Shown piece by piece: positions 1 through 64,000 of a DNA stretch of 64,000 nucleotides. Where the stretch lies: sequence record PX915678.1, one strand, 5' to 3'. The notes under the pieces are model-generated. The model had not been told where the DNA came from and searched no databases. It saw nothing but the letters and a program-made list of their open reading frames with translations. The DNA is from a phage. Positions within the stretch are counted from its first letter, which is position 1, and the number at the start of each line of letters is the position of its first letter. The translations under genes and the position numbers were made by a program.

Positions 1-2055
1 TCCTTGAACGAACTTGTAAGGCATGTTTGTAATATCTATGCAAGACGCAATAATTCCAAGAGATGATTCTACTTTTTGTTTAACATTTGATGAAACAAAT
101 GATGCAAAGTCAACTCTGTCTTCTATTTCAATATCACCTGTCATTGCAACTACTTCACCAGTTTCCATTAGACGATCACCGTCATAAATTACTGATTCGG
201 TGAGTTCTTCCGTAGTCATAACTTCAGCTTGAATAAGCTTGTTGTTAGTTTTAGCTGTTCCATCATTGTAAGATGCATCGGTTATTTTATTAACTTTGAC
301 CATTAATCCACGTGGTAAAATGACTTCCATTTCATTTGAAGGCGCTAAACTTCCACCTGGTAAAACAACGTTGACTTTATCAGCCCCAGTAATAACCCAT
401 CCAATTCCAACTAAATTATCGCTAGAATTAACAAGTCCTTCATCGTTTTTATCGATAGAAATGTTTAGACGCTTTTCGTCTGGTAAAACACCCACAGCTG
501 AATCAGTCATCCAAGTACCAAAAATGTTTGGATATAATGATGTTGATACAAAATTTCTAAAATAAAAAACTCGATTTTTTACCAATGCTTCATATATTGA
601 AGGTAACATTCGCTGTGAACGATATAAAGTAATACCTTTTGGCAGTCGATCACCATTTTTAAAGGCTGAATCTAAATTATCGATGGCTTGTTCTATTTCT
701 GGTGCTGTTAAAATACTTGTACGTTCATCTGGATTATATAATCCCAAAAGAGCATTATTCATGTCTACATATCCTGAACCTACGTATTCACGAATTCCAC
801 GTTTTTGTGCCGGTGTGTATTTAGACGGATCTTTATTTTCGACTATAGAATGCAATGACCATCCAACGGTAAGAGCATATCCACGTAATTCTCTTCGAAT
901 AATCTTTGTTTTTATTGCATTCCAAGAATTTTGTACTAACTCATTCGCAGCATCTTGATTTAAATGCGAATGCTTGTTAATATTTCTTTCTAACCAAGCA
1001 CCTTTATATTTTTCTAAAGTATCATCGACTATAGAAGCAATAGTTTCTAAAGTTTTTATTGAAGTAATAGATTCTTTTCGTAATCTTTCTAAAGCTTTAT
1101 TTTTTATTTCTGCATTAACATCAGATTCTTTATCTTCAGGAATTATAGAAGCTTCTCTGAATGCCATTCCAGCTGTAACACTATTAAGAGCATTCTCTAA
1201 TGCAAATCCTGAAGTAGAAATAACAGTTAATTCATTAGCATCAGAAATTAAAGGCGCGTCAGCGGGTTTATTTAATTCTGCTGCTGAAGCCTCAAATTTT
1301 TGAAACATTGGTGTTTCAAATCTGGAAGATTCTAACGATTGACTTTGTGCAATTGCTCTACGGGAAATTTTAACTTTAACGATTACAGCTTGGTCAGAAC
1401 GTTTATCGTTTTCTTGTGCAATAGATGCTGCAATTGCCTCATTTTTAGTTACTTGAGCTCCGGTATCTTTATTGATATAAACATCACCGACTTTCGATTC
1501 AACTTTAGTAAAGAGCTCGGTACTAATTTCCGGAACTCCTGGAATGTCTTCTAGTGATACATTTTTGCGATGTATAAGAATATATGCATACTTTTTATCG
1601 TAATCCCAGAGTTCCTTAAGAAGGACGTATCTGCCACCTGAACGACTACGGATAAGTCTATCAGCAATAAGTTGAATTTGACGAGCTTGACCAGCAGTTT
1701 TAGACTTAAGAATACGGAGCATGCAGGCATCAATTTTATACTGACGCATCGTCTGCATCGCAACAGTAAAAACTGAATTGATGTAATTAATTGGGCTTGG
1801 ACCGAGACCTTTTAATTTAGCAATTGAACCTTTGGCAGTTAATGTAAAAGGAACAATATGCATCATTTTATCGCCCATCTTTAAATCGCGATTAGTATCA
1901 CCTCCAGATGTATAGGTACATAAACGAAAGCCTGGCTGTTCAATTGCGTCATCAACATGAACTGAAAAAATTTGTGGTATTTTCTTCTTTGGATTTAAGT
2001 TTGTAATCGGAAGAGTAGTATCTTCGTCAAATAATTCTGTAATGAGTTCCATCAT
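1..2055 (-). CDS. alt: ADP-ribosyltransferase Alt, partial (C-terminal end lies beyond left edge)
   Basis: Minus-strand frame open from window edge to ATG ATG at 2055/2052; N-terminus MMELITELFDED...; >=685 codons; late promoter just upstream. Confidence 0.8.
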   Translation of the reverse strand, partial: MMELITELFDEDTTLPITNLNPKKKIPQIFSVHVDDAIEQPGFRLCTYTSGGDTNRDLKMGDKMMHIVPFTLTAKGSIAKLKGLGPSPINYINSVFTVAMQTMRQYKIDACMLRILKSKTAGQARQIQLIADRLIRSRSGGRYVLLKELWDYDKKYAYILIHRKNVSLEDIPGVPEISTELFTKVESKVGDVYINKDTGAQVTKNEAIAASIAQENDKRSDQAVIVKVKISRRAIAQSQSLESSRFETPMFQKFEASAAELNKPADAPLISDANELTVISTSGFALENALNSVTAGMAFREASIIPEDKESDVNAEIKNKALERLRKESITSIKTLETIASIVDDTLEKYKGAWLERNINKHSHLNQDAANELVQNSWNAIKTKIIRRELRGYALTVGWSLHSIVENKDPSKYTPAQKRGIREYVGSGYVDMNNALLGLYNPDERTSILTAPEIEQAIDNLDSAFKNGDRLPKGITLYRSQRMLPSIYEALVKNRVFYFRNFVSTSLYPNIFGTWMTDSAVGVLPDEKRLNISIDKNDEGLVNSSDNLVGIGWVITGADKVNVVLPGGSLAPSNEMEVILPRGLMVKVNKITDASYNDGTAKTNNKLIQAEVMTTEELTESVIYDGDRLMETGEVVAMTGDIEIEDRVDFASFVSSNVKQKVESSLGIIASCIDITNMPYKFVQG

Positions 2056-2075
2056 ATCCTCTCTAGTGTTTATTC

Positions 2076-2083
2076 TATTTATA
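2076..2083 (-). promoter_or_regulatory. T4-type late promoter (TATAAATA) for alt
   Basis: TATAAATA on minus strand ~20 nt upstream of alt ATG; Alt is a late, virion-packaged protein in T4. Confidence 0.6.
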
Positions 2084-2086
2084 AAA

Positions 2087-2108
2087 TTAAAGGCCCGAAG
2101 GCCTTTAA
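2087..2108 (-). terminator. C(UUCG)G stem-loop with U-run, intrinsic terminator
   Basis: ttaaaggcc-cgaa-ggcctttaa palindrome; transcript reads GGCC-UUCG-GGCC followed by U-rich tract. Confidence 0.55.
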
Positions 2109-2293
2109 TAATCTATTGGTAAGAGAGTACGATATATTTCAAACTTTGGACCTTTTTCATAGGTATCAAATGTTTCTGTGAATTTATTATAAGCATATGC
2201 ATCTATAAATTCAATCATAATTTGTGATACAGAAGTAGAAACATCTCCGCCTTCTTTTTGAGCAACGACAATTGTTTCTAAGTAAGCTTTCAT
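2105..2293 (-). CDS. hypothetical protein (62 aa) between gene 30 and alt
   Basis: ORF start overlaps gene 30 stop by 4 nt; no recognisable motif. Confidence 0.45.
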   Translation of the reverse strand: MKAYLETIVVAQKEGGDVSTSVSQIMIEFIDAYAYNKFTETFDTYEKGPKFEIYRTLLPIDY

Positions 2294-3750
2294 AGACCAG
2301 TTACCTCATGAAAATCACCAAATACATCCTCGAATGTATTAGCTTTAGTTTTATCTTCACGTAAACGAATCGCAATCGGAAGAAATAATTTAACGTAATC
2401 AGTGCGGCCGTCAGATTTTAACCAACCATTGCATTCACATTCTAGAATTTTTCCAATATAATAATTTTGGTTTTCCATAATGCGAGTACGGTCAAGTTCA
2501 TGCGATTTTACACCGGCTTTATCTTTTAAGCCTGAACCAGCATTTACTTTAATTTTTCCACACTCTGATTCAAGAATAAATCCACCCGCTTTAGTTGGGT
2601 CTTTACGGTGAGGATAAATTCCTACAATTTTTAAATCAACATCAATTACTTCTTTAAATTTATAGAGATTTTTTGAACGAGAATTTTCCCATAATCCATC
2701 AATATTTTTGAGAATAATACCTTCAAGACCTTGGTCAATATACTTTTTATAAATTACCTTAGCTTCATCTAGGTTATTTACTACCTGGTTTTCAATTAAA
2801 ATTACTTTATCATATCCTGATGTCATTTGTTCTAGTTTAGAAAAACGTACATCATATTTTAAACGAAACGCCGGAAGACCGTATATTTCTACCAATGGGA
2901 CATAATCCCAGACCTGAAACTTCATGCATTTGGCTTCTTTTTCTGAAATAGTTCCCTTTAAAGATTTATTGGCGATTCCATTAGAAGCAGTACGTGATTC
3001 AGCTACTTCGGCAAACTCTTTGACTTTACTATTTTCAGGAGTATCAAAAAGAAAATCTAGGCCTTCTGGCTCCTTTTCAACTTGCTCATGGTATACCAAT
3101 TCGCCATCGATTAAAACACCTTCTGGATGAATCTGGCGGGCTTCAGCGGTCATTTTGATTAACTCTTCCTTAAGAAGATCTAATCCTAGATATTCATTAC
3201 CAGCTCGTGATAAAAGACGAACATCATCTAATTCATCGCCTCGGACTTCAGCAAAACACCGAGCTCCATCTGCTTTTAACTGTGCAAAGGCTGGAAATTT
3301 GATATTCTTACTAATGCCTTTTTCATCATAAGAACTTGCCAGCATTTGAGGTTGTTCAGGAATTAAACCTGGCCAAACTTTATTTGCAATAGATACTGAA
3401 GCACCGCATTCAAGATCTCGCATCATCACTCGACGCAAAACTTCAACATCATCCTTTTTACCGTCGGTGATATATCCAGTTAATTCCTCAATTGCCGCAT
3501 TTCCAGTCAATTTCCGAGTAGCTAACGTGAATTCAATGAAGTCAAGCATATCGGTAATAGTCAGCATTCCAAAACTCTGGGTAGCAATACCAGGTTTAGG
3601 CCATTTCTTGATATAATACTGTAACCCACGAGAATAAGTCAGACGATATACTCGTTTAAGCAATTCATTATCTTTATTCTTTTCAAGAATTGCTTGCTTC
3701 TGCTTAGTTGATCCAATAGATGCTATTTCATTCAGAATTTTAAGAATCAT
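2290..3750 (-). CDS. 30: ATP-dependent DNA ligase
   Basis: 486 aa; KxDG adenylation motif (LKADGARCFAEV); N-terminus MILKILNEIASIGSTKQKQAILEKNKDNELLKRVYRLTYSRGL as recalled for T4 ligase. Confidence 0.95.
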   Translation of the reverse strand: MILKILNEIASIGSTKQKQAILEKNKDNELLKRVYRLTYSRGLQYYIKKWPKPGIATQSFGMLTITDMLDFIEFTLATRKLTGNAAIEELTGYITDGKKDDVEVLRRVMMRDLECGASVSIANKVWPGLIPEQPQMLASSYDEKGISKNIKFPAFAQLKADGARCFAEVRGDELDDVRLLSRAGNEYLGLDLLKEELIKMTAEARQIHPEGVLIDGELVYHEQVEKEPEGLDFLFDTPENSKVKEFAEVAESRTASNGIANKSLKGTISEKEAKCMKFQVWDYVPLVEIYGLPAFRLKYDVRFSKLEQMTSGYDKVILIENQVVNNLDEAKVIYKKYIDQGLEGIILKNIDGLWENSRSKNLYKFKEVIDVDLKIVGIYPHRKDPTKAGGFILESECGKIKVNAGSGLKDKAGVKSHELDRTRIMENQNYYIGKILECECNGWLKSDGRTDYVKLFLPIAIRLREDKTKANTFEDVFGDFHEVTGL

Positions 3751-4016
3751 TGCTCATCCTTCAAGGTTTGGTTTACAGCTCTATTATAAATCAATTCATC
3801 ATTAAGCTCAGGCAAAGACTTATGATATGTAGTTCTAACTTTATTTCCTTGCATCCAATGCTTGACGTAAATGAAACCTTGCTCTACGCATTTTTTAAAA
3901 ATTCGTTCGTCTTTTTGAGCTCGGAATTCTGGATTGCATCTAAAGAATTGATTTACGTGACCGTAATCACGTGTAGTATTACCTTCATTTTCATAAATAG
4001 TGTGAACGACAAACAT
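3747..4016 (-). CDS. hypothetical protein (89 aa; 30.1 position)
   Basis: ORF in overlapping minus-strand array downstream of gene 30. Confidence 0.55.
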   Translation of the reverse strand: MFVVHTIYENEGNTTRDYGHVNQFFRCNPEFRAQKDERIFKKCVEQGFIYVKHWMQGNKVRTTYHKSLPELNDELIYNRAVNQTLKDEQ

Positions 4017-4846
4017 TAGAATGCTCCTTGAAAAATATTATCACCACTAGTAGGTCTATTATACAAATACTCTATGCCACCAGGTTTAATATAGTTCCAT
4101 GTCTGAAATGGATGTGTCTGATATGGATGATTATAAGGATTAAATCCAGGCGTTCTCCAGGTAGTGTTCCAAGGAAAAGAATCGTTTTTAACCATCTTCT
4201 CAATTAAATCTTTTATAGCTTTTTCACTATCAAAACTTTCTTTATTTTCCTTCGGTGAAAAAAGCTTATTTTCTACATCATTCCATGTATAAACTCGCTG
4301 AGCAGTTTTTGGAATATTGTCACGCTCTCCTCGAGCCATCCAATAAACAGGAACATTTAATATTTCACTCGCGTGGTCGCAGTGGTGAGCGAGATCGTCA
4401 ATATAACAAATTACGTTATATTTCTCTTTTGCCTTTTTAAACAACTCTTCTTTTGAAGAATCATGACCACACATCATTACTTCTGAGAATGCACCAGGAA
4501 AAAGAGCATTCAAATTAAATTGACGATTCAGCAGAGCGTCAATAGAATCACCCAATGCTGTAACAGCTACAAAATTATAATCTTCTTTTAGTTTGTTAAT
4601 TACACATAGAGCATCTTTATATGGGGATAAGTAACGAATAAAATCTGATCGATTATATTTTTCAATTAACTTGACACCGAGTTCTTCATCACAATTAAAG
4701 AGTTTACCTGGAGAAATAAATTTCTCATCTTGGATCATTTTTAAAATATGTTCTAACGGAAGATTATATTTCTGAGCAAAATAAGGAAGACCTGATTGCC
4801 AGCTTAAACATACTCCATCAATATCAGTTAAAATAGTAGGCTTCAT
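4016..4846 (-). CDS. HAD-superfamily hydrolase-like protein (276 aa; 30.2 position)
   Basis: N-terminal LTDIDGV (DxDG motif I of HAD phosphatases); later YIDD motif. Confidence 0.6.
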   Translation of the reverse strand: MKPTILTDIDGVCLSWQSGLPYFAQKYNLPLEHILKMIQDEKFISPGKLFNCDEELGVKLIEKYNRSDFIRYLSPYKDALCVINKLKEDYNFVAVTALGDSIDALLNRQFNLNALFPGAFSEVMMCGHDSSKEELFKKAKEKYNVICYIDDLAHHCDHASEILNVPVYWMARGERDNIPKTAQRVYTWNDVENKLFSPKENKESFDSEKAIKDLIEKMVKNDSFPWNTTWRTPGFNPYNHPYQTHPFQTWNYIKPGGIEYLYNRPTSGDNIFQGAF

Positions 4847-5307
4847 AGAGAGTCTCTTAATAGGTTTAACACATCAATAAATTCAGCTTCGGTTAGTATT
4901 GTATCATCTTTTGTTAGACCACTAGCCATGCTGTGCTTCAAAACTTTTCCTTTCGAGGCTTGTAATGCATCGCGAAAGCCCTTGTTTTGGAACGCTGCTT
5001 CAAAATATGCATTTGTGTATAATTCTTTCCACGCCGGGGAATATCTTGAAAACGGAGTTCCAAGCCAGAAGAGGGTCCCACGGTCCTGAGCTCTAGCATA
5101 AGACCTTCCAGCTTGTTGGGCGGCAAGCCCGGATAACCCAAATATACGACGTTGTTGTTCAACATTTTTCACCTTACACCCTTGGAGGAATCCTTCTAGA
5201 CCTCCAAATTGAATACCATCCATAACGAAAGGCCATTGGGCAAAATTACTTAATGCGCATGATGGCCATTTAAAATTGCTTCTTATCTCTAGCTCAGACA
5301 TTTTCAA
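4843..5307 (-). CDS. NADAR/YbiA-like (DUF1768) protein, putative ADP-ribose-processing hydrolase (154 aa; 30.3 position)
   Basis: Motif ALSNFAQWPFVMDGIQFGGLEGFLQGCK resembles the YbiA/NADAR core FSNFAAWP...DG...E.YFQAQK (from memory). Confidence 0.55.
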   Translation of the reverse strand: MKMSELEIRSNFKWPSCALSNFAQWPFVMDGIQFGGLEGFLQGCKVKNVEQQRRIFGLSGLAAQQAGRSYARAQDRGTLFWLGTPFSRYSPAWKELYTNAYFEAAFQNKGFRDALQASKGKVLKHSMASGLTKDDTILTEAEFIDVLNLLRDSL

Positions 5308-5500
5308 TACTTATAATTTCAACATCAGCCCAATGACCATAGCAAGGAAGACGAAATTCAACTGGCCAGTTAGGGTCCTTTTCTAATATAATAGACTGAA
5401 CTTGTGGCTCTTCATATTCATCGGTATACGGACCTTTATACGTTACTTTATATGTGACTTTAATGTATTGAATTCCAAAAATCTTATTAATTATATTCAT
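5294..5500 (-). CDS. hypothetical protein (68 aa)
   Basis: ORF in overlapping array. Confidence 0.5.
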   Translation of the reverse strand: MNIINKIFGIQYIKVTYKVTYKGPYTDEYEEPQVQSIILEKDPNWPVEFRLPCYGHWADVEIISIENV

Positions 5501-5694
5501 ACTAATTCCTTTAATCCGTAAATAGGAGATAATTCATCACCCATACGAAGGTCTTCATTTCCATCTACCCAGGAAACAATATAAGCTTCTTTTATTTGAA
5601 TACCACTCCATTTAAATGGAGGTAGAACCTTAGAAATTAATCCAGGTATACCAACTCCCTTTAATTCAACAGTTTGACCTAAAAAGAATTTCAT
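5497..5694 (-). CDS. hypothetical protein (65 aa)
   Basis: ORF in overlapping array. Confidence 0.5.
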   Translation of the reverse strand: MKFFLGQTVELKGVGIPGLISKVLPPFKWSGIQIKEAYIVSWVDGNEDLRMGDELSPIYGLKELV

Positions 5695-5981
5695 TAGAAC
5701 CTCATCTGAAAACCGTGCGATTTAACATTACCGCCGCCAATATCAGAAATATTAATTTCACGCGCAATTGAAGGGTCAATGTCAATTTCACGATTGAGTT
5801 TAGTGATAGCTAAAGTATCGCGGCCATTTACAGTACGGAACTCTAAAGGACATACTACATTAACATAGTTTTTAATCGATTCACTGGTAGGTTGCAAATG
5901 AGCAGGAAGGTCTTTAGGCGCCTTTGAGAAAACTACTTCACAGAAATTTTTGCGGGTGTCAAAATAAGTAGTCATAAACAT
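5694..5981 (-). CDS. hypothetical protein (95 aa)
   Basis: ATG with SD (GAGGAAAA); adjacent upstream UUCG hairpin. Confidence 0.5.
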   Translation of the reverse strand: MFMTTYFDTRKNFCEVVFSKAPKDLPAHLQPTSESIKNYVNVVCPLEFRTVNGRDTLAITKLNREIDIDPSIAREINISDIGGGNVKSHGFQMRF

Positions 5982-5993
5982 AGTATTTTCCTC

Positions 5994-6017
5994 AATGAGG
6001 GGCCGAAGCCCCTCATT
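5994..6017 (-). other. GC-rich stem-loop with UUCG tetraloop in intercistronic leader (no U-run)
   Basis: aatgaggggc-cgaa-gcccctcatt; lies between stop of ORF 6023..6400 and the SD of ORF 5694..5981. Confidence 0.45.
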
Positions 6018-6022
6018 TTATT

Positions 6023-6400
6023 TTAAATATCAAATTCGTTAAGAACTACATCAAAGATTGCTTCAAGATGCTCAGGTTTAGCTCTGTTACTCAAAATATG
6101 ACGAATCCAAGTTTTAACCAGAAGCTTACGATTAACGCCATTCCAGCAAGGATGAGTCCCTAAATCGCGTTGACGAAAATCATCATCCAAAGCGATTTTG
6201 AAGTTGGAACCTTCCATTGTGATTGAAACTGTGATGCCATTTTCAAATCGCATATAAACGTAGTTAGGAGTCATATACTGTTCAATTTCGCATACTGATC
6301 CATTTTGATGTTTCCAAAGGCAAATAGTATCAATAGAACCTGCAATACCATTAGAAACATATTTACGTTCAAAGTTGATGTAGTTCATTTTATTCTCCAA
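6023..6400 (-). CDS. hypothetical protein (125 aa)
   Basis: ORF in array. Confidence 0.5.
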   Translation of the reverse strand: MENKMNYINFERKYVSNGIAGSIDTICLWKHQNGSVCEIEQYMTPNYVYMRFENGITVSITMEGSNFKIALDDDFRQRDLGTHPCWNGVNRKLLVKTWIRHILSNRAKPEHLEAIFDVVLNEFDI

Positions 6401-6424
6401 GATGTTTAATTGCGGTACAGGTAT

Positions 6425-6453
6425 ATAATATCATATCCTGTACCAAAGTAAAC
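6425..6453 (-). promoter_or_regulatory. T4-type early promoter (GTTTAC -35 / TATTAT -10)
   Basis: Minus strand reads GTTTAC-17 nt-TATTAT upstream of ORF 6023..6400. Confidence 0.5.
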
Positions 6454-6455
6454 AA

Positions 6456-6788
6456 TTATTTTACTACTTTCCAGTGCTGCATGTCAAGTTTACCAACTTT
6501 TTTCATCTTCTCAATTAAGCGTTCAGCACGTTGGCGAGCTGTAACATAATACCATTCACCCAATTCATTTTGTTCAATTTTTCCAACGATTACTGTATTC
6601 AATTCATAAATCCAACCAGTAAAGAAATTATGAACTTGAATTGTAAAGGTGAAATCTGTTCCCATACCTTCTGTTGTTTCTACTTCAATAATATCACCTT
6701 CAACTGCCATTAAGAACCACATAGTTTCATCATATTTACCATTGAAGCATTTAGTTTTAACTGTAGCGTTCAGATTAATCGTTTTCAT
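6456..6788 (-). CDS. hypothetical protein (110 aa)
   Basis: ORF in array. Confidence 0.5.
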   Translation of the reverse strand: MKTINLNATVKTKCFNGKYDETMWFLMAVEGDIIEVETTEGMGTDFTFTIQVHNFFTGWIYELNTVIVGKIEQNELGEWYYVTARQRAERLIEKMKKVGKLDMQHWKVVK

Positions 6789-6815
6789 TTTATTCTCCTT
6801 TGTTTGTGTAAGATA

Positions 6816-6845
6816 ATACTATCACAAAGGAACCATACTGTAAAC
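6816..6845 (-). promoter_or_regulatory. T4-type early promoter
   Basis: Minus strand GTTTAC...TAGTAT upstream of ORF 6456..6788. Confidence 0.45.
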
Positions 6846-6874
6846 AACTTTGTGCAATCTTTGGAAAATAAAAA

Positions 6875-6894
6875 AGGACTCCCGAAGGAGTCCT
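6875..6894 (-). terminator. C(UUCG)G stem-loop plus U-run, intrinsic terminator
   Basis: aggactcc-cgaa-ggagtcct preceded on plus strand by aaaataaaaa; same hairpin sequence recurs at 60167..60188. Confidence 0.55.
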
Positions 6895-6898
6895 CAAC

Positions 6899-7075
6899 TT
6901 ATGCTTTCTGCTTACCAAAACGAGAAGCATCATCTCGAAGAACCGCACGTGCTCGGCGCATGATCTTCTCAACAGTTTGATTGATACGAGAGTTCGACCC
7001 ACGCTTGTAACCAGCGCGTTTAGAATCACCAACTTTCTTTTCAACTGCTTTCTTTGCTTTAGCTTGTTTTGCCAT
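6899..7075 (-). CDS. small basic protein (58 aa; 30.9 position)
   Basis: MAKQAKAKKAVEKK...; start taken at ATG 7075; track start at 7117 also in frame. Confidence 0.45.
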   Translation of the reverse strand: MAKQAKAKKAVEKKVGDSKRAGYKRGSNSRINQTVEKIMRRARAVLRDDASRFGKQKA

Positions 7076-7117
7076 TATAAATTCTCTTTTAAATGAAAAT
7101 GCAGGACTTATTGGCAT

Positions 7118-7470
7118 TGCCTGCGCAAGCCCTCAAGGGGAACATAGGTTTTGTATATTTACCGACAGGATAACCATAAACCCGTCATCATACTTATAAC
7201 TCTTATCTGTTGCACACCGTTAGCTTAAAGGTTCCGGGTTCGATTTCTCGAGGATAAGATATATACTGATGGATATATAGGCCTTGAGGCGTACTCCCGA
7301 TTAGCCATCACCTCGGGGTAGCATGCACTTGCCGCTATAAGAATAACATTCAAGAGGTACACCGTAAAACTGCCGGGGTCTTAAAACTATAATGATTCGC
7401 AAATCATTAATCAGACAGTTCGACGGCTCCTCGATTTTAGCTCACACTAAGGCAGTGAATCTCCAATAAA
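7118..7470. other. ~350 bp ORF-free region with several inverted repeats
   Basis: No ORF above ~27 codons on either strand; hairpins e.g. aatgatt-cgcaa-aatcatt (7391..7409), gccttgaggc; unusual gap for this genome. Confidence 0.4.
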
Positions 7471-7719
7471 TTACTTCAGTGTTACCACAAAGTGACGAAC
7501 TGCTTTTCGTGCAGCAGAAGCCAAAGGCTTAGCATATTTAAGTTCATCTTTTTCCTGAAGCTCAGCAGCTAATGCAGTTTGAGCAGGATTCAGATGTTTG
7601 AAATAACGCAGGATTTCAAGAGCTTCGGCTTCAACATCAATAGATGCGCCATAGTTTTCGTGACCATTATTCCATGCGTTTCGTTGCAGTTCAAGAGCGT
7701 GTTGTAATTGTTTAATCAT
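7471..7719 (-). CDS. rIII: lysis-inhibition accessory protein rIII
   Basis: 82 aa, position between the 30.x array and gene 31 as in T4. Confidence 0.8.
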   Translation of the reverse strand: MIKQLQHALELQRNAWNNGHENYGASIDVEAEALEILRYFKHLNPAQTALAAELQEKDELKYAKPLASAARKAVRHFVVTLK

Positions 7720-7866
7720 TTAAAAATTCTCGTTAGAGATTAAAACTCGGTAGTCACGTTCTTCTGAATTTCATCTTCTTTCGACAGATCTCTCAGTTGT
7801 AGACTACCACATAGAATTGTTCGGTTAACTTATTATTCCGACACCCAATTCATATTATTATTTATA

Positions 7867-8202
7867 TCACTTATAAAGACACGGAATAGCTTTATAGTGA
7901 CAGGTAACGAATTTTTGTTTAATTTCTTTTGGCTGCTTAAGACCCAGAGCTACAAAAGGATGTGGAACGTTTCGAATTTGACCAACTGGAAGAGAAGTCA
8001 AATCACCAACTTCACAGAAACCTTCAGGAACATCAGGACCAACAGAGTGAACTACACACAGTTCAGGAACTTCACCTTGAACACGTTTACCGATAATAAG
8101 TCCTGATTCTGTAACTTCTTCATCACCGGCTTGTGCAGGTTCAGAAACTAAAATAACATATTCACCGACAGCACGAATTGGTAGCTGTTGTACTTCAGAC
8201 AT
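7867..8202 (-). CDS. 31: co-chaperonin gp31 (GroES analogue)
   Basis: [40 protein letters not shown]...; 111 aa from second ATG. Confidence 0.9.
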
Positions 8203-8258
8203 CATTTTTCCTTTTTGTTAACAGATGAATTAATAATAACAAATAATTCTTAAAGCAT

Positions 8259-8567
8259 TTATTTACCAATAAATTGAAGCAAATGCTCAACTTTCATACC
8301 ATTAACGGAAATCAATTTGTTAATAGAAAAACCTCGCCACTCGCCAAGCTCAACATCAAATACTGGAATCATATCAGTAGATTCTTTCCGGGCAGATTCA
8401 GTCAATTTACCAGTTTGCATGGTTGGCATAAAATCGGCATCACGAGTACCTTTCATAGTACGAATAGTACCATCAGACTTTTCAAAAACTACGTTTGAAA
8501 TACCCATAGACAATTTAGTTTTCAAAATTTCACGAATTGCTACTTTTTGTTCAGTCGTCAGTTTCAT
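8259..8567 (-). CDS. hypothetical protein (102 aa; 31.1 position)
   Basis: ORF abutting next ORF. Confidence 0.5.
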   Translation of the reverse strand: MKLTTEQKVAIREILKTKLSMGISNVVFEKSDGTIRTMKGTRDADFMPTMQTGKLTESARKESTDMIPVFDVELGEWRGFSINKLISVNGMKVEHLLQFIGK

Positions 8568-8804
8568 TTATTTACCTATTACAGTTTTAATATGGGTTGT
8601 TCCACGTTCTTTAAGAGTGGAAAGCAATTTTTGGCATTTTTCTAAATCAGATTTCCAACTATACGGCCTATCAATACTAGTCCAATCAGTTTTATAATAC
8701 TGTTTCCATTTAGAGAAAAAATATTTCTTATACTCTACAGCAAATGAAATGTTCTCGTTAGAATAAGAACTAATTGCTGTGAGCTGTACCAAACGAAATT
8801 TCAT
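8568..8804 (-). CDS. hypothetical protein (78 aa; 31.2 position)
   Basis: ORF; start overlaps cd stop by 1 nt. Confidence 0.5.
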   Translation of the reverse strand: MKFRLVQLTAISSYSNENISFAVEYKKYFFSKWKQYYKTDWTSIDRPYSWKSDLEKCQKLLSTLKERGTTHIKTVIGK

Positions 8805-9385
8805 TATTCACCACAGAATTCGTTGATATTTTCCCAGTTTAACTTATTCAAGTTTTTCTTAGGAACATTAAACACTTCAATACCCGCATTTCGCAGAATA
8901 TCATCCCAGCCAGGTTTATTTTTATCGTATGTTTCACAATAAACCAGCTTTTTAATTCCAGATTGAGCTATGGCTTTTGCACAATCCGGACAAGGAGAAA
9001 GCGTTACATACATAGTAGCACCTTCAATTGAAGAACCGTTTCGTGCAGCAAACAAAATTGCATTTAGTTCAGCATGAATTTCATTTTTAGATGACCATTC
9101 AGAGTGAGCGCTACGGTGTTCTTTCGCCAAGACAAAACGATCAGTTGAACCAAATGATACACATTCAGACTTATGACCTTGAATGATAGTGTGTTTAGGC
9201 TTATTCAACAACCAGCCTTGTTCAGCAGCATAATCGCAGCAGTTCACACCACCTGCAGGTGAACCATTATATCCGGTAGAAATAATACGTCCATTCTTTT
9301 CAATTACTGCTCCTACCTTCCAGGAGCAACATTTTGATTCTTGTGATACTAAATATGCAATTTGAAGTACTGTACTCGCTTTCAT
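8804..9385 (-). CDS. cd: dCMP deaminase
   Basis: 193 aa; zinc-binding deaminase motifs HAELNAI and PCPDC. Confidence 0.9.
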   Translation of the reverse strand: MKASTVLQIAYLVSQESKCCSWKVGAVIEKNGRIISTGYNGSPAGGVNCCDYAAEQGWLLNKPKHTIIQGHKSECVSFGSTDRFVLAKEHRSAHSEWSSKNEIHAELNAILFAARNGSSIEGATMYVTLSPCPDCAKAIAQSGIKKLVYCETYDKNKPGWDDILRNAGIEVFNVPKKNLNKLNWENINEFCGE

Positions 9386-9720
9386 TTCATAATCACCAGA
9401 TAAGCAGATTTAGCAGTTTCAACACGATAAATTTCGTGACGAAGTTTAGTTATACTTTTAATAACAGAACTAATTATATTCTGCCCATCTTTAAAGCGGT
9501 TTTTCTTATCAATAAAAATTGCGCCAACCATCTTTTTGTGAAGCTCAACTGGATACTTCGTCACAATAATAGCATCATACACAGAAGGATGAATACTATT
9601 CACTAGAGTATCATTCATTAAAGTTATTCTAATGAACTGTGCTGTTTCAGAATCAAGCGCTCTATGATCGCCAGTATCATTTTCAAGACAATTATCAATT
9701 ATATCAGTTAAATTCATCAT
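9382..9720 (-). CDS. hypothetical protein (112 aa)
   Basis: ORF coupled to cd (4-nt overlap). Confidence 0.5.
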   Translation of the reverse strand: MMNLTDIIDNCLENDTGDHRALDSETAQFIRITLMNDTLVNSIHPSVYDAIIVTKYPVELHKKMVGAIFIDKKNRFKDGQNIISSVIKSITKLRHEIYRVETAKSAYLVIMK

Positions 9721-9953
9721 AGTACGCCATACACCCTTTGTGCTTCAACTAATCCATCAAAATCCAATTTGAGATGTGTTATTTGGTCACCATCACCTGG
9801 ATTCACAATTACTAATACTGAACGAGGAGTTTCGGTAATAACGCGAACCGATGTTTCTGGAAATCGTTCAGAAACTTTATTTACCAATTCCTGAGCAAAT
9901 AGTTTAACTTTTTCTTGGAATTCTTTAACAGTAATTGGTTTTTCACTTAGCAT
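9717..9953 (-). CDS. hypothetical protein (78 aa)
   Basis: ORF in array. Confidence 0.5.
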   Translation of the reverse strand: MLSEKPITVKEFQEKVKLFAQELVNKVSERFPETSVRVITETPRSVLVIVNPGDGDQITHLKLDFDGLVEAQRVYGVL

Positions 9954-10474
9954 GTTGATCCTAGCTCCTTACTTTCAACGTTTTTAACTAATTTGACAGA
10001 AACTAATTCGGCATCTTGGGTAATCATTACCGGGCCTTCTTTATACTCTTCAAGATATTCTAGAGCTTTCTTTTTAGCTTCTTCCTTCGTATCAGTTTGA
10101 GCATAGATATAAAACATACAACCAGTAATACCTACTACTTTCCACTTAATTTCTTTATCAGTTTTAATTTCAAATTTACTGACAGAATCATCTTTTTGAA
10201 CTTCTTCGAAAAAAGAATATTCTAACATATAAGCAATTGAAAATAACGGGCTAACTTTATAGGATTCGCCCATTACATCAACAGCTTTATACCAGCGGTC
10301 ATCAATTTCGCGTTTAATGCTAATAACATTTTTCGCAGGATCTATTTTTACTTTAAATGAATTTTCCCCAATAAACTGAGCAATTCGTTTATTGGCCCCA
10401 CAAGTTTCATTAAAAATATCTTTATATCCAGCTTTAAAGCGATAAACCTTATCTTCTTCAAACCATTCGCTCAT
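9947..10474 (-). CDS. hypothetical protein (175 aa)
   Basis: ORF; early promoter upstream. Confidence 0.5.
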   Translation of the reverse strand: MSEWFEEDKVYRFKAGYKDIFNETCGANKRIAQFIGENSFKVKIDPAKNVISIKREIDDRWYKAVDVMGESYKVSPLFSIAYMLEYSFFEEVQKDDSVSKFEIKTDKEIKWKVVGITGCMFYIYAQTDTKEEAKKKALEYLEEYKEGPVMITQDAELVSVKLVKNVESKELGSTC

Positions 10475-10504
10475 TTCAATTTCCTCATTTGTTTTGGTAG
10501 AGCT

Positions 10505-10534
10505 ATAATATCACAACTCTACCATAAAGTAAAC
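10505..10534 (-). promoter_or_regulatory. T4-type early promoter
   Basis: Minus strand GTTTAC-18 nt-TATTAT upstream of ORF 9947..10474. Confidence 0.45.
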
Positions 10535-10536
10535 TA

Positions 10537-10818
10537 TTAAATTGCTTTGAATTCTGATGTCTGCGATTCAAAGCGAATATCGCCTTTGATGACTAGCTCA
10601 GCATCAAGACCAAATACGACAATGATATGCGCGGAACCCGGATACAGCGTAATTGCAATAGAATCCACCTGGTCTGGAAGCAAAGTGTTCAATACATGAG
10701 TCACTTGAGCATGAATTCGAAGCTCGGCTGCGTTATCAAGCTTTTCAAACATATTATTAGCGATAATTTGACTAAACACTACTTCTACGATTTTAGAATA
10801 AGTCGGAAACATATTCAC
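10537..10818 (-). CDS. hypothetical protein (93 aa)
   Basis: ORF in array. Confidence 0.5.
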   Translation of the reverse strand: MNMFPTYSKIVEVVFSQIIANNMFEKLDNAAELRIHAQVTHVLNTLLPDQVDSIAITLYPGSAHIIVVFGLDAELVIKGDIRFESQTSEFKAI

Positions 10819-11015
10819 CCCACATAATTTTCTTCAAGCCAATTAATAACATCCAACGCATTATCAAAAGTTGAACCATCTACTATGTCTTCTGTTTCAT
10901 AATCAAGAATATCTAAGTCTATTCTTCCATCAACAATAGGCCATAAACAAAATAGATATTTCTTTTCTTTTTCAATTTTATCGCAAAGTTGATAAATCTT
11001 TTCTATGTTATTCAT
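10815..11015 (-). CDS. hypothetical protein (66 aa)
   Basis: ORF in array. Confidence 0.45.
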   Translation of the reverse strand: MNNIEKIYQLCDKIEKEKKYLFCLWPIVDGRIDLDILDYETEDIVDGSTFDNALDVINWLEENYVG

Positions 11016-11204
11016 AAGTTTTCCATGGTAAAGGCAGTTTAGTTTTCTTTACTGTTAGTTCAACATCAGGATTCTTTTCTCTTAATTTAAGACATTCCTC
11101 CCAAGCTCTGTTTTCACTAGTGAAAACACAAAATTGCCCATTACTAGTACCAACTAAACCGCTATTTACAATAACAATAGCCCAAGTTTCATGATGCAAA
11201 GCCA

Positions 11205-11205
<1 letters not shown>
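11008..11205 (-). CDS. hypothetical protein (65 aa)
   Basis: ORF in array. Confidence 0.45.
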
Positions 11206-12430
<1,225 letters not shown>

Positions 12431-12433
12431 TTA

Positions 12434-12664
12434 TTATTTCTCAACCAATGATTGAATATAATCATGCAGGTCTTTAGATGCTTTACCCCACTTATTTTGG
12501 TATTCATTTTTAAGATTAGCACGAGATTGAGCTAATAAAACATCATTAGTTGGAGGTAAAGATTCTAACCGCTGAATCTGGCGTCCGTAAATCATTGCAG
12601 CCATCTCGGATTCATAAATCAATCCTTTGAGATGTTCAAATTGATGCCATGAAATCATTTGCAT
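12434..12664 (-). CDS. hypothetical protein (76 aa)
   Basis: ORF in array. Confidence 0.5.
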   Translation of the reverse strand: MQMISWHQFEHLKGLIYESEMAAMIYGRQIQRLESLPPTNDVLLAQSRANLKNEYQNKWGKASKDLHDYIQSLVEK

Positions 12665-12954
12665 TTATCCTCTTTTAACTCTTGGCGATAATAACATATC
12701 ATAGTTTTCTGATCATGTACATATCGTTTTACATCATTAAGCCAAATACGAAATTCCTGGGAATCTTCGAATGGCATACCGACCCAAGCTTTACCATCAA
12801 TAACCTTAACTTGCCAGGATAGTTTAGCTTCATCGTATGACTTTATTTGTACAGGCCAATTAGGATGAACTGTTTCTTTCTTTACTTCTAGAGGCTTTGT
12901 CGAACAACCAACTAGAAGACCAATAGATAATATTACTGCTGATAGTTTAATCAT
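12655..12954 (-). CDS. outer-membrane spanin lipoprotein (o-spanin; pseT.2 position)
   Basis: 99 aa; signal peptide with lipobox LVGC; immediately downstream of i-spanin-like gene. Confidence 0.65.
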   Translation of the reverse strand: MIKLSAVILSIGLLVGCSTKPLEVKKETVHPNWPVQIKSYDEAKLSWQVKVIDGKAWVGMPFEDSQEFRIWLNDVKRYVHDQKTMICYYRQELKEDKCK

Positions 12955-13304
12955 TTAGAAAGGTCCTGGATGTCTTCTGCGAACTTGTTGAAGGAGTTGT
13001 TGATTTGTTTTTCAACCAATCCTGGCTTATGAGCCACCACATCCGCCTTCTTTGCGTCTTTGCGCAGTTTTTCATTTTCACGCTCAATAGCAGCAATTGC
13101 CTCACGATTTTTATTATTCATCGCATCAATATAATTATACTGAATTCGCAAATTATTTAATGCTAAAGCGTTTTCATTGGCCGTTTTTGTAATTTCTACA
13201 ACAGACGTTTCTAATCTTTCAATTTTATTTTTTAAAATTAAAGAAGTTCCGCCCAATGCAATTACAATTAATAGCAAGCCTGTTGTCGTATTACTTAATT
13301 GCAT
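12951..13304 (-). CDS. inner-membrane spanin (i-spanin; pseT.3 position)
   Basis: 117 aa; N-terminal TM helix (GLLLIVIALGG) then coiled-coil-like periplasmic domain; 4-nt overlap with o-spanin. Confidence 0.65.
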   Translation of the reverse strand: MQLSNTTTGLLLIVIALGGTSLILKNKIERLETSVVEITKTANENALALNNLRIQYNYIDAMNNKNREAIAAIERENEKLRKDAKKADVVAHKPGLVEKQINNSFNKFAEDIQDLSK

Positions 13305-13798
13305 AAAGTTTTAATAACCTCTATAATATCGTCTTGAGAAAGACCGTTAATTAAAATATGATGTTCAGCAGGAGATTTAGAAATTTTAAAGCATGCCTCA
13401 ACATCTTCTGCCATATCCGATGCGCTACGATTTGGATTACTAATTCCAAGACGATGTTTTCCCGTTAAAGGATTAACGATGATATAGCATTTACAGTTGT
13501 TGATATGAACATTAGGTTGAGTCTGATTAATGAACACATCACAATCATATTTCGCAAGCTGATTTTCTAAAAAGACTTTCATCTCCTCAACCGCATCAGG
13601 AAGCATATCACGGGCTTGCTCAAGACGACGATTTCGATATTCTTTAATGGTCGTTTTCCGCTTGACTTGCTTAGCTAAATCTTTCTTAAGATCGGTGATA
13701 TATCCAACTCGACGATTTCCTTTAAATACAGAAATCCCATCTGTAGTATCACCGTATGCTTCAACGACCATCTCAGTAGTAATAAGCTGTAAATCCAT
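13295..13798 (-). CDS. alc: Alc, host transcription terminator on cytosine-containing DNA
   Basis: 167 aa from MDLQLITTEMVV...; position between spanins and rnlA as in T4. Confidence 0.7.
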   Translation of the reverse strand: MDLQLITTEMVVEAYGDTTDGISVFKGNRRVGYITDLKKDLAKQVKRKTTIKEYRNRRLEQARDMLPDAVEEMKVFLENQLAKYDCDVFINQTQPNVHINNCKCYIIVNPLTGKHRLGISNPNRSASDMAEDVEACFKISKSPAEHHILINGLSQDDIIEVIKTLCN

Positions 13799-13862
13799 CA
13801 TAAAGTCCTCATGTTATGTCAGTAAGACTACTGTAACACAACACGAGGGACTTGTAAACAGC

Positions 13863-15450
<1,588 letters not shown>

Positions 15451-15457
15451 AATAAAA

Positions 15458-15473
15458 TGGGCCTTGCGGCCCA
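15458..15473 (-). promoter_or_regulatory. GNRA-type hairpin in denA translation initiation region
   Basis: tgggcc-ttgc-ggccca; on the transcript an AAGGAG SD, then the hairpin, then UUUUAUU-AUG. Confidence 0.4.
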
Positions 15474-15477
15474 CTCC

Positions 15478-16656
15478 TTAAAAATATTTTTTAAAACTCA
15501 TCATAACTTTATCATCAACATCATTATCAATCTGTGCAACAAGGTAAGATGACAGTTCTACTTCTTGTGGCGCGGATTGAACATTATCAGAATTAAGATA
15601 TTCACGAATCCAAGGATACGGATGTTTAACCGGAGCATCGGTAATTGGGCATGGAAGACCACACTGTTTCATACGAGATACAGTTAAGTAATCAATAAAG
15701 CTCCACATGCTATTTGTATTTAATCCAGGAACATCACCATCTTTAAATAAATGAACTGCCCAGTCTTTTTCTTGGCGGTTGACTTCCATAAAAATATCAA
15801 CTGCTTCTTGTTCACACTCTTGGGCGATTTTAACCCATTCATCCCCATCAGTGCCAAGCTGAAGTTGACGAATAATATATTGGGTACCTTTAAGGTGAAG
15901 CTGTTCATCACGAGCAATGAACTTCATAATCTTGGCATTACCTTCCATGATTTCCATGTTCTTATGGAAGTTAAAGGTACATGCAAAAGATACATAAAAA
16001 CGAATAGCTTCCAATGCGTTGATTACATGAAGGCAAAGATAAAGAGATTTCATTAGTGCTCGTTTAGCTTCGGCTTCTTGTTTAATAGCTCGATTTAAAC
16101 GAAAATCAGCATCAGGAGATTCTTTAGCTAGTTCTACGAATTCTTTAGCATTTTCCCATTCACGGGTCTTCTTAAGAACATCATCGTAATAGCGACCAAT
16201 GGACTCGGCACGTTTCATAATATCTTCATCTAATACAATCTCATCAAATACCTTTGACGGATCAGTATAAAGATTTCGCATAATATGAGTATATGAACGA
16301 CTGTGAATAGTTTCACTAAAAGTCCATGTAGCAACCCATGTATCAAGACTTGGATCTGAAATTAATGACATAAGTACAGCAGACGGTGCACGACCCTGAA
16401 TGCTATCCAAAAGTGATTGATACTTCAGGTTATTAGTAAAAATATCTTGCTGATACTGAGGAAGCTTGTTAAATTGTGCAGCATCCATCATCAAGTTTAC
16501 TTCTTCAGGACGCCAGAAAAATGACAATTGCTTTTCGGTTAAATCTTCAAAAACTTTATGGCGTTGAATATCATAACGCGCAATACCAAGACCTGAACCG
16601 AAGAACATGGGTTCTTTTAAAACATCAACTGGATTTGTATTAAAAACTGTGCTCAT
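15478..16656 (-). CDS. nrdB: ribonucleotide reductase small subunit (class Ia beta)
   Basis: 392 aa uninterrupted ORF directly downstream of nrdA (order and size as in T4); no intron. Confidence 0.9.
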   Translation of the reverse strand: MSTVFNTNPVDVLKEPMFFGSGLGIARYDIQRHKVFEDLTEKQLSFFWRPEEVNLMMDAAQFNKLPQYQQDIFTNNLKYQSLLDSIQGRAPSAVLMSLISDPSLDTWVATWTFSETIHSRSYTHIMRNLYTDPSKVFDEIVLDEDIMKRAESIGRYYDDVLKKTREWENAKEFVELAKESPDADFRLNRAIKQEAEAKRALMKSLYLCLHVINALEAIRFYVSFACTFNFHKNMEIMEGNAKIMKFIARDEQLHLKGTQYIIRQLQLGTDGDEWVKIAQECEQEAVDIFMEVNRQEKDWAVHLFKDGDVPGLNTNSMWSFIDYLTVSRMKQCGLPCPITDAPVKHPYPWIREYLNSDNVQSAPQEVELSSYLVAQIDNDVDDKVMMSFKKYF

Positions 16657-16707
16657 AAATTTTCCGCTTAGTTAATAGATAGTGACTCGTCCGTGAGTCA
16701 AATTATA

Positions 16708-18972
16708 TCATAATTTACAGGATGAACAATCTTCAGCTTTTGGAGTTTCTATTTCATAATCATCAGTACCAGAACCGTCACGGGTATTATGATAATAGAA
16801 ATTTTTTCCGCCAAAATACCAAAAATATAAAAGGTCATCAATCATTATTGACATTGGAACCTTTCCTTTTGGAAAAATCTGCGGGTCATAATATGTATTC
16901 GCTGAAGCTGATTGACACACCCATTTAAGCATAATAGCTACCTGCGTAAGATAAGGTTTATTACCTTTCTTAGCTAATTTCCACGTATAATCATATAGGT
17001 CTATGTTATGCTCAATATTGGGCACGACTTGATTAAAGGAACCCTCTTTTGATTCTTTAACAGAGACTGGTCCACGTGGAGGCTCGATACCGTTTGTACT
17101 GTTAGAAACTTGGGAAGATGACTCACATGGCATAAGTGCTGATAATGTGCTATTACGGATGCCAAAGAGCTTAAGGTCTTCCCGCAGCGACGACCAGTCA
17201 CAAACGTATTTTGGAGCTGCGATTTGGTCAATCTTTTTATTGTACCAGTCGATAGGTAATTCGCCTCGAGACCAACGAGTGTCTGAATAATATTCGCAAG
17301 GTCCTTTTTCTTTGGCGAGCTTAATGGATGCTTTAATGAGTCCATACTGTAATCTCTCAAATAGTTCGTGTGTTAAATCGTTAGCATCTTCATAAGAAGC
17401 AAAATTACTTGCCAGCCAAGCTGCATAGTTAGTAACACCTACACCAAGGTTTCGACGCTTTTTGGCTTTTTCTGCTTCAGGAACTGGATATCCTTGGTAA
17501 TCCAAAAGATTATCAAGAGCACGAACTTGGACTTCTGCCAATTCATTAATTTTATCTTGGTCTTGCCAATCGAAGTTATCTAACACAAATGCAGATAACG
17601 TGCACAATCCAATTTCAGCATCAGGACTATTCACATCATTTGTTGGAATAGCAATTTCACAACACAAGTTGCTCTGACGAATAGGTGCCTTTTCACGAAT
17701 AAACGGAGTATAGTTATTCGTATTATCAATGAACTGTACATAAATCCTTGCTGTTCCTGAGCGTTCAGTCATGAGCAATTCAAACAGTTCACGGGCTTTA
17801 ATACGCTTTTTACGAATATTAGGGTCTTTTTCTGCAGCTTCATATAATTCACGGAAACGGTCTTGGTCTTTAAAATAAGAATAATAAAGTTCGCCACCCA
17901 TTTCATGCGGACTGAACAAAGTAATGTAATCATTCTTTCCGAATCGTTCCATCATCAAATCATTCAGCTGGACGCCATAATCCATATGACGGATACGGTT
18001 TTCTTCTACACCTTTGTTATTTTTCAAAACGAGAAGATTTTCAACTTCCAAATGCCAAATAGGATAATAAGCAGTAGCAGCGCCGCCACGAATTCCACCC
18101 TGTGAGCATGATTTAACAGCAGTCTGAAAATGTTTCCAAAAAGGAATAACGCCAGTATGGCGTACTTCACCTGTGCCAATCTTAGAACCTTCGGCACGAA
18201 TCATACCAACGTTAATACCAATTCCAGCACGTTTGGAGATATATTCAACAATTGAAGCAGAAGCCTTATTGATAGACTTTAATGAATCACCTGCTTCAAT
18301 AACAACGCATGAACTAAACTGCCGAGTTGGAGTACGGCAACCAGCCATAATAGGAGTTGGCAGTGAAATCTGTCGAGTAGATACTGCTTCATAAAAACGA
18401 ATAACATGTTTTAATCTATCAACAGGTTCATCTTGATGCAATGCCATTCCAATAGTCATAAATGCAAACTGTGGAGTTTCATAAATTTGACCAGTGGTTT
18501 TATCTTTAACTAGATATTTTTCTTTTAATTGCATCGCCCCGGAATAAGTAAATTCCATATCCCGTTCGTGCTTAATTTTTGATTCTAAAAATGTAATTTC
18601 TTCTGCTGAATATTTTGACAACAATTCAGGGTCGTATTTACCTTCATTTACACAGTAAGAAATATGGTCAATAAATGAACGTGGTTCATACTGCCCGTAA
18701 ACATGCTTACGAAGAGCGAACATTAAACAGCGTGCAGCTACGTATTGATAATCAGGCTCTTCAACTGAAATAGAATTCGCAGCAGCCTTAATTACAATGG
18801 TTTGAATGTCATCAGTTGTCATTCCATCACGGAGATATGATTTAATATTTTCATATAATTCATAAGGATCTACAGATGTTCCTTCAGCTGCCCAAGATAA
18901 AACTTTAATAATTTTTTGTGGGTCAAAGCTCTGAGAAACACCACTACTTTTGATAACATTAATTAATTGCAT
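16708..18972 (-). CDS. nrdA: ribonucleotide reductase large subunit (class Ia alpha)
   Basis: 754 aa; ATP-cone N-terminus, C-terminal CxxC pair. Confidence 0.95.
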   Translation of the reverse strand: MQLINVIKSSGVSQSFDPQKIIKVLSWAAEGTSVDPYELYENIKSYLRDGMTTDDIQTIVIKAAANSISVEEPDYQYVAARCLMFALRKHVYGQYEPRSFIDHISYCVNEGKYDPELLSKYSAEEITFLESKIKHERDMEFTYSGAMQLKEKYLVKDKTTGQIYETPQFAFMTIGMALHQDEPVDRLKHVIRFYEAVSTRQISLPTPIMAGCRTPTRQFSSCVVIEAGDSLKSINKASASIVEYISKRAGIGINVGMIRAEGSKIGTGEVRHTGVIPFWKHFQTAVKSCSQGGIRGGAATAYYPIWHLEVENLLVLKNNKGVEENRIRHMDYGVQLNDLMMERFGKNDYITLFSPHEMGGELYYSYFKDQDRFRELYEAAEKDPNIRKKRIKARELFELLMTERSGTARIYVQFIDNTNNYTPFIREKAPIRQSNLCCEIAIPTNDVNSPDAEIGLCTLSAFVLDNFDWQDQDKINELAEVQVRALDNLLDYQGYPVPEAEKAKKRRNLGVGVTNYAAWLASNFASYEDANDLTHELFERLQYGLIKASIKLAKEKGPCEYYSDTRWSRGELPIDWYNKKIDQIAAPKYVCDWSSLREDLKLFGIRNSTLSALMPCESSSQVSNSTNGIEPPRGPVSVKESKEGSFNQVVPNIEHNIDLYDYTWKLAKKGNKPYLTQVAIMLKWVCQSASANTYYDPQIFPKGKVPMSIMIDDLLYFWYFGGKNFYYHNTRDGSGTDDYEIETPKAEDCSSCKL

Positions 18973-19289
18973 AAGTCCTCAACTTGAAAATCGTCTTTAA
19001 ACAATCGGTTAACTATATGAGCTATTATATCACCATGACACGGCTTCGGTTTACATGTGCATCCTAGCCTCATTCCACGTAAAGGCTCTAAATGTGCTTT
19101 AGTTATTTCTCCGGATTTAATTCGACGTATAAAATCTTTTTTGAATAATTCAATGGCAGCCTCCCGGCTGCCAGCATCTTTACCGACGTAATTTCCCCAA
19201 AATGTACCACGGTGAATATTAACATCAAAGTCGGATTTATATTTATTCACTACCTGGCATAGACGGCCCGCGCGGTGATAATTCGTCAT
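18963..19289 (-). CDS. hypothetical protein with Cys/His cluster (108 aa; nrdA.1 position)
   Basis: ATG at 19289; motif [15 protein letters not shown]. Confidence 0.5.
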
Positions 19290-19518
19290 ATTGTTGTTCC
19301 GTTAAAACAGTAATATCATAATAACAATCAGAAGAAGTTTTAACTGTGGAAATTTTATTATCAAAATACTCACGGGTCATTTTATGAGTATAATATTTTT
19401 TGCCATAAATGATAATAGGCTGATTTGGTCCTGGAACTTCTAACTCACTTGGATTAGGAAGTGTAAAAAGAACGACACCAGAAGTATCCTTAAATCGTAA
19501 AATCATATATCCTCTCAA
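19243..19518 (-). CDS. hypothetical protein (about 87-91 aa; nrdA.2 position)
   Basis: ORF; start ambiguous (19518 or 19506). Confidence 0.45.
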
Positions 19519-19529
19519 TTAAATTAAAA

Positions 19530-20389
19530 TTACACCGCCATCTTTCCTTTAATTGGCGGGTGAGATACATAGTTGTTAAGAACAAAATTATGCGGCTTTG
19601 CGAATTGACTCAACCAAAATACCTGCGATTCTGTGTCCCATTCATCAAATTCATCTGGAAATTTTAATTGTAATTCGCATAAATCCATAGGTTCACGACG
19701 CAAAATTTCTTTACATTGTTCTACGTGATTCATATAGATATGAGTATTACCACCAGAAAATATCAAATCTCCAGGAATAAGATTACACATCTTAGCTACA
19801 ATATGAACTAACGTAGCATATGATGCAATATTAAATGGAAGACCGAGGAAAACATCTACCGAACGTTGATACCACTGCAAATCCAAATAGCCATTACGCA
19901 CATTAAACTGATAGAACATATGACAAGGTGGTAATGCCATATATTTAAGTTCAGCTGGATTCCATGCAGAAACAATTTGACGCCTATCATTTGGTAGTTT
20001 TTTAATACGATCAACAACTTCTATAATTTGGTCTACACCACCAAAATCGCGCCATTGTTTTCCATAAATTGGACCAAGTTCACCACTATGGTATCCTAAA
20101 TCTTTTGCTTGATTTTCGTAATTTTCATCCCAGACTGTTTTGCCTTGAATTAATGAATCATGTTGAATTAATCGCAAATCATTGACATTTGTGCTTCCCG
20201 ATAAAAACCATATTAGTTCAGCAATGCAAGCTTTCCAGGCGAGCTTCTTAGTCGTTACTGCAGGAAAACCTTTAGTTAAATCCCAGCGTAATTTAGTACC
20301 GAACAAAGCAATTGTTCCTGTGCCTGTTCGGTCATCGGTTTCGTAGCCATTTTCTAGGATATCTTTAATTAAAAATTGGTATTGTTTCA

Positions 20390-20390
<1 letters not shown>
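19530..20390 (-). CDS. td: thymidylate synthase, uninterrupted (no intron)
   Basis: 286 aa from MKQYQ...; folate site ALPPCH; single continuous ORF. Confidence 0.95.
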
Positions 20391-21419
<1,029 letters not shown>

Positions 21420-21427
21420 TTTATCTC

Positions 21428-21763
21428 CTAATATAAAGGATCGGGAACATATCCACTAGCTTTAATCATTTTAATTAATGTTAACATTCCTTTATTAACT
21501 GCTAGTGAAATTTCATCAAAAACTTCATCACTAAAAAGTTCTAACACGCCCTTCTGAACTTTTAGTTTACAGCCAACAATTTCGTCATCGCCTATAGTAA
21601 ATTCGTTTCCGCCAATTCCACCGAAAAACTTAATTACGCCAGTTAACTGTCTTCCACGAGAATATGGGTCGTGCGATAAAGTAATATGAGTCACCCCAGG
21701 TACAGTTTTAAATTGGCAGCGGATGTTTACTTGAGCAATTCCAGTTACATGAATGTCAGACAT
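21428..21763 (-). CDS. hypothetical protein (111 aa)
   Basis: ORF in array. Confidence 0.5.
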   Translation of the reverse strand: MSDIHVTGIAQVNIRCQFKTVPGVTHITLSHDPYSRGRQLTGVIKFFGGIGGNEFTIGDDEIVGCKLKVQKGVLELFSDEVFDEISLAVNKGMLTLIKMIKASGYVPDPLY

Positions 21764-21773
21764 AATATTTTCC

Positions 21774-22016
21774 TCAAACAGTCTTTTTCACAATTTTCCA
21801 ATCAGCTTTAAACTGTTCAACATCAGAATGGTAAATCCAGAATCCTGCGCTTTCTCCATCCTCATAAAGAGGGCATCCATCACATTCATCTTCCCATCCC
21901 ATATCACGCAAAAGATGTTCAGCTTTTTCAACAAGTTCAGAATCTTTACCGATGATATTAAAATACCATTTACCTCTAACTTCTGAATCTTTAATACTCT
22001 GACGTTGTAATCTCAT
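21774..22016 (-). CDS. hypothetical protein (80 aa)
   Basis: ORF; early promoter upstream. Confidence 0.5.
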   Translation of the reverse strand: MRLQRQSIKDSEVRGKWYFNIIGKDSELVEKAEHLLRDMGWEDECDGCPLYEDGESAGFWIYHSDVEQFKADWKIVKKTV

Positions 22017-22041
22017 TTTATTCTCCTTAGTTGATAGGGTA

Positions 22042-22071
22042 ATAGTATCACACTACTACCCTACTGTAAAC
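22042..22071 (-). promoter_or_regulatory. T4-type early promoter
   Basis: Minus strand GTTTAC-18 nt-TACTAT. Confidence 0.5.
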
Positions 22072-22436
22072 TACTTTTTGAAAGTTTTTCGCAAAAGTTC
22101 AATGATTTCGTCGACGTTATTTTCGTCTACAATGCAGTGAATTTTTGTTACGCCAGAAACCTTGTCTTCGATTTCATCTTCTTCAGAAGTCGGTTCTTTA
22201 TATTCACGGAAACAATGAAATTCATCTTCGCAAACGTTAAAGTAAAAATGCTTTCCATTTGCGCATTCAATGTGTTTTATTACTCTAAATCCATCGGCAA
22301 AGAAAGCTTCTTTAACTTCAAACCATCCGCCATTTTCTTGAATAATTTTAACTATTGATGAATTAGAACGTGGGCGATAATTAATAAATGTATTAATAAG
22401 TCTTGGAACAAGCTCATACTTTTTGCCGATATACAT
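22071..22436 (-). CDS. hypothetical protein (121 aa)
   Basis: ATG with SD GAGGAAACA. Confidence 0.5.
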   Translation of the reverse strand: MYIGKKYELVPRLINTFINYRPRSNSSIVKIIQENGGWFEVKEAFFADGFRVIKHIECANGKHFYFNVCEDEFHCFREYKEPTSEEDEIEDKVSGVTKIHCIVDENNVDEIIELLRKTFKK

Positions 22437-22456
22437 TGTGTTTCCTCATTTTAATA

Positions 22457-22472
22457 GGGGCTTTATAGCCCC
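22457..22472 (-). other. intercistronic stem-loop
   Basis: ggggct-ttat-agcccc between two ORFs. Confidence 0.35.
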
Positions 22473-22479
22473 TTGATAA

Positions 22480-22710
22480 TTATTGTTCAATTAATCCCAT
22501 GTAAAATTCTGTGTCTTCAGAATCCATACCATCACAATATTCATTAGCCATAAAGCGGGTGAGGTCTTCAAGAGGACCTTCAATGACAATAGAAAAATTG
22601 CAATAATTGGGATCATCGTGAATACTTGTGATACTAAGCTCAGGATAACGATTACGAATAATTTCTTCAATATATTCAAAATCAACGATGTCAATATCAA
22701 CTTTAGCCAT
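22480..22710 (-). CDS. hypothetical acidic protein (76 aa)
   Basis: Start at MAKVDIDIV with SD AGAGGAAAA; track N-terminal extension runs into the promoter. Confidence 0.5.
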
Positions 22711-22753
22711 ATTATTTTCCTCTTTAATCATCAGCAGTATTGCCGATAGTTGT

Positions 22754-22783
22754 ATAGTACCACAGTCCTTGTGGTATGTAAAC
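22754..22783 (-). promoter_or_regulatory. T4-type early promoter (conserved cassette)
   Basis: Minus strand GTTTACATACCACAAGGACTGTGGTACTATACAACTATCAACTAC; near-identical at 43225..43254 and 39433..39462. Confidence 0.55.
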
Positions 22784-22814
22784 TGTTTTGTGAAAAAATT
22801 TTTGAAATAAAAAA

Positions 22815-22833
22815 GGGGACCTCTAGGGTCCCC
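22815..22833 (-). terminator. intrinsic terminator downstream of gene 32
   Basis: ggggacc-tcta-gggtcccc followed on transcript by UUUUUUAUUU. Confidence 0.6.
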
Positions 22834-22855
22834 AATTAATTAGTAATATAATCTA

Positions 22856-23764
22856 TTAAAGGTCATTCAAAAGGTCATCCAGGTCCGTGTCATCAGCACT
22901 AGATGAACTGCCAGAGCTTGAGCTCATAAAATCATCTTCAGTTTTTGTATTGAAGTCGTCAACATTGAATGCATCCAAATCATCAGCAACTTTATCAGCT
23001 TTCTTAGCGGCAGTCGCTGCGGCACCACCCATAGCAGCAGTTCCCATAACTTGACTGAATTTAGTGCTCAGTTCTTCAAACGATTTGAATTTATCTTTAG
23101 AAGTCATTTCAGAAAGGTCAACCATTTGTTCGAACAGTTCTTTCTGGAAAGATTCATCATCAATGTTTGGAATCGCAGATTGATTCAGGAATTTAGATTC
23201 GTCGTAGTTACTAAAACCAGAAACTTGTTTAACTTTCAGTACAAAGTTAGCACCTTCCCACGGACAAGTTACATCAACCGGAGTTTCACCCATTTCAACA
23301 TCAACTGCAATCATTGCATTGATTTTATCCCAGATTTTCTTACCGAAACGGTATTTAAATACTTTACCTTCATTTTCTGGAGCAGCCGGGTCTTTTACTA
23401 CAAGAATGTTAGCCCAGTAAGAAGTTTTACGTTTAACAAGACCGTACTCTTTATTGTCAGTGTTATACAAATCATTTTTACTGATGTACTGACATACTGG
23501 ACAAGAATCGTAATCACCGTGGGTAGATGAACAGTTTTCAATATACCATTTACCATTTTTCTTGAAACCGTGATTTACAAGAATTGCGAATGGTGCTTGT
23601 TCATCATTTTTAGACGGAAGAAAACGAATTACTGCTTGACCGTTACCCGCGTTATCGAGTTTCAGTTTCCACTCACCTTTATCTTCAGAAGAAAAACCAC
23701 CTTTATTTCCAGCCAGTTTAGCCATTTGTGCAGCGAGTTCAGCAGTAGATTTACGTTTAAACAT
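22856..23764 (-). CDS. 32: single-stranded DNA-binding protein gp32
   Basis: 302 aa; [50 protein letters not shown]...; acidic C-terminal tail. Confidence 0.95.
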
Positions 23765-23863
23765 TTTTATTTCCTTTTTAATTTAATTAACAGTTGGTGC
23801 TATGACGATGTATGACCTCATAGCTGGTCAGTGAGATAATTATAATCTATTTATAATAAGCAA
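23765..23863 (-). promoter_or_regulatory. gene 32 leader: late promoter (TATAAATA at 23848..23855) plus A/U-rich translational operator
   Basis: TATAAATA on minus strand; AU-rich unstructured leader before SD AAAGGAAAUAAAA-AUG, as in the gp32 autoregulatory operator. Confidence 0.5.
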
Positions 23864-24517
23864 TTAATACTTGCAAGATTTCACAGTTTCAATAAAAACA
23901 CTTTTAGCTTTCTGTGAATCAATATTTAAAATTTTTCTATAAGCCTTTAACTTTATAGAATAATTATTCCAGACTAAATTATCAGTCTGTTCATCATGTT
24001 TATCGATTATATTTAAAAACGAATCAAGCAAGATAAACGTCTCAAACGAAATTATATTCGATTGAAGTAGTTTAAAAATATAACTTGATTGGACTTTTGG
24101 ATTATACTCAAAGATTTCTTTAAAAGCAGAAACTTCAACTTTTTTACTAAAATAATAAATGTTGCGAATATCTTCTTCAAACTTAAATTTAATTTGCTTT
24201 AAGCGTCCGATATATTCACGATAAAACACAAGTGCATCAGCGTCAGAGATGTCACCAATCCAAGCATCTTGGTTAGCAACCAGATTGCTTATAAAGATTA
24301 AAGCAAGTTCCTTTAATTTATATTTTTCTGATAACTTCTGGAAAAAATACTTATCCCTTCGCTTTTGATAAGCGGCATCAGACACCCGCATGCACCAATT
24401 ATACTTAATTACATCATACTTTCCATTCATATGCTGTTTTATCATTAAGTATAATTTATAAACTGATTTACCATCAATATATCTTTCACCACCAGCAGGC
24501 ATGCGGAGTTTAATCAT
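23864..24517 (-). CDS. 59: helicase loader gp59
   Basis: 217 aa; MIKLRMPAGGERYIDGKSVYKLYLMIKQHMNGKYDVIKYNWCMRV... Confidence 0.9.
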   Translation of the reverse strand: MIKLRMPAGGERYIDGKSVYKLYLMIKQHMNGKYDVIKYNWCMRVSDAAYQKRRDKYFFQKLSEKYKLKELALIFISNLVANQDAWIGDISDADALVFYREYIGRLKQIKFKFEEDIRNIYYFSKKVEVSAFKEIFEYNPKVQSSYIFKLLQSNIISFETFILLDSFLNIIDKHDEQTDNLVWNNYSIKLKAYRKILNIDSQKAKSVFIETVKSCKY

Positions 24518-24852
24518 AGTAGAAAATCTAATGTATTAGTTTTTTCACAACGAACAACAGAAGGACGTAAAAGATTTTCGTCAATAGCTTCTGACTGAAT
24601 TTTTTCAATTATACCCGAAGGAATAAATTTAGCAAATTGAGTTTCAGGAATAGAATTTTCTTCTAAGAATGCTGTTGTAGCTTCAAGATAACTCATTCCA
24701 AACTCTTCTACCATTTTTTCAATAATAAATCCATTTTCTTGACGGTCAAGAAGCTTTGCAATTTCATCCTTTTCTTTCTTAATTGAAAGTTCTTTTTCTG
24801 AAAGACCGGTCTCATCGACCGGACGAATATCATTTAGAGAAAACTGTGTCAT
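24514..24852 (-). CDS. 33: late transcription co-activator gp33
   Basis: 112 aa from MTQFSLNDIRPVDETGL...; position between 59 and dsbA. Confidence 0.8.
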   Translation of the reverse strand: MTQFSLNDIRPVDETGLSEKELSIKKEKDEIAKLLDRQENGFIIEKMVEEFGMSYLEATTAFLEENSIPETQFAKFIPSGIIEKIQSEAIDENLLRPSVVRCEKTNTLDFLL

Positions 24853-25099
24853 AAAGTTCAACTACCTCTTCAGTTTCAGCTTCAAACACATCACGGTTAT
24901 CTTTATGATACAAAGCTAACAGACGATTAAACATCTTTCCATCAACACCAAGTTCATCTTTGGCACGAATTCGAATATCTTTAATCAATTCATTATAACC
25001 AGAAATTTTCAGTTTATGATCAGATGCTTCTTTAATAAATTTAGCCAAATCTTCGCCATGGATAGCTTCATCAAATTCAACCATTTCTTTTTTAGCCAT
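24830..25099 (-). CDS. dsbA: dsDNA-binding protein DsbA (late transcription enhancer)
   Basis: 89 aa; position between 33 and rnh. Confidence 0.75.
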   Translation of the reverse strand: MAKKEMVEFDEAIHGEDLAKFIKEASDHKLKISGYNELIKDIRIRAKDELGVDGKMFNRLLALYHKDNRDVFEAETEEVVELYDTVFSK

Positions 25100-25107
25100 T
25101 ATTCACC

Positions 25108-26025
25108 TCAAAATTCATTAATGCTATTAGTTAATTTAGAAAGACCCGCTTTTACAAAATATGAATAAATTTTGCCACGCGGTGGTAATTTATATGAATT
25201 ATAATAATTCACAATGTTTGAAGCAATATTATCAGGAATATAATCAAAATCAATTAGAACTAAATTTTCTTTATATCGATTATATTCAGATTCTGTGAGA
25301 AGCACCTTAGCTTGCTCACGGTCATTAGCAATAGCTTCAACAATAGAGGTTTTCATTGAAGGAGTTCGTTCACCTTCAACTCTAGTAAACCAAAAGTCAG
25401 ATCGTACTTTAACTGAAGCAACGTTATCCTTTTTGTCGCCTTTAAGGATTTTAGTCATACAGTCAACTTCAGCAGAACCGCTTTTAATTTTAACCCATTT
25501 CTTGTGCATCGGTGACCATTGCTTAACATTTGGGTATTTATGAAGTTGAGTAAAGTCACCATCCGACGAAATGATTAAAATCTTATGTCCTTCTAAAGAG
25601 AACTTTTTAACAAGAACAGCAATATGGTCATCTGCTTCATACTTATCAATATCCATAACGATGTATGGCATATAAGCTTTCAATTCATCTATAACTTTAT
25701 GACTGGATTCAAAATAACCTTCCCAGTCCCAAGTAGATTCTTCTCGTGCTTTTCCACGGTTTTTCTTATAATAATAAGCAAAATCACGACGCCAGTATCC
25801 AGATTTCGCGTTATCAATACACAGTACAATTTTAGTGTATCCAAGAGTTTTTGCTTTTTTGACATTAAACTTAATTGAGTTCAATATCAAATGACGAACC
25901 ATTGATAAATTAATTTTTTCTTTATCTGGAAAGTTTACCAAAGCAGTTGAAAGCGCAATCTGACTAAAGTCAATTAAGCAGATTCCTTCTTTGTAATCTT
26001 CATCCAGCATCATTTCTAAATCCAT
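25108..26025 (-). CDS. rnh: RNase H / 5'-3' exonuclease (FEN-like)
   Basis: 305 aa from MDLEMMLDEDYKEG...; acidic clusters typical of FEN/53EXO. Confidence 0.9.
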   Translation of the reverse strand: MDLEMMLDEDYKEGICLIDFSQIALSTALVNFPDKEKINLSMVRHLILNSIKFNVKKAKTLGYTKIVLCIDNAKSGYWRRDFAYYYKKNRGKAREESTWDWEGYFESSHKVIDELKAYMPYIVMDIDKYEADDHIAVLVKKFSLEGHKILIISSDGDFTQLHKYPNVKQWSPMHKKWVKIKSGSAEVDCMTKILKGDKKDNVASVKVRSDFWFTRVEGERTPSMKTSIVEAIANDREQAKVLLTESEYNRYKENLVLIDFDYIPDNIASNIVNYYNSYKLPPRGKIYSYFVKAGLSKLTNSINEF

Positions 26026-26054
26026 ATGAACCTCGTTCAATTAGTGAGATTTCT

Positions 26055-26084
26055 ATTATATACTATCCAAATCTTAAAGTAAAC
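26055..26084 (-). promoter_or_regulatory. T4-type early promoter for rnh
   Basis: Minus strand GTTTAC-spacer-TATATAAT; back-to-back with gene 34 late promoter. Confidence 0.45.
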
Positions 26085-26087
26085 AAG

Positions 26088-26095
26088 TATAAATA
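26088..26095 (+). promoter_or_regulatory. late promoter (TATAAATA) for tail-fibre operon 34-35
   Basis: TATAAATA 35 nt upstream of gene 34 ATG; SD AGGAG. Confidence 0.65.
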
Positions 26096-26129
26096 CTTAT
26101 TATTGAAAACACAATAGGAGCCCGGGAGA

Positions 26130-29100
26130 ATGGCCGAGATTAAAAGAAAGTTCAGAGCAGAAGATGGTCTGGACGCAGGTGGCGATAAAATAATCAACGT
26201 AGCTTTAGCTGATCGTGCCGTAGGAACTGACGGTGTTAACGTTGATTACCTAATTCAAGAAAACACAGTTCAACAATACGATCCAACTCGTGGATATTTA
26301 AAAGATTTTGTAATCATTTATGATAACCGCTTTTGGGCTGCTATAAATGATATTCCAAAACCGGCAGGAGCTTTTAATAGCGTGCGCTGGAGAGCATTAC
26401 GTACTGATGCAAACTGGACAACTGTTTCATCAGGACCTTATCAATTAAAGTCAGGTGAATCAATTTCAGTTAATACTGCAGCAGGAAATGATATCACATT
26501 TACTTTGCCAACTTCTCCAATTGATGGAGATACTATCGTTCTTCAAGATATTGGTGGAAAACCTGGAGTTAACCAAGTTTTAATTGTAGCTCCAGTGCAA
26601 AGTATTGTAAACTTTAGAGGCGAACAAGTACGATCAGTACTAATGACCCATCCAAAATCACAGATAGTTTTAATTTTTAGTAATCGTCTGTGGCAAATGT
26701 ATGTGGCTGATTATAGTAGAGAAGCGGTAGTTGTGACGCCAGCAAGTCTCTACCAGGCGCAGTCAAACGATTTTATCGTACGCAGATTTACTTCTGCTGC
26801 ACCGATAAATATTAAACTTCCGAGATTTGCTAATCATGGCGATATTATTAATTTCGTTGATTTAGATAAATTAAATCCTCTTTATCATACAATTGTTACT
26901 ACATATGATGAAACTACATCAGTACAAGAAGATGGAACTCATTCCATTGAAGGCCGTACATCTATTGATGGTTTCTTGATGTATGATGATAATGAGAAAT
27001 TATGGAGATTATTTGACGGGGATAGTAAAGCACGTTTACGCGTTATAACAACTAATTCTAATATTCGTCCAAACGAAGAAGTTATGGTATTTGGTGCGAA
27101 TAATGGAACAACTCAAACAATTGAACTTCAGCTTCCGACCGATATTTCCATTGGCGATACTGTTAAAATTTCCATGAATTACATGAGAAAAGGCCAAACA
27201 GTTAAAATCAAAGCTGCCGGTGAAGATAAAATTGCTTCTTCAGTTCAATTGCTGCAATTCCCAAAACGTTCAGAATATCCACCTGAAGCTGAATGGGTGA
27301 CTGTTCAAGAATTAGTTTTTAACGGTGAAACTAATTATGTTCCAGTTTTACAACTTGCTTATATCGAAGATTCTGACGGAAAATACTGGGTTGTACAGCA
27401 AAACGTTCCAACTGTAGAAAGAGTTGATTCTTTAAATGATTCTACTAGAGCAAGATTAGGCGTGATTGCTTTAGCTACACAAGCTCAAGCTAACGTCGAT
27501 TTAGAAAATTCTCCACAAAAAGAATTAGCAATTACTCCAGAAACATTAGCTAACCGTACTGCTACAGAAACTCGTAGAGGTATCGCAAGAATAGCAACCA
27601 CTGCTCAAGTGAACCAGGACACTACATTCTCTTTTGCTGACGATATTATCGTCACTCCTAAAAAGCTGAATGAAAGAACTGCTACAGAAACTCGTAGAGG
27701 TGTTGCTGAAATTGCTACACAGCAAGAAACTAACGCAGGTACTGATGATACTACAATCATCACTCCTAAAAAGCTTCAAGCTCGACAAGGTTCTGAATCA
27801 TTATCTGGTATTGTAACCTTTGTATCTACTGCAGGAGCTACTCCAGCTTCTAGTCGTGAATTAAATGGTACAAATGTTTATAATAAAAACACTAATAATT
27901 TAGTTGTTTCGCCTAAAGCGCTGGATCAGTATAAAGCTACTCCAACACAACAAGGTGCAGTAATTTTAGCAGTTGAAAGTGAAGTAATTGCTGGACAAAG
28001 CCAAGAAGGATGGGCAAATGCGGTTGTAACACCAGAAACGTTACATAAAAAGACATCAACTGATGGAAGAATTGGTTTAATTGAAATTGCTACGCAAAGC
28101 GAAGTTAATACAGGAACTGATTATACTCGCGCAGTCACTCCTAAAACTTTAAATGACCGTAAAGCAACTGAAAGTTTAAGTGGTATAGCTGAAATTGCTA
28201 CGCAAGTTGAATTCGACGCAGGCGTCGACGATACTCGTATCTCTACACCATTAAAAATTAAAACCAGATTTAATAGTACTGATCGTACTTCTGTTGTTGC
28301 TCTATCTGGATTAGTTGAATCAGGAACTCTCTGGGACCATTATACCCTTAATATTCTTGAAGCAAATGAGACACAGCGTGGTACACTTCGTGTGGCTACA
28401 CAAGTTGAAGCTGCTGCAGGAACATTAGATAATGTTCTAATAACTCCTAAAAAGCTTTTAGGTACTAAATCTACTGAAGCGCAAGAAGGCGTTATTAAAG
28501 TTGCAACTCAATCTGAAACTGTAGCTGGAACGTCAGCAAATACTGCTGTATCTCCAAAAAATTTAAAATGGATTGTGCAGAGCGAACCTACTTGGGCAGC
28601 AACTACTTTGGTAAGAGGTTTTGTTAAAACTTCATCTGGTTCAATTACATTCGTTGGTAATGATACAGTTGGTTCAACGCAGTCATTAGACTTGTACGAG
28701 AAAAATAGCTATGCAGTATCGCCATATGAATTAAACCGTGTATTAGCAAATTATTTGCCTTTAAAGGCAAAAGCTGCTGACACGAATTTATTGGATGGTC
28801 TAGATTCATCCCAGTTCATTCGTAGGGATATTGCGCAGACGGTTAATGGTTCACTAACCTTAACTCAACAAACGAATCTGAGTGCCCCTCTTGTATCATC
28901 TAGTACTGCTACGTTTGGTGGATCAGTTTCGGCAAATAGTACACTAACTATTTCTAATACTGATGGAACAGCAACTCGTCTGATTTTTGAGAAAGGACCT
29001 CAAACTGGAACGAACCCGGCTCAAACGATGACAGTCAGCGTGTGGGGGAATCAATTTAGTGGGGAATCAAACACAACACGTTCTACCGTATTTGAAGTTA

Positions 29101-30002
29101 GTGATGAAACATCTTATCACTTTTATTCTCAACGCGATAAAGATGGTAATATAGCATTTAGCATTAATGGTACTGTAATGCCAATAAATGTGAATGCTTT
29201 AGGAACATTGAATGCAAATGGTGTAGCAACATTTGGTAATTCAGTCACTGCAAGTGGTGAAATTATTTCTCGAAGCGCAAATGCTTTCCGTGCTATTAAC
29301 GGAAATTATGGTTTTATTGTTCGCAATGACGGGTCAGTAACGAATTTTATGCTTACTGCATCGGGCGATCAGACTGGTGGATTTAATGGATTACGTCCAT
29401 TAACTATTAATAATGCATCTGGTCAAGTAACGATTGGTGAAAGCTTAATCATTGCCAAAGGTGCTACTATAAATTCAGGCGGTTTAACTGTTAACTCGAG
29501 AATTCGTTCTCAAGGTGTTAAAACATCTGACTTATATACCCGTGCGCCAACATCTGATACTGTAGGATTCTGGTCAATCGATATTAATGATTCAGCCACT
29601 TATAACCAGTTCCCGGGTTATTTTGAAATGGTTGAAAAAACTAATGAAGTGACTGGGCTTCCATACTTAGAACGTGGCGAAGAGGTTAAATCTCCTGGTA
29701 CATTGACTCAGTTTGGTAACACACTCGATTCACTTTACCAAGATTGGATTACTTATCCAACGACTCCAGAAGCACGTACCACTCGCTGGACGCGTACATG
29801 GCAGAAAACCAAAAACTCTTGGTCAAGTTTTGTTCAGGTATTTGATGGAGGTAACCCTCCTCAGCCATCTGATATCGGTGCTTTACCATCTGATAATGCT
29901 ATAATGGGGAATCTTACTATTCGTGATTTCTTACGAATTGGTAATGTTCGCATTATTCCTGACCCAGTGAATAAAACGGTTAAATTTGAATGGGTTGAAT
30001 AA
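26130..30002 (+). CDS. 34: long tail fibre proximal subunit gp34
   Basis: 1290 aa; MAEIKRKFRAEDGLDAGGDKIINVALADRAVGTDGVNVDYLIQ...; first of four consecutive tail-fibre genes. Confidence 0.95.
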   Translation: MAEIKRKFRAEDGLDAGGDKIINVALADRAVGTDGVNVDYLIQENTVQQYDPTRGYLKDFVIIYDNRFWAAINDIPKPAGAFNSVRWRALRTDANWTTVSSGPYQLKSGESISVNTAAGNDITFTLPTSPIDGDTIVLQDIGGKPGVNQVLIVAPVQSIVNFRGEQVRSVLMTHPKSQIVLIFSNRLWQMYVADYSREAVVVTPASLYQAQSNDFIVRRFTSAAPINIKLPRFANHGDIINFVDLDKLNPLYHTIVTTYDETTSVQEDGTHSIEGRTSIDGFLMYDDNEKLWRLFDGDSKARLRVITTNSNIRPNEEVMVFGANNGTTQTIELQLPTDISIGDTVKISMNYMRKGQTVKIKAAGEDKIASSVQLLQFPKRSEYPPEAEWVTVQELVFNGETNYVPVLQLAYIEDSDGKYWVVQQNVPTVERVDSLNDSTRARLGVIALATQAQANVDLENSPQKELAITPETLANRTATETRRGIARIATTAQVNQDTTFSFADDIIVTPKKLNERTATETRRGVAEIATQQETNAGTDDTTIITPKKLQARQGSESLSGIVTFVSTAGATPASSRELNGTNVYNKNTNNLVVSPKALDQYKATPTQQGAVILAVESEVIAGQSQEGWANAVVTPETLHKKTSTDGRIGLIEIATQSEVNTGTDYTRAVTPKTLNDRKATESLSGIAEIATQVEFDAGVDDTRISTPLKIKTRFNSTDRTSVVALSGLVESGTLWDHYTLNILEANETQRGTLRVATQVEAAAGTLDNVLITPKKLLGTKSTEAQEGVIKVATQSETVAGTSANTAVSPKNLKWIVQSEPTWAATTLVRGFVKTSSGSITFVGNDTVGSTQSLDLYEKNSYAVSPYELNRVLANYLPLKAKAADTNLLDGLDSSQFIRRDIAQTVNGSLTLTQQTNLSAPLVSSSTATFGGSVSANSTLTISNTDGTATRLIFEKGPQTGTNPAQTMTVSVWGNQFSGESNTTRSTVFEVSDETSYHFYSQRDKDGNIAFSINGTVMPINVNALGTLNANGVATFGNSVTASGEIISRSANAFRAINGNYGFIVRNDGSVTNFMLTASGDQTGGFNGLRPLTINNASGQVTIGESLIIAKGATINSGGLTVNSRIRSQGVKTSDLYTRAPTSDTVGFWSIDINDSATYNQFPGYFEMVEKTNEVTGLPYLERGEEVKSPGTLTQFGNTLDSLYQDWITYPTTPEARTTRWTRTWQKTKNSWSSFVQVFDGGNPPQPSDIGALPSDNAIMGNLTIRDFLRIGNVRIIPDPVNKTVKFEWVE
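27500..28560 (+). repeat. intragenic tandem repeats within gene 34 (~40-aa units)
   Basis: Recurrent TP(K/E)xLxxR(T/K)ATE...IATQ.E..AGTD units; exact 24-nt repeat actgctacagaaactcgtagaggt at ~27561 and ~27681. Confidence 0.7.
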
Positions 30003-30010
30003 GAGGTATT

Positions 30011-31126
30011 ATGGAAAAATTTATGGCAGAGTTTGGACAAGGATATGTCCAAACGCCATTTTTATCGGAAAGCAATTCAGTAAGATATAAAATAAGTATA
30101 GCGGGTTCTTGCCCGCTTTCTACAGCAGGTCCATATGTTAAATTTCAGGATAATCTTGTTGGAAGCCAAACATTTAGCGCGGGTCTTCATTTAAGAGTTT
30201 TTGACCCTTCCACCGGAGCATTAGTTGACAGTAAGTCATATGCTTTTTCGACTTCAAATGATACTGCATCAGCTGCTTTTGTTAGTTTCATGAATTCTTT
30301 TTCAAACAACAGACTTGTTGCTATATTAACTAGCGGAAAGGTTAATTTTCCTCCTGAAGTAGTATCTTGGCTAAGAACCGCAGGAACGTCTGCTTTTCCA
30401 TCTGATTCTATATTGTCAAGATTTGACGTATCATATGCTGCTTTTTATACTTCTTCTAAAAGAGCTATTGCATTAGAGCATGTTAAACTGAGCAACAGAA
30501 AAAGCACAGATGACTATCAAACTATCTTAGATGTTGTATTTGATAGTTTAGAAGATGTTGGAGCTACAGGATTTCCTAAAAGAACATATGAAAGCGTGGA
30601 GCAATTTATGTCAGCAGTCGGTGGAACTAATAACGAAATTGCACGTTTACCAACTTCATCTGCGATAAGTAAACTCTCTGACTATAATTTAATTCCTGGC
30701 GATGTTCTTTATCTTAAAGCGCAGTTATATGCTGATGCAGATTTACTTGCGCTTGGAACTACAAATATATCTATCCGTTTTTATGATGAATCGAATGGAT
30801 ATATTTCTTCAACACACGCTGAGTTTACTGGACAAGCTGAGTCATGGGAATTAAAGGAAGATTATGTAGTTATTCCAGAAAATGCAGTAGGATTTACGAT
30901 ATATGCACAAAGAACTGCACAAGCAGGTCAAGGCGGCATGAGAAATTTAAGCTTTTCTGAAGTATCAAGAAATGGTGGAATTTCAAAACCTGCTGAATTT
31001 GGCGTCAATGGTATTCGAGTTAATTATGTCTGTGAATCTGCTTCACCTCCGGATATAATGGTACTTCCTACGCAAGCATCGTCTAAAACTGGTAAAGTGT
31101 TTGGACAAGAATTTAGAGAAGTTTAA
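30011..31126 (+). CDS. 35: long tail fibre hinge connector gp35
   Basis: 371 aa, follows gene 34 (T4 gp35 ~372 aa). Confidence 0.9.
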   Translation: MEKFMAEFGQGYVQTPFLSESNSVRYKISIAGSCPLSTAGPYVKFQDNLVGSQTFSAGLHLRVFDPSTGALVDSKSYAFSTSNDTASAAFVSFMNSFSNNRLVAILTSGKVNFPPEVVSWLRTAGTSAFPSDSILSRFDVSYAAFYTSSKRAIALEHVKLSNRKSTDDYQTILDVVFDSLEDVGATGFPKRTYESVEQFMSAVGGTNNEIARLPTSSAISKLSDYNLIPGDVLYLKAQLYADADLLALGTTNISIRFYDESNGYISSTHAEFTGQAESWELKEDYVVIPENAVGFTIYAQRTAQAGQGGMRNLSFSEVSRNGGISKPAEFGVNGIRVNYVCESASPPDIMVLPTQASSKTGKVFGQEFREV

Positions 31127-31130
31127 ATTG

Positions 31131-31160
31131 AGGGAGCCTTCGGGTTCCCTTTTTCTTTAT
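31131..31160 (+). terminator. intrinsic terminator after gene 35
   Basis: GC stem gggagcc...gggttccc followed by tttttctttat. Confidence 0.55.
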
Positions 31161-31165
31161 AAATA
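31158..31165 (+). promoter_or_regulatory. late promoter (TATAAATA) for genes 36-37-38
   Basis: TATAAATA 23 nt upstream of gene 36 ATG. Confidence 0.65.
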
Positions 31166-31188
31166 CTATTAAAATAAAGGGGCATACA

Positions 31189-31845
31189 ATGGCTGATTTA
31201 AAAGTAGGTTCAACAACTGGAGGCTCTGTCATTTGGCATCAAGGAAATTTTCCATTGAATCCGGCCGGTGACGATGTACTCTATAAATCATTTAAAATAT
31301 ATTCAGAATATAATAAACCACAAGCTGTTGATAACGATTTCGTTTCTAAAGCTAATGGTGGCACGTATTTAAATAAAGTAATTTTTAATAAAGGAATGAC
31401 TGTTCCTGGTGCAGGGTCAGGTGGCAATGGTATTTTTGCTGGTCCTGGTGATAATGCCACGTATGATACTACAAATATGGATATTGTTTCGTGGTATGGT
31501 ATCGGTTTTAAATCATCACAAGGAACAGCAGGTAGAACTGTAGTAATTAACACACGAAATGGAGATATTAGCTCAAAGGGCGTAATTGAAGCATCGCAAA
31601 TACGCGCAACTTCATTATCTCCAGTAAATAATTATGACCTCACGCGGAAAGATTATGTCGATGGAGCAATAAATATTGTTACAGCAAACGCAAACTCTAG
31701 GGTATTACGCTCTGGAGATACTATGACAGGTAACTTAACCGCGCCAAACCTTTTTTCGCAGAATCCTGCATCTCAACCATCACATGTTCCACGATTTGAT
31801 CAAATTGTTATTAAGGATTCTGTTCAAGATTTCGGCTATTATTAA
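31189..31845 (+). CDS. 36: long tail fibre distal connector gp36
   Basis: 218 aa, position between 35 and 37. Confidence 0.9.
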   Translation: MADLKVGSTTGGSVIWHQGNFPLNPAGDDVLYKSFKIYSEYNKPQAVDNDFVSKANGGTYLNKVIFNKGMTVPGAGSGGNGIFAGPGDNATYDTTNMDIVSWYGIGFKSSQGTAGRTVVINTRNGDISSKGVIEASQIRATSLSPVNNYDLTRKDYVDGAINIVTANANSRVLRSGDTMTGNLTAPNLFSQNPASQPSHVPRFDQIVIKDSVQDFGYY

Positions 31846-31853
31846 GAGGACTT

Positions 31854-35976
<4,123 letters not shown>

Positions 35977-36006
35977 TTTGAATAAATATCCTTAAAAGGA
36001 GGGTCT

Positions 36007-36663
36007 ATGGCAGCACCTAGAATATCATTTTCGCCCTCTGATATTCTGTTTGGTGTTCTAGATCGCTTGTTCAAAGATAACGCTACCGGGAAAGTTCTTG
36101 CTTCCCGGGTAGCTGTCGTAATTCTTTTGTTTATAATGGCGATTGTTTGGTATAGGGGAGATAGTTTCTTTGAGTACTATAAGCAATCAAAGTATGAAAC
36201 ATACAGTGAAATTATTGAAAAGGAAAGAAATGCACGCTTTGAATCTGTCGCCCTGGAACAACTCCAGATAGTTCATATATCATCTGAGGCAGACTTTAGT
36301 GCGGTGTATTCTTTCCGCCCTAAAAACTTAAACTATTTTGTTGATATTATAGCATATGAAGGAAAATTACCTTCAACGATAAGTGAAAAATCACTTGGAG
36401 GATATCCTGTTGATAAAACTATGGATGAATATGCAGTTCATTTAAATGGACGTCATTATTATTCCAACTCAAAATTTGCTTTTTTACCGACTAAAAAGCC
36501 TACTCCCGAAATAAATTACATGTACAGTTGTCCATATTTCAATTTGGATAATATCTATGCTGGAACAATAACCATGTACTGGTATAGAAATGATCATATA
36601 AGTAATGACCGCCTTGAATCAATATGTGCTCAGGCGGCCAGAATATTAGGAAGGGCTAAATAA
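36007..36663 (+). CDS. t: holin T
   Basis: 218 aa; single N-terminal TM (VAVVILLFIMAIVWY) and large periplasmic domain; SD AAGGAGGG. Confidence 0.9.
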   Translation: MAAPRISFSPSDILFGVLDRLFKDNATGKVLASRVAVVILLFIMAIVWYRGDSFFEYYKQSKYETYSEIIEKERNARFESVALEQLQIVHISSEADFSAVYSFRPKNLNYFVDIIAYEGKLPSTISEKSLGGYPVDKTMDEYAVHLNGRHYYSNSKFAFLPTKKPTPEINYMYSCPYFNLDNIYAGTITMYWYRNDHISNDRLESICAQAARILGRAK

Positions 36664-36936
36664 TTATTTGTTTGTATACATCTCTAGATATCGATATACA
36701 CCCTCAAAACCCTCGTTGAATTCGTCGATGAGGGTTTTCTTATCTTCTTGAGTTAATTCAGAAACAATTTTACGGAATGAATTCTGATTCAACTTTCTAC
36801 CTTCATGCGTTACTCCAATCTCATTCAGAAATGCAATAAAATTAGCACGATTCTCAACAATATCTTCTCGGGAAAATTTAATCAAAATAGACGCAACAGT
36901 AATAATTTCACGAACTGTATCAATATTTTTATTCAT
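36664..36936 (-). CDS. asiA: anti-sigma70 factor AsiA
   Basis: 90 aa; MNKNIDTVREIITVASILIKFSREDIVENRANFIAFLNEIGVTHEG... Confidence 0.9.
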   Translation of the reverse strand: MNKNIDTVREIITVASILIKFSREDIVENRANFIAFLNEIGVTHEGRKLNQNSFRKIVSELTQEDKKTLIDEFNEGFEGVYRYLEMYTNK

Positions 36937-36948
36937 TAACTATACCAC

Positions 36949-37101
36949 TCAATTAGTTGACTTTGTTATAATATCATCAGACGCTTGATTTGTAAACTGG
37001 TCTGTGTTATTTTCTTCAAAAATTTTTTCTACGAATTCCTTGAACGACTTACGTTCCTGAGCTACATTATGCTCGATTACTTTTTCAAGATTATGACTCA
37101 T
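36949..37101 (-). CDS. small ORF (50 aa) coupled to arn
   Basis: ATG overlaps arn stop (ATGA); ORF spans the asiA early promoter; below track length cutoff. Confidence 0.3.
   Translation of the reverse strand: MSHNLEKVIEHNVAQERKSFKEFVEKIFEENNTDQFTNQASDDIITKSTN
36968..36997 (-). promoter_or_regulatory. T4-type early promoter for asiA
   Basis: Minus strand GTTTAC-18 nt-TATTAT. Confidence 0.5.
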
Positions 37102-37376
37102 TCGAAATAATCTTCAATTTCATAATCAAGAACATAAATCATTATAGTTTTTAATACATCATCAATACTTTTTCCAGGAGCTGGAATTACGTAAAAATAT
37201 CCTGCTTTTGAGAGGTCTTTATAAGTTCCAACCAAGAAATCATTATTCTCAAGATGCAGTTCTTCAACTAATTCATTAACAATTGAGTGGTATAAATTTG
37301 GTAGTAACTTGTATAGCTTTTCTAGAATATCAATTTTGATTGTGTATTGAACCACAGACTGAGAATCAATAATCAT
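37098..37376 (-). CDS. arn: anti-restriction nuclease protein Arn (McrBC inhibitor)
   Basis: 92 aa acidic protein; position after asiA as in T4; SD AAGGGGAAGG. Confidence 0.75.
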   Translation of the reverse strand: MIIDSQSVVQYTIKIDILEKLYKLLPNLYHSIVNELVEELHLENNDFLVGTYKDLSKAGYFYVIPAPGKSIDDVLKTIMIYVLDYEIEDYFE

Positions 37377-37459
37377 AGACCTTCCCCTTATGTTTCTGTT
37401 TGCGATTAGATTCTTTAAACGCTTTCTTCTTATCTTTATGGACAGAAGCTTTATTAAAA

Positions 37460-37678
37460 TTATGTTTTGCGACTAAATTGTTCATAGTGCTGAATTACCT
37501 CTCTCAAACATTTGCATGTGAATGAAAACTTTTTAGCTACACCACATTCAAATATATGTTCTCTTAAATCACGTGTGTCAGTATATCCCATCTCAACAAT
37601 AAAATGTCGTATTAGATTTTTATCTTTATCATTGAGAGAATTGAAATAATCGGATTTTGAATTAATTTCCCTGGCCAA
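37460..37678 (-). CDS. hypothetical protein (72 aa)
   Basis: ORF in array. Confidence 0.5.
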   Translation of the reverse strand: MAREINSKSDYFNSLNDKDKNLIRHFIVEMGYTDTRDLREHIFECGVAKKFSFTCKCLREVIQHYEQFSRKT

Positions 37679-37958
37679 ATTGAATCACCTTCAGTTGACG
37701 TTTTAATTCTTTTATCATTTCTTCGTTCATCGCAATATAAAGATCGCGTAAAGCAGGTTTTAGCATTCCATTTACTGGAGAACTAAATGGGCACACATAA
37801 TCTTTTCCTACGAGCTTTTTGGCGAATTCCATATTACAGAATTGAAATGCCGGTTCATTAGCATAAATTCCCCATTTGGTTGACATCATTTTATTGGCAT
37901 ATTCCAACGCCTGGATTTGATTCATAATTCCATCAATTTGAAACTTTTTAATATTCAT
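37662..37958 (-). CDS. hypothetical protein (98 aa)
   Basis: ORF in array. Confidence 0.5.
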   Translation of the reverse strand: MNIKKFQIDGIMNQIQALEYANKMMSTKWGIYANEPAFQFCNMEFAKKLVGKDYVCPFSSPVNGMLKPALRDLYIAMNEEMIKELKRQLKVIQFGQGN

Positions 37959-38419
37959 TAGTAAAGGTCCTCAGAGTAAAGTTCTTTTTCACTACCACCA
38001 CGTTCAATACGTACTTGTCCGGCGTAAGTTGCAATAATCATTGCTTCTTCACGTGTCCAATAATTACTATATTGGTCAATAAATCCTTGGTCATCATCAC
38101 AAACTTGTTGAGTAACTAATTGAGGTTTAACTACATCTAAAACTTCTGCCATATCTTTAGAATAATGACGAGCACCTGGAATAACAAGAGTTCGTCCATC
38201 TTTTAATTTAAAACGGTTGGCTGCGCAAACAATTCGTCGTTGATACTTTTGGTTTTCGTCCCAATACGCAGTTTGCCAACAGATTTCAGGAACTTCATCT
38301 AAAACATTTTGTTCTGTGTATTCACCACCGTAAGAAGCTAATTTAGCAGCCAGACTTTCCGGAGTCTCACGCAATAAAGCTTTATCTAACAGAGCTAAAC
38401 GTTCTTTAAAAGTTTTCAT
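37958..38419 (-). CDS. hypothetical protein (153 aa)
   Basis: ORF in array. Confidence 0.5.
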
Positions 38420-38745
38420 TTAAACCATCCTTTAATACGCTGCCACAAAGTTTTCTGTTGAGCTTTGTTAACACCAATTGAGCGAATAACCGGTTGAGAT
38501 TCCTGGAATTCTTTATAATCAGCAAGGTAAATTTCGTAAGCTGCATCTGTAAATGAACTTATCGCCGCCATAAAATTATTGCGAATACCTACTGGAGCAT
38601 CTTTACTTTCACGAATAATCATGTATTTACCAGTCTTAATCTTTACGATAGTTCCAAGATAAGCTCCATGGTACCAGATGTCCCACCCCTCTTGAGTGGG
38701 TTCTGCACAACGACGAAGTTCATTAACAATTTCTAACTTGTTCAT
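38416..38745 (-). CDS. hypothetical protein (109 aa)
   Basis: ORF coupled by 4-nt overlap. Confidence 0.5.
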
Positions 38746-38755
38746 TATTTATTCC

Positions 38756-39391
38756 TCACAGTTCAGATGCTACGGTGATTACTGCTTCAATGTTTTCTGC
38801 CGAGCGTTTAATGTCAAGATACACATTACCGTTTTTAGCGATTTTACATGACATTCCGATATCAGTAAATTTCTGAATATGATGTTCCATCATTTTGTAT
38901 CCAAAAATTCGCATATTTCCATTGTTGTTAATTTCAAAATTGCGAATTCCATGAGTGCGTTTTTCTAAAATAGCAAGATAGTTACTGCGGTAAGTTTCAA
39001 CCTTTTTAAGAACAAATCCATTTTCATCTAAAAGTTTTAACATGAAGTCTTTATCTTCTTCCATATCGGAAGTAATCTCACGAGCTTTACGAGTTGCTCG
39101 TTTTTTCAGCAGTTCAGGAGCATTTTCCTGCGCGTATAAAGTTGCTGCATTTGAAATAATATCCTGAGCTTCACCTGTAATGATTAATCCATCACCAGAT
39201 TTCTCCACCAGGCCTTTTTTAATCAATACCCCAATATTACTATTAACTACTGCGTTACCTAAATCTGGATGCACCTCACGAACTTCTGCAGCTGTAATGA
39301 AATCTTTCTTAGCAATGGTAATTAAAATCGCAGCAGTTTTTTCATTCAGAACATCGTTAGAAGCTTTGATGATGTAAGTTACTTTAGACAT
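38756..39391 (-). CDS. motA: middle-transcription activator MotA
   Basis: 211 aa; MSKVTYIIKASNDVLNEKTAAILITIAKKDFITAAEVREVHPDLGN... Confidence 0.9.
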   Translation of the reverse strand: MSKVTYIIKASNDVLNEKTAAILITIAKKDFITAAEVREVHPDLGNAVVNSNIGVLIKKGLVEKSGDGLIITGEAQDIISNAATLYAQENAPELLKKRATRKAREITSDMEEDKDFMLKLLDENGFVLKKVETYRSNYLAILEKRTHGIRNFEINNNGNMRIFGYKMMEHHIQKFTDIGMSCKIAKNGNVYLDIKRSAENIEAVITVASEL

Positions 39392-39432
39392 TTTCTAATC
39401 TCCGTAATTCTGTATCAGTAGTTGATAGTTGT

Positions 39433-39462
39433 ATAGTACCACAGTATGCTTTGGTTGTAAAC
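39433..39462 (-). promoter_or_regulatory. T4-type early promoter for motA (conserved cassette)
   Basis: Minus strand GTTTAC...TGGTACTATACAACTATCAACTAC. Confidence 0.55.
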
Positions 39463-39496
39463 CGTTTTGTGAAAAAAATTTTTGAAATAAAAAAGG

Positions 39497-39517
39497 GAGA
39501 GCCTCGGCTCTCCCTAA
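39497..39517 (-). terminator. intrinsic terminator
   Basis: gggagagcc-tc-ggctctccc followed on transcript by UUUUUUAUUUCAAA; flanks match 22790..22836. Confidence 0.55.
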
Positions 39518-39519
39518 AA

Positions 39520-39669
39520 TTACTGCATGACTGTGATAACTGTCATGATAACACGTTGAATTCCGAACGCAAGAAGACCTCCTGCTACTGCTGGAACAAC
39601 ACCTAAACCCGCCAGTAAAATGCTACCAGATACTAATGCAGCGCTTGTAATACCAATGAATGGACTCAT
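39520..39669 (-). CDS. small hydrophobic membrane protein (49 aa)
   Basis: ATG overlaps gene 52 stop (ATGA); MSPFIGITSAALVSGSILLAGLGVVPAVAGGLLAFGIQRVIMTVITVMQ. Confidence 0.45.
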   Translation of the reverse strand: MSPFIGITSAALVSGSILLAGLGVVPAVAGGLLAFGIQRVIMTVITVMQ

Positions 39670-40994
39670 TTGATTTCCTCTAAATCTTTGGTGTATTCTG
39701 TAACTACATCAGTAGTTTTCCAATATTCGTTTTCTTCTTTCTTAGCTTTAGCTTCTTCAGCAAGTTTCTTTGCTTCGTCGGAAGTCATATGAAAAATATT
39801 CATTCCGACTAGTTTATCAACATAAGAAGAATACATATCAATTTTAGAAAGTTCTTCGGTCAGTTCTTTGCGAGTTTTACCTTGTACAACAATTTCACCT
39901 GAAATTACTTTCTTAATGAAATGTGCCTTGGCAAAAGCTAAACGAAATGCTGATTCAGTTTCTTTGATTTTGTTATCAATTCGTTTTTGGACATAAGTTT
40001 TACGAACTTCAACGAAGTCTTTGATTAAATCAACTACATTATCGTAAACTTGCAGCTTTCCTTTCTCATTAATAACGGTGATATTCTGGGAACGACGCTC
40101 AATCAACCCGAAGTCTTTCATAATTTTTGCATGACGTTCTTCTTCGTTATCACTCAAAGAGTATTCTTTACGGAATTTAACTTTAAAGCCAAAACCATGC
40201 TCACCGCAAGCATCATCCCACGTAATGAAACCTTTATCTTCAAGCGGGTCTAAGATTTTACTCACGTAAGTTTCACGATCATACTTATATGGAATCTCAG
40301 TGATATGCATTTGAGTTCGTGAAGTAAACTTGTATGTTCCACGAATTTCATATTGACCGTCAATTTCAACGACTTCACCACGAAATTCTGGGAATTCTAC
40401 CTTAGGTTTAATTACTTTCTTTCCTTGAAGAGCTTGCAGTACAGCTTTCTTGACAGAAGAAACGCTATGAGGAAGAATGTAAGTTGCATAACCAGTTGCA
40501 ATACCGGAAACACCGTTAAGAAGAACAGTAGGAATAATAGGCAAATAGAAAGCAGGCGGAATGTGTTCTTTATCTTGATGTACCGGAGCATATTCAGTAT
40601 CTTTATATACATTATAGAAATTTTTACTTACACGAGCAAAAATATAACGACTTGCCGCTGCTTTTTGAACGGTACGAGAACCAAAGTTTCCTTGACCATC
40701 TAACAAAGGAAAGTTATTATTCCAAGTGTTAGCCATCAAAGCACCTGCGTCTTGCGCAGAGTTTTCACCATGATGATATCCAAGGTCCGCTACACCACCT
40801 GCAATAGAAGCGAGTTTGTGAAACTTATCTTTATTTCCTCGTGCCAAATCAAGAGCTCGAGCAATAACAAATCGTTGAACTGGCTTAAATCCATCAATCA
40901 TATTTGGGATAGCACGATTTTCAACCGTGTACATAGCATAAGCCAATGCTTCATTATCAATGATACTTTTTAAATCGCGATTATTCAGTTGCAT
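39666..40994 (-). CDS. 52: DNA topoisomerase II medium subunit (GyrA-like cleavage subunit)
   Basis: 442 aa; GyrA-like N-terminus (PVQRFV); active-site region ASRYIFARVS. Confidence 0.9.
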   Translation of the reverse strand: MQLNNRDLKSIIDNEALAYAMYTVENRAIPNMIDGFKPVQRFVIARALDLARGNKDKFHKLASIAGGVADLGYHHGENSAQDAGALMANTWNNNFPLLDGQGNFGSRTVQKAAASRYIFARVSKNFYNVYKDTEYAPVHQDKEHIPPAFYLPIIPTVLLNGVSGIATGYATYILPHSVSSVKKAVLQALQGKKVIKPKVEFPEFRGEVVEIDGQYEIRGTYKFTSRTQMHITEIPYKYDRETYVSKILDPLEDKGFITWDDACGEHGFGFKVKFRKEYSLSDNEEERHAKIMKDFGLIERRSQNITVINEKGKLQVYDNVVDLIKDFVEVRKTYVQKRIDNKIKETESAFRLAFAKAHFIKKVISGEIVVQGKTRKELTEELSKIDMYSSYVDKLVGMNIFHMTSDEAKKLAEEAKAKKEENEYWKTTDVVTEYTKDLEEIK

Positions 40995-40998
40995 AAAT

Positions 40999-41139
40999 TT
41001 ACCATACTAGTGAATGTAGTGCCATAATAACATCAGAAATGAAAAGCACGACTTGAATTAATCCGAACATTACTCCATAATATAGTGCTACCAATAAAGT
41101 AGCAAGGGCTAATGAATAGCCCAAGATTTTCTTAATCAT
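40999..41139 (-). CDS. small membrane protein (46 aa)
   Basis: MIKKILGYSLALATLLVALYYGVMFGLIQVV...; weak SD. Confidence 0.3.
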   Translation of the reverse strand: MIKKILGYSLALATLLVALYYGVMFGLIQVVLFISDVIMALHSLVW

Positions 41140-41290
41140 TAGTAGATAACAACACAAATGTTAAATATGCACACATACCCTGGGCTAAAGCTTGTGAAAA
41201 CACACTGCTAGCATCAATACAGATAGTTAAAACACATGCTACTATCCAACAAACAAATGAAATAACTCCTAATAATTTTGCGATATTCAT
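41132..41290 (-). CDS. small membrane protein (52 aa; possibly ac position)
   Basis: Start MNIAKLLGVISFVCWIV with SD GAGGAG; paralogous to next ORF. Confidence 0.45.
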   Translation of the reverse strand: MNIAKLLGVISFVCWIVACVLTICIDASSVFSQALAQGMCAYLTFVLLSTND

Positions 41291-41300
41291 AATATTCTCC

Positions 41301-41456
41301 TCAACTATTTTTAGAACCAATGTACGCGAATAATGATAAAATCGCTAATACGCCCTGAGCTGATGCTTGCAAAAATACTGAAGTTTCTCCAGTTATTACT
41401 GTTCCGATGCATAAAAAGAACCAACAGAAAAAGGCTATACCGTGAACAAATTTCAT
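41301..41456 (-). CDS. small membrane protein (51 aa), paralog of previous
   Basis: MKFVHGIAFFCWFFLCIG...SVFLQASAQG; SD GAGGAAAAT. Confidence 0.45.
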   Translation of the reverse strand: MKFVHGIAFFCWFFLCIGTVITGETSVFLQASAQGVLAILSLFAYIGSKNS

Positions 41457-41463
41457 ATTTTCC

Positions 41464-41544
41464 TCACTGGCGTCCGAAGACGCCTTTGGTTTTAAGATTA
41501 TTACGATAGAACTGCATCACGTGTTCGTTATGGAAATTACTCAT
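41464..41544 (-). CDS. stp: Stp peptide (26 aa)
   Basis: Translates to [26 protein letters not shown]; ATG overlaps ndd stop (TAATG); 3' end forms a UUCG hairpin (41469..41484). Confidence 0.8.
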
Positions 41545-41999
41545 TAGTATGCCTGCAAAACAAATTTAAAGTTATCAGCCAACATACGGTTCATTTCTTC
41601 AAGCGTTTGATATTCAGAATGATGATTACGAGTAAACGCTAAAGCTAACTGGCCTTTTCCAAATCCTGTCGTCAGAGGTTTCATCTTAGAAGCAGGTAGA
41701 TAAAATACTGTATATGGAACATTATTATTTGCAATAGTACGCGCAAGCTGAGACCGACGCTGACGAATATGACTTAGAACTGCACTGAATCCTTGCTTAG
41801 AACGCTGATTACCTACATAAAATCGTGCAGATACACACGGACTATCAAATGGACCACCAAATTTACTCACTAAAAAGTAAAATCCAGGTGTAGATAAAAT
41901 GTCTTTATGTGGAGTTCCAAAAACCCATTCACCGCCCTTGATTGTACCAATAACAGTAGCACCTGCATTATTCAAATCAGTAACAGTCATGTATTTCAT
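41544..41999 (-). CDS. ndd: nucleoid disruption protein Ndd
   Basis: 151 aa; position upstream of stp as in T4. Confidence 0.8.
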
Positions 42000-42058
42000 A
42001 TTAATTTCCTCTAATTATTTTCTACTCCAAGGCCGCATGAATACACACGGCCGATAAA

Positions 42059-42274
42059 TTAATCGTCGCAGTCGACGCTCAATTCCCAGAACTCTTCTAC
42101 AGTATAAGTTTCAGTATCGTTTTCAATACAGAAACGTTCATTACTGTTATTTGCTAAAGTAGCATTAACTGTCATTTTCTCGCTAGTGCTCTTAAGAGGT
42201 GAAATACGAATTAACTGATCACCACTATCCAAGCAAAAAATTTCGCCAACTTTTACATCTTTAAAAATTTTCAT
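42059..42274 (-). CDS. hypothetical protein (71 aa; ndd.1 position)
   Basis: ATG with SD GAGGTGAATT. Confidence 0.5.
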   Translation of the reverse strand: MKIFKDVKVGEIFCLDSGDQLIRISPLKSTSEKMTVNATLANNSNERFCIENDTETYTVEEFWELSVDCDD

Positions 42275-42282
42275 AATTCACC

Positions 42283-42393
42283 TCAGGGAGTATAAAATCC
42301 AAATGCAGTTGTTGACCATCCCATCCAATACGGAAAATTTGCACCAACGTAAAACATGAGAATATAAAACCAACCACTCAGCAAATTCATCAT
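42283..42393 (-). CDS. micro-ORF, hydrophobic peptide (36 aa)
   Basis: ATG overlaps upstream stop (ATGA); MMNLLSGWFYILMFYVGANFPYWMGW... Confidence 0.35.
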   Translation of the reverse strand: MMNLLSGWFYILMFYVGANFPYWMGWSTTAFGFYTP

Positions 42394-42587
42394 TTTACAC
42401 CATTCCAAATTGTTTCAACCACAGATTTTAAGCCATTTTGATGAATGTCCATTCCGACAACTGCCATCAAATAAATTCCAACTACAACTGAACCTAAGGC
42501 AAAAATCAGCATGAAAATGAATAAAGCTGGAAAAATATTATCGAAAAACCATTCAATAAATGTAAAAGCACTGCGTTTACGCTTCAT
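42390..42587 (-). CDS. small membrane protein (65 aa)
   Basis: Start MKRKRSAFTFIEWFF with SD GAGGAAAAT; one TM helix. Confidence 0.5.
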   Translation of the reverse strand: MKRKRSAFTFIEWFFDNIFPALFIFMLIFALGSVVVGIYLMAVVGMDIHQNGLKSVVETIWNGVK

Positions 42588-42594
42588 ATTTTCC

Positions 42595-42708
42595 TCACAT
42601 AAATCCAAAGTAAGCGTTTAATACATCAATCATTAAAACGATTGGGAATATACTCAAAACTACTAGTATTATAACTACATTCCATATAGCTTTAACAATC
42701 TTTTTCAT
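42595..42708 (-). CDS. small membrane protein (37 aa)
   Basis: MKKIVKAIWNVVIILVVLSIFPIVLMIDVLNAYFGFM with SD GAGGAACAGAAA; track extension crosses a promoter. Confidence 0.5.
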   Translation of the reverse strand: MKKIVKAIWNVVIILVVLSIFPIVLMIDVLNAYFGFM

Positions 42709-42736
42709 TTTCTGTTCCTCCGTAGTTGATAGGGTA

Positions 42737-42766
42737 ATAATACCACAGAGGAACAGTCTTGTAAAC
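42737..42766 (-). promoter_or_regulatory. T4-type early promoter
   Basis: Minus strand GTTTAC-18 nt-TATTAT. Confidence 0.5.
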
Positions 42767-42773
42767 AACTTTT

Positions 42774-42872
42774 TTAAAAATATTCGTAATAAATGTGAAT
42801 ACCAATCACCACTGCCGAAACTTGTGCAACCCACCATGCACAAGCAATAAGTACAGAATTCAAAATTTTCAT
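42774..42872 (-). CDS. micro-ORF, hydrophobic peptide (32 aa)
   Basis: MKILNSVLIACAWWVAQVSAVVIGIHIYYEYF; SD TGAGG; start overlaps previous micro-ORF stop. Confidence 0.35.
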   Translation of the reverse strand: MKILNSVLIACAWWVAQVSAVVIGIHIYYEYF

Positions 42873-42955
42873 AATAACCTCATTACAAAAGTAAATGTTA
42901 AACAAATTAATGGAATACTAACTAACCAAACAAAACACCACCACAATGAACTCAT
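42869..42955 (-). CDS. micro-ORF, hydrophobic peptide (28 aa)
   Basis: MSSLWWCFVWLVSIPLICLTFTFVMRLL; weak SD. Confidence 0.25.
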   Translation of the reverse strand: MSSLWWCFVWLVSIPLICLTFTFVMRLL

Positions 42956-42983
42956 AGTTCAATCTCAACGATTTTCATTTTAC

Positions 42984-43190
42984 TCAATAATCTGCTAAAA
43001 GATCGACGATTGCATCACGAAGACACTTATTCGCAATACGTTTAAGAGCAATTTCAGTTTCTGGAGCATTTTGAATAATCATTGAATTCAATTCAGCCTC
43101 AGCAAACTGAAGTTCTTTAACTAATTCAGCTTTATATTTTCCTTGCCCTTTCTTAGCTTTTGCTCGTTTTAATTCAGCTGTAGTAAACAT
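42984..43190 (-). CDS. hypothetical protein (68 aa)
   Basis: ATG with SD GGAGAATAAA; track start is TTG. Confidence 0.5.
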   Translation of the reverse strand: MFTTAELKRAKAKKGQGKYKAELVKELQFAEAELNSMIIQNAPETEIALKRIANKCLRDAIVDLLADY

Positions 43191-43224
43191 TTTATTCTCC
43201 AAATCCGTATCAGTTGATAGTTGT

Positions 43225-43254
43225 ATAGTACCACAGTCCTTGTGGTATGTAAAC
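43225..43254 (-). promoter_or_regulatory. T4-type early promoter (conserved cassette)
   Basis: Near-identical to 22754..22783. Confidence 0.55.
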
Positions 43255-43271
43255 CGTTTTGTGAAAATTTT

Positions 43272-43829
43272 TTAAATGGAAAGATACCATCCGTTGTAGT
43301 TGCTTTTTCTTACAACCTTACGAAGGTCTTCTCTATCACCAATGAACTTCGGAGTGTACTGGATGACACCTGGATGAATTTCTTTAGTGTTGAATATAAT
43401 TATACAGTCAGCGACCTGATGATTCAGAATGGGCCCTAGATTTATTCCAGAACCATATGGATACTCTCCGCTGCATCCTGTTGTTACAGAAATCCAACGT
43501 GAGTCAGTTTGATGTGTCTTAACTTCTACACGAAGCCCGCAGTATCTTGGATGCGCCAATACATCCCATGCATATGTATACGGGTCATTAACATCTTCTT
43601 GGCCTTTGTTAACATACCCACTTAGCCAATCTGCTACAAAAAATTCTGCGTACACCGCGATACGACATCTTTCAATAACTTCTGCTTTATCCTGATTTGG
43701 ATTTTGTTTTAAAGAGTATCTTGCTGTATCAGCAATTTTGACCTTCATTTCACTAGTCAAGTCACTGTTCGATAGGGTAAATGTCGGAATCTGAAATAGT
43801 CTCTGTAAACCCGGATTCGTTTTCTGCAT
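43272..43829 (-). CDS. denB: endonuclease IV
   Basis: 185 aa; position between the ndd.x micro-ORFs and rIIB as in T4. Confidence 0.75.
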   Translation of the reverse strand: MQKTNPGLQRLFQIPTFTLSNSDLTSEMKVKIADTARYSLKQNPNQDKAEVIERCRIAVYAEFFVADWLSGYVNKGQEDVNDPYTYAWDVLAHPRYCGLRVEVKTHQTDSRWISVTTGCSGEYPYGSGINLGPILNHQVADCIIIFNTKEIHPGVIQYTPKFIGDREDLRKVVRKSNYNGWYLSI

Positions 43830-44091
43830 TTAGACTTTCCTTTTTACCGCTGAGATAAGCGTTATATACTTTAAGAGTGCCGTAATAAATTCGGTCATTT
43901 TCATCTAAAGACTCATGGTCAAGTTCATCGAGTTCCTTTTTATCCATGACTATAATATCATTGCAGTAAAGAAACCCAAGTTTTTCGTGACCAAACTCAA
44001 ATTTATTGCAGTACACAATATTAGCATGATGATTTCCGTGCAGTTTAATCTCTTTTATGTCGGAATCACCGATATTCATACAATAAATCAT
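43762..44091 (-). CDS. hypothetical protein (109 aa; denB.1 position)
   Basis: ORF overlapping denB start. Confidence 0.45.
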   Translation of the reverse strand: MIYCMNIGDSDIKEIKLHGNHHANIVYCNKFEFGHEKLGFLYCNDIIVMDKKELDELDHESLDENDRIYYGTLKVYNAYLSGKKESLNAENESGFTETISDSDIYPIEQ

Positions 44092-44110
44092 AATTTTTCC
44101 TTAAAACAAA

Positions 44111-44124
44111 AGGGCCGAAGCCCC
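44111..44124 (-). terminator. C(UUCG)G hairpin plus U-rich tract
   Basis: gggc-cgaa-gccc; transcript continues UUUUGUUUUA. Confidence 0.45.
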
Positions 44125-44129
44125 TTATT

Positions 44130-44324
44130 TTATTTGAATTGCGCAATTCTTTTTTCTAAACAATCTGCGTAAGATTTCATTGAGATGAACTGTGAAAGCA
44201 GTAATTCTTGCTCAACTTCATTAATCGTTAGAAACTTTGTGCTTTCTAAAAATTTGCTCAGTGCATTAATTTTGAGCATTAATTGATCGTATTCTTCTTT
44301 TACTCGTGCTTGATAACCTAACAT
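44130..44324 (-). CDS. hypothetical protein (64 aa)
   Basis: ATG with SD AAGGA, preceded by UUCG hairpin at 44337..44356. Confidence 0.5.
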   Translation of the reverse strand: MLGYQARVKEEYDQLMLKINALSKFLESTKFLTINEVEQELLLSQFISMKSYADCLEKRIAQFK

Positions 44325-44352
44325 AATTTTCCTTAGTTAAGGGCCGAAGCCC

Positions 44353-45291
44353 TTATTTAAATTGTTCAGTAACGTCTTCAACTACTTCGTATTGGCAGGT
44401 ACGCATTTTAGCATCGTTGTAATCAATCGGAATTGATACTACATCACGCGGATGCACTTTAACTTTTACAACTCGACTGGTTGAACTGCCAAAGTGACGA
44501 ATATAAGATTTAGAACACACATGCAGACCACGAGAACAAGTTTGTGTATCATCGTCATTCACACGAGTACGTGGCATTTTAACTACTTTACCAGGACTGT
44601 TATCAAAAGTATTTGAATGACAATCAAAGTAATTACTGCGAACTACTTTCCAAGCATAGAAGTAACCATCTTCTGTGATTTCAATATCGTTTGCTACCAA
44701 GAAATCAAAGAGTCGAGATACCGCTTTTTGGCTCGGGTTTTCCAACAGATTTTCCAAGAACGGAAAATAAAATTCAAAGTTTTCGCCTTTTTCCATCGAA
44801 TCGAGAATACGATCAACTAAACCAGATCGCAATTCAATATTTTGATAGAACAAGCTTCCACCTTCAATTCGAACATCACCGGAAATATATTTTTCAACAG
44901 CGCGACGAACATTAATTTTTTGTGCCGCTTCTTCCAATTTATCTGCAACAAGCAGATTAAGAATTTCCTGGAAGTTTGAATGAGTATTAGGAGTTGCGTT
45001 ATAAGTTACACCGTCAACAGTAATTGAAATGAATTTTTTAGATGCATTCCAAATAATGTCAGATTTAGCAACTGGAGCAATAACTGCATCGCTATTAACT
45101 TTAACTGTAATATCACCGCTAATGGTAACTTTAGAGCGCTCAGCTTCTTCAGCATTTTTCAAAACACGACGGATTGTGTCAACCGATACACCTTGCCAAT
45201 CAGCCAATTCCTGCTGAGTATAATTACCACTTAAATACAGTTTGATAATTTCAGCTTGTTCGTTTTTGGTCAGGCATTTAATATTGTACAT
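44353..45291 (-). CDS. rIIB: rIIB (rapid lysis / lysis inhibition; RexAB exclusion target)
   Basis: 312 aa; MYNIKCLTKNEQAEIIKLYLSGNYTQQELADW... (HTH-like N-terminus); directly after rIIA. Confidence 0.9.
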   Translation of the reverse strand: MYNIKCLTKNEQAEIIKLYLSGNYTQQELADWQGVSVDTIRRVLKNAEEAERSKVTISGDITVKVNSDAVIAPVAKSDIIWNASKKFISITVDGVTYNATPNTHSNFQEILNLLVADKLEEAAQKINVRRAVEKYISGDVRIEGGSLFYQNIELRSGLVDRILDSMEKGENFEFYFPFLENLLENPSQKAVSRLFDFLVANDIEITEDGYFYAWKVVRSNYFDCHSNTFDNSPGKVVKMPRTRVNDDDTQTCSRGLHVCSKSYIRHFGSSTSRVVKVKVHPRDVVSIPIDYNDAKMRTCQYEVVEDVTEQFK

Positions 45292-45302
45292 AATTTTCCT
45301 TA

Positions 45303-47480
45303 TTAGGCCGCAAGGGCCTTCATAGTTTTAGCGATTTGGGAAACTTCATCATCACTTAAAGAGTTGCGATAACCGATGAAGTCGGAAACAATACGGAATT
45401 TCTTGGTAAACTCAGCAACCATTTTATCACTATTTTTTGAAGCATTATTTGACAATACATCAAAAAGATTAGTTACTGTCCAGATGTCATGACCGATGGT
45501 ACCTTTTCCACCGTTGAAATATATACCCTGCAATGAACTAACCATATTACCAAGGCGAGTATATTCTTCAGAAACTTCATCTACACTGAAGTACTTCATC
45601 ATAAAATCGAGTTCAGGATACTTAATAATTTTATCAATATATCGTTTAGCTGAACTTGAATAACCTACATACTTATCATAATCTACAGCATCAAAAGCAT
45701 CTACATATAAATCACGCAGAGTTTCAAAAATACATTGGCACTGACCAAGTTCTTTTACCTTTTTCTGCAAAAGTGGACGAATAACATAAAATTCATTAAT
45801 GCCAATAAGATTAGCCATACGAGTCAAAATACTCATAGATGGATGACAAAGCGATGTAGTACCATCCATAGAGAAAATATCAGAACGATGCATGTATGCT
45901 ACGTAACCAGTAATTTCATCTGCTTCTGATGTGAGCGTAAACAGTTCCTCTTTTTCCCAGCGCCCGTCTTTAATTTCAAACTTAAATGCAGTAGCAGCTT
46001 TAGGGCGAGGAGCTTTACTTTTAACTGCCTTCGGAATATAACTTTTAACTAAAGCTTCAATTTCTGACAAATAATGAATGTTAACTTCATCACTTTCAAA
46101 CATTGCCATAATATCAGGAAGTAAATCAATCTGCGATTCTACTTCTGGATTAATAAACAGAAGACGCTCATTATGATGAATATTCAAAGTGTTATTAAAT
46201 TCACTATCATCTAACGCATGCGCTAATCCACGGACAATATTAACACGATTTTTAATATTATCAATAACGATATTAATTTTTGTCGTATTAATACCAAACA
46301 GACGATAACTTGATGCAACGGCTGAAGTTTCATGACTTTGCTTAATGCGTTTCAGTCGAGGGTCAAGATTTACTTCATACACAACTCCTGCATTGCATAG
46401 TTTACTATCAGGTTCAAACATGCTTTGCATCTTCTTATATGACAGATTTTTAGTCGTAAATTTGACTGAATTACTAATCATATAATCTCGAGCAGAATAT
46501 CCCATCTTCATCAATTCACGGTATGTATGACGAGGAGATGTAGATTCTTTAAATCGTTTTACATCTTCATTGAATGCCTTCTCACTAAGCTCTTTAACAC
46601 GCTCAATAATATTTTTACGAGTACGATCATCTAGTGAAAGGGCTTCGCGTGATGGAGCAATATCAAGTGAACCCATTGGAAACTTAATGTAATTCACTTC
46701 ATTGCGGATGCTTAACCAGTTACGGTCTCTAATAACACCATCGATAGGATAAACAATACCACCGTAGATAGCATACAATCCACCGCGATCTGGCCAGTAT
46801 CTTTCTGGATTTACACCGTAATAGTCATCAAAATCCGGAAAATAATCAATTTCGCGGTCAAGACCATTAATAATAGCCAAATCTTTGAATGGTCGCATGA
46901 TATAAGAAACTTCATAAGCAAAGTTTCTAAAGTCTTTTTCTTCAACTGGAACTACGATTTCAATACCAGTTTTATCATCTGGACCCATTTCTTTTACAAA
47001 CGTAGGTTTAATTTGTGGACCATCGCCATCCATGTAAGCTACATAACCACGAATTTCGCCTTTATGATATGAAGTAATACTAAATGTATCAGTATAACTA
47101 AACGGAGATTTAGAACCTAAACCAAACCCACCAATGAAATCATTAGATTCAGCCTTAGATGAACTAAAGTATGAATTATACAACCCGGGAGAATTATCAT
47201 CACCTTGAATATCAAAATCGCTCATACCTGGACCAAAATCTCGACAAACAAATCGCGGATCTAATCGTCCTGGAACTTGAATGATAAATTTTTCAGGATT
47301 TCCATTGAGAGCATGGGCATCAATCATGTTGGTAATCAATTCACGGACTACTGCGCGAATCTTGTTTGTATACAAATCAGATGATAGAATTTTAAATACT
47401 TTAGGAGATGCTGTGATGCTAAATGCTTTTGATTTAGAACCATTACCAAGAATTGTTTCTTTTTCAGTGGTGATAATCAT
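45303..47480 (-). CDS. rIIA: rIIA
   Basis: 725 aa; GHKL-ATPase-like N-terminal region; stop codon sits in a GGCC-GCAAG-GGCC hairpin. Confidence 0.9.
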
Positions 47481-47490
47481 AATTTCCTCA

Positions 47491-47694
47491 TTAATTCATA
47501 TTGCGTTTAATAACTTCAGCAACTTCTAGTAGTTCATCTTTAGTTGCGGTGTCGGATTGAATTTTATCTCTAATATCCTTAAAGCGGTTTTTAAACTCTT
47601 CAGCTTCTCCCATATCGAAAAAGCGTTGAATGATTCTATATTCTCGATGAACTGCTTTATCAAAAAGTTCTAAATTTACTTTATATGATTTCAT
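47491..47694 (-). CDS. hypothetical protein (67 aa; rIIA.1 position)
   Basis: ORF upstream of rIIA. Confidence 0.5.
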
Positions 47695-47719
47695 TTCAAT
47701 ATCCTCATTTGCCCAATTA

Positions 47720-47749
47720 ATTATACCACATCCTTGTGGTAAAGTAAAC
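47720..47749 (-). promoter_or_regulatory. T4-type early promoter
   Basis: Minus strand GTTTAC-18 nt-TATAAT; -35 overlaps gene 39 stop. Confidence 0.5.
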
Positions 47750-49566
47750 TATTGGCTCATCCATTCTTTACGAAGGTCAGCATTATCTCCCATGAGCATT
47801 TCAAAAAGCTCTTTCCAGTTCTCAGGAAGTTTAACAACATCATATACTGGGTTTTGAATCATCTCACGATATTCAGATTTTTCCAAAGAGCCAAGTCCCT
47901 TAATATAACGGATGCTATGTTTAGGTAGAGCATCTTTGGCACTCTCATATTCAGCGACTGTATAAAACCATTCTTGTTTTTTACCGACCTGAGCGATGAT
48001 TACGGGAGTTTTGACGAAGCGAATTCTTCCTTGTTCAAACAGTTCTGGCCAATTACTAAAAAATCCGAGCAGAGAAGGATAAATGCTTCCTAGACCATCA
48101 TGGTCAGCATCAGTCATAATAGCAATATTATGATAATTCAAGTTTTCAGCTTTTTCGCCAAGAACTAATCCAGTGATTGCGCAAATATCAAACAGTTCTT
48201 TGTTTTTAAGCATATCAGCATATGACATACCCCAACTGTTGAGAACTTTACCACGCAATGGATAACCACCGTGAAGTTCTTTATCACGAACATCAATAAG
48301 ATATCCGATAGCAGAATCACCCTCAGTCAAGAAAAGAGTCGTGTCAGCATCTTTACCACAAAGATTCGCTTTAATGTGTTTATGAACCTTAGCTTTAGAG
48401 GCCTTTTTAGCTGCTTTAGTTTCTGCTGCTTTTTCTGCCGCCAATTTACGAGCCAAGGCAGCTTCAATAATTGGCATTAAAATTGCTTCATTGTTTAAAA
48501 TAGCGCGTGAAATCTTTTTAGCATCAAGTTGAATATGACTACGGATTTCACCAAATGGAGAAGTCAAACGCTCTTTAGTTTGAGAATCAAATCGCATGTT
48601 TTTCATATCACGAACAAACATAACGATAGTCAAACATTCTTTGACACGAGCTTTAGTTACATCAATTTTGAACTTACGTTTGATTTGTGGAATAAGGTCT
48701 TCACAAATATCATCCATAACGCAGTCAATATGATGGCCACCATTCTTAGTATGAATGTTATTGACGTATGTTAATTGACGAAAACCATCCGGTGAACGAC
48801 CAACCGCAATAGAACAATTTTCTTGTTCTTGAACAATAGCATGCTCATCATATTGGCGTGCATATTTCTTAAAATTACCCTGAACCTTTTTACCATTAAA
48901 GGTAAATTGAATATCAGGATAAACTACTGCAAGTGTCTGGAGACGATCCAGTGTAATGTCAAGATAAACTTGAGATAGCTCATTAGTTTCAAATGACATA
49001 AAATCAGGAATGAAAGTAACACGAGTTCCTTTCCATTTTCCAGGAATAGTTTCCCATGATTTATTTTCCATGCCATTTGAACAACGAACTACAATATTAT
49101 TTTGACCGTCGCCAGTTTCACCGACAAACATCACAGAAAAAATGTTAGTTAAACTAGAACCAACACCGTTCATACCGCCAGTGACACGTTCTTTATCATC
49201 ACCGAAGTTACCACCTGCTTTTGGAATAGTCCAGGCGGCAACAGGACCGGGAATTTCTTCACCAGTAGGTGTTTTAACCATCGCTTGTGGAATACCACGA
49301 CCGTTATCTTCAACTGTTACTTGATTGTTTTTGATAGTAACATTAATTTTATTCGCGAATTTAAACTTAGTACGAATACCTTCATCTACTGAGTTATCGA
49401 TAATTTCATCAATAAGCTTAACAAGACCAGGTACATACTGAACACTTTCCCATTTACCAAACAGAAAGCGCTCATGCATTTCATTAGCGGAAGAGCCAAT
49501 GTACATGCCGCTACGCTTTTTGATATGTTCAATATCGCTCAGAATTTTAATTTCATTCTTAATCAT
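47749..49566 (-). CDS. 39: DNA topoisomerase II large subunit, unsplit (GyrB-like ATPase plus Toprim in one ORF)
   Basis: 605 aa from MIKNEIKIL; GHKL ATPase N-terminus; Toprim motifs LTEGDSA and MTDADHDG in the same ORF. Confidence 0.9.
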   Translation of the reverse strand: MIKNEIKILSDIEHIKKRSGMYIGSSANEMHERFLFGKWESVQYVPGLVKLIDEIIDNSVDEGIRTKFKFANKINVTIKNNQVTVEDNGRGIPQAMVKTPTGEEIPGPVAAWTIPKAGGNFGDDKERVTGGMNGVGSSLTNIFSVMFVGETGDGQNNIVVRCSNGMENKSWETIPGKWKGTRVTFIPDFMSFETNELSQVYLDITLDRLQTLAVVYPDIQFTFNGKKVQGNFKKYARQYDEHAIVQEQENCSIAVGRSPDGFRQLTYVNNIHTKNGGHHIDCVMDDICEDLIPQIKRKFKIDVTKARVKECLTIVMFVRDMKNMRFDSQTKERLTSPFGEIRSHIQLDAKKISRAILNNEAILMPIIEAALARKLAAEKAAETKAAKKASKAKVHKHIKANLCGKDADTTLFLTEGDSAIGYLIDVRDKELHGGYPLRGKVLNSWGMSYADMLKNKELFDICAITGLVLGEKAENLNYHNIAIMTDADHDGLGSIYPSLLGFFSNWPELFEQGRIRFVKTPVIIAQVGKKQEWFYTVAEYESAKDALPKHSIRYIKGLGSLEKSEYREMIQNPVYDVVKLPENWKELFEMLMGDNADLRKEWMSQ

Positions 49567-49620
49567 CACTTATCCTCGTTTGGTTTCGGGAATATTATAC
49601 TCCGGTAATCATAAAGCTAA

Positions 49621-49634
49621 AGGCCCGAAGGCCT
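49621..49634 (-). other. C(UUCG)G hairpin upstream of gene 39
   Basis: aggcc-cgaa-ggcct after lipoprotein gene stop. Confidence 0.4.
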
Positions 49635-49635
49635 T

Positions 49636-49908
49636 TTATTTAAAACGGATAGTCGAATCCTTGAAGAATAGTCCAGAACATACTGTTCCTTCTACTTTCT
49701 GCCCAGTAGGTCCAATAGCACGAAATCCAGTATGCTGGAAATCATTTTCAGAGCAACCAAACCAATTGTATCCAGTGATTTCAATATCAGTAAACCCACT
49801 TGAAGACAAAACTTTAGTTGCATTATCAGCATCAGTACATCCTACTAAAGATACTGCTAATACTAATGCCGCGATAGAACGATTAACATATTTCATAATT
49901 TCACTCAA
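49636..49908 (-). CDS. small lipoprotein
   Basis: Signal peptide with lipobox (MKYVNRSIAALVLAVSLVGC); start may be 49896. Confidence 0.55.
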   Translation of the reverse strand: MSEIMKYVNRSIAALVLAVSLVGCTDADNATKVLSSSGFTDIEITGYNWFGCSENDFQHTGFRAIGPTGQKVEGTVCSGLFFKDSTIRFK

Positions 49909-50272
49909 ATTTAATGGCTTGAAGAAGACTAATGATTCTCAAGCGACTTCTTTCATCTTTAACTGTAAAGGAAAGAGGGTCACCAGATTTCATAGTAATA
50001 GTGCATTCAAAATCAAAATCTTCTGTAACTTCTTCGAAGAAGTCAAATTCTTCATCATAAATTAGAACATTACTCTGAAAACTGTGAAGAATTTTTCCAT
50101 CATTTCCAGATGCTGTACTAATCATTGTAACATTATGGCCTTTCATATCTTCAACGATAAATTCGCTTGTAGATATTACGGCATTAATAGAACCATTCCT
50201 ATAAATAGAAGAAAGCAGATATTTCTTTTCTTCACCTTCACGAACACGATATTTCTTACCGATTTTAAACAT
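49901..50272 (-). CDS. hypothetical protein (123 aa)
   Basis: Start at ATG 50272 (track start is GTG). Confidence 0.5.
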   Translation of the reverse strand: MFKIGKKYRVREGEEKKYLLSSIYRNGSINAVISTSEFIVEDMKGHNVTMISTASGNDGKILHSFQSNVLIYDEEFDFFEEVTEDFDFECTITMKSGDPLSFTVKDERSRLRIISLLQAIKFE

Positions 50273-50274
50273 AA

Positions 50275-50451
50275 TCACCCTTTAAGTAAGTCATAAAATC
50301 CGCCATTCACATGCTTAGGAGCAGAAGGCCGACGAGTAGACAGACGATGGCATTTAGGGCAAACATCATTTTCTCGTTCAGAAATCTTTTTAATTTTTTC
50401 GTATTCATGCCCGCAATCTTCGGATTGGCATTTATAATCATACATTGGCAT
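50275..50451 (-). CDS. FmdB-family zinc-ribbon protein (58 aa)
   Basis: MPMYDYKCQSEDCGHEYE...CPKCH; SD AAGGA; below track cutoff. Confidence 0.5.
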   Translation of the reverse strand: MPMYDYKCQSEDCGHEYEKIKKISERENDVCPKCHRLSTRRPSAPKHVNGGFYDLLKG

Positions 50452-50453
50452 AA

Positions 50454-50867
50454 TTATTCCTTAAAATGTGCTTTCAACATCTGATACAAGGACCATGCCT
50501 GTTCATTATTTTCAATAGTAACTTTCATGACAGGAAATTCTGTGAAATCTTCTATTTGTTCTTGCTCTTCCTGCTCTTGTTCTTCAGCAGCCTGATATGG
50601 ATTTTCCACTTCATCAAAGAACTCTGCATCGCCCGCTAAAAGACAAATATAATTTTCATCGCAAGTATCTCTATATAAAAATAATGTTTCGTTAGATGTC
50701 ATAATTTTAGTTGGAGTTTGAAGAGAATCAACATCCAAGATTTTAAAAGGTTGCATACCTAAACGTTTTGCATAAATTTTATTCTCAGCATGGTCTTCAA
50801 TAAAAGCTTCTTGAGCTTGTTTATTTTTAAATTGATACCATTTATTAACTTCAAATTTAATAGCCAT
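50454..50867 (-). CDS. acidic hypothetical protein (137 aa; possibly goF position)
   Basis: ORF; poly-E/Q stretch; assignment by position and size only. Confidence 0.45.
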
Positions 50868-51082
50868 TAATAAATTTCCTTCCAGTAAGTTGTACCGTCT
50901 TCAGTGATTTCACGGAATACACCGTAAATTGGTTGTTTATCACCGACTTTCTCATACACATAAACCGAAGTCAAGTGAGTAAACTTAGCAGTGTGTTCCT
51001 TTTGAACTACTACCAAATCTGGATCGAATAATACATCTTCAAATTCGTCATTAGTGCAGTTCTGAACAATTTTGTGTTTCAT
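50867..51082 (-). CDS. hypothetical protein (71 aa; possibly cef position)
   Basis: 71 aa from second ATG; positional guess. Confidence 0.4.
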
Positions 51083-51179
51083 TACATTCTCCAAGCTGTT
51101 TTCTGTATCAGTAGTTGATATTGATATAGTACCATAATCAACTACTGATGTATATAGTTTTATGAAAAAATTTTAAACT

Positions 51180-51677
51180 TTATGCATAGCGAGCTTTGCT
51201 ATAGTGTTTAATCCAACTTTCAGGAATGACTTTGTATGTTCCTAAAAATACCGCGTTGTACAACTTAACGCCATCTTCTACCCACTGATCGGTAATGTAT
51301 GCACACATAGCGCGAGTACGGTGTTTTTGAACAACCCCTTCCTCATCTTCAGTAAATTCGAATTCATAAGGAGCAACGAACTTAATAGCTTGACCGAGTT
51401 TCCACTTAAAGTCTACACCTACATGCGAAGTATCAATCGTCTCAATTCCTTTAGCAGGAACAGCTTTCAAAAACGCAGACTCAAGAAATTTCGCACGAAC
51501 ATAGCCAAACTGAGGTTTAGACTTTCCATCTTTAGGAATGATACGCACTTTTACTTCAGAATCTTCATCTTTAACACCATGTTTAAGCTGAATGCTTACA
51601 ATTTCAACCAATTTTCCTGCTGCTTTAGAGCGGGATTTATCAGATACACGAGCAATTTCACCAATATTAATAATCAT
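51180..51677 (-). CDS. motB: MotB-like protein (165 aa)
   Basis: Position and size match T4 motB (~162 aa); C-terminal domain shared with next ORF. Confidence 0.45.
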   Translation of the reverse strand: MIINIGEIARVSDKSRSKAAGKLVEIVSIQLKHGVKDEDSEVKVRIIPKDGKSKPQFGYVRAKFLESAFLKAVPAKGIETIDTSHVGVDFKWKLGQAIKFVAPYEFEFTEDEEGVVQKHRTRAMCAYITDQWVEDGVKLYNAVFLGTYKVIPESWIKHYSKARYA

Positions 51678-51753
51678 AGTTATCTCTCACTTGTTAAAAA
51701 GATTTTATACTCCACGGGACCATTATACTCTGGTCCCAAGAGTTTGTAAACTA

Positions 51754-52293
51754 TTAATTCAAAATAGCTACCACTGCACTACGAGGTACTACGCTAAAAT
51801 CACCTGCATGAACAACGTTCAGAAGTTCAACACCATCTTCAATCCACTGGTCTGTTACCCAACCACAGACCGAAATAAATGGGGTCTTGATAGCTACTGC
51901 ACGAGTCAAAAGGTCAGTAGGATCGCATTCTTGGAAGAGGATAAGCTCTGCTTCAAAGACTATAGTTTTAATTACTTCATCATTATCTAAGCGATGTGCT
52001 CGAATCACGTAAGCTTTATTCTTATCATGCCAATTACTTTTTGAAAAGCTTTTAACCACAAACTCGCCTTCACCAAAAGCATTGACTAATGCTTTATAAC
52101 CCAAACTTAGTTCAGTAGTTTTAATTTCAGTTTCAACCAGTTTGTAGGTTTTGCCGATTTCAATAGCGGTAGTCATAGTAGGTTCCTTAATTTCCAGTGG
52201 TTTAACAGGGCATACATAAGTGCTTACAACATCAAAATCAATCAGTTTAGCTACTGGATTTGGTGTATATTCAGGATTATAATTAAATTTCAT
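51754..52293 (-). CDS. hypothetical protein (179 aa), paralog of MotB-like C-terminal domain
   Basis: C-terminal CGWVTDQWIEDGVELLNVVHAGDFSVVP vs CAYITDQWVEDGVKLYNAVFLGTYKVIP in 51180..51677. Confidence 0.5.
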   Translation of the reverse strand: MKFNYNPEYTPNPVAKLIDFDVVSTYVCPVKPLEIKEPTMTTAIEIGKTYKLVETEIKTTELSLGYKALVNAFGEGEFVVKSFSKSNWHDKNKAYVIRAHRLDNDEVIKTIVFEAELILFQECDPTDLLTRAVAIKTPFISVCGWVTDQWIEDGVELLNVVHAGDFSVVPRSAVVAILN

Positions 52294-52295
52294 AA

Positions 52296-52796
52296 TTATC
52301 TCATTTCAATAAAATCTACGAGTTCAGCATGCGATTTGCGGAACATTACTTGGTGCCCACCAATGATAACTTCATCTTCAGGAACTTCGTATACAGCGAG
52401 ATAAAATCCTTTAGAAGATAATTCTTCCCGCTCTTCTCGCGTGAACCATCTCATCATATCATATTCACTAGCGAAAGCAAAATGATAAAGACCTATAAAC
52501 CATCCTGGAATATGATATTCTACTCCAACATAATCTTTCTTGAACTTAGTATTAATTACTATATTAGCGTTTTTAACTAATAGTTTATCTTCGTGTGGTA
52601 AAGGAATTCTTTTATTATTATCGCTATGATGCATAAAATTAGGTCTGCCATAACCTACGTGTAATAACCACTCTTCGCTCCATGAATCTATTATACTCCT
52701 GTATGGCGTTATTTGAACACAAAGATTTCGACGTATTGTTATAGCATCTTCACAATTAAGAATACTAAAAGATGATTCAACACGATAAATTTTCAT
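52296..52796 (-). CDS. hypothetical protein (166 aa)
   Basis: Start at MKIYRVESS with SD GAGGA; track TTG extension overlaps the promoter. Confidence 0.5.
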   Translation of the reverse strand: MKIYRVESSFSILNCEDAITIRRNLCVQITPYRSIIDSWSEEWLLHVGYGRPNFMHHSDNNKRIPLPHEDKLLVKNANIVINTKFKKDYVGVEYHIPGWFIGLYHFAFASEYDMMRWFTREEREELSSKGFYLAVYEVPEDEVIIGGHQVMFRKSHAELVDFIEMR

Positions 52797-52823
52797 TTTA
52801 TTATCCTCAGTAGTTATGGTGTT

Positions 52824-52853
52824 ATAATACCACAACTAACCGAGGAAGTAAAC
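52824..52853 (-). promoter_or_regulatory. T4-type early promoter
   Basis: Minus strand GTTTAC-18 nt-TATTAT. Confidence 0.5.
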
Positions 52854-52859
52854 AACTTT

Positions 52860-53543
52860 TTATCGTTTTGTTGGAAGAGACAGAGGATCGCACTCTTCCT
52901 CTGACGGAGCATCTTCAAGACCCATAGCATATCGCAAAGCATACTTCATCATCAGGATGTCTTTCGCACAGTCATGAATAGAATCATGCGCAACGAATCC
53001 ATCTAAAGTTCCCTTTGGAAGAGGACATGTGGTCATATCACGAACAAGCAGAAGTGCTTCAATTCTGGTACGAATATCACGCTGATTCCAGAATTTACAT
53101 GGTTCTAACTTAAATGTGTCAAGTTCATTCTCGGAAACGCCGTTAAGACGTTGAATATCGCGAATGAGATCAACTAAAATAGGAAAATCAAACGACATTC
53201 CACGGCACCAGCCTTGAGATTTCCAAGGATCGATGTTATGTGCATTGATGTAATCATTAAATTTTGCAATACCATCGATAGTGCTTACATCTTCATCTGA
53301 TGGTGCAATATTTTTTCGAGCTTCAGGAGACTGATTTTTCCACCATTCGATAGTGCTTTTAGTAAAAAGACGATGTCCTTTTTGGCTTTTTAAATCAAAC
53401 TTGATTTTAATGCCGCGTGAAACTAATTCATCAAATGTTTCAACTACTTCTGGATTAGGGTCAAAGGCAATAACAGCCAAATCAATAACAGCTGCCTTTT
53501 CACCGCTTCCCATTGTTTCAAAATCTATAATAAAATCAAACAT
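52860..53543 (-). CDS. dexA: exonuclease A (DEDDh 3'-5' exonuclease)
   Basis: 227 aa; MFDFIIDFETMGSG (Exo I motif), later HDSIHDCAKD. Confidence 0.85.
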   Translation of the reverse strand: MFDFIIDFETMGSGEKAAVIDLAVIAFDPNPEVVETFDELVSRGIKIKFDLKSQKGHRLFTKSTIEWWKNQSPEARKNIAPSDEDVSTIDGIAKFNDYINAHNIDPWKSQGWCRGMSFDFPILVDLIRDIQRLNGVSENELDTFKLEPCKFWNQRDIRTRIEALLLVRDMTTCPLPKGTLDGFVAHDSIHDCAKDILMMKYALRYAMGLEDAPSEEECDPLSLPTKR

Positions 53544-53818
53544 TAAATTTTCCTCGCTAAATCGCGAATTTGACCTACAGTATAATCTTGGATATAAACT
53601 TTATTAATGGGCTCATCAATAAATTTTGCTATAGATTCAATATCTTTTTGTATCTCTTCAAGACTGTATACTATCTTTAAAGCTTTTTCGCGAATAGTAA
53701 CATTATCAGGTCCTGGATTTTCTTGAATGACAGCTTTAACGTTTGCCATAAGAGATTTAAATTGGTACCAACTTAATTCAATCATTAATAACCGCCTTAT
53801 AAAGATGGCTAATTTCAC
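53543..53818 (-). CDS. hypothetical protein (91 aa)
   Basis: ORF; one of three similar-sized small ORFs between dexA and dda. Confidence 0.45.
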   Translation of the reverse strand: MKLAIFIRRLLMIELSWYQFKSLMANVKAVIQENPGPDNVTIREKALKIVYSLEEIQKDIESIAKFIDEPINKVYIQDYTVGQIRDLARKI

Positions 53819-54038
53819 CTAAAACATAATCACTGATTGTAACAGTTTTCACTTCGCCGCAAAAGAATTCTAACGCAATCAAATCTCGTTCAATTTCTTC
53901 TAATTGAAGCATTAACTTGCCTGATTCAATTTTCACATTTGTACGATTTTTACTATAAGCTATTTCATAAGTTTCGCTCACTTTATCTTGAAGCAGATAA
54001 AACTGGTCTTTAGTTATTTCCACGAATAGCTTCCTCAA
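53778..54038 (-). CDS. hypothetical protein (86 aa)
   Basis: ORF; weak similarity to neighbour (LEEI...DY.G.I). Confidence 0.45.
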   Translation of the reverse strand: MRKLFVEITKDQFYLLQDKVSETYEIAYSKNRTNVKIESGKLMLQLEEIERDLIALEFFCGEVKTVTISDYVLGEISHLYKAVIND

Positions 54039-54270
54039 ATTTAATCAGCAACTTACAGACACTTTCATCTAATGTAATTACAGTATCTGTATTACTGTGA
54101 TATGATTGTTTTTCAATTCGTTTAATTGCTAGTATAGTATCACTTATAAGATTAAGCTTATAAAGGAGCTCAGCTCCTGTTACCATAACACTGAGGTTAT
54201 CTTGCTTATCAGTGTGCTTCTTTATACCATCTATTAGACGATTTAAATATTTTGAATTGATGTTAATCAT
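54010..54270 (-). CDS. hypothetical protein (86 aa)
   Basis: ORF. Confidence 0.45.
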   Translation of the reverse strand: MININSKYLNRLIDGIKKHTDKQDNLSVMVTGAELLYKLNLISDTILAIKRIEKQSYHSNTDTVITLDESVCKLLIKFEEAIRGNN

Positions 54271-54276
54271 ATATCC

Positions 54277-55596
54277 TCACACATAAAACACATCATAACG
54301 ACCACGAGTGACACCAACATAAAGAAGCTGCTGAGCCAATTCAGCATCTGCATAATGAATACAAGGTGTATAGATGAAAGCACGGTCTACAGACATGCCC
54401 TGAGCTTTGTGGAATGTTGATGCAGGAAGTGCTTTCACTTTACTAAACTGTGATTTAGCATCCCAAAAATCACTCCACGGAGCTTTTCCACCTTTATTCC
54501 AATTTTTATACGTTTCTGCCGTTTTACCTAAAAATAAGTTAAACTTATACAGCTCTTCATCAGATGAAATTATTTTAATCTTTTCACGATAATATTCATC
54601 ATCGCCGTAAGTTTCTACTGTTAAATCCCAATGACGAATTAAATATTCTCCAGAAACACCACGAGCTTTAACAAATGTTGATGTATACTCTGCTTCTATA
54701 ATACGAACTAATTGTCCGTTATTAAAAATAATTTCTGACACAGGCTTTCCATCAATTTTATATGTTTTAATTAATGGTTCCTGCATTACAATAATTTCAC
54801 CAACGATAAAATCTTTATCAGTTTCAAAAATCTTTTTGCGAATAATGCTATTTAACTTATCAACAGATTTATTCGTAAATGCCATTACGCGATTTTCAAA
54901 CAAATCGTCTAGTGATTTTACTATTGAAAAATAATTTACCATAAAATCACGTAAAGCGGTATCACCAGTAAATCCACGTACTCCATGCCCGTCAACAACT
55001 TTATCATAAATCCACTTACCGTTGCGAACATCAGTAGCTACATCAATAATAGGAGCATTACTGCGTTTAACTTCAGTGAGTTCACACTGATAAAAATCTT
55101 TATGTGTAAAGAACGGACTGATATAAGCAGTGTTTTCTCCTGGGTCAACAGGTCTAATTTGCTTATTATCGCCTATTCCAATTATAGTACACCACGGCGG
55201 GATAGTTGAAAGCAGAATTTTAAATAGCTTTCTATCATACATTGACACTTCGTCGCAGATTAATACTCTGCATTTAGCTAAATCCGGTACTTCTTTTTGT
55301 TCAAAAAGAACGTTTTCTTCATATGTTACCGGGTTAATTTTGAGAATACTGTGAATAGTACTCGCTTCTTTCCCTGACAGTTTAGAAAGAATCTTTTTAG
55401 CTGCATGAGTAGGAGCTGCTAAAATAATGCCAGTTTCGCCCGTAGATATTAAGGCTTCAATGATGAACTTAGTAAGAGTAGTCTTACCAGTACCGGCAGG
55501 TCCATTAATAGTTACATGGTGTTTCTTTTCTTTGATAGCCCTCATAACGATGTTAAAGGCATTTTTCTGGCCTTCTGTCAAATCATCAAATGTCAT
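54277..55596 (-). CDS. dda: Dda DNA helicase (SF1B)
   Basis: 439 aa; Walker A GPAGTGKT, Walker B LICDEVSM. Confidence 0.9.
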   Translation of the reverse strand: MTFDDLTEGQKNAFNIVMRAIKEKKHHVTINGPAGTGKTTLTKFIIEALISTGETGIILAAPTHAAKKILSKLSGKEASTIHSILKINPVTYEENVLFEQKEVPDLAKCRVLICDEVSMYDRKLFKILLSTIPPWCTIIGIGDNKQIRPVDPGENTAYISPFFTHKDFYQCELTEVKRSNAPIIDVATDVRNGKWIYDKVVDGHGVRGFTGDTALRDFMVNYFSIVKSLDDLFENRVMAFTNKSVDKLNSIIRKKIFETDKDFIVGEIIVMQEPLIKTYKIDGKPVSEIIFNNGQLVRIIEAEYTSTFVKARGVSGEYLIRHWDLTVETYGDDEYYREKIKIISSDEELYKFNLFLGKTAETYKNWNKGGKAPWSDFWDAKSQFSKVKALPASTFHKAQGMSVDRAFIYTPCIHYADAELAQQLLYVGVTRGRYDVFYV

Positions 55597-55904
55597 CGTA
55601 AATTCCCTGCAATTGGTATACTAACAATACGCCCAGTATCTAAAATTCGCCGATATAATCTTTGTGTGTCTACATCAGGCTTAACATGTTTAACTTCTAT
55701 TTTATTAAACCAAAACTTGCGTGGAGTTTCAACTAATCTCGGAATTCCCATACCTAAAGCTAGTCGATACTGATCTTTAAGAGTTGTAAATACTTTATCA
55801 GCAATCTCCCTTTCAAAAAATACAGCAGGGCGATGTTCATCGAGCGGAACTGGCACTGCAAATCCATCTTTATCTCTATACACTATCGCATATACATAAA
55901 ACAT
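55593..55904 (-). CDS. hypothetical protein (103 aa; dda.1 position)
   Basis: ORF coupled to dda. Confidence 0.5.
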   Translation of the reverse strand: MFYVYAIVYRDKDGFAVPVPLDEHRPAVFFEREIADKVFTTLKDQYRLALGMGIPRLVETPRKFWFNKIEVKHVKPDVDTQRLYRRILDTGRIVSIPIAGNLR

Positions 55905-55905
55905 A

Positions 55906-56652
55906 TTATCCTCGGATAAGTTTAAAAATTGAACAATTTAGCGGGTATCCTCTTTTCAGTTTAAGTTTATCAATAAAAGACAAGTTTTGATACCGCTCTA
56001 CACCTTGAATAATTTTATCACACATATCATATTGCATTTCTGCTTCTGACAACTTTTTCACAGTTTTCCAATCAGAGCCTTTAAGAAGAACGTTCAATTT
56101 AACAACTTCAGTGCCTTCTGCTATACGAGAACCATCAATACGAGCTTTGAGTGCTACAATCGTTAGCTTAATGTCAGAGGTTTGTTTTGATTTAGAAAGC
56201 TGAGAAATGTGTTCAATTCGGTTTTCACGTTTTTTCTGTATAGCTTTAATTTGATTATAAGTCTTTTTGATTTTAGCCCATTTCTTTTCATCTAAATTTA
56301 GTTTATGAACTTTTTTCGCAGATGAACGACCAATTCGCAAAGCAAATAAATCACGCTTTTCAATCAACTCTTCTAAAGTATAATCAGAACGAAATGTATT
56401 GTACTTTTTCTTTACTGCAATAACATTCCCTTTAATGTATCCAACGTTATTATCAAAACGTTCTAATGATAATTTCTCTCCTTCAATACGATTATCAAAA
56501 GGTTCTCCCGAGTAAGCGCAAACTTTCTGATCTAAAATGTTCTTAATGTAATTGAAGTCTAAGTTAAAATCTTTAGAACGTCTTTTAGCAGATGCCTGAG
56601 TGTGCTCTAGACGACGTGTAATTTTACGAATTTGATTTTTAGACAGTTTCAT
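55906..56652 (-). CDS. hypothetical protein (248 aa; srd position) with degenerate HNH-like motif
   Basis: CAYSGEPF...LSLERFDNNVGYIKGNV resembles an HNH core lacking the catalytic His and second Cys pair; size fits T4 srd; identity not verified. Confidence 0.4.
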   Translation of the reverse strand: MKLSKNQIRKITRRLEHTQASAKRRSKDFNLDFNYIKNILDQKVCAYSGEPFDNRIEGEKLSLERFDNNVGYIKGNVIAVKKKYNTFRSDYTLEELIEKRDLFALRIGRSSAKKVHKLNLDEKKWAKIKKTYNQIKAIQKKRENRIEHISQLSKSKQTSDIKLTIVALKARIDGSRIAEGTEVVKLNVLLKGSDWKTVKKLSEAEMQYDMCDKIIQGVERYQNLSFIDKLKLKRGYPLNCSIFKLIRG

Positions 56653-56682
56653 ATTTTTCTCACGGACGGGTTAACTACTTAT

Positions 56683-56712
56683 ACTATAACATTTTTACTT
56701 CAGTTTGTAAAC
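56683..56712 (-). promoter_or_regulatory. T4-type early promoter
   Basis: Minus strand GTTTAC...TATAGT. Confidence 0.45.
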
Positions 56713-56768
56713 AACTTTATGAAAAATGCTTTAAAACTTTCATGGTATAATGAATCTAAGTCCTTCCA

Positions 56769-57371
56769 TTATAGATTAAATCCTTCAAAATCAAGAGTAT
56801 AGATAGTGTATGTTGAATACTTTTTATACTCGTATCTATCCGCAATTCTAAATACGCTTCCAGCTGGTATCATTACTTCTTGTTCATCTGAAACTAATTC
56901 CATATTACGATAACGATGGCTATCTGGAAACTTAAAACTCGGGCTATATTCTTTACAACGTAGAGCTTTTATAGCATACTCCTGGAAATTAAACACCATA
57001 GGAGCTTTGAATTCAAAAATAACTTGTGTGTTGTATTCTAATCCAGAAGCAAAATGTAGAGCTATATTTTTATCATATGAAGCTGATACTACTTTATCAA
57101 ATGTAATAATATCAATTCCTTGATTTAACACCTGTTTAGTCTCAACTGGAACACCTCTCCAAAGAGGTTTATCGTTTGGAACCAAACGAGATTTGATTAT
57201 TTCATTTAACCAAGAATGATCGTCTGGCTTATTAGTAATACAATGAATTAAAAGTTCAATTTCGGATAAATTAAATCCTTCAGAAAGTAATTCTTCACGA
57301 ATAGAAGCACGCACCGATGCATCCATTGATTTGATTTTAAAATCTTTTAATTGCATTGCTGAATATTTCAT
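56769..57371 (-). CDS. modA: ADP-ribosyltransferase ModA
   Basis: 200 aa; R-S-ExE signature (LWRGV, SASYD, EQEVMIP). Confidence 0.8.
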   Translation of the reverse strand: MKYSAMQLKDFKIKSMDASVRASIREELLSEGFNLSEIELLIHCITNKPDDHSWLNEIIKSRLVPNDKPLWRGVPVETKQVLNQGIDIITFDKVVSASYDKNIALHFASGLEYNTQVIFEFKAPMVFNFQEYAIKALRCKEYSPSFKFPDSHRYRNMELVSDEQEVMIPAGSVFRIADRYEYKKYSTYTIYTLDFEGFNL

Positions 57372-58003
57372 TCAACTACCTCAATATCATACACTTTAAA
57401 TGTTCCAAATGAATCGTGTAATTTTTCTTTTGAAATAGAAGTTATTTTATACTTTCCAATTGGAATCATCCATTCTTGTTCACGTACAATCATCATTAAG
57501 TTATCAGTACGTTCTGAATCTAATCCATCAGTATCTTCATATGTATACTTAAACTCAGTGTTAGGAGAAGAAAGTATAATATCGCTGATATGGTCAGAAT
57601 AATTAAAAGCTTTATCAGTTTTTAAGCGAAATATTATTTCAGTGGAATATTCAACATAAGAAAAACCACATGCTGTGTGCAAACTAGTAGTAAATGAATC
57701 TACTCTATTCGTTGAAAACACTTCTCCAACTTGTAAATCTTTAATGAGTTCTTTTGTCGATTTTGATATACCACGATATAGCTGATAAGGTGATTTAGTT
57801 AAATGCTTTTTAACGATTTTATTCAACTGCCGATGAAGAGCTTCATTCTTTTTGGCTTCCATACATTGCCAAAGAATTGACTGTTCAAAGTCAGTAAATT
57901 TTTCACAGACCTTTTTATACATATCATATTGAAAATCAACACTTTCAGCTTTTATAGATAACTGTTCAACATCTGCAAGATTAATAATCATGATAGCCTC
58001 CAT
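57368..58003 (-). CDS. modB: ADP-ribosyltransferase ModB
   Basis: 211 aa; LYRGI ... EQEWMIP; paralog of modA, 4-nt overlap. Confidence 0.8.
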   Translation of the reverse strand: MEAIMIINLADVEQLSIKAESVDFQYDMYKKVCEKFTDFEQSILWQCMEAKKNEALHRQLNKIVKKHLTKSPYQLYRGISKSTKELIKDLQVGEVFSTNRVDSFTTSLHTACGFSYVEYSTEIIFRLKTDKAFNYSDHISDIILSSPNTEFKYTYEDTDGLDSERTDNLMMIVREQEWMIPIGKYKITSISKEKLHDSFGTFKVYDIEVVE

Positions 58004-58017
58004 ATACTTCAGAAGCT

Positions 58018-58048
58018 ATCATATCATTGTTAGGAAGGAAAGTAAACA
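58018..58048 (-). promoter_or_regulatory. T4-type early promoter for modB-modA
   Basis: Minus strand GTTTAC-18 nt-TATGAT. Confidence 0.5.
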
Positions 58049-58058
58049 ACTTTTTGAA

Positions 58059-58241
58059 TTATTTTGCCCAGGGAGCCCAGGGCGGAGGGTCAAGATGGTA
58101 TGAAGCTAGTTCTTCTAGAAGAGCATCTGGGGCTTCAATTCCATAATTCTGTAATACTATACGGTACTCTTTCTTATAATCACTAGAATCATTCTGGATA
58201 TTCGTAGAATGATTATCTTCTAACATCTCAAATAAATCCAT
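58059..58241 (-). CDS. hypothetical acidic protein (60 aa)
   Basis: ORF. Confidence 0.45.
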   Translation of the reverse strand: MDLFEMLEDNHSTNIQNDSSDYKKEYRIVLQNYGIEAPDALLEELASYHLDPPPWAPWAK

Positions 58242-58249
58242 ATTAATTC

Positions 58250-58720
58250 CTAGCGATAAAAACCAAAATGACGATTAGCTTCAATAATCTTTCTTTCTTC
58301 TTCGGACATTCTCCAGCGTAGTCCAACATCAAAATGAGCCCAGACCATCTTAACAAATGCATTTATATCTTTAATATCTTCAATAATGAATGTTTTACTT
58401 TTATAAGGTTGACTAGCTAATTTAACTTTATCGTCTTCAAACAGGTCAAAAAGACCATATTCATTAGCTCTTTTATAGCCTTTAATAGTTAAAGCTTCAG
58501 AAGAAGAAAACGGTGAATCAGTATTCTGTAAAATATCTTCAGTATGCTTTATAATTAGAATAACATTTTCTGGATATTTTCTTTCTTTTATATCTTTAAT
58601 TAAAAGATCCGGATTTTCTGCTAAAGGAATAATTAATGAGCACTCTTTATCAAGTGTATTTACTGATTTACCTTCTTTAGACATAAATTCTATTGAATAA
58701 TGTTTTGCTACTTCAATCAT
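58250..58720 (-). CDS. hypothetical protein (156 aa; possibly mrh position)
   Basis: ORF; positional guess only. Confidence 0.45.
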
Positions 58721-58865
58721 GTGATTTCCTCTTGCCTACTAATGGGCCGTCAGGAATTTTGTTTTCCTGGATATATTTCTCATTTTCTTCCATCATTTTA
58801 CTGCCAATTTTAAGAAGCAAATCCAGTGCTTCGTTTGCTTTAGCTTTAGCCTCTTCTAATGTCAT
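58713..58865 (-). CDS. small ORF (50 aa)
   Basis: [31 protein letters not shown]...; overlaps next ORF start; weak SD. Confidence 0.3.
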
Positions 58866-58873
58866 ATCTCTGT

Positions 58874-59077
58874 TCACGATTTATCCCCATAGATGTCTCT
58901 CATCAATTTAAGCGCTGAGCGTTCTAATTTCTTTTCTTTCTCAGCACTAATCATTGATTTCATCCATTCTTCCGATTCGTTCTGCATTTCTTTATTTGCT
59001 TGTTCAACCCAACCATCGTCAATATACATTGAGTTTGGTCTATTGAACCATTCAAGCATTTTCTTCAGAACTTTCAT
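58874..59077 (-). CDS. hypothetical protein (67 aa)
   Basis: ORF. Confidence 0.45.
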
Positions 59078-59549
59078 TTGTTTTACCTAAAATAACAGTA
59101 GGAGCATCATCAAATTCATGAATTTTTAGCAAATTTGGATGTAAACTATTCCATACAGAAGAAATAAAGTATGATAAAGCATCTTCACTTGCAATTATAA
59201 ATTTATTTCCTTTATCTATTTTCCAACTATATACTGAATCATACGAATAAAAAGATAAAGGTTTATCATTATATTGTTCTGCGCTAACATTAATGTATTC
59301 TGATTTAGTAAATGCTTCAATTGCTCTAAATGGAATATTTGGTACAGTTTCAATAATACCAATCTTTTTAAGTTTTATTTCAGCATCTTCTGGAACTGGC
59401 ATTGAAACGAAATTTTCTACGAGATACATTGGGTCACAATAACCCTTATCAGTCATTACTGCTACGGTAATTGGAACGTCTTTAGCAAACGACAAACTAT
59501 TACTGCTAATATACATTTCAAACAAAATCGCTTCCATAATTTTCCTCAA
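59052..59549 (-). CDS. hypothetical protein (165 aa)
   Basis: ORF coupled to neighbours. Confidence 0.5.
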
Positions 59550-59884
59550 TCACAAGATGTAGATGAACAACTAGAATCACAAGAACTTCCACATGAATCG
59601 CCCGTCCATACATGAACAGGAACATTAGTATCATATGAATCAGAACTAGACTGTGTATTCTGCGCATTAGATGATGTAGGTGTTGACCAACGCCAAGGAT
59701 TTTTATAATATTCCTGGGCTTCTTCATACGTCATAGTAACCGCTTCTACTGTTCCATCTCCCATATAAACATATTCAACTACAGTTAAAGGAAGGTAGTC
59801 ATTTGAAATAGGAACTACACCTTCTCCGGGAGTTGTAGAGAAAAAATCCGTAAAGAAACTTTTAAACCAATTAAAGATAAACAT
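59546..59884 (-). CDS. hypothetical protein (112 aa) with Ser/Cys-rich C-terminal tail
   Basis: Hydrophobic N-terminus; C-terminus ...[19 protein letters not shown]. Confidence 0.5.
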
Positions 59885-60096
59885 TACAAAAAGCCTCTTT
59901 GAAATTCGACTCTTTGAAATCCACCCCAGTCAGTGTATCGCATTTCAGCATTGAACTCGACTGAACCATCTGCATGCATCATGAATGAATGCGTGACGAT
60001 ATCACAATCCCAGCTTTTCATACCCCATTTATCAGAGATAGCTTTATCAAGAACCTTCTGGAGGTCTTCATTTGGTTTAATCCAACGATTTAACAT
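59884..60096 (-). CDS. hypothetical protein (70 aa)
   Basis: ORF downstream of early promoter. Confidence 0.5.
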   Translation of the reverse strand: MLNRWIKPNEDLQKVLDKAISDKWGMKSWDCDIVTHSFMMHADGSVEFNAEMRYTDWGGFQRVEFQRGFL

Positions 60097-60122
60097 AGTG
60101 CTCTCCTCTATAAGATAATTCT

Positions 60123-60152
60123 ATTATACCATACTTGTTTTGGAAAGTAAAC
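60123..60152 (-). promoter_or_regulatory. T4-type early promoter
   Basis: Minus strand GTTTAC-18 nt-TATAAT. Confidence 0.5.
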
Positions 60153-60166
60153 CGGTAAAATGAAAA

Positions 60167-60188
60167 AAGGACTCCCGAAGGAGTCCTT
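60167..60188 (-). terminator. intrinsic terminator downstream of soc
   Basis: aaggactcc-cgaa-ggagtcctt with U-run; same hairpin as 6875..6894. Confidence 0.6.
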
Positions 60189-60194
60189 GAATTA

Positions 60195-60431
60195 TTAACC
60201 ACTTATTTGTGTAGGCGTAAACATTGCAGCATTCTTAGTTTTCCAATCAGCTGCATCAGAAACTACGGTAGAATATGCTGCCTTTTCAGAAGGAAAGATC
60301 TGATAATGAGAATCTGCGATACGATGCTCGTTAGAATAAATTTCAAACGGAACAGAAACTTCCATACCTTTAACTTCTTTGCCTTCACCTGCTGGATGAG
60401 TAAAGGTCTTGATGTTAACGAAACCACCCAT
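60195..60431 (-). CDS. soc: small outer capsid protein Soc
   Basis: 78 aa; ...YQIFPSEKAAYSTV... matches Soc as recalled; late promoter upstream. Confidence 0.8.
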   Translation of the reverse strand: MGGFVNIKTFTHPAGEGKEVKGMEVSVPFEIYSNEHRIADSHYQIFPSEKAAYSTVVSDAADWKTKNAAMFTPTQISG

Positions 60432-60462
60432 AATAAACTCCTTTATTGTTTAATTACAGGTG

Positions 60463-60470
60463 TATTTATA
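60463..60470 (-). promoter_or_regulatory. late promoter (TATAAATA) for soc
   Basis: TATAAATA on minus strand ~32 nt upstream of soc ATG. Confidence 0.6.
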
Positions 60471-60473
60471 TCA

Positions 60474-60992
60474 TCAATAACCTCGGTCTTGACGAGCGAA
60501 GTTTTCAGCATTTTTCAGATAATAAAGTTTAAAGATTTCTTCAGCAGTAAGACCGAGACCTTGGAACATGTTCAGAACGAAATGAAGAATATCAATCATT
60601 TCGAATTTAATTTCCAACTGGTCTTGTGGAGACAAATCAGTAATTAAAGTTTCACGGCGTTCACCGTGTTGCGACTTCCAAGGTTTCCATACAGCAGATG
60701 CATCTTTTTCACCATTGCTCATACCACCAAGAGAAGTCAGAAGTTCGCGGAATTCATCATCAATATAATCTTTCTGATTACGCAGCCAATCAACAACTTC
60801 ACCTGCAGTAGCCAAATCATCAGGATGATGGTTATATTCAGGTTTATCTTTAGCTAAACGAACCTGCAGAGATTTCTGCATATCAAGCATAACCTGCAGC
60901 GGGTCTTTTTCATCACCGAGAATATCCCAGTATTCATTTTGAGCTTTATCAGCGCCTTCAATCAGTTGACTACATTCATTAAAGTAAGCCAT
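60474..60992 (-). CDS. 56: dCTPase/dUTPase (MazG-like NTP pyrophosphatase)
   Basis: 172 aa from MAYFNECSQLIEGADKAQNEYWDILGDE; SD AAGGAAAA; track N-terminal extension rejected. Confidence 0.8.
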   Translation of the reverse strand: MAYFNECSQLIEGADKAQNEYWDILGDEKDPLQVMLDMQKSLQVRLAKDKPEYNHHPDDLATAGEVVDWLRNQKDYIDDEFRELLTSLGGMSNGEKDASAVWKPWKSQHGERRETLITDLSPQDQLEIKFEMIDILHFVLNMFQGLGLTAEEIFKLYYLKNAENFARQDRGY

Positions 60993-61063
60993 TATTTTTC
61001 CTTTCAATTCATGGGTTAGTAGATTAATTATACAATAAATATATAAAGCAATAAGGAGGACAT

Positions 61064-61264
61064 ATGGTACAAAAATTAATGGCACTTGTTAATGCCATAA
61101 AAGGTAATAAAAAACGTATAGCTTTTACTATTTCTGCTATGGTAGGAATTTTACTCTGGAATTTTGTTTTATCACCAATTGCTATTGCTCATGGTGTTAA
61201 TATTCCAGTAATTACTCTTGATACATTCGTAGATTTAGCATTTGCTTTGGTTGGGTTAATTTAA
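61064..61264 (+). CDS. small membrane protein (66 aa) on opposite strand between genes 56 and 61
   Basis: Strong SD AAGGAGGA 4 nt before ATG; two predicted TM segments; stop overlaps gene 61 stop. Confidence 0.45.
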   Translation: MVQKLMALVNAIKGNKKRIAFTISAMVGILLWNFVLSPIAIAHGVNIPVITLDTFVDLAFALVGLI

Positions 61265-62289
61265 ATCTTAGCATATTTAGATAGCCGCATTTTAGCCATC
61301 AACCCTTGGGCAATATTATTTTTCATATATTCCATAATTTGTTCAGGGGTTGCACCTTCCTTTCTAATCATATCATTAACATCTTTTGATTTCCAGGGAG
61401 ATTTATCCCAAAACATAACCCTTTCTCCTGCATCAACTAATTTAGTCATTCGTTTAATAGTGTCAGGGTGACGAGGTTCATTATCTAAAACCCATACACG
61501 TCTATCTTTAAATGGAACAATTTCTAGGTCTAATTGACCACCCGTAATAGCTATACCATTTTCAATAAAAAGCGAATCTATAGGTCCTTCTAGAACATAT
61601 ACATCGCCATCTTTGACTCGTTCAACTCCATAGATTTTTGTTGCCTCAGGATAAGCTTTGATGGTGATATATTTTTGAGGAGCATCTTTCTTTAATGCAC
61701 GTCCTTGAAAAGACTCGGCTTTTCCGTTAGCATTATAAATTGGAATAACAAGACGAGGCTCGGGCATTTCCTTTTTATATGTTCCTGGCGCTATACTATT
61801 AACTAATTTAGGCCATTCGGTTGTAAACCAAAGATATTTCCATTTATCCTTTGGAATACAACGAGCTTTTACATATTTTATAATTGGATGGTCTTCCGCC
61901 AGTTTATCTAGTCTAATGCATGACGGAAGAGATTTAATTATTTTCTTCTCAGGTTGTTTAGGAAGTTCTTTAGGTTTTTCTACTGGACGACTTTTACCTT
62001 TTTCTTTTCTTATTTCAAAGATATATTCACGATATAAATCAGGTTCAAACTCCTTTAAATATATTCCGATTGGTGCATGATAGTTACAGTTATAACAATG
62101 AATATTTCCTTCATTATTATCGCCATAATACCATCCACGGGCTTTATTTTGATCGGTTTTTGAATCTCCACAAACAGGACATCTAAACCGTAATTTAAAA
62201 GTTGAACTATTATTTACTTGTGCGAATTTAGGTAAATGAGCCAATGCACGGTATGCAAACTCATTATCAATCCAAGGTATTGATGACAT
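61261..62289 (-). CDS. 61: DNA primase gp61
   Basis: 342 aa; zinc ribbon CPVCGDSKTDQNKARGWYY...CYNCNYH; Toprim-like core. Confidence 0.9.
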   Translation of the reverse strand: MSSIPWIDNEFAYRALAHLPKFAQVNNSSTFKLRFRCPVCGDSKTDQNKARGWYYGDNNEGNIHCYNCNYHAPIGIYLKEFEPDLYREYIFEIRKEKGKSRPVEKPKELPKQPEKKIIKSLPSCIRLDKLAEDHPIIKYVKARCIPKDKWKYLWFTTEWPKLVNSIAPGTYKKEMPEPRLVIPIYNANGKAESFQGRALKKDAPQKYITIKAYPEATKIYGVERVKDGDVYVLEGPIDSLFIENGIAITGGQLDLEIVPFKDRRVWVLDNEPRHPDTIKRMTKLVDAGERVMFWDKSPWKSKDVNDMIRKEGATPEQIMEYMKNNIAQGLMAKMRLSKYAKI

Positions 62290-62291
62290 TT

Positions 62292-62456
62292 TTACTCTTC
62301 TTTTTCTTTAGATTCCTCTTTTTTCTTTTTAGGAATCTGTTCAGGACCTTTATTTACTACAGCACCTGACGTTGTTCCAGTGGAGATATTTTCAGGATTA
62401 CCACCTGAATCTCCAGCGACCATATCTTCTTTAATAAATTCTTTATATGTTTTCAT
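62292..62456 (-). CDS. small acidic protein (54 aa; 61.1 position)
   Basis: MKTYKEFIKEDMVAGDSGGNPENISTGTTSGAVVNKGPEQIPKKKKEESKEKEE; below track cutoff. Confidence 0.45.
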   Translation of the reverse strand: MKTYKEFIKEDMVAGDSGGNPENISTGTTSGAVVNKGPEQIPKKKKEESKEKEE

Positions 62457-62457
62457 A

Positions 62458-62814
62458 TTAACCTCTATTCATAAAAGCATTAAAAATTTGGTCATCAATC
62501 GATGGAATAGCAACTTTTTCTGCATCATTTAGCAAATCATTAATTTCATCAGATAGCATAACGCATGTACCTTTATTTCCTGTAATTGTTACTGCGCAAT
62601 TACGAACGTTTTCTTTATCAAATTTTAGGTTAATATTTTCGTAGTGAAAATCCTTTAATGCCGAATATATTTTTAAAATGAAATTGTCTTTTACTACAAT
62701 AAACCCAACTTCACTATTAAAACGTGGTTCATGGAAACTGTAATAAACCTTTTCATCTATAAAATCGTATGAAATTTTTTCCATTTTTAAATATGAAAAT
62801 TCAGAACTGTACAT
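62458..62814 (-). CDS. hypothetical protein (118 aa; 61.2 position, possible anti-DarT factor locus)
   Basis: Sits where T4-like gene 61.2 lies; function not inferable from sequence. Confidence 0.45.
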   Translation of the reverse strand: MYSSEFSYLKMEKISYDFIDEKVYYSFHEPRFNSEVGFIVVKDNFILKIYSALKDFHYENINLKFDKENVRNCAVTITGNKGTCVMLSDEINDLLNDAEKVAIPSIDDQIFNAFMNRG

Positions 62815-62826
62815 ACTAACCTCTAA

Positions 62827-63120
62827 TTACTCACCTACCACTTCAGCGATGATATTTTTATTATTAAAGTTTTTATCGCAATACAGAACATAATTATACT
62901 GCATTACACCGCCAGACTTAAGTTGTTTTTGCACTTCAGCTTTCATTTCAGGACGATCACGCTCAACGATATTCATAATATCCGCTTCAATTTGAGTTTC
63001 AACCTCAGTCTGATCTGCAGTCATAGACCACTCACACAAATCTTTGTCATAACCCGCCATAGCAGGCTGAGCAGCACAAGAAGATAAAGCAAAAATTGCA
63101 GCAAAGATAAATTTTTTCAT
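62827..63120 (-). CDS. sp: Spackle periplasmic protein (superinfection exclusion)
   Basis: 97 aa; signal peptide MKKFIFAAIFALSSCAAQPAMA; position 61.3 as in T4. Confidence 0.75.
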   Translation of the reverse strand: MKKFIFAAIFALSSCAAQPAMAGYDKDLCEWSMTADQTEVETQIEADIMNIVERDRPEMKAEVQKQLKSGGVMQYNYVLYCDKNFNNKNIIAEVVGE

Positions 63121-63148
63121 GATAATCTCCTCAGTAGTTTATGTTTAT

Positions 63149-63178
63149 ATAGTATCTCAATTTCCAATAAAAGTAAAC
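63149..63178 (-). promoter_or_regulatory. T4-type early promoter for sp
   Basis: Minus strand GTTTAC-18 nt-TACTAT. Confidence 0.5.
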
Positions 63179-63180
63179 AG

Positions 63181-63480
63181 CTATTTTAAAACTTCTGCAT
63201 AATCACATGTTACAAACTGTTTCTCTAACTTGACGATTTTACGAAAGTATCTTTTGCATTGACGAATCTGTCGCTTCGTAGGACGCACAGCAAACTTAAT
63301 AAATTCCACTCGACCAAATGGAGGACTTTCTTCTGCCGGAATATCTAATACTAATTCCCACGTATCTGCGATAAGTGCTTTAAATTGAGTATTTTTCCTG
63401 ACGTTATACGGTGTAGGTTTAAATAAAACAATATGCATATTATCCTCGGCAATCCACTTCGCATACTTTCTTGTCATCAA
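63181..63480 (-). CDS. hypothetical protein (99 aa; 61.4 position)
   Basis: ORF overlapping dmd 3' end. Confidence 0.45.
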   Translation of the reverse strand: MMTRKYAKWIAEDNMHIVLFKPTPYNVRKNTQFKALIADTWELVLDIPAEESPPFGRVEFIKFAVRPTKRQIRQCKRYFRKIVKLEKQFVTCDYAEVLK

Positions 63481-63622
63481 TGAAAGCTTTAACTAATGCT
63501 TTATTAACTTCAGCATATTGGGTAGTAGCCCATTGAACGTCATCTTTCATCATTGTGATTTCTTTAGTAAACATGCTTTCATTCTTAAACCACCCCATAA
63601 AAACTACCTTTACCAATTCCAT
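63440..63622 (-). CDS. dmd: Dmd antitoxin (discriminates mRNAs for degradation)
   Basis: 60 aa; MELVKVVFMGWFKNESMFTKEIT...; position between 61.4 and 41. Confidence 0.75.
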   Translation of the reverse strand: MELVKVVFMGWFKNESMFTKEITMMKDDVQWATTQYAEVNKALVKAFIDDKKVCEVDCRG

Positions 63623-63651
63623 AACAATCTCCTCATTTAACCAACAAGACT

Positions 63652-63681
63652 ACTATACCATAGTCTTGTCGGCTTGTAAAC
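63652..63681 (-). promoter_or_regulatory. T4-type early promoter for dmd
   Basis: Minus strand GTTTAC-18 nt-TATAGT. Confidence 0.5.
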
Positions 63682-64000
63682 TAAAATTTTAATTCATTTG
63701 CCAAAGCATCTAACTGAGCTCGAGCGGATTCGTTTCTTTGATAGCGATTCTGTTCAGCCTGAATCTGCTGTGAACCTGCTACTTCGTTCACTTCGGTTGG
63801 AGTAGAATCTTGCTCAATTTCTACCCATTTTTGATTTCCTTTTTGAACACCCATTAAAAACTTATTCCATTTATTCTTATCACCATATCGTGATTTGATT
63901 TGCTTAATGAGTTGTTGTTCAGCAGCTGCTAACTCCTCGGTTTCAATGACCGCAAGCATAAAATCGGCTGTTGCTGGAAGACCGGCAGATTCCGCAATAT
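63681..64000 (-). CDS. 41: replicative helicase gp41, C-terminal end only (start beyond right edge)
   Basis: Minus-strand frame open to window edge; C-terminal ...AQLDALANELKF; downstream of dmd. Confidence 0.7.
   Translation of the reverse strand, partial: IAESAGLPATADFMLAVIETEELAAAEQQLIKQIKSRYGDKNKWNKFLMGVQKGNQKWVEIEQDSTPTEVNEVAGSQQIQAEQNRYQRNESARAQLDALANELKF

Follow-up and report, generated by a model that had tools for sequence, protein, structure and literature searches.

A T4-type adfN gene in a Tequatrovirus genome, predicted to encode a NADAR enzyme that counters DarTG1

The Tequatrovirus (T4-like) genome segment analysed here, a stretch of 64,000 nucleotides (record PX915678.1) that we refer to as the window, carries a minus-strand gene at 4843..5301 that corresponds to gene 30.3 of phage T4. 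We conclude, with a probability of roughly 0.93, that this gene is adfN and that its product is an orphan antitoxin-like NADAR, a DNA guanine-ADP-ribosyl glycohydrolase predicted to counter DarTG1. Orthology, fold, catalytic residues and the full-length state of the allele come from our analysis, and enzymatic activity, base specificity and the anti-DarTG1 phenotype come from the literature on the T4 protein. Experiments on the T4 protein have already established the feature, and we add no new knowledge of it because that work was published in 2024-2025 for a protein that differs at four residues. The biology is important: a lytic phage would repair its ADP-ribosylated DNA with an enzyme of the bacterial antitoxin type, encoded as an orphan copy.

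Gene identity and genomic setting

A 2.3 kb region around adfN matches 712 phage records, the best of them at 97.6% identity. Mapping of T4 proteins onto the window gave the order alt, alt.1, 30, 30.1, 30.2, 30.3, 30.4 to 30.9 and rIII, with every gene from alt to rIII encoded on the minus strand at 92-100% identity to T4. By this mapping alt occupies 1..2052, gene 30 (DNA ligase) 2293..3750 and gene 30.2 4019..4846 (ORF 4016..4846), each on the minus strand. The neighbourhood of adfN is thus a tightly packed, co-oriented gene array, and the ligase-proximal array that an earlier sequence-only reading of this DNA had proposed is recovered in its usual T4 order (alt–alt.1–30–30.1–30.2–30.3–30.4).

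The ORF list of the window places a minus-strand frame of 154 aa, counted from a TTG, at 4843..5307. Both this ORF and the NADAR-like motif quoted from it in the sequence-only reading (ALSNFAQWPFVMDGIQFGGLEGFLQGCK) are indeed present. With a 232-bit match to PF08010 and 97% identity to T4 gp30.3, the frame is, as judged from its sequence, not a chance ORF. The window protein and T4 gp30.3 are identical at 148 of 152 residues in a gapless alignment with a shared C-terminus. Since the T4 proteins map in their canonical order on the window, we assign the gene as the ortholog of T4 gene 30.3 (AdfN).

The start codon is likely the ATG at 5301 and not the TTG at 5307. In the T4 annotation, 30.3 is a gene of 459 nt and 152 aa that starts at an ATG matching window position 5301, and tblastn places T4 gp30.3 at 5301..4846. 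The published numbering of residues E36 and K43 also counts from the ATG two codons downstream of the TTG. Because the T4 annotation and the published numbering both use the downstream ATG, the gene is most likely 4843..5301, encoding a 152-aa phage-type NADAR by its PF08010 match, T4 identity and fold. The two extra codons of the longer frame (TTG AAA, 5302..5307, minus strand), which emerge from comparing the ORF list with the T4 annotation, are probably untranslated. At ATGTCTGA, the adfN ATG shares bases with the stop codon of gene 30.4, its upstream neighbour on the minus strand (5294..5500), which encodes 68 aa and belongs to phrog_2042. At its other end, the stop of adfN overlaps the start of gene 30.2 by 4 nt.

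A further ORF, 30.3' (4938..5165, minus strand, 75 aa), lies wholly inside adfN in the +1 frame. It is annotated in T4 as 'internal translation in a different reading frame', and the window copy is 93% identical. Relatives with at least ~84% identity keep the frame open over 76 codons, whereas distant homologs do not. The status of 30.3' as a gene is uncertain; conservation of the frame is uninformative at that divergence.

Neither tRNAs nor Rfam families were found in scans of the entire window, and a promoter and terminator scan of 2000-8000 gave the same counts as shuffled sequence. Two strong GC-rich hairpins with T runs lie in intergenic gaps, at 5994..6017 (30.7/30.6) and at 6895..6874 (30.9-30.8, minus strand), and a near-consensus sigma-70-like site, TTGACA-18-TAAAAT, is found upstream of 30.7 on the minus strand (6487..6458); overall counts of such hairpins and sigma-70-like sites in the region are not above those in shuffled sequence.

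Two other regions of the window were recorded. A single minus-strand ORF at 47749..49569 encodes a 606-aa GyrB-like topoisomerase (HATPase_c, DNA_gyraseB and TOPRIM_C domains) and adjoins an rIIA-sized ORF. T4 splits its GyrB-like topoisomerase subunit into genes 39 and 60, with translational bypass, and this phage appears to have an unsplit subunit. The minus-strand region at 59055..60992 is mosaic relative to T4, with identities of 76% for mrh, only 46% for soc and 73% for gp56 between flanking genes at 94-100%. In T4, soc and 56 are separated by the homing-endonuclease gene segF, for which tblastn found no match in the window.

NADAR family membership and predicted fold

The window protein matches the Pfam family PF08010 (Phage_30_3) with an E-value of 2e-69 and 232 bits (cut-off 36), over profile positions 1-138 of 138. 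A search of the same protein with the PF08719 (NADAR) HMM, the check proposed in the sequence-only reading, gave no direct match at E<=1. The outcome was positive by way of the family: 11 of 74 members match PF08719 by themselves (best E=1.5e-7), and when the family profile was compared by hhalign with the YbiA of the K-12 genome, the two aligned over SNFA..DG..E..Q..KF with 94% probability and E=1.3e-7. A link to NADAR proteins therefore exists at the profile level. Furthermore, when the PF08010-family profile was searched against PDB sequences, E. coli YbiA was the sole match (E=0.0024), aligned over SNFA...DG...E..Q..KF.

A homolog search yielded 107 proteins, all with PF08010; some carry YbiA/DUF1768-like names from JGI, and one also has PF08719. 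The alignment used below contains 74 full-length homologs with 35-88% identity to the query. Homologs of gp30.3 occur in 1511 of 50,697 phage records. In all 30 records listed of these 1511, the T4 reference record included, the 30.3 homolog is labelled 'hypothetical protein', so annotation of the gene trails the AdfN literature. Many database entries are short gp30.3 fragments of 89-126 aa with 78-96% identity, for example in phages SV76, vB_Eco_NR1 and UGJNEcP4 and in LR990704.1. Truncation or frameshift may have produced these forms naturally, as in the RB69 allele of adfN, but gene-calling artefacts could also account for them. If they are true alleles, the short forms would predict sensitivity to DarTG1.

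An AlphaFold2 model of the window protein, computed with the homolog alignment as input, has a mean pLDDT of 94.4 and a pTM of 0.89. The top three Foldseek matches in the PDB, each with a probability of at least 0.99, are 2b3w (YbiA; E=3.2e-5, TM 0.68), 8bau and 8bat. The entry 8bau is a Phytophthora NADAR (PnNADAR) with ADP-ribose, and 8bat is the Geobacter lovleyi NADAR (GlNADAR, DarG1). Beyond these three NADAR structures, the search of the PDB found nothing credible, with the next match at E=3.9. The structural comparison with E. coli YbiA that had been suggested for this ORF thus returned the NADAR fold with YbiA as the best PDB match, and the NADAR/YbiA assignment of the sequence-only reading proves correct by family profile, hhalign and fold.

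Invariant columns among the 74 homologs include P13, A16-F20, F25, E36, G37, F38, Q40, K43 and H123. Both E36 and K43, the catalytic Glu and Lys with which NADARs contact ADP-ribose, are present in the window protein and align with the E..Q..K of YbiA. H123 (in LKHS) directly follows a predicted strand at residues 120-122, and a C-terminal helix is predicted at 138-151 with pLDDT >90. The four substitutions relative to T4 (K11R, T82V, F104I and M125I) all lie outside the invariant and nearly invariant columns.

Function of AdfN and the role of neighbouring genes

The function of the T4 protein is documented in several reports. Johannesman et al. (Nat Commun 2025, PMC11825919) describe mapping the DarTG1 resistance of T2 and T4 to 30.3 by means of recombinant RB69 chimeras, and renamed the gene adfN, for anti-DarT factor NADAR. 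As that paper reports, T4 or T2 without adfN form no plaques on DarTG1 cells, and adfN supplied in trans rescues RB69 on DarTG1; the gene is described as both necessary and sufficient for DarTG1 resistance. The variants E36A and K43A gave only partial rescue, seen as a mildly reduced titre and small plaques, and a truncated AdfN of the RB69 type had reduced activity. In vitro, DarT1-modified DNA lost its ADP-ribose with purified wild-type AdfN and, as described, not with E36A (PMC11825919). Schuller and colleagues (Toxins 2024, PMC11125620) report that T4 gp30.3 hydrolyses guanosine-ADPr and not thymidine-ADPr in vitro; they also describe that a position in the last strand is occupied by His in phage NADARs, by Glu in YbiA and by Asp in DarG1. 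A 2026 paper again found the T4 NADAR active on G-ADPr (PMC12945103). The substrates described for the NADARs tested are ADP-ribosylated bases, namely guanine and, for some members, cytosine (PMC11125620, PMC12945103). In a 2025 transposon-sequencing preprint (HIDEN-SEQ), 30.3 insertions are reported as lost specifically on DarTG1 hosts (10.1101/2025.11.20.689424), and adfN is described as essential only when DarTG1 is present and otherwise dispensable on E. coli K-12 (PMC11825919; 10.1101/2025.11.20.689424).

On this background, the window gene would be expressed as part of the early/middle gene array downstream of rIII. Host DarT1 would ADP-ribosylate guanine in the phage DNA and block its replication; AdfN would hydrolyse the guanine-ADP-ribose bond and restore the DNA, and the restored DNA would permit phage replication in DarTG1-carrying cells. 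E36 and K43, the glutamate and lysine conserved among NADARs, would serve in catalysis, for which the C-terminal helix would be required. From the near-identity to T4, the presence of E36, K43 and H123 and the intact C-terminal helix, we expect the window allele with its four substitutions to function against DarTG1 as the T4 protein does. Nothing in the analysis speaks against this reading.

The sequence-only reading had suggested counter-defence against DarT-type toxins. This holds for guanine-ADPr and DarTG1, as shown for the 97%-identical T4 protein, but not for thymine-ADPr and DarTG2; T4 AdfN is described as not countering DarTG2 (PMC11825919, PMC11125620). The phrase 'DarT-type toxins' is too broad for an activity confined to guanine-ADPr and DarTG1. 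The T4 factor reported to act against DarTG2 is tk.4/adfM, a macrodomain protein (10.1101/2025.11.20.689424). By its T4 map position this gene should lie outside the window, which corresponds to T4 ~123.4 kb via the origin to ~16.5 kb.

AdfN seems to need a T-even factor because DarT1 in uninfected E. coli is reported as not neutralised by T4 AdfN (PMC11825919, PMC11125620) and because the non-T-even phages T5 and Bas25 are only weakly rescued by it (PMC11825919). The authors infer a further T-even factor for full AdfN activity (PMC11825919). By adjacency, the product of gene 30.2 is a candidate for this factor.

Gene 30.2 (4016..4846, minus strand) encodes 276 aa with 97% identity to T4 gp30.2, comprising a predicted HAD-superfamily domain at residues ~1-200 and a low-confidence tail. 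The protein matched no Pfam family at E<=1 and no curated HAD model, falls in PHROG 420 ('unknown function'), and gave nothing in a phmmer search against PDB sequences. As Pfam, PHROGs and phmmer against the PDB were uninformative, the HAD assignment needed a motif alignment and a structure. All four HAD motifs (DxD, S/T, K and DD) are found in gp30.2: across 58 homologs, D8, D10 and K132 are invariant and T96, D150 and D151 nearly invariant. The AF2 model has a pLDDT of 85, with residues 1-200 confident and the tail <50. Foldseek returned 98 PDB matches at E<=1e-3, and the HAD fold was present in 50 of the 50 listed; among these listed matches, the tightest superpositions were with 5'(3')-deoxyribonucleotidases (rmsd 4.3-4.6 A). 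Motifs and predicted fold agree that gp30.2 is a HAD-like hydrolase, as the sequence-only reading had proposed for this ORF. The tail (residues ~200-276; 4016..4250, minus strand) is rich in aromatic residues, Pro and Asn (FPWNTTWRTPGFNPYNHPYQTHPFQTWNY) and has a pLDDT <55; many homologs, at 196-220 aa in length, lack it.

The alternative that survives best is that AdfN and gp30.2 form a two-enzyme module, in which gp30.2 potentiates AdfN as the T-even factor or acts further on the released ADP-ribose or on a phosphorylated intermediate. Several features are compatible with it: 30.2 lies directly downstream of 30.3 on the same strand with the 4-nt overlap, gp30.2 has a bona fide predicted HAD fold with intact motifs, and full AdfN activity is said to require another T-even factor (PMC11825919). 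Every complete close relative has gene 30.2 after 30.3, and 30.2 also lies within ~1.5 kb downstream in six loci with 43-45% identity (L015, L016, L032, L033, L047 and L057). However, in a synteny sample of 80 viral-contig loci with a gp30.3 homolog and a 6 kb neighbourhood, a gp30.2 homolog was found within 6 kb in only 20. These 20 comprise all close T4 relatives with complete flanks and seven of the roughly 40-45%-identical loci, and the T4-like pairing is accompanied by the entire conserved block (ligase, 30.1 and 30.4-30.8). Across the 80 loci, no partner gene common to the family was found beyond the T4-lineage synteny block. One apparent neighbour cluster, spanning 48 loci, was rejected as it was merely the antisense reading frame of gp30.3 itself. 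Furthermore, the available text of the HIDEN-SEQ preprint names only 30.3/adfN as lost on DarTG1, with 30.2 unmentioned (10.1101/2025.11.20.689424), and NADAR hydrolysis is described as requiring no phosphatase in vitro (PMC11125620).

Because the pairing travels with the whole ligase-30.x block, it looks like inherited T4-lineage synteny rather than a conserved two-gene module. For the functional link between AdfN and its HAD neighbour that was implied in the sequence-only reading, the 80 loci thus provide no evidence, and we regard the two-enzyme module as improbable. The narrower proposal, that gp30.2 is translationally coupled to adfN and supplies what AdfN needs outside T-even infection, is a similarly long shot; if true, 30.3-30.2 would be a two-gene counter-defence module.

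T4 protein mapping also locates modA (56772..57371) and modB (57371..57991), and all three ADP-ribosyltransferases noted in the sequence-only reading (alt, modA and modB) lie inside the window. Alt, ModA and ModB modify arginines in proteins, with ModB linking RNA to proteins as well. The idea that AdfN mainly reverses or balances ADP-ribosylation by these enzymes could draw on the three transferase genes in the same genome, with alt ~2.8 kb away. However, their known substrates are proteins and the tested NADARs are described as acting on ADP-ribosylated bases (PMC11125620, PMC12945103), and adfN is reported to be dispensable on K-12 and essential only with DarTG1 (PMC11825919; 10.1101/2025.11.20.689424). 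This idea is largely refuted by the conditional-essentiality data, and we give it almost no weight. A functional tie to alt, modA and modB, for which nothing was found in support, was rejected on substrate chemistry and the published conditional essentiality. Scarcely credible as well is a metabolic role for the phage gene, with its product working as a housekeeping N-glycosidase of the YbiA type on intermediates of the riboflavin pathway. YbiA, an annotated N-glycosidase, is the closest solved structure by Foldseek, but the subfamilies are told apart by a residue that is His (H123) here and Glu in the YbiA family (PMC11125620), the gp30.3 clade is nearest to DarG1 NADARs in the published phylogeny (PMC11825919), and the DarTG1 phenotype accounts for retention of the gene.

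Relationship to known systems

Preferring the reading of the window gene as adfN, we compared it with the closest known systems. The nearest is T4 gp30.3/AdfN (PF08010), with 97% identity over 152 residues, equal length, the same flanking genes, E36, K43 and H123, and the C-terminal helix. The window protein is unlike it in the four substitutions; with none at conserved columns, a functional difference is not expected. RB69 gp30.3 is the same gene at the same locus, but a 1-nt insertion there is reported to cost the last 15 residues and the phage is described as DarTG1-sensitive (PMC11825919), whereas the window allele is full length.

Among bacterial proteins, the window AdfN resembles the DarG1 NADAR antitoxin of DarT1-NADAR (DarTG1) operons, represented by Geobacter lovleyi 8BAT (Foldseek probability 0.99, TM 0.61 on the query). 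DarG1 and T4 AdfN are reported to share guanine-ADPr DNA hydrolase chemistry and to form the closest clades in the published tree (PMC11825919). Unlike DarG1, AdfN is an orphan without an adjacent DarT and without the N-terminal extension. In the last strand, the Asp of DarG1 is replaced by His in AdfN, and T4 AdfN is described as lacking DarT1 neutralisation in uninfected cells (PMC11825919, PMC11125620). E. coli YbiA (PF08719 NADAR/DUF1768; 2B3W) is the best structural match and shares the SNF...E..Q..KF motif, but it is only 18% identical, belongs to a separate Pfam family, has Glu at the distinguishing position and has a housekeeping or riboflavin-related role.

Like the window AdfN, AdfN(Bas32) and AdfN(Bas60) of T5-like and Vequintavirinae phages are phage-encoded NADARs that are reported to counter DarTG1 (PMC11825919). 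Unlike it, they are placed in different NADAR clades, are described as independently acquired, and work without T-even infection (PMC11825919).

Follow-up and report, generated by a model that had tools for sequence, protein, structure and literature searches.

The genes rIII and 30.9 of this phage are separated by a long, ORF-poor stretch of DNA, and the question is what this stretch encodes. The window is the whole stretch of phage DNA that was analysed (64 kb, PX915678.1). A sequence-only reading had delimited an ORF-free region at 7118-7470 and had offered a structured RNA, a regulatory leader or a decayed gene as explanations. The ORF-poor stretch was real, but its left limit was misplaced. 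In T4 and its relatives, 30.9 has 58 aa, and as the annotated gene starts at 7075, the intergenic region starts at 7076 and comprises 395 nt (7076-7470). That no ORF exceeded about 27 codons was true for ATG starts only, as GTG and TTG starts gave ORFs of 45 and 33 aa. The genes and reading frames concerned were the following.

7471-7719, minus strand: rIII, 82 aa, the upstream gene (homologues annotated as rIII lysis inhibition accessory protein)
7301-7402, minus strand: TTG ORF, 33 aa (bacterial start codons allowed)
7225-7362, minus strand: GTG ORF, 45 aa (bacterial start codons allowed)
7073-7075, minus strand: AUG of 30.9
6899-7075, minus strand: gene 30.9, 58 aa, very basic, the downstream gene (T4 annotates gp30.9 with 177 nt)
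6874-6895: intrinsic terminator after 30.9

The product of gene 30.9 matched phrog_1427 (2e-31), and no Pfam or PDB relative was found for it. There was no promoter-like or terminator-like site within 7076-7470. Predicted folds packed the whole 395-nt gap with helices. As the single-sequence folding energies were not unusual, inverted repeats alone prove nothing here: the z value was -2.8 for the whole region, -1.7 for its upstream part, 0.0 for its downstream part and -0.9 for the central 149 nt, whose calculated stability was no better than that of shuffled sequence.

The alignment to T4 that had been proposed exposed the core of the gap as an insertion that is absent from T4. This core is called element E in the following. 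The proposal of a structured RNA was right for these central 149 nt, where it has strong covariation support. Comparative folding and covariance-model scans, also proposed beforehand, gave a conserved fold but no match to an Rfam family. The covariance model for element E scored 168.5 bits (E-value 2e-36), with a single copy in the 64-kb window. Element E lacks a promoter of its own: neither a sigma-70 consensus nor an exact match to the MotA box or the T4 late box was found. Its parts are given below in 5' to 3' order of the minus strand.

7193-7341, minus strand: element E, 149 nt, a P1-closed four-way junction with eight helices (insertion relative to T4, and covariation)
7334-7341, minus strand: P1 5' strand CUUAUAGC, pairing with GUUAUAAG at 7193-7200
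7280-7333, minus strand: 5' arm (P2, J2/3, P3, J3/2)
7331-7333 with 7280-7282, minus strand: P2, GGC with GCC, invariant apart from one U.G
7323-7330, minus strand: J2/3, AAGUGCAU
7289-7322, minus strand: P3, a long hairpin with a bulged A and an AA bulge; 9 of 10 pairs compensatory in the main helix and 2 of 3 in the distal extension
7283-7288, minus strand: J3/2, CUCAAG
7260-7279, minus strand: P4, hairpin UAUAUAU-CCAUCA-GUAUAUA; 3 of 7 pairs compensatory (AU/UA/GC, CG/UA)
7201-7259, minus strand: 3' domain, a three-way junction (P5, P6, P7)
7253-7259 with 7201-7207, minus strand: P5; 6 of 7 pairs compensatory
7240-7251, minus strand: P6, a GAAA-capped hairpin; 4 of 4 pairs compensatory
7235-7239 with 7214-7219, minus strand: P7; 1 of 5 pairs compensatory
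7220-7234, minus strand: P7 loop GAACCUUUAAGCUAA, 15 nt, largely conserved, its ends GGA.CC and GCUAA invariant
7208-7213, minus strand: J7/5, GCAACA

The flanks that form P1 pair in a constant register. Every lineage except the CF1 type has a run of 4-11 bp there, and the CF1 type has 2 bp followed by a mismatch. At least ten different sequence pairs occupied this one register across the lineages, and the centroid fold contained the same P1 stem. The unpaired parts fell into two kinds. The tracts AAGNGCAU, GGANCC, GCUAA and GCAAC, about 25 nt in total, were fixed and are located in the internal loop that is conserved in the P2-P3 arm, in the P7 loop and in the junction. In P3, P4 and P6, the distal loops varied freely, the loop sequence of P4 included, and the centre of the P7 loop takes a hairpin insertion in phage EcS1.

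Among 29 distinct copies, which represent only about ten independent lineages (effective sequence number of the model 0.97; two alignments were fitted to the model), 98.5% of the pair cells were paired and 28 of 42 pairs were compensatory. The observed values were reached by none of 500 shuffles on four of five measures and by 2 of 500 on the remaining one, the count of further pair types. Slid controls had at most 7 compensatory pairs against the 28 observed. RNAalifold on a plain MAFFT alignment gave 42 pairs, of which 17 were compensatory. P2 (apart from its one U.G) and most of P7 are predicted helices that never varied among the copies; the change in P7, from CCCG/CGG to CCUG/CAG, occurred in Slopekvirus and Pseudotevenvirus copies. 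A screen of unpaired columns yielded one credible extra cross-loop pair (alignment columns 10 and 65), which changed from U-A to G.U in 9 copies. Other tertiary-pair candidates of this screen were rejected as confounded by a single clade. The helices held 61 G·U cells and 0 A·C cells. As G·U occurs and A·C never does, the minus strand is the functional strand. The comparative evidence for the fold is far beyond chance.

With this fold, the sequence clues that had first drawn attention to the region can be placed. The repeat aatgatt/aatcatt was present at 7391-7408, but its loop is cgca (4 nt) and not cgcaa. It extends to an 8-bp stem (7390-7409) and belongs to a separate upstream module common to T4, not to element E. 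The sequence ccctcaagggg was located at 7130-7140. At 7281-7290, gccttgaggc was found too, but it forms no hairpin in the supported fold, where it runs from the end of P3 through J3/2 into the 3' strand of P2. The tRNA-like box GGTTCGATT exists at 7237-7245, but the likeness is a coincidence: the box lies antisense to two helices, P6 and P7, on the strand that is not functional, and ARAGORN found no tRNA there.

None of the 4227 families of Rfam 15 matched the window at gathering level. At an E-value of ≤10, there was still no match in 7118-7470, whether the query was 1 kb or 166 nt long. Divergent copies (JC221 and Citrofr4-type loci) gave noise only against Rfam, with no match above a tenth of significance or covering element E. 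The full-text literature that was searched held no description of element E; bulk catalogues of unnamed candidate viral RNAs exist (e.g. PMC10690425), and the search covered text rather than the lists within them. None of the GenBank records inspected annotated it as an RNA. Element E matches no catalogued RNA family and is a new structured RNA.

Several specific identities were rejected. A tRNA or tRNA remnant was dropped given 0 tRNA or tmRNA genes by ARAGORN in the 64 kb, no Rfam tRNA-clan match at E ≤10 and the antisense position of the T-loop-like box. The covariance model of element E (R1) found nothing at E ≤10 in the tRNA/rnaC/rnaD locus of T4, where no likeness was seen by eye either, and homology with rnaC/rnaD was rejected on the negative model search. 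Mimicry of a host RNA had been considered because of an apparent likeness of GGGAGUACGCCUCAAGG to helix 27 of 16S rRNA. This likeness did not hold up: blastn of element E against all complete E. coli genomes gave no match at E ≤10, and GGGAGUACGCCUCAAGG is the 3' strand of P3. An S-box (SAM-I) identity was without covariance-model support. The short words presumably shared with the S-box consensus are CUUAUC...GAUAAG, ACCCGG, GCUAA and GCAAC.

Element E was found in 407 phage records at 408 places and is hence a single-copy element. Carriers include vB_EcoM_Lutter, SHFML-11 and Klebsiella phages of the genus Jiaodavirus. It was confined to phages of Enterobacterales and always had the same direction as the surrounding genes. 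Three contexts were distinguished. In seven genera, it lies in the gap between rIII and 30.9. In Pseudotevenvirus and Slopekvirus, it follows uvsY.-2 and precedes further non-coding modules and a terminator, without a downstream gene on that strand. In PKM.Lu.22.1, a phage of the Grimontviridae (not T4-like), it lies in a 3'UTR before a terminator; its neighbours there encode an ECF-type sigma factor and an uncharacterised protein. In the sibling PKM.Hi.22.6, which is 98% identical, precisely the block enclosed by P1 is missing, as it is in T4: the base of P1 marks the exact point where element E is gained or lost. The two mapped junctions (T4/window and PKM.Hi/PKM.Lu) had no target-site duplications. 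Moreover, element E often begins 5-25 nt past a stop codon. The sequence after P1 was wholly different between lineages, and the distance to the start of 30.9 ranged from 41 to 156 nt over the lineages (~120 nt in the window).

The identity of element E was 82-94% between five of the six other genera compared and 69% for EcS1. Genes 31, rIII and 30.9 had 61-77% identity in the same comparison, meaning that element E is better conserved than its flanking genes. This high identity between genera could result from recent transfer as well as from purifying selection. A blastn search of 5,426 complete E. coli genomes gave no match at E ≤10, and no match was found in plasmids. An exact-pattern scan of 185,579 bacterial genomes (GTDB) gave chance matches only, and scans of the same type in IMG/VR and JGI metagenomes gave just contigs of enterobacterial T4-like phages and chance matches. 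A link to the T4 replication origin oriE was dropped, as a review places oriE near repEA and not at uvsW/uvsY.-2 (PMC3016281). The origin oriF lies in uvsY, upstream of the second locus, and nothing connects element E to it.

The remainder of the gap consists of further modules.

7439-7466, minus strand: M-like segment UUGGAGAUUCACUGCCUUAGUGUGAGCU, which follows immediately on the stop codon of rIII
7354-7432, minus strand: module U, predicted as a long, irregular hairpin (GAGG...CCUC) with the cap UAAUGAUU-UGCG-AAUCAUUA (7390-7409); MFE and centroid folds agree (z = -1.7)
7139-7192, minus strand: module D, hairpin GACGGG/CCUGUC with a loop complementary to the A-rich tail, common to T4
7076-7143, minus strand: proximal leader of 30.9 (predicted folds)
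about 7124-7143, minus strand: conserved hairpin GUUCCCCUUGAGGGCUUGCG of the proximal leader
7101-7124, minus strand: stem GCAGG...CCUGC of the proximal leader
7082-7099, minus strand: hairpin UUUUC-AUUUAAAA-GAGAA, which pairs the Shine-Dalgarno GAG in the predicted fold

Module U is identical in T4 but for one base. In JC221 and PKM.Lu.22.1, element E is flanked by the mini-hairpin GGUGAGUCGCUACCUUAGUGCG, with which the M-like segment agrees by eye at about 17 of 24 positions, a weak likeness. The mini-hairpin flanking element E in some phages resembles, again by eye, the 5' hairpin of rnaD. The complementarity in module D is lineage-specific (UUAGUAGUU/AACUACUAA, UUGGUAGU/ACUACUAA and UUGUGAG/CUCACAA), and module D may form a pseudoknot; the T4-type pairing comprises 4-6 bp only, and the shuffle test was crude. 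The GUACCC..GGGGCUUG hairpin of the leader is found again at many related loci, and in other genera different self-complementary sequences take the place of the variable stem (GGGAGC/GCUCCC, GGGAAC/GUUCCC, GAACUGG/CCAGUUC). The idea of a regulatory leader may thus apply to the part of the gap beside 30.9, given hairpins conserved by eye and a predicted fold that pairs the Shine-Dalgarno sequence.

Whether element E itself is part of such a leader, as a riboswitch aptamer or another cis-acting element that sets the translation, termination or stability of the 30.9 message, is a separate matter. The compact P1-closed fold with its invariant junction core is aptamer-like, and in seven genera it stands upstream of 30.9 in a structured leader. 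The window fold, a single-sequence prediction, pairs the Shine-Dalgarno sequence, and by eye a similar hairpin is possible in CF1-type leaders. However, no expression platform is conserved after P1, and the spacing to 30.9 differs almost fourfold. Pseudotevenvirus, Slopekvirus and the Grimontviridae phage have no same-strand gene before the terminator, T4 expresses the same leader without the element, and no Rfam riboswitch matched even at E ≤10. We regard a cis-acting role as unlikely. It appears slightly less likely again that element E cleaves itself as a ribozyme or is recognised as a module by a host RNase, and so separates the rIII and 30.9 messages or defines 3' ends. The position shortly after stop codons and among other discrete modules, like a multi-RNA precursor, would suit such a role. 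Self-cleaving ribozymes, which are common in phage genomes, share the compact form closed by a terminal helix, the invariant junction nucleotides and the variable peripheral stems. Yet hammerhead, twister, twister-sister, hairpin, HDV-like, pistol, hatchet, glmS and VS ribozymes were unmatched at E ≤10, no candidate cleavage site could be named, and the functional strand has neither a 3' CCA nor a tRNA-like T-loop.

Untranslated RNA invites Rho-dependent termination, and a passive shield against Rho loading or 3' exonucleases, without a specific partner, would explain a helix-packed gap and an element that lies between stop codons and terminators in untranslated RNA. But a shield needs neither fixed unpaired tracts nor 82-94% identity between most genera, the calculated stability of element E does not exceed that of shuffled sequence, and T4 manages without it; we consider this reading improbable. 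For an element acting as DNA (a miniature transposon, a recombination hotspot or a replication or packaging signal, with an incidental RNA fold), one can cite the precise presence or absence, the bounding inverted terminal sequences and the transfer across phage families. It is nevertheless very improbable. There is one copy per genome, the two mapped junctions are free of target-site duplications, and the terminal repeats differ between lineages yet stay complementary, so the termini behave as an RNA helix and not as a transposase site. The covariation of the internal helices includes G.U and never A.C, which means that one strand is read as RNA. Hardly credible is a small unannotated protein gene or a decayed gene, the last of the earlier proposals, in spite of the 45-aa GTG ORF and of the many GenBank records (e.g. 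of Klebsiella phages) with a CDS annotated over element E, several as a 'hypothetical protein' of 45-50 aa. No reading frame was open across 27 distinct copies. Stops occurred in every frame on both strands in most copies (1-4 per frame), and the open frame shifted between lineages. The indels among copies were 1, 2, 4 and 7 nt long and not multiples of three, the helices changed by compensating substitutions and there was no Pfam match. Element E carries the marks of neither a protein-coding gene nor a pseudogene.

The reading that we prefer, with a probability of roughly 0.55, is that of a horizontally mobile RNA domain which acts autonomously, travels on early or middle transcripts and binds a partner. 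Element E would ride a polycistronic early or middle transcript through gene 31, rIII and 30.9 as a module in its own right rather than as a regulator of its neighbours. The peripheral helices would be a scaffold that fixes the invariant core in a defined three-dimensional shape, and this core would bind a specific partner, be it a small molecule or a protein of the host or the phage. Element E may first be trimmed to a stable small RNA, just as the tRNAs of T4 and its stable RNAs rnaC and rnaD are cut out of longer precursors. Both the trimming and an action in trans are what we infer from sequence comparison. In the window, a cis role is possible as well, because the element lies inside a leader ~120 nt upstream of the start of 30.9.

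The cassette-like spread and the presence or absence among near-identical phages suggest an accessory function, such as host takeover or counter-defence, rather than a part of the core machinery; it is only this distribution pattern that points to such a role. A bolder version is possible but doubtful. Element E might found a new RNA class, a mobile cassette with an invariant core that is catalytic or that binds a metabolite, an immune signal or a host factor. It might give phages of Enterobacterales an accessory advantage, for example as a decoy or sponge against host defence, and belong to a set of interchangeable RNA modules (M, U, D, A, C) that fill fixed non-coding slots of T4-like genomes.

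No virulent phages have been studied better than T4 and its relatives. Many of the relatives with element E are in development for therapy against E. coli, Shigella, Klebsiella and Enterobacter. Element E probably escaped study because T4 lacks it. The most conserved stretch of this neighbourhood is an RNA, and many GenBank entries mislabel it as a hypothetical protein. Should this RNA have a host or immune component as its partner, the known accessory and counter-defence functions of phages, nearly all of them proteins, would gain an RNA-based member. Should the RNA prove to be a ribozyme or an aptamer, it would be a new fold of tractable size (149 nt). Natural knock-out controls exist in T4 versus the window phage and in PKM.Hi.22.6 versus PKM.Lu.22.1. 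The long 'empty' intergenic regions of such phages appear to be mosaics of exchangeable structured RNA modules, which changes how these regions are to be annotated and engineered.

Among known systems, rnaC and rnaD of T4 come to mind first, non-coding T-even phage RNAs of 119-139 nt that, like element E, are structured and small, co-transcribed with their neighbours and not known to be essential. We know of no function established for them after 50 years. Element E differs in its genomic location and in lacking the tRNA-like T-arm of rnaC, and its processing is putative. With phage tRNAs, it shares the four-way junction, the closing terminal helix, the polycistronic transcripts and the nature of an accessory cassette that comes and goes, but it is twice the size of a tRNA, has the wrong arm lengths and lacks CCA. 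Riboswitch aptamers such as the four-way junction of SAM-I also have a P1-closed junction, invariant joining nucleotides and variable distal loops. In element E, however, the words shared with SAM-I stand in another order, there is no expression platform and the position is not consistently upstream of a gene.

GOLLD, ROOL and manA/wcaG are likewise phage-associated RNAs that were found by covariation and whose function is unknown or partly known; manA and wcaG occur in T4-like cyanophages (PMC2864571). Element E differs from all of these in its hosts (Enterobacterales) and had no covariance-model match to any of the families, and it is much smaller than GOLLD or ROOL. PeSLs are a last comparison. 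According to Arbiol et al. 2010, they reportedly combine a promoter with a stem-loop, act at the level of DNA and transcription and occur in multiple copies in T4-type genomes. Both PeSLs and element E are short non-coding intergenic cassettes of T4-type phages that are tied to modular shuffling. Element E has no promoter consensus and, unlike a PeSL, is a single-copy, multi-helix RNA of 149 nt.

The window phage is T4-like (Tequatrovirus), and all genes in this part of the window are carried on the minus strand:

6456-6788, minus strand: gene 30.8 (Pfam Phage_30_8)
6874-6895: intrinsic terminator after 30.9
6899-7075, minus strand: gene 30.9 (58 aa per T4 annotation)
7471-7719, minus strand: rIII
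7867-8205, minus strand: gene 31
8804-9385, minus strand: cd

The only signals nearby were a sigma-70-like promoter for 30.8 and the terminator. No promoter-like or terminator-like signal was found in the rIII/30.9 gap, and no exact T4 late box or MotA box. Sub-threshold Rfam matches at 6860-6943 (minus strand) to Atu_C8 (E = 4e-4, 31 bits with a threshold of 50 bits) and Phe_leader aligned mainly over the terminator hairpin 3' of 30.9 and were taken to be not meaningful.

The sequence-only reading had placed an ORF-free structured region at 7118-7470. Its left boundary followed a mechanical 72-aa ORF for 30.9 (6899-7117, minus strand) that starts at an in-frame upstream ATG at 7117. In T4 and relatives, 30.9 is annotated with 58 aa (start at 7075, GAG 8 nt upstream), and the boundary should be 7076. 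The absence of ORFs over 27 codons did not hold with GTG/TTG starts, which give a 45-aa ORF (7225-7362, minus strand) and a 33-aa ORF (7301-7402, minus strand). The inverted repeats and the GGTTCGATT box were located correctly, give or take a base. Single-sequence folding energies were unremarkable (z of 0.0 to -1.7 for parts, -2.8 for the whole region), so the repeats alone show nothing.

BLAST matched the region in 994 of 50,697 phage records, with full coverage in only 180. T4 covered 56% of it, in two pieces, and the proposed alignment to T4 exposed a block of ~150 nt in the window that T4 is without. In a Klebsiella Jiaodavirus, this block (E) is ~94% identical to that of the window, with flanks that are otherwise unalignable. 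Between the window and other genera, the identity of E was 82-94% (EcS1: 69%), compared with 61-77% for genes 31, rIII and 30.9. In most genus comparisons, the most conserved sequence of the neighbourhood was therefore a non-coding one. E lies between rIII and 30.9 in a subset of Tequatrovirus and in Jiaodavirus, Moonvirus, Karamvirus, Muldoonvirus, Kanagawavirus and Kagamiyamavirus; neither T4 nor Gelderlandvirus STML-198 has it.

When 22 distinct copies were aligned with MAFFT, RNAalifold predicted a fold of 42 base pairs, and 17 of these showed compensatory changes. A covariance model was built from this alignment and used to gather more copies. With 29 distinct sequences, in alignments fitted to the model and spanning only about ten independent lineages, 98.5% of pair cells were standard and 28 of the 42 pairs showed changes on both sides. 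In the shuffle test, 0 of 500 shuffles reached the observed value on four of five measures, and 2 of 500 did so for further pair types. When partners were slid by 1-3 columns, 25-42% of cells were paired, with at most 7 compensatory pairs. The compensations are also plain in the raw sequences: CCCGA/UCGGG to CUCUA/UAGAG; UAUAU/AUAUA to UAUAC/GUAUA to UAUUC/GAAUA; UCGA-GAAA-UCGA to CCGA/UCGG to CUGA/UCAG; CUUAUC/GAUAAG to UUCGUG/CACGAA; and CCCG/CGG to CCUG/CAG. The covariation support comes from the other helices and the variable part of P7, since P2 and the rest of P7 do not change.

The flanks of the core vary in look yet are mutually complementary, always at the same register. The closing helix that results, P1, has 4-11 bp in every lineage except the CF1 type (2 bp, then a mismatch), with at least 10 different sequence pairs. 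This delimits the element in the window:

7193-7341, minus strand: E, 149 nt; P1, a P2-P3 arm with an 8-nt/6-nt internal loop, a P4 hairpin, and a P5 arm ending in P6 and P7

As P1, P2, P4 and P5 follow each other without linker nucleotides, they form a four-way junction. For the window sequence taken alone, the centroid fold agrees with the model. Position 10 (J2/3) and position 65 (J3/2) covary across the internal loop (U-A to G·U in nine copies, with one exception). The unpaired tracts AAGNGCAU, GGANCC, GCUAA and GCAAC are fixed. Variable sequence or insertions occur in the distal loops of P3, P4 and P6 and in the middle of the P7 loop. Among the paired columns, G·U occurred in 61 cells and A·C in none; hence, the helices exist on the minus strand only, the transcribed strand of the neighbouring genes. 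The data show a compact, closed RNA fold specific to one strand, in which the core is invariant and the peripheral loops are free to vary. E is almost certainly a functional structured RNA on the minus strand, as one of the earlier suggestions had it.

E is not a tRNA (ARAGORN finds none in the window). The T-loop-like box noticed earlier is the antisense of P6 and P7. Nor is it related to T4 rnaC or rnaD. The covariance-model scan against Rfam 15 (4227 families) gave no match even at E ≤ 10 with a 166-nt query. Database scans beyond BLAST used exact words only; E was not found in E. coli genomes or plasmids, and an 18-mer scan of 185,579 bacterial and archaeal genomes gave chance matches only. 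GenBank records of many Klebsiella phages carry a 'hypothetical protein' CDS of 45-50 aa directly over E (e.g. 2506-2655, minus strand, in the Jiaodavirus locus L003). As the frame is not conserved, these are probably mis-annotations.

E is single-copy in the window and was found at 408 places in 407 phage records. The hosts of these phages are Escherichia, Shigella, Klebsiella, Enterobacter, Yersinia, Salmonella, Citrobacter, Serratia, Raoultella, Erwinia, Kosakonia and Edwardsiella. Of the Escherichia phage records that match the region, only about one in four (130 of 568) has E, which is therefore dispensable. In Pseudotevenvirus, Slopekvirus and Yersinia phage JC221, divergent copies (model scores of 83-102 bits) occupy a second locus, after uvsY.-2 and ahead of a terminator, convergent with uvsW.1. 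A third context is the 3'UTR ahead of a terminator in the non-T4-like 76-kb Grimontviridae phage PKM.Lu.22.1 (132 bits), and E has thus crossed a family boundary. The 98%-identical sibling PKM.Hi.22.6 is without exactly the P1-bounded block. Together with the T4 comparison, this makes at least two cases in which near-identical genomes differ by the gain or loss of E as an exact unit.

The other parts of the rIII/30.9 region are common to T4:

7439-7466, minus strand: upstream segment directly after the rIII stop
7354-7432, minus strand: long upstream hairpin, capped by the aatgatt/aatcatt stem noted earlier
7139-7192, minus strand: module D, a hairpin with a loop complementary to the following A-rich tail; shared by T4
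about 7124-7143, minus strand: recurring hairpin GU(A/U)CCC-NNNN-GGG(G)CUUG
7101-7124, minus strand: variable stem
7082-7099, minus strand: hairpin UUUUC-AUUUAAAA-GAGAA, pairing the Shine-Dalgarno GAG of 30.9; in the window and T4

The sequences by which the loop of module D complements its tail differ by lineage, over 9, 8 and 7 bp in three of them, and in the T4 type the complementarity is weak; the module is a candidate H-type pseudoknot within the leader of 30.9. A hairpin comparable to that at the Shine-Dalgarno sequence, UCUCC..GGAAGA, is possible in leaders of the CF1 and STML-198 types. This predicted pairing suggests translational control of 30.9, a small basic protein. The 30.9-proximal part could well regulate 30.9 as its leader; the regulatory leader proposed earlier is partly apt for this part, which is distinct from E.

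The recurring hairpin is present in both the rIII/30.9 and uvsY.-2/uvsW.1 regions of many genera. It opens several different non-coding modules (comparison loci L003, L004, L006, L047-L053 and L008) and may be a punctuation, processing or protein-binding signal. The gap after uvsY.-2 (L008 of JC221, 790-1560, minus strand; L047-L053) is a mosaic of interchangeable conserved non-coding modules with a shared strong terminator at its end; in JC221, ~700 nt of it are without a convincing ORF. Module A is carried by RB16 and JC221, module C by Matisse, Cronuts, JC221, mtp5 and phiEap-3, and another module by RB16, Citrof4 and GAP161. None of the modules of this slot matches Rfam. Module C has 5 compensatory pairs among only 4 sequences. 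T4, with only 55 bp between uvsW and uvsY.-2 (L069, 2442-2496), has no room for such modules and lacks E at both loci where relatives have it, which probably explains why such RNAs were overlooked. By eye, a mini-hairpin, GGUGA(G/U)U(C/U)GCUACC..A(A)GUGCR, flanks E in JC221 (L008, about 1150-1180, minus strand) and in the Grimontviridae phages (L055, 1348-1375, plus strand; L070), of which even the sibling without E has it, and precedes E in Jiaodavirus (L003). It resembles the 5' hairpin of T4 rnaD, CCGGGUCGCUACCGGUAAGUCG (L046, about 3140-3165, minus strand).

E has no promoter of its own, always shares the orientation of its neighbours, and comes and goes as a cassette. We propose that the gene 31-rIII-30.9 transcript includes E and that E acts there as an autonomous domain, whose helices would fix the invariant nucleotides in one particular shape for binding a specific partner. 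It might be trimmed beforehand to a stable RNA of about 150 nt, by analogy with the T4 tRNAs and stable RNAs. We give this explanation as a whole a probability of roughly 55%. The distribution pattern of E would fit an accessory host-takeover or counter-defence function.

That E is instead a cis leader or riboswitch is unlikely: lineages have unrelated sequence after P1, 30.9 lies anywhere from 41 to 156 nt away, three lineages are without a downstream gene and T4 makes use of this leader while lacking E. A ribozyme or processing module is slightly less probable again, and a passive shield against nuclease or Rho ranks a little below that. An element acting at the DNA level is very improbable. 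Least credible is a coding remnant, or the decayed gene considered earlier: most copies have stop codons in every frame on both strands, the longest frame differs by lineage, indels of 1, 2, 4 and 7 nt occur and a Pfam search found nothing.

No description of E was found by full-text literature search; E may already be present, unnamed, in a bulk catalogue of candidate RNAs such as that of PMC10690425. In every membership test run, E fell outside the known family. On sequence and structure, we consider it a new class of RNA. In architecture, E is like multi-helix aptamers, and its behaviour is most like that of T4's own stable RNAs and phage tRNA cassettes.

What the first reader, a model, noticed from the sequence alone, without database searches (positions are those of the whole stretch)
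61064..61264. Lone plus-strand membrane micro-gene between genes 56 and 61
Everything in the surrounding ~25 kb is on the minus strand, yet this 66-aa ORF has a strong SD (AAGGAGGA), two predicted TM segments, and ends convergently overlapping the gene 61 stop. A TATA-rich element lies just upstream. It may be an unannotated membrane protein, possibly involved in exclusion or lysis timing.
Basis: seen in the sequence. Interest (0 to 1): 0.45.

Follow-up and report, generated by a model that had tools for sequence, protein, structure and literature searches.

The report
Conserved late membrane micro-gene beside primase
This is a real, strongly conserved 66-codon gene of T4-type phages, listed in databases as a hypothetical protein (T4T dam.1, RB69ORF029w, PHROG 2024), that most likely makes a small inner-membrane protein late in infection. 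Its job is still unknown, and it is a known-but-unstudied gene rather than a new discovery.

Summary
The ORF at 61064..61264 (+) exists as described and is a genuine gene. The window is a Tequatrovirus. The same protein is annotated as "hypothetical" in many relatives (dam.1 in T4T, RB32ORF030w, RB69ORF029w; PHROG 2024), but not in the T4 reference records. Relatives occur in about 800 phage records in two paralogous types, nearly always convergent with the 3' end of primase gene 61. The frame stays open while synonymous sites are saturated (dN/dS 0.1-0.2 within genera). Gapriverviruses carry both types in tandem. A late-promoter octamer (NATAAATA) sits 15-22 nt before the ATG in 9 of 11 lineages, although that heptamer is depleted in the window. 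The + strand is also the late-only polarity in T4. Only one transmembrane helix holds across the family, with a basic N-terminus predicted inside and a 24-residue tail outside. The invariant residues are W32, N33, P38 and A40, with G44 and P48 nearly so. The "TATA-rich element" is this late promoter lying inside the spacer of an opposite-strand MotA-type middle promoter for gene 56. No family, fold or paper gives a function. Holin, RI-like, signal-peptide and exclusion readings were tested and are weak. My best guess is a late membrane-embedded partner of another envelope protein, possibly affecting lysis timing.

The parts
61034..61041 (+). Late-promoter-like octamer AATAAATA (T4 consensus TATAAATA at -13..-6). 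The inferred transcription start is near 61047.
   Evidence: Read from the sequence. ATAAATA occurs only 16 times in the window against 36 expected. Other copies precede late genes at the same distance: soc, holin t and a tail-fibre gene. NATAAATA lies 15-22 nt before the ATG in 9 of 11 lineages, in otherwise diverged contexts. A at -13 is the commonest T4 variant, 9 of 50 sites (PMC2988020). No experimental start site is available.
61053..61060 (+). Shine-Dalgarno AAGGAGGA
   Evidence: GGAGG or GGAG is retained upstream of every homologue.
61064..61264 (+). CDS of 66 aa, the homologue of T4T dam.1, RB32ORF030w and RB69ORF029w; PHROG 2024
   Evidence: dN/dS is 0.10-0.22 within genera and synonymous sites are saturated between genera. 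Hits in 693 phage records. The exact protein is in NCBI as 'hypothetical protein' on 100 contigs.
61064..61117 (+). Residues 1-18: basic N-terminal helix (net +5), predicted cytoplasmic
   Evidence: AF2 helix 2-13. The N-flank is net +2 to +7 across the family. Topology is inferred from the positive-inside rule.
61118..61189 (+). Residues 19-42: the single robust transmembrane helix, carrying invariant W32, N33, P38 and A40
   Evidence: AF2 helix 16-42. TM 21-41 was predicted for RB69ORF029w (PMC1524935 supplement).
61190..61261 (+). Residues 43-66: conserved loop (G44, L47, P48, V50) and a short amphipathic C-terminal helix, predicted periplasmic
   Evidence: conservation; loop 43-51, helix 52-63; not a convincing second TM.
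61261..62289 (-). Gene 61 (DNA primase), convergent, with its stop codon overlapping the ORF's stop
   Evidence: The same convergent arrangement recurs in Mosig-, Gapriver-, Dhaka-, Marfa-, Kanagawa- and Moonvirus.
61027..61050 (-). MotA-type middle promoter for gene 56: TGCTTTA box (61050->61044), 11-nt spacer, TATAAT (61032->61027). The + strand late octamer lies inside its spacer.
   Evidence: Read from the sequence. The motif assignment rests on the established T4 middle-promoter consensus (my knowledge). A 'predicted middle promoter' is annotated at the homologous site in phage fPS-2.
61079..61098 (-). Terminator-like hairpin plus T-run on the minus strand (3' UTR of gene 61), lying within codons 6-12 of the ORF
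   Evidence: A terminator is annotated at the equivalent place in fPS-2. The hairpin sequence is not present in RB69.
60474..60992 (-). Gene 56 (dCTPase), divergent neighbour. Its ATG is 71 nt from the ORF's ATG.

Best explanation
SHOWN: the ORF is a genuine protein-coding gene under purifying selection. It belongs to a small family (PHROG 2024; T4T dam.1, RB69ORF029w) restricted to enterobacterial T4-type phages, and it is nearly always placed convergently against the 3' end of primase gene 61. INFERRED, strongly: it is a late gene. It lies on the strand that in T4 is transcribed only late, and it carries its own conserved gp55-type promoter (AATAAATA, start near 61047) and a strong SD. INFERRED: the product is a 7-kDa single-pass inner-membrane protein. 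Its basic N-terminus sits in the cytoplasm and a tail of about 24 residues sits at the periplasmic face. Conservation is concentrated in the outer half of the TM helix and the following loop (V29, W32, N33, P38, A40, G44, L47, P48, V50, D/E53). An invariant Asn inside a lone TM helix is the classic driver of helix-helix association. My committed mechanism is therefore that it works by membrane-embedded binding, either to itself or to another bitopic envelope protein made late. My best single guess for the partner or process is the lysis apparatus (holin T or the i-spanin), meaning fine-tuning of lysis timing. I put only about 0.25 on that step; the physiological function is not determined.
For: - **Coding.** The frame is open at 61-74 aa in every lineage. 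Between genera pS is 0.56-0.86 against pN 0.23-0.39, and omega is 0.10-0.22 within Tequatrovirus and Mosigvirus.
- **Distribution.** 693 records carry type A and 134 carry type B. Both types hit PHROG 2024 at E 1e-26 to 1e-31. Gaprivervirus has tandem A+B copies. There are 114 90%-identity clusters, all short proteins; every named one is from a T4-type phage or an enterobacterial assembly.
- **Late timing.** NATAAATA lies 15-22 nt before the ATG in 9 of 11 lineages, with perfect TATAAATA in Marfa, Q7622 and Kosakonia phage 305. The heptamer is depleted in the window, 16 copies against 36 expected, and its other copies precede soc, t and a tail-fibre gene. [quoted passage not shown]
- **Membrane and topology.** There is one hydrophobic segment with a positive N-flank throughout the family. 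The AF2 models give H2-13, H16-42, a loop and H52-63, at pLDDT 73-75. TM 21-41 was published for RB69ORF029w.
- **Interaction motif.** The invariant and near-invariant columns are listed. N33, A40 and G44 fall within about 22 degrees of one another on a helical wheel.
Against: - There is no experimental transcript, start site, ribosome or protein evidence. The T4 dRNA-seq start-site table that could settle this is not readable here.
- Two lineages lack an exact ATAAATA (L014 and Moon).
- A 2006 HMM scan did not list a late promoter upstream of RB69ORF029w.
- The overall conservation moment of the TM helix is not significant, with 29% of shuffles reaching it, because W32 and P38 lie on other faces.
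- The TM hydrophobicity is marginal, with a crude insertion sum of -0.9 to +3.2 kcal/mol.
- Nothing links the protein to lysis: no family, fold or literature hit. To my knowledge, decades of T4 rapid-lysis screens have not mapped an r locus between genes 56 and 61.
Confidence: 0.72

Rival explanations
1. It is a chance ORF in an intergenic region. The sequence is conserved only because of minus-strand signals: the 3' UTR and terminator of gene 61 and the promoter of gene 56.
For: The region does carry a minus-strand terminator-like hairpin and a middle promoter. An ORF of this length arises in 2% of shuffles. The T4 reference annotators did not call it.
Against: Substitutions are concentrated at synonymous sites. 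The frame and length are kept at only 18-27% protein identity. Tandem paralogues exist. The hairpin is absent outside Tequatrovirus. No Rfam family matches.
Confidence: 0.02
2. It is a holin, pinholin or viroporin-like pore. The small late protein oligomerises through its polar TM residues (N33, plus an Asp in type B) and depolarises or permeabilises the inner membrane.
For: It is small, inferred to be late and membrane-located, and has an invariant Asn in the TM. One UniProt entry for the phage OE5505 homologue is named 'Holin'.
Against: No Pfam, NCBIfam or PHROG holin family matches, even at E up to 10. It lacks the charged cytoplasmic C-terminal tail typical of holins; the protein ends in hydrophobic residues. 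It is not next to endolysin or spanin genes. The window already encodes holin T at 36007..36663. The 'Holin' label has no stated evidence.
Confidence: 0.1
3. It is a superinfection-exclusion or immunity protein acting at the inner membrane, like T4 Imm or Sp.
For: It is a small envelope protein, and spackle (sp) lies 1.6 kb away in the same region.
Against: Imm and Sp are early genes on the other strand. This gene has late-only polarity and a late-promoter motif, which is too late to block the first superinfecting phages. No PADLOC hit.
Confidence: 0.08
4. It is a membrane-associated assembly accessory, for example for prohead initiation on the inner membrane.
For: Late timing is inferred. One GenBank record (phage BW-1) labels the homologue 'putative head morphogenesis protein'.
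Against: The label is unsupported. There is no similarity to any structural or assembly family. The gene is absent from this locus in a Karamvirus and a Winklervirus that build the same kind of virion.
Confidence: 0.1
5. It is the precursor of a secreted peptide. The TM acts as a long signal peptide cleaved after P-x-A-x-A, releasing a 24-residue periplasmic peptide (HGVNIPVITLDTFVDLAFALVGLI).
For: Pro at -5, Ala at -3 and a small residue at -1 (A, S or T) occur in most members, followed by an invariant Gly at +2.
Against: The -1 position is Met or Phe in two lineages, and -3 is Leu in Mosigvirus. The hydrophobic core is about 20 residues, which is signal-anchor length. SignalP was negative for RB69ORF029w in PMC1524935.
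Confidence: 0.05
6. The main role is at the RNA level. Late transcription from this promoter runs antisense into gene 61 and collides with the gene 56 middle promoter, shutting down early genes; the peptide is secondary.
For: The stops overlap, and no + strand terminator is predicted downstream within gene 61. The late octamer sits inside the spacer of the gene 56 middle promoter. T4 is known to transcribe both strands at several sites at different times.
Against: Strong selection on the amino-acid sequence shows that the protein matters. In L014 a gap and hairpin separate the two genes, and in Bp7 the ORF lies about 770 bp from gene 61, so the overlap is dispensable. This reading is not exclusive of the best explanation.
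Confidence: 0.05

Closest known systems
T4T Dam.1 (ADJ39749.1), RB32ORF030w, RB69ORF029w (NP_861719.1); PHROG 2024, 'unknown function'
   Same: It is the same gene. It is 95.5% identical to the T4T copy and 100% identical to CDSs in Sfk20 and ime09. It has the same position and orientation against gene 61. The PHROG match is full length, E 5e-31.
   Different: Nothing substantive differs. In this phage dam and segF are absent, so the gene's promoter abuts the gene 56 promoter directly. None of these entries has an assigned function.
Type-B paralogues: VR25_032, MN04_00157 (Dhakavirus), Marfa HWC54_gp028, Moon CPT_Moon35, and Kanagawavirus copies
   Same: They share the PHROG, length, architecture, W-N...P.A...G...P core, late-promoter motif and placement beside gene 61.
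   Different: They are only 18-27% identical to the window protein. Type B proper (Gaprivervirus copy 2, Dhakavirus, Marfavirus, Q7622) carries an Asp in the TM and a His/Ser-rich C-terminal helix. Gaprivervirus has both types.
Phage holins (T4 T; class II/III holins; pinholins)
   Same: They are small, late, inner-membrane proteins. T4 T is also N-in/C-out with one TM.
   Different: There is no sequence-family match, no charged cytoplasmic tail and no lysis-cassette context, and a bona fide holin t is already present.
T4 RI antiholin (signal-anchor-release N-terminus)
   Same: It is a short T-even protein with a marginally hydrophobic N-in TM. The pair shares the pentapeptide FVLSP, and the pairwise local match has E 0.009.
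   Different: Profile-profile comparison finds no relationship, at probability 0.05%. FVLSP is confined to Tequatrovirus copies. RI has a 70-residue periplasmic domain, whereas this protein has 24 residues.
Salmonella phage BSPM4 ORF52 (PMC11657625)
   Same: It is a 64-aa single-TM phage protein encoded outside the lysis cassette. It localises to the membrane, binds the holin and delays lysis. It is a functional precedent for the lysis-timing guess.
   Different: It comes from an unrelated Chi-like phage, it is expressed early there, and sequence relatedness was not tested here.
T4 Imm and Sp (superinfection exclusion)
   Same: They are small envelope proteins of the same phages, and sp lies nearby.
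   Different: They are early genes on the opposite strand. Imm has two TMs and Sp is a secreted periplasmic protein (my knowledge; sp annotation).

Membership tests
PHROG 2024 / dam.1 / RB69ORF029w family | Full-length match to the family profile | tested here: met
   E 5.4e-31, residues 2-66 on profile positions 1-65 of 65.
PHROG 2024 / dam.1 / RB69ORF029w family | Position: convergent with and abutting the 3' end of primase gene 61 | tested here: met
PHROG 2024 / dam.1 / RB69ORF029w family | Core motif W-N-x4-P-x-A-x3-G-x3-P | tested here: met
   W32, N33, P38, A40, G44 and P48 are all present.
T4 late gene (gp55/gp33/gp45-dependent) | TATAAATA-type element placed to start transcription just upstream of the SD | tested here: met
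   AATAAATA at 61034-61041, 22 nt before the ATG. It is conserved in 9 of 11 lineages, and A(-13) is an accepted variant.
T4 late gene (gp55/gp33/gp45-dependent) | Polarity compatible with late-only transcription | tested here: met
   It lies on the strand opposite to all neighbouring early and middle genes. Polarity rule from PMC2988020.
T4 late gene (gp55/gp33/gp45-dependent) | Late, replication- and gp55-dependent RNA 5' end in vivo | not testable with these tools
   The dRNA-seq table of bioRxiv 10.1101/2024.04.04.588121 is not held as text.
Holins | At least one transmembrane domain | tested here: met
Holins | Highly charged, hydrophilic cytoplasmic C-terminal domain | tested here: not met
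   The C-terminus is ...DLAFALVGLI. The charge cluster is N-terminal.
Holins | Match to a described holin sequence family | tested here: not met
   No Pfam, NCBIfam or PHROG holin hit at E up to 10.
Holins | Encoded with endolysin or spanin genes | tested here: not met
   The neighbours are genes 56 and 61. Holin t lies 25 kb away.
Holins | Timed, lethal hole formation | not testable with these tools
   Needs expression and lysis assays.
RI-type antiholin / SAR domain | Sequence or profile relationship to RI (Pfam PF24205) | tested here: not met
   hhalign probability 0.05%. The pairwise E of 0.009 is confined to the hydrophobic segment. No Pfam hit.
RI-type antiholin / SAR domain | TM that exits the bilayer on depolarisation | not testable with these tools
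   The hydrophobicity is marginal, but release needs experiment.
Sec signal peptide (SPase I substrate) | Small residues at -3 and -1 across the family, and a short hydrophobic core | tested here: not met
   The -1 position is M or F in two lineages and -3 is L in Mosigvirus. The core is about 20 residues. SignalP was negative for the RB69 copy.
Superinfection exclusion (Imm/Sp type) | Early expression | tested here: not met
   Late-only polarity and a late motif; inferred, not measured.
Superinfection exclusion (Imm/Sp type) | Sequence similarity to Imm or Sp | not tested
   No direct comparison was run. No Pfam family, including T4_Spackle, matched the protein.

The most novel reading that the evidence does not exclude
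A conserved late inner-membrane micro-protein, absent from the T4 reference annotation and therefore from most T4 omics analyses, could be an unrecognised component of T-even envelope control late in infection. It might modulate holin T or lysis inhibition, or act as a small Asn-lined oligomeric channel. That would add a new player to the best-studied phage lysis system.
Probability: 0.15. Interest if true: 0.65.

Novelty: already known. Interest (0 to 1): 0.3.

Why it matters
T4 is the reference organism for this phage group, yet its reference records leave this gene out. Transcriptome, proteome and genetic screens that rely on those records are therefore blind to it. The comparative evidence here shows it is a well-conserved late gene with a sharply defined membrane motif: purifying selection, two paralogous types, a fixed-distance late promoter and a single-pass topology. 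That makes it a cheap and well-posed target for a knockout and tagging experiment. If it touches lysis timing or lysis inhibition it would matter to a long-studied problem. If not, it still closes an annotation gap.

Tried and rejected
- **Family scans.** Pfam, NCBIfam and PADLOC scans of type A and type B members gave no hits at E up to 10.
- **Exhaustive profile search.** A search of 1.84 billion representatives found only family members and fragments, plus one spurious 1255-aa hydrophobic protein.
- **Structure searches.** Against BFVD, only family members appeared, one of them labelled 'Holin'. Against PDB there was nothing.
- **RI antiholin relationship.** Pairwise BLASTP gave FVLSP and E 0.009, but profile-profile comparison gave probability 0.05%. 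Rejected as a chance hydrophobic match.
- **Signal-peptidase cleavage** at P-x-A-x-A. Rejected family-wide because of M or F at -1 and L at -3 in some lineages, and the published negative SignalP result.
- **Second transmembrane helix.** Not supported.
- **One-sided conservation of the TM helix.** The helical moment is not significant, with 29% of shuffles reaching it.
- **RNA element.** No Rfam hit, and the minus-strand fold z-score is only -1.9.
- **Literature.** Searches for dam.1, RB32ORF030w and RB69ORF029w found no papers, and searches for T4 ribosome profiling found nothing bearing on this gene.
- **T4 genome review.** The Miller et al. 2003 review is not held.
- **RB69 late-promoter list** (PMC1524935): it has no entry at this gene.
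- **IMG/VR scan.** It added only 7 loci, and the first attempt failed because the alignment was too diverse.

Full report
**What is there.** The window around the finding is a T-even (Tequatrovirus) early region. On the minus strand it carries soc, gene 56 (dCTPase, 60474..60992), gene 61 (primase, 61261..62289), 61.1, a short 61.2, sp, 61.4, dmd and the end of gene 41. The flagged ORF runs 61064..61264 on the + strand and encodes 66 aa. It is preceded by AAGGAGGA at 61053-61060. Its stop overlaps the stop of gene 61. From 36664 to the end of the window every tiling ORF is on the minus strand, so this is the only free-standing + strand ORF in about 27 kb. ORF length alone is only mildly unusual, since 2% of dinucleotide shuffles reach 66 aa.

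**It is a known, annotated, uncharacterised gene.** The 371 bp around the ORF are 100% identical to Shigella phages Sfk20 and ESh16, and 507 phage records match it, all at 90% identity or more. In Sfk20 the ORF is a called CDS, QPP47078.1. In T4T it is "dam.1", in RB14 "RB32ORF030w" and in RB69 "RB69ORF029w". The exact protein has several NCBI accessions and was seen on 100 contigs, always as "hypothetical protein". It matches PHROG 2024, "unknown function", at E 5e-31.

The two T4 reference records, AF158101 and NC_000866, do not annotate it. They leave a 309-bp gap between dam and 61. The exact T4-reference version of the protein exists only in raw assemblies, with no protein accession.

**It is under selection as a protein.**
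- tblastn finds it in 693 phage records: above 90% identity in Tequatrovirus and about 50% in Mosigvirus and Gaprivervirus.
- Two further lineages appear in sequencing-run assemblies, L014 at 68% identity and L016 at 52%.
- Across genera, synonymous sites are saturated (pS 0.56-0.86) while pN is 0.23-0.39.
- Within Tequatrovirus and within Mosigvirus, dN/dS is 0.10-0.22.

**The family is wider than the first search showed.**
- Gaprivervirus VR25 has a second small ORF directly downstream (VR25_032) with the same core.
- Homologues of that second type are the only copy in Dhakavirus, Marfavirus, Kanagawavirus and Moonvirus. They total 134 records, and the copy in Edwardsiella phage PEi20 is unannotated.
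- Both types hit PHROG 2024 at E 1e-26 to 1e-31.
- A profile search of 5.8 billion proteins gives 114 clusters, all 33-74 aa; every one that carries a source name comes from a T4-type phage or an enterobacterial assembly.
- An exhaustive HMM search of 1.84 billion representatives finds nothing outside the family.
- A Karamvirus and a Winklervirus lack the gene at this locus.
- Where two copies coexist the constraint looks relaxed: omega is 0.68 between two Gaprivervirus type-A copies, and type-B remnants are truncated in DK-13, SP18 and TH54.

**Synteny.** In nearly every lineage the gene is convergent with gene 61, and the stops usually overlap. The other side, between its promoter and gene 56, is a variable slot. 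It holds dam in T4, a homing endonuclease in fPS-2, other small ORFs in Kanagawa- and Moonvirus, and nothing here. The overlap with gene 61 is not obligatory. L014 has a 9-nt gap containing a hairpin, and in Bp7 the ORF lies about 770 bp from gene 61, whose match there is annotated as overlapping a homing endonuclease.

**Expression signals.** The "TATA-rich element" resolves into two overlapping promoters on opposite strands.

On the + strand, AATAAATA (61034-61041) ends 22 nt before the ATG. This is the T4 late-promoter octamer (consensus TATAAATA at -13..-6) with A at -13, the commonest variant, found at 9 of 50 T4 sites (PMC2988020). Four observations support it:
- The heptamer ATAAATA is depleted in the window, with 16 copies against 36 ± 6 expected.
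- Its other copies sit at the same distance upstream of late genes. TATAAATA lies before soc and a 1290-aa tail-fibre gene, and the identical AATAAATA lies before holin gene t.
- Across the family, NATAAATA ends 15-22 nt before the ATG in 9 of 11 lineages. Marfa, Q7622 and Kosakonia phage 305 have perfect TATAAATA. T4 has GATAAATA next to dam, in a different upstream context. The flanking sequence has otherwise diverged. L014 and Moon lack an exact match.

Late expression is therefore a strong inference, but it has not been demonstrated. A 2006 HMM scan of RB69 did not list a late promoter here.

On the minus strand, TGCTTTA (61050->61044), an 11-nt spacer and TATAAT (61032->61027) fit the MotA-dependent middle-promoter consensus for gene 56. 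That consensus is from my own knowledge; a middle promoter is annotated at the same place in fPS-2. The late octamer lies inside that spacer.

A terminator-like hairpin for gene 61 transcripts lies on the minus strand at 61098..61079, inside codons 6-12 of the ORF. It is specific to Tequatrovirus.

**The protein.** Two AlphaFold models, built from 5-sequence and 28-sequence alignments, agree at pLDDT 73-75. They give helix 2-13, helix 16-42, a loop at 43-51 and helix 52-63.

Only residues about 19-42 behave as a transmembrane segment throughout the family. The C-terminal stretch has a crude insertion cost of +5 to +11 kcal/mol and contains Arg, Glu or His in distant members. The published prediction for RB69ORF029w is likewise one TM (21-41) and no signal peptide. 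The N-flank is net +2 to +7 and the C-flank 0 to -2. By the positive-inside rule the protein is N-in/C-out, with about 24 residues at the periplasmic face.

Conservation is concentrated in the outer half of the TM and the loop. W32, N33, P38 and A40 are invariant. G44, P48, V29, L47, V50 and D/E53 are nearly invariant. N33, A40 and G44 fall on one helical face, but the whole-helix conservation moment is not significant.

An invariant Asn in a lone TM helix is a classic helix-association determinant (established knowledge). I therefore infer that the protein acts by binding within the membrane, either to itself or to a partner.

**Function.** No evidence fixes it.
- No Pfam, NCBIfam or PADLOC family matches.
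- Fold searches return only family members.
- No paper mentions any of its names.
- The labels "Holin", "putative head morphogenesis protein", "DNA packaging ATPase" and "dCTP pyrophosphatase" attached to a few members have no stated evidence.

The holin reading fails three of four testable criteria: no charged C-terminal tail, no family match and no lysis-cassette context. Holin t is also present at 36007..36663. A tempting local match to the signal-anchor-release domain of the antiholin RI (FVLSP, E 0.009) disappears in profile-profile comparison. A signal-peptidase site is not conserved. Exclusion in the manner of Imm or Sp is disfavoured by the late timing.

My committed view is that this is a late, N-in/C-out membrane micro-protein that binds another envelope protein. 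Modulation of lysis timing is the single most likely role, at about 0.25. The precedent is the 64-aa single-TM holin modulator ORF52 of Salmonella phage BSPM4 (PMC11657625). Against that, to my knowledge classical rapid-lysis screens never mapped a locus here.

**Verdict.** The gene is real and conserved but already catalogued as a hypothetical protein, so novelty is low. Its absence from the T4 reference annotation and its clean late-gene and membrane signature make it a reasonable small experimental target.

Noticed in passing
window 62458..62814 (-): The ORF in the position of T4 gene 61.2 is only 118 aa. It matches Pfam AdfA (anti-DarT factor A) at E 2e-8, but only over profile positions 114-211 of 211, so it is a half-length adfA. 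T4 61.2 is 208 aa, and Sfk20 lacks the gene entirely.
   Followed up: partly
window 60993..61063: This phage has neither dam nor segF at the gene 56 locus. The slot between gene 56 and the small gene's promoter is variable among relatives: dam in T4, a homing endonuclease in fPS-2, and other small ORFs in Kanagawa- and Moonvirus.
   Followed up: partly
window 61027..61050: Two promoters are interleaved on opposite strands. The + strand late octamer AATAAATA lies inside the 11-nt spacer of a minus-strand MotA-box/TATAAT middle promoter for gene 56. In Mosigvirus the order of the two elements is different, while the octamer keeps its distance to the ATG.
   Followed up: partly
whole window: The heptamer ATAAATA is strongly depleted, with 16 copies against 36 expected and fewer than in any of 100 shuffles. 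This is consistent with avoidance of spurious late promoters.
   Followed up: no
L005 1995..2401 (phage VR25); DK-13, SP18 and TH54: Gapriverviruses carry both paralogue types in tandem, 8 nt apart. Some relatives retain only the C-terminal 39-42 residues of the type-B copy, in DK-13 under an annotated homing endonuclease. This suggests redundancy and decay of one copy.
   Followed up: partly
L030 823..1008 (Edwardsiella phage PEi20, NC_028683 about 16719..16904): An unannotated family member sits between a pyrophosphohydrolase gene and gene 61, with CATAAATA 15 nt upstream of its ATG.
   Followed up: yes
window 61079..61098 (-): A terminator-like hairpin for gene 61 transcripts lies inside the small gene's codons 6-12. 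The same stem would also form in the + strand mRNA 15 nt after its start codon. It is present in T4 but not in RB69.
   Followed up: partly
window 49499..50065 (+): A 188-aa + strand ORF overlaps two small minus-strand ORFs in the region next to the 606-aa ORF at 47749..49569. It has no Pfam match. It was not examined further and may be spurious.
   Followed up: no
database records: A few family members carry unsupported or plainly wrong product names: 'Holin', 'putative head morphogenesis protein', 'DNA packaging ATPase', 'dCTP pyrophosphatase' and 'thymidylate synthase'.
   Followed up: no
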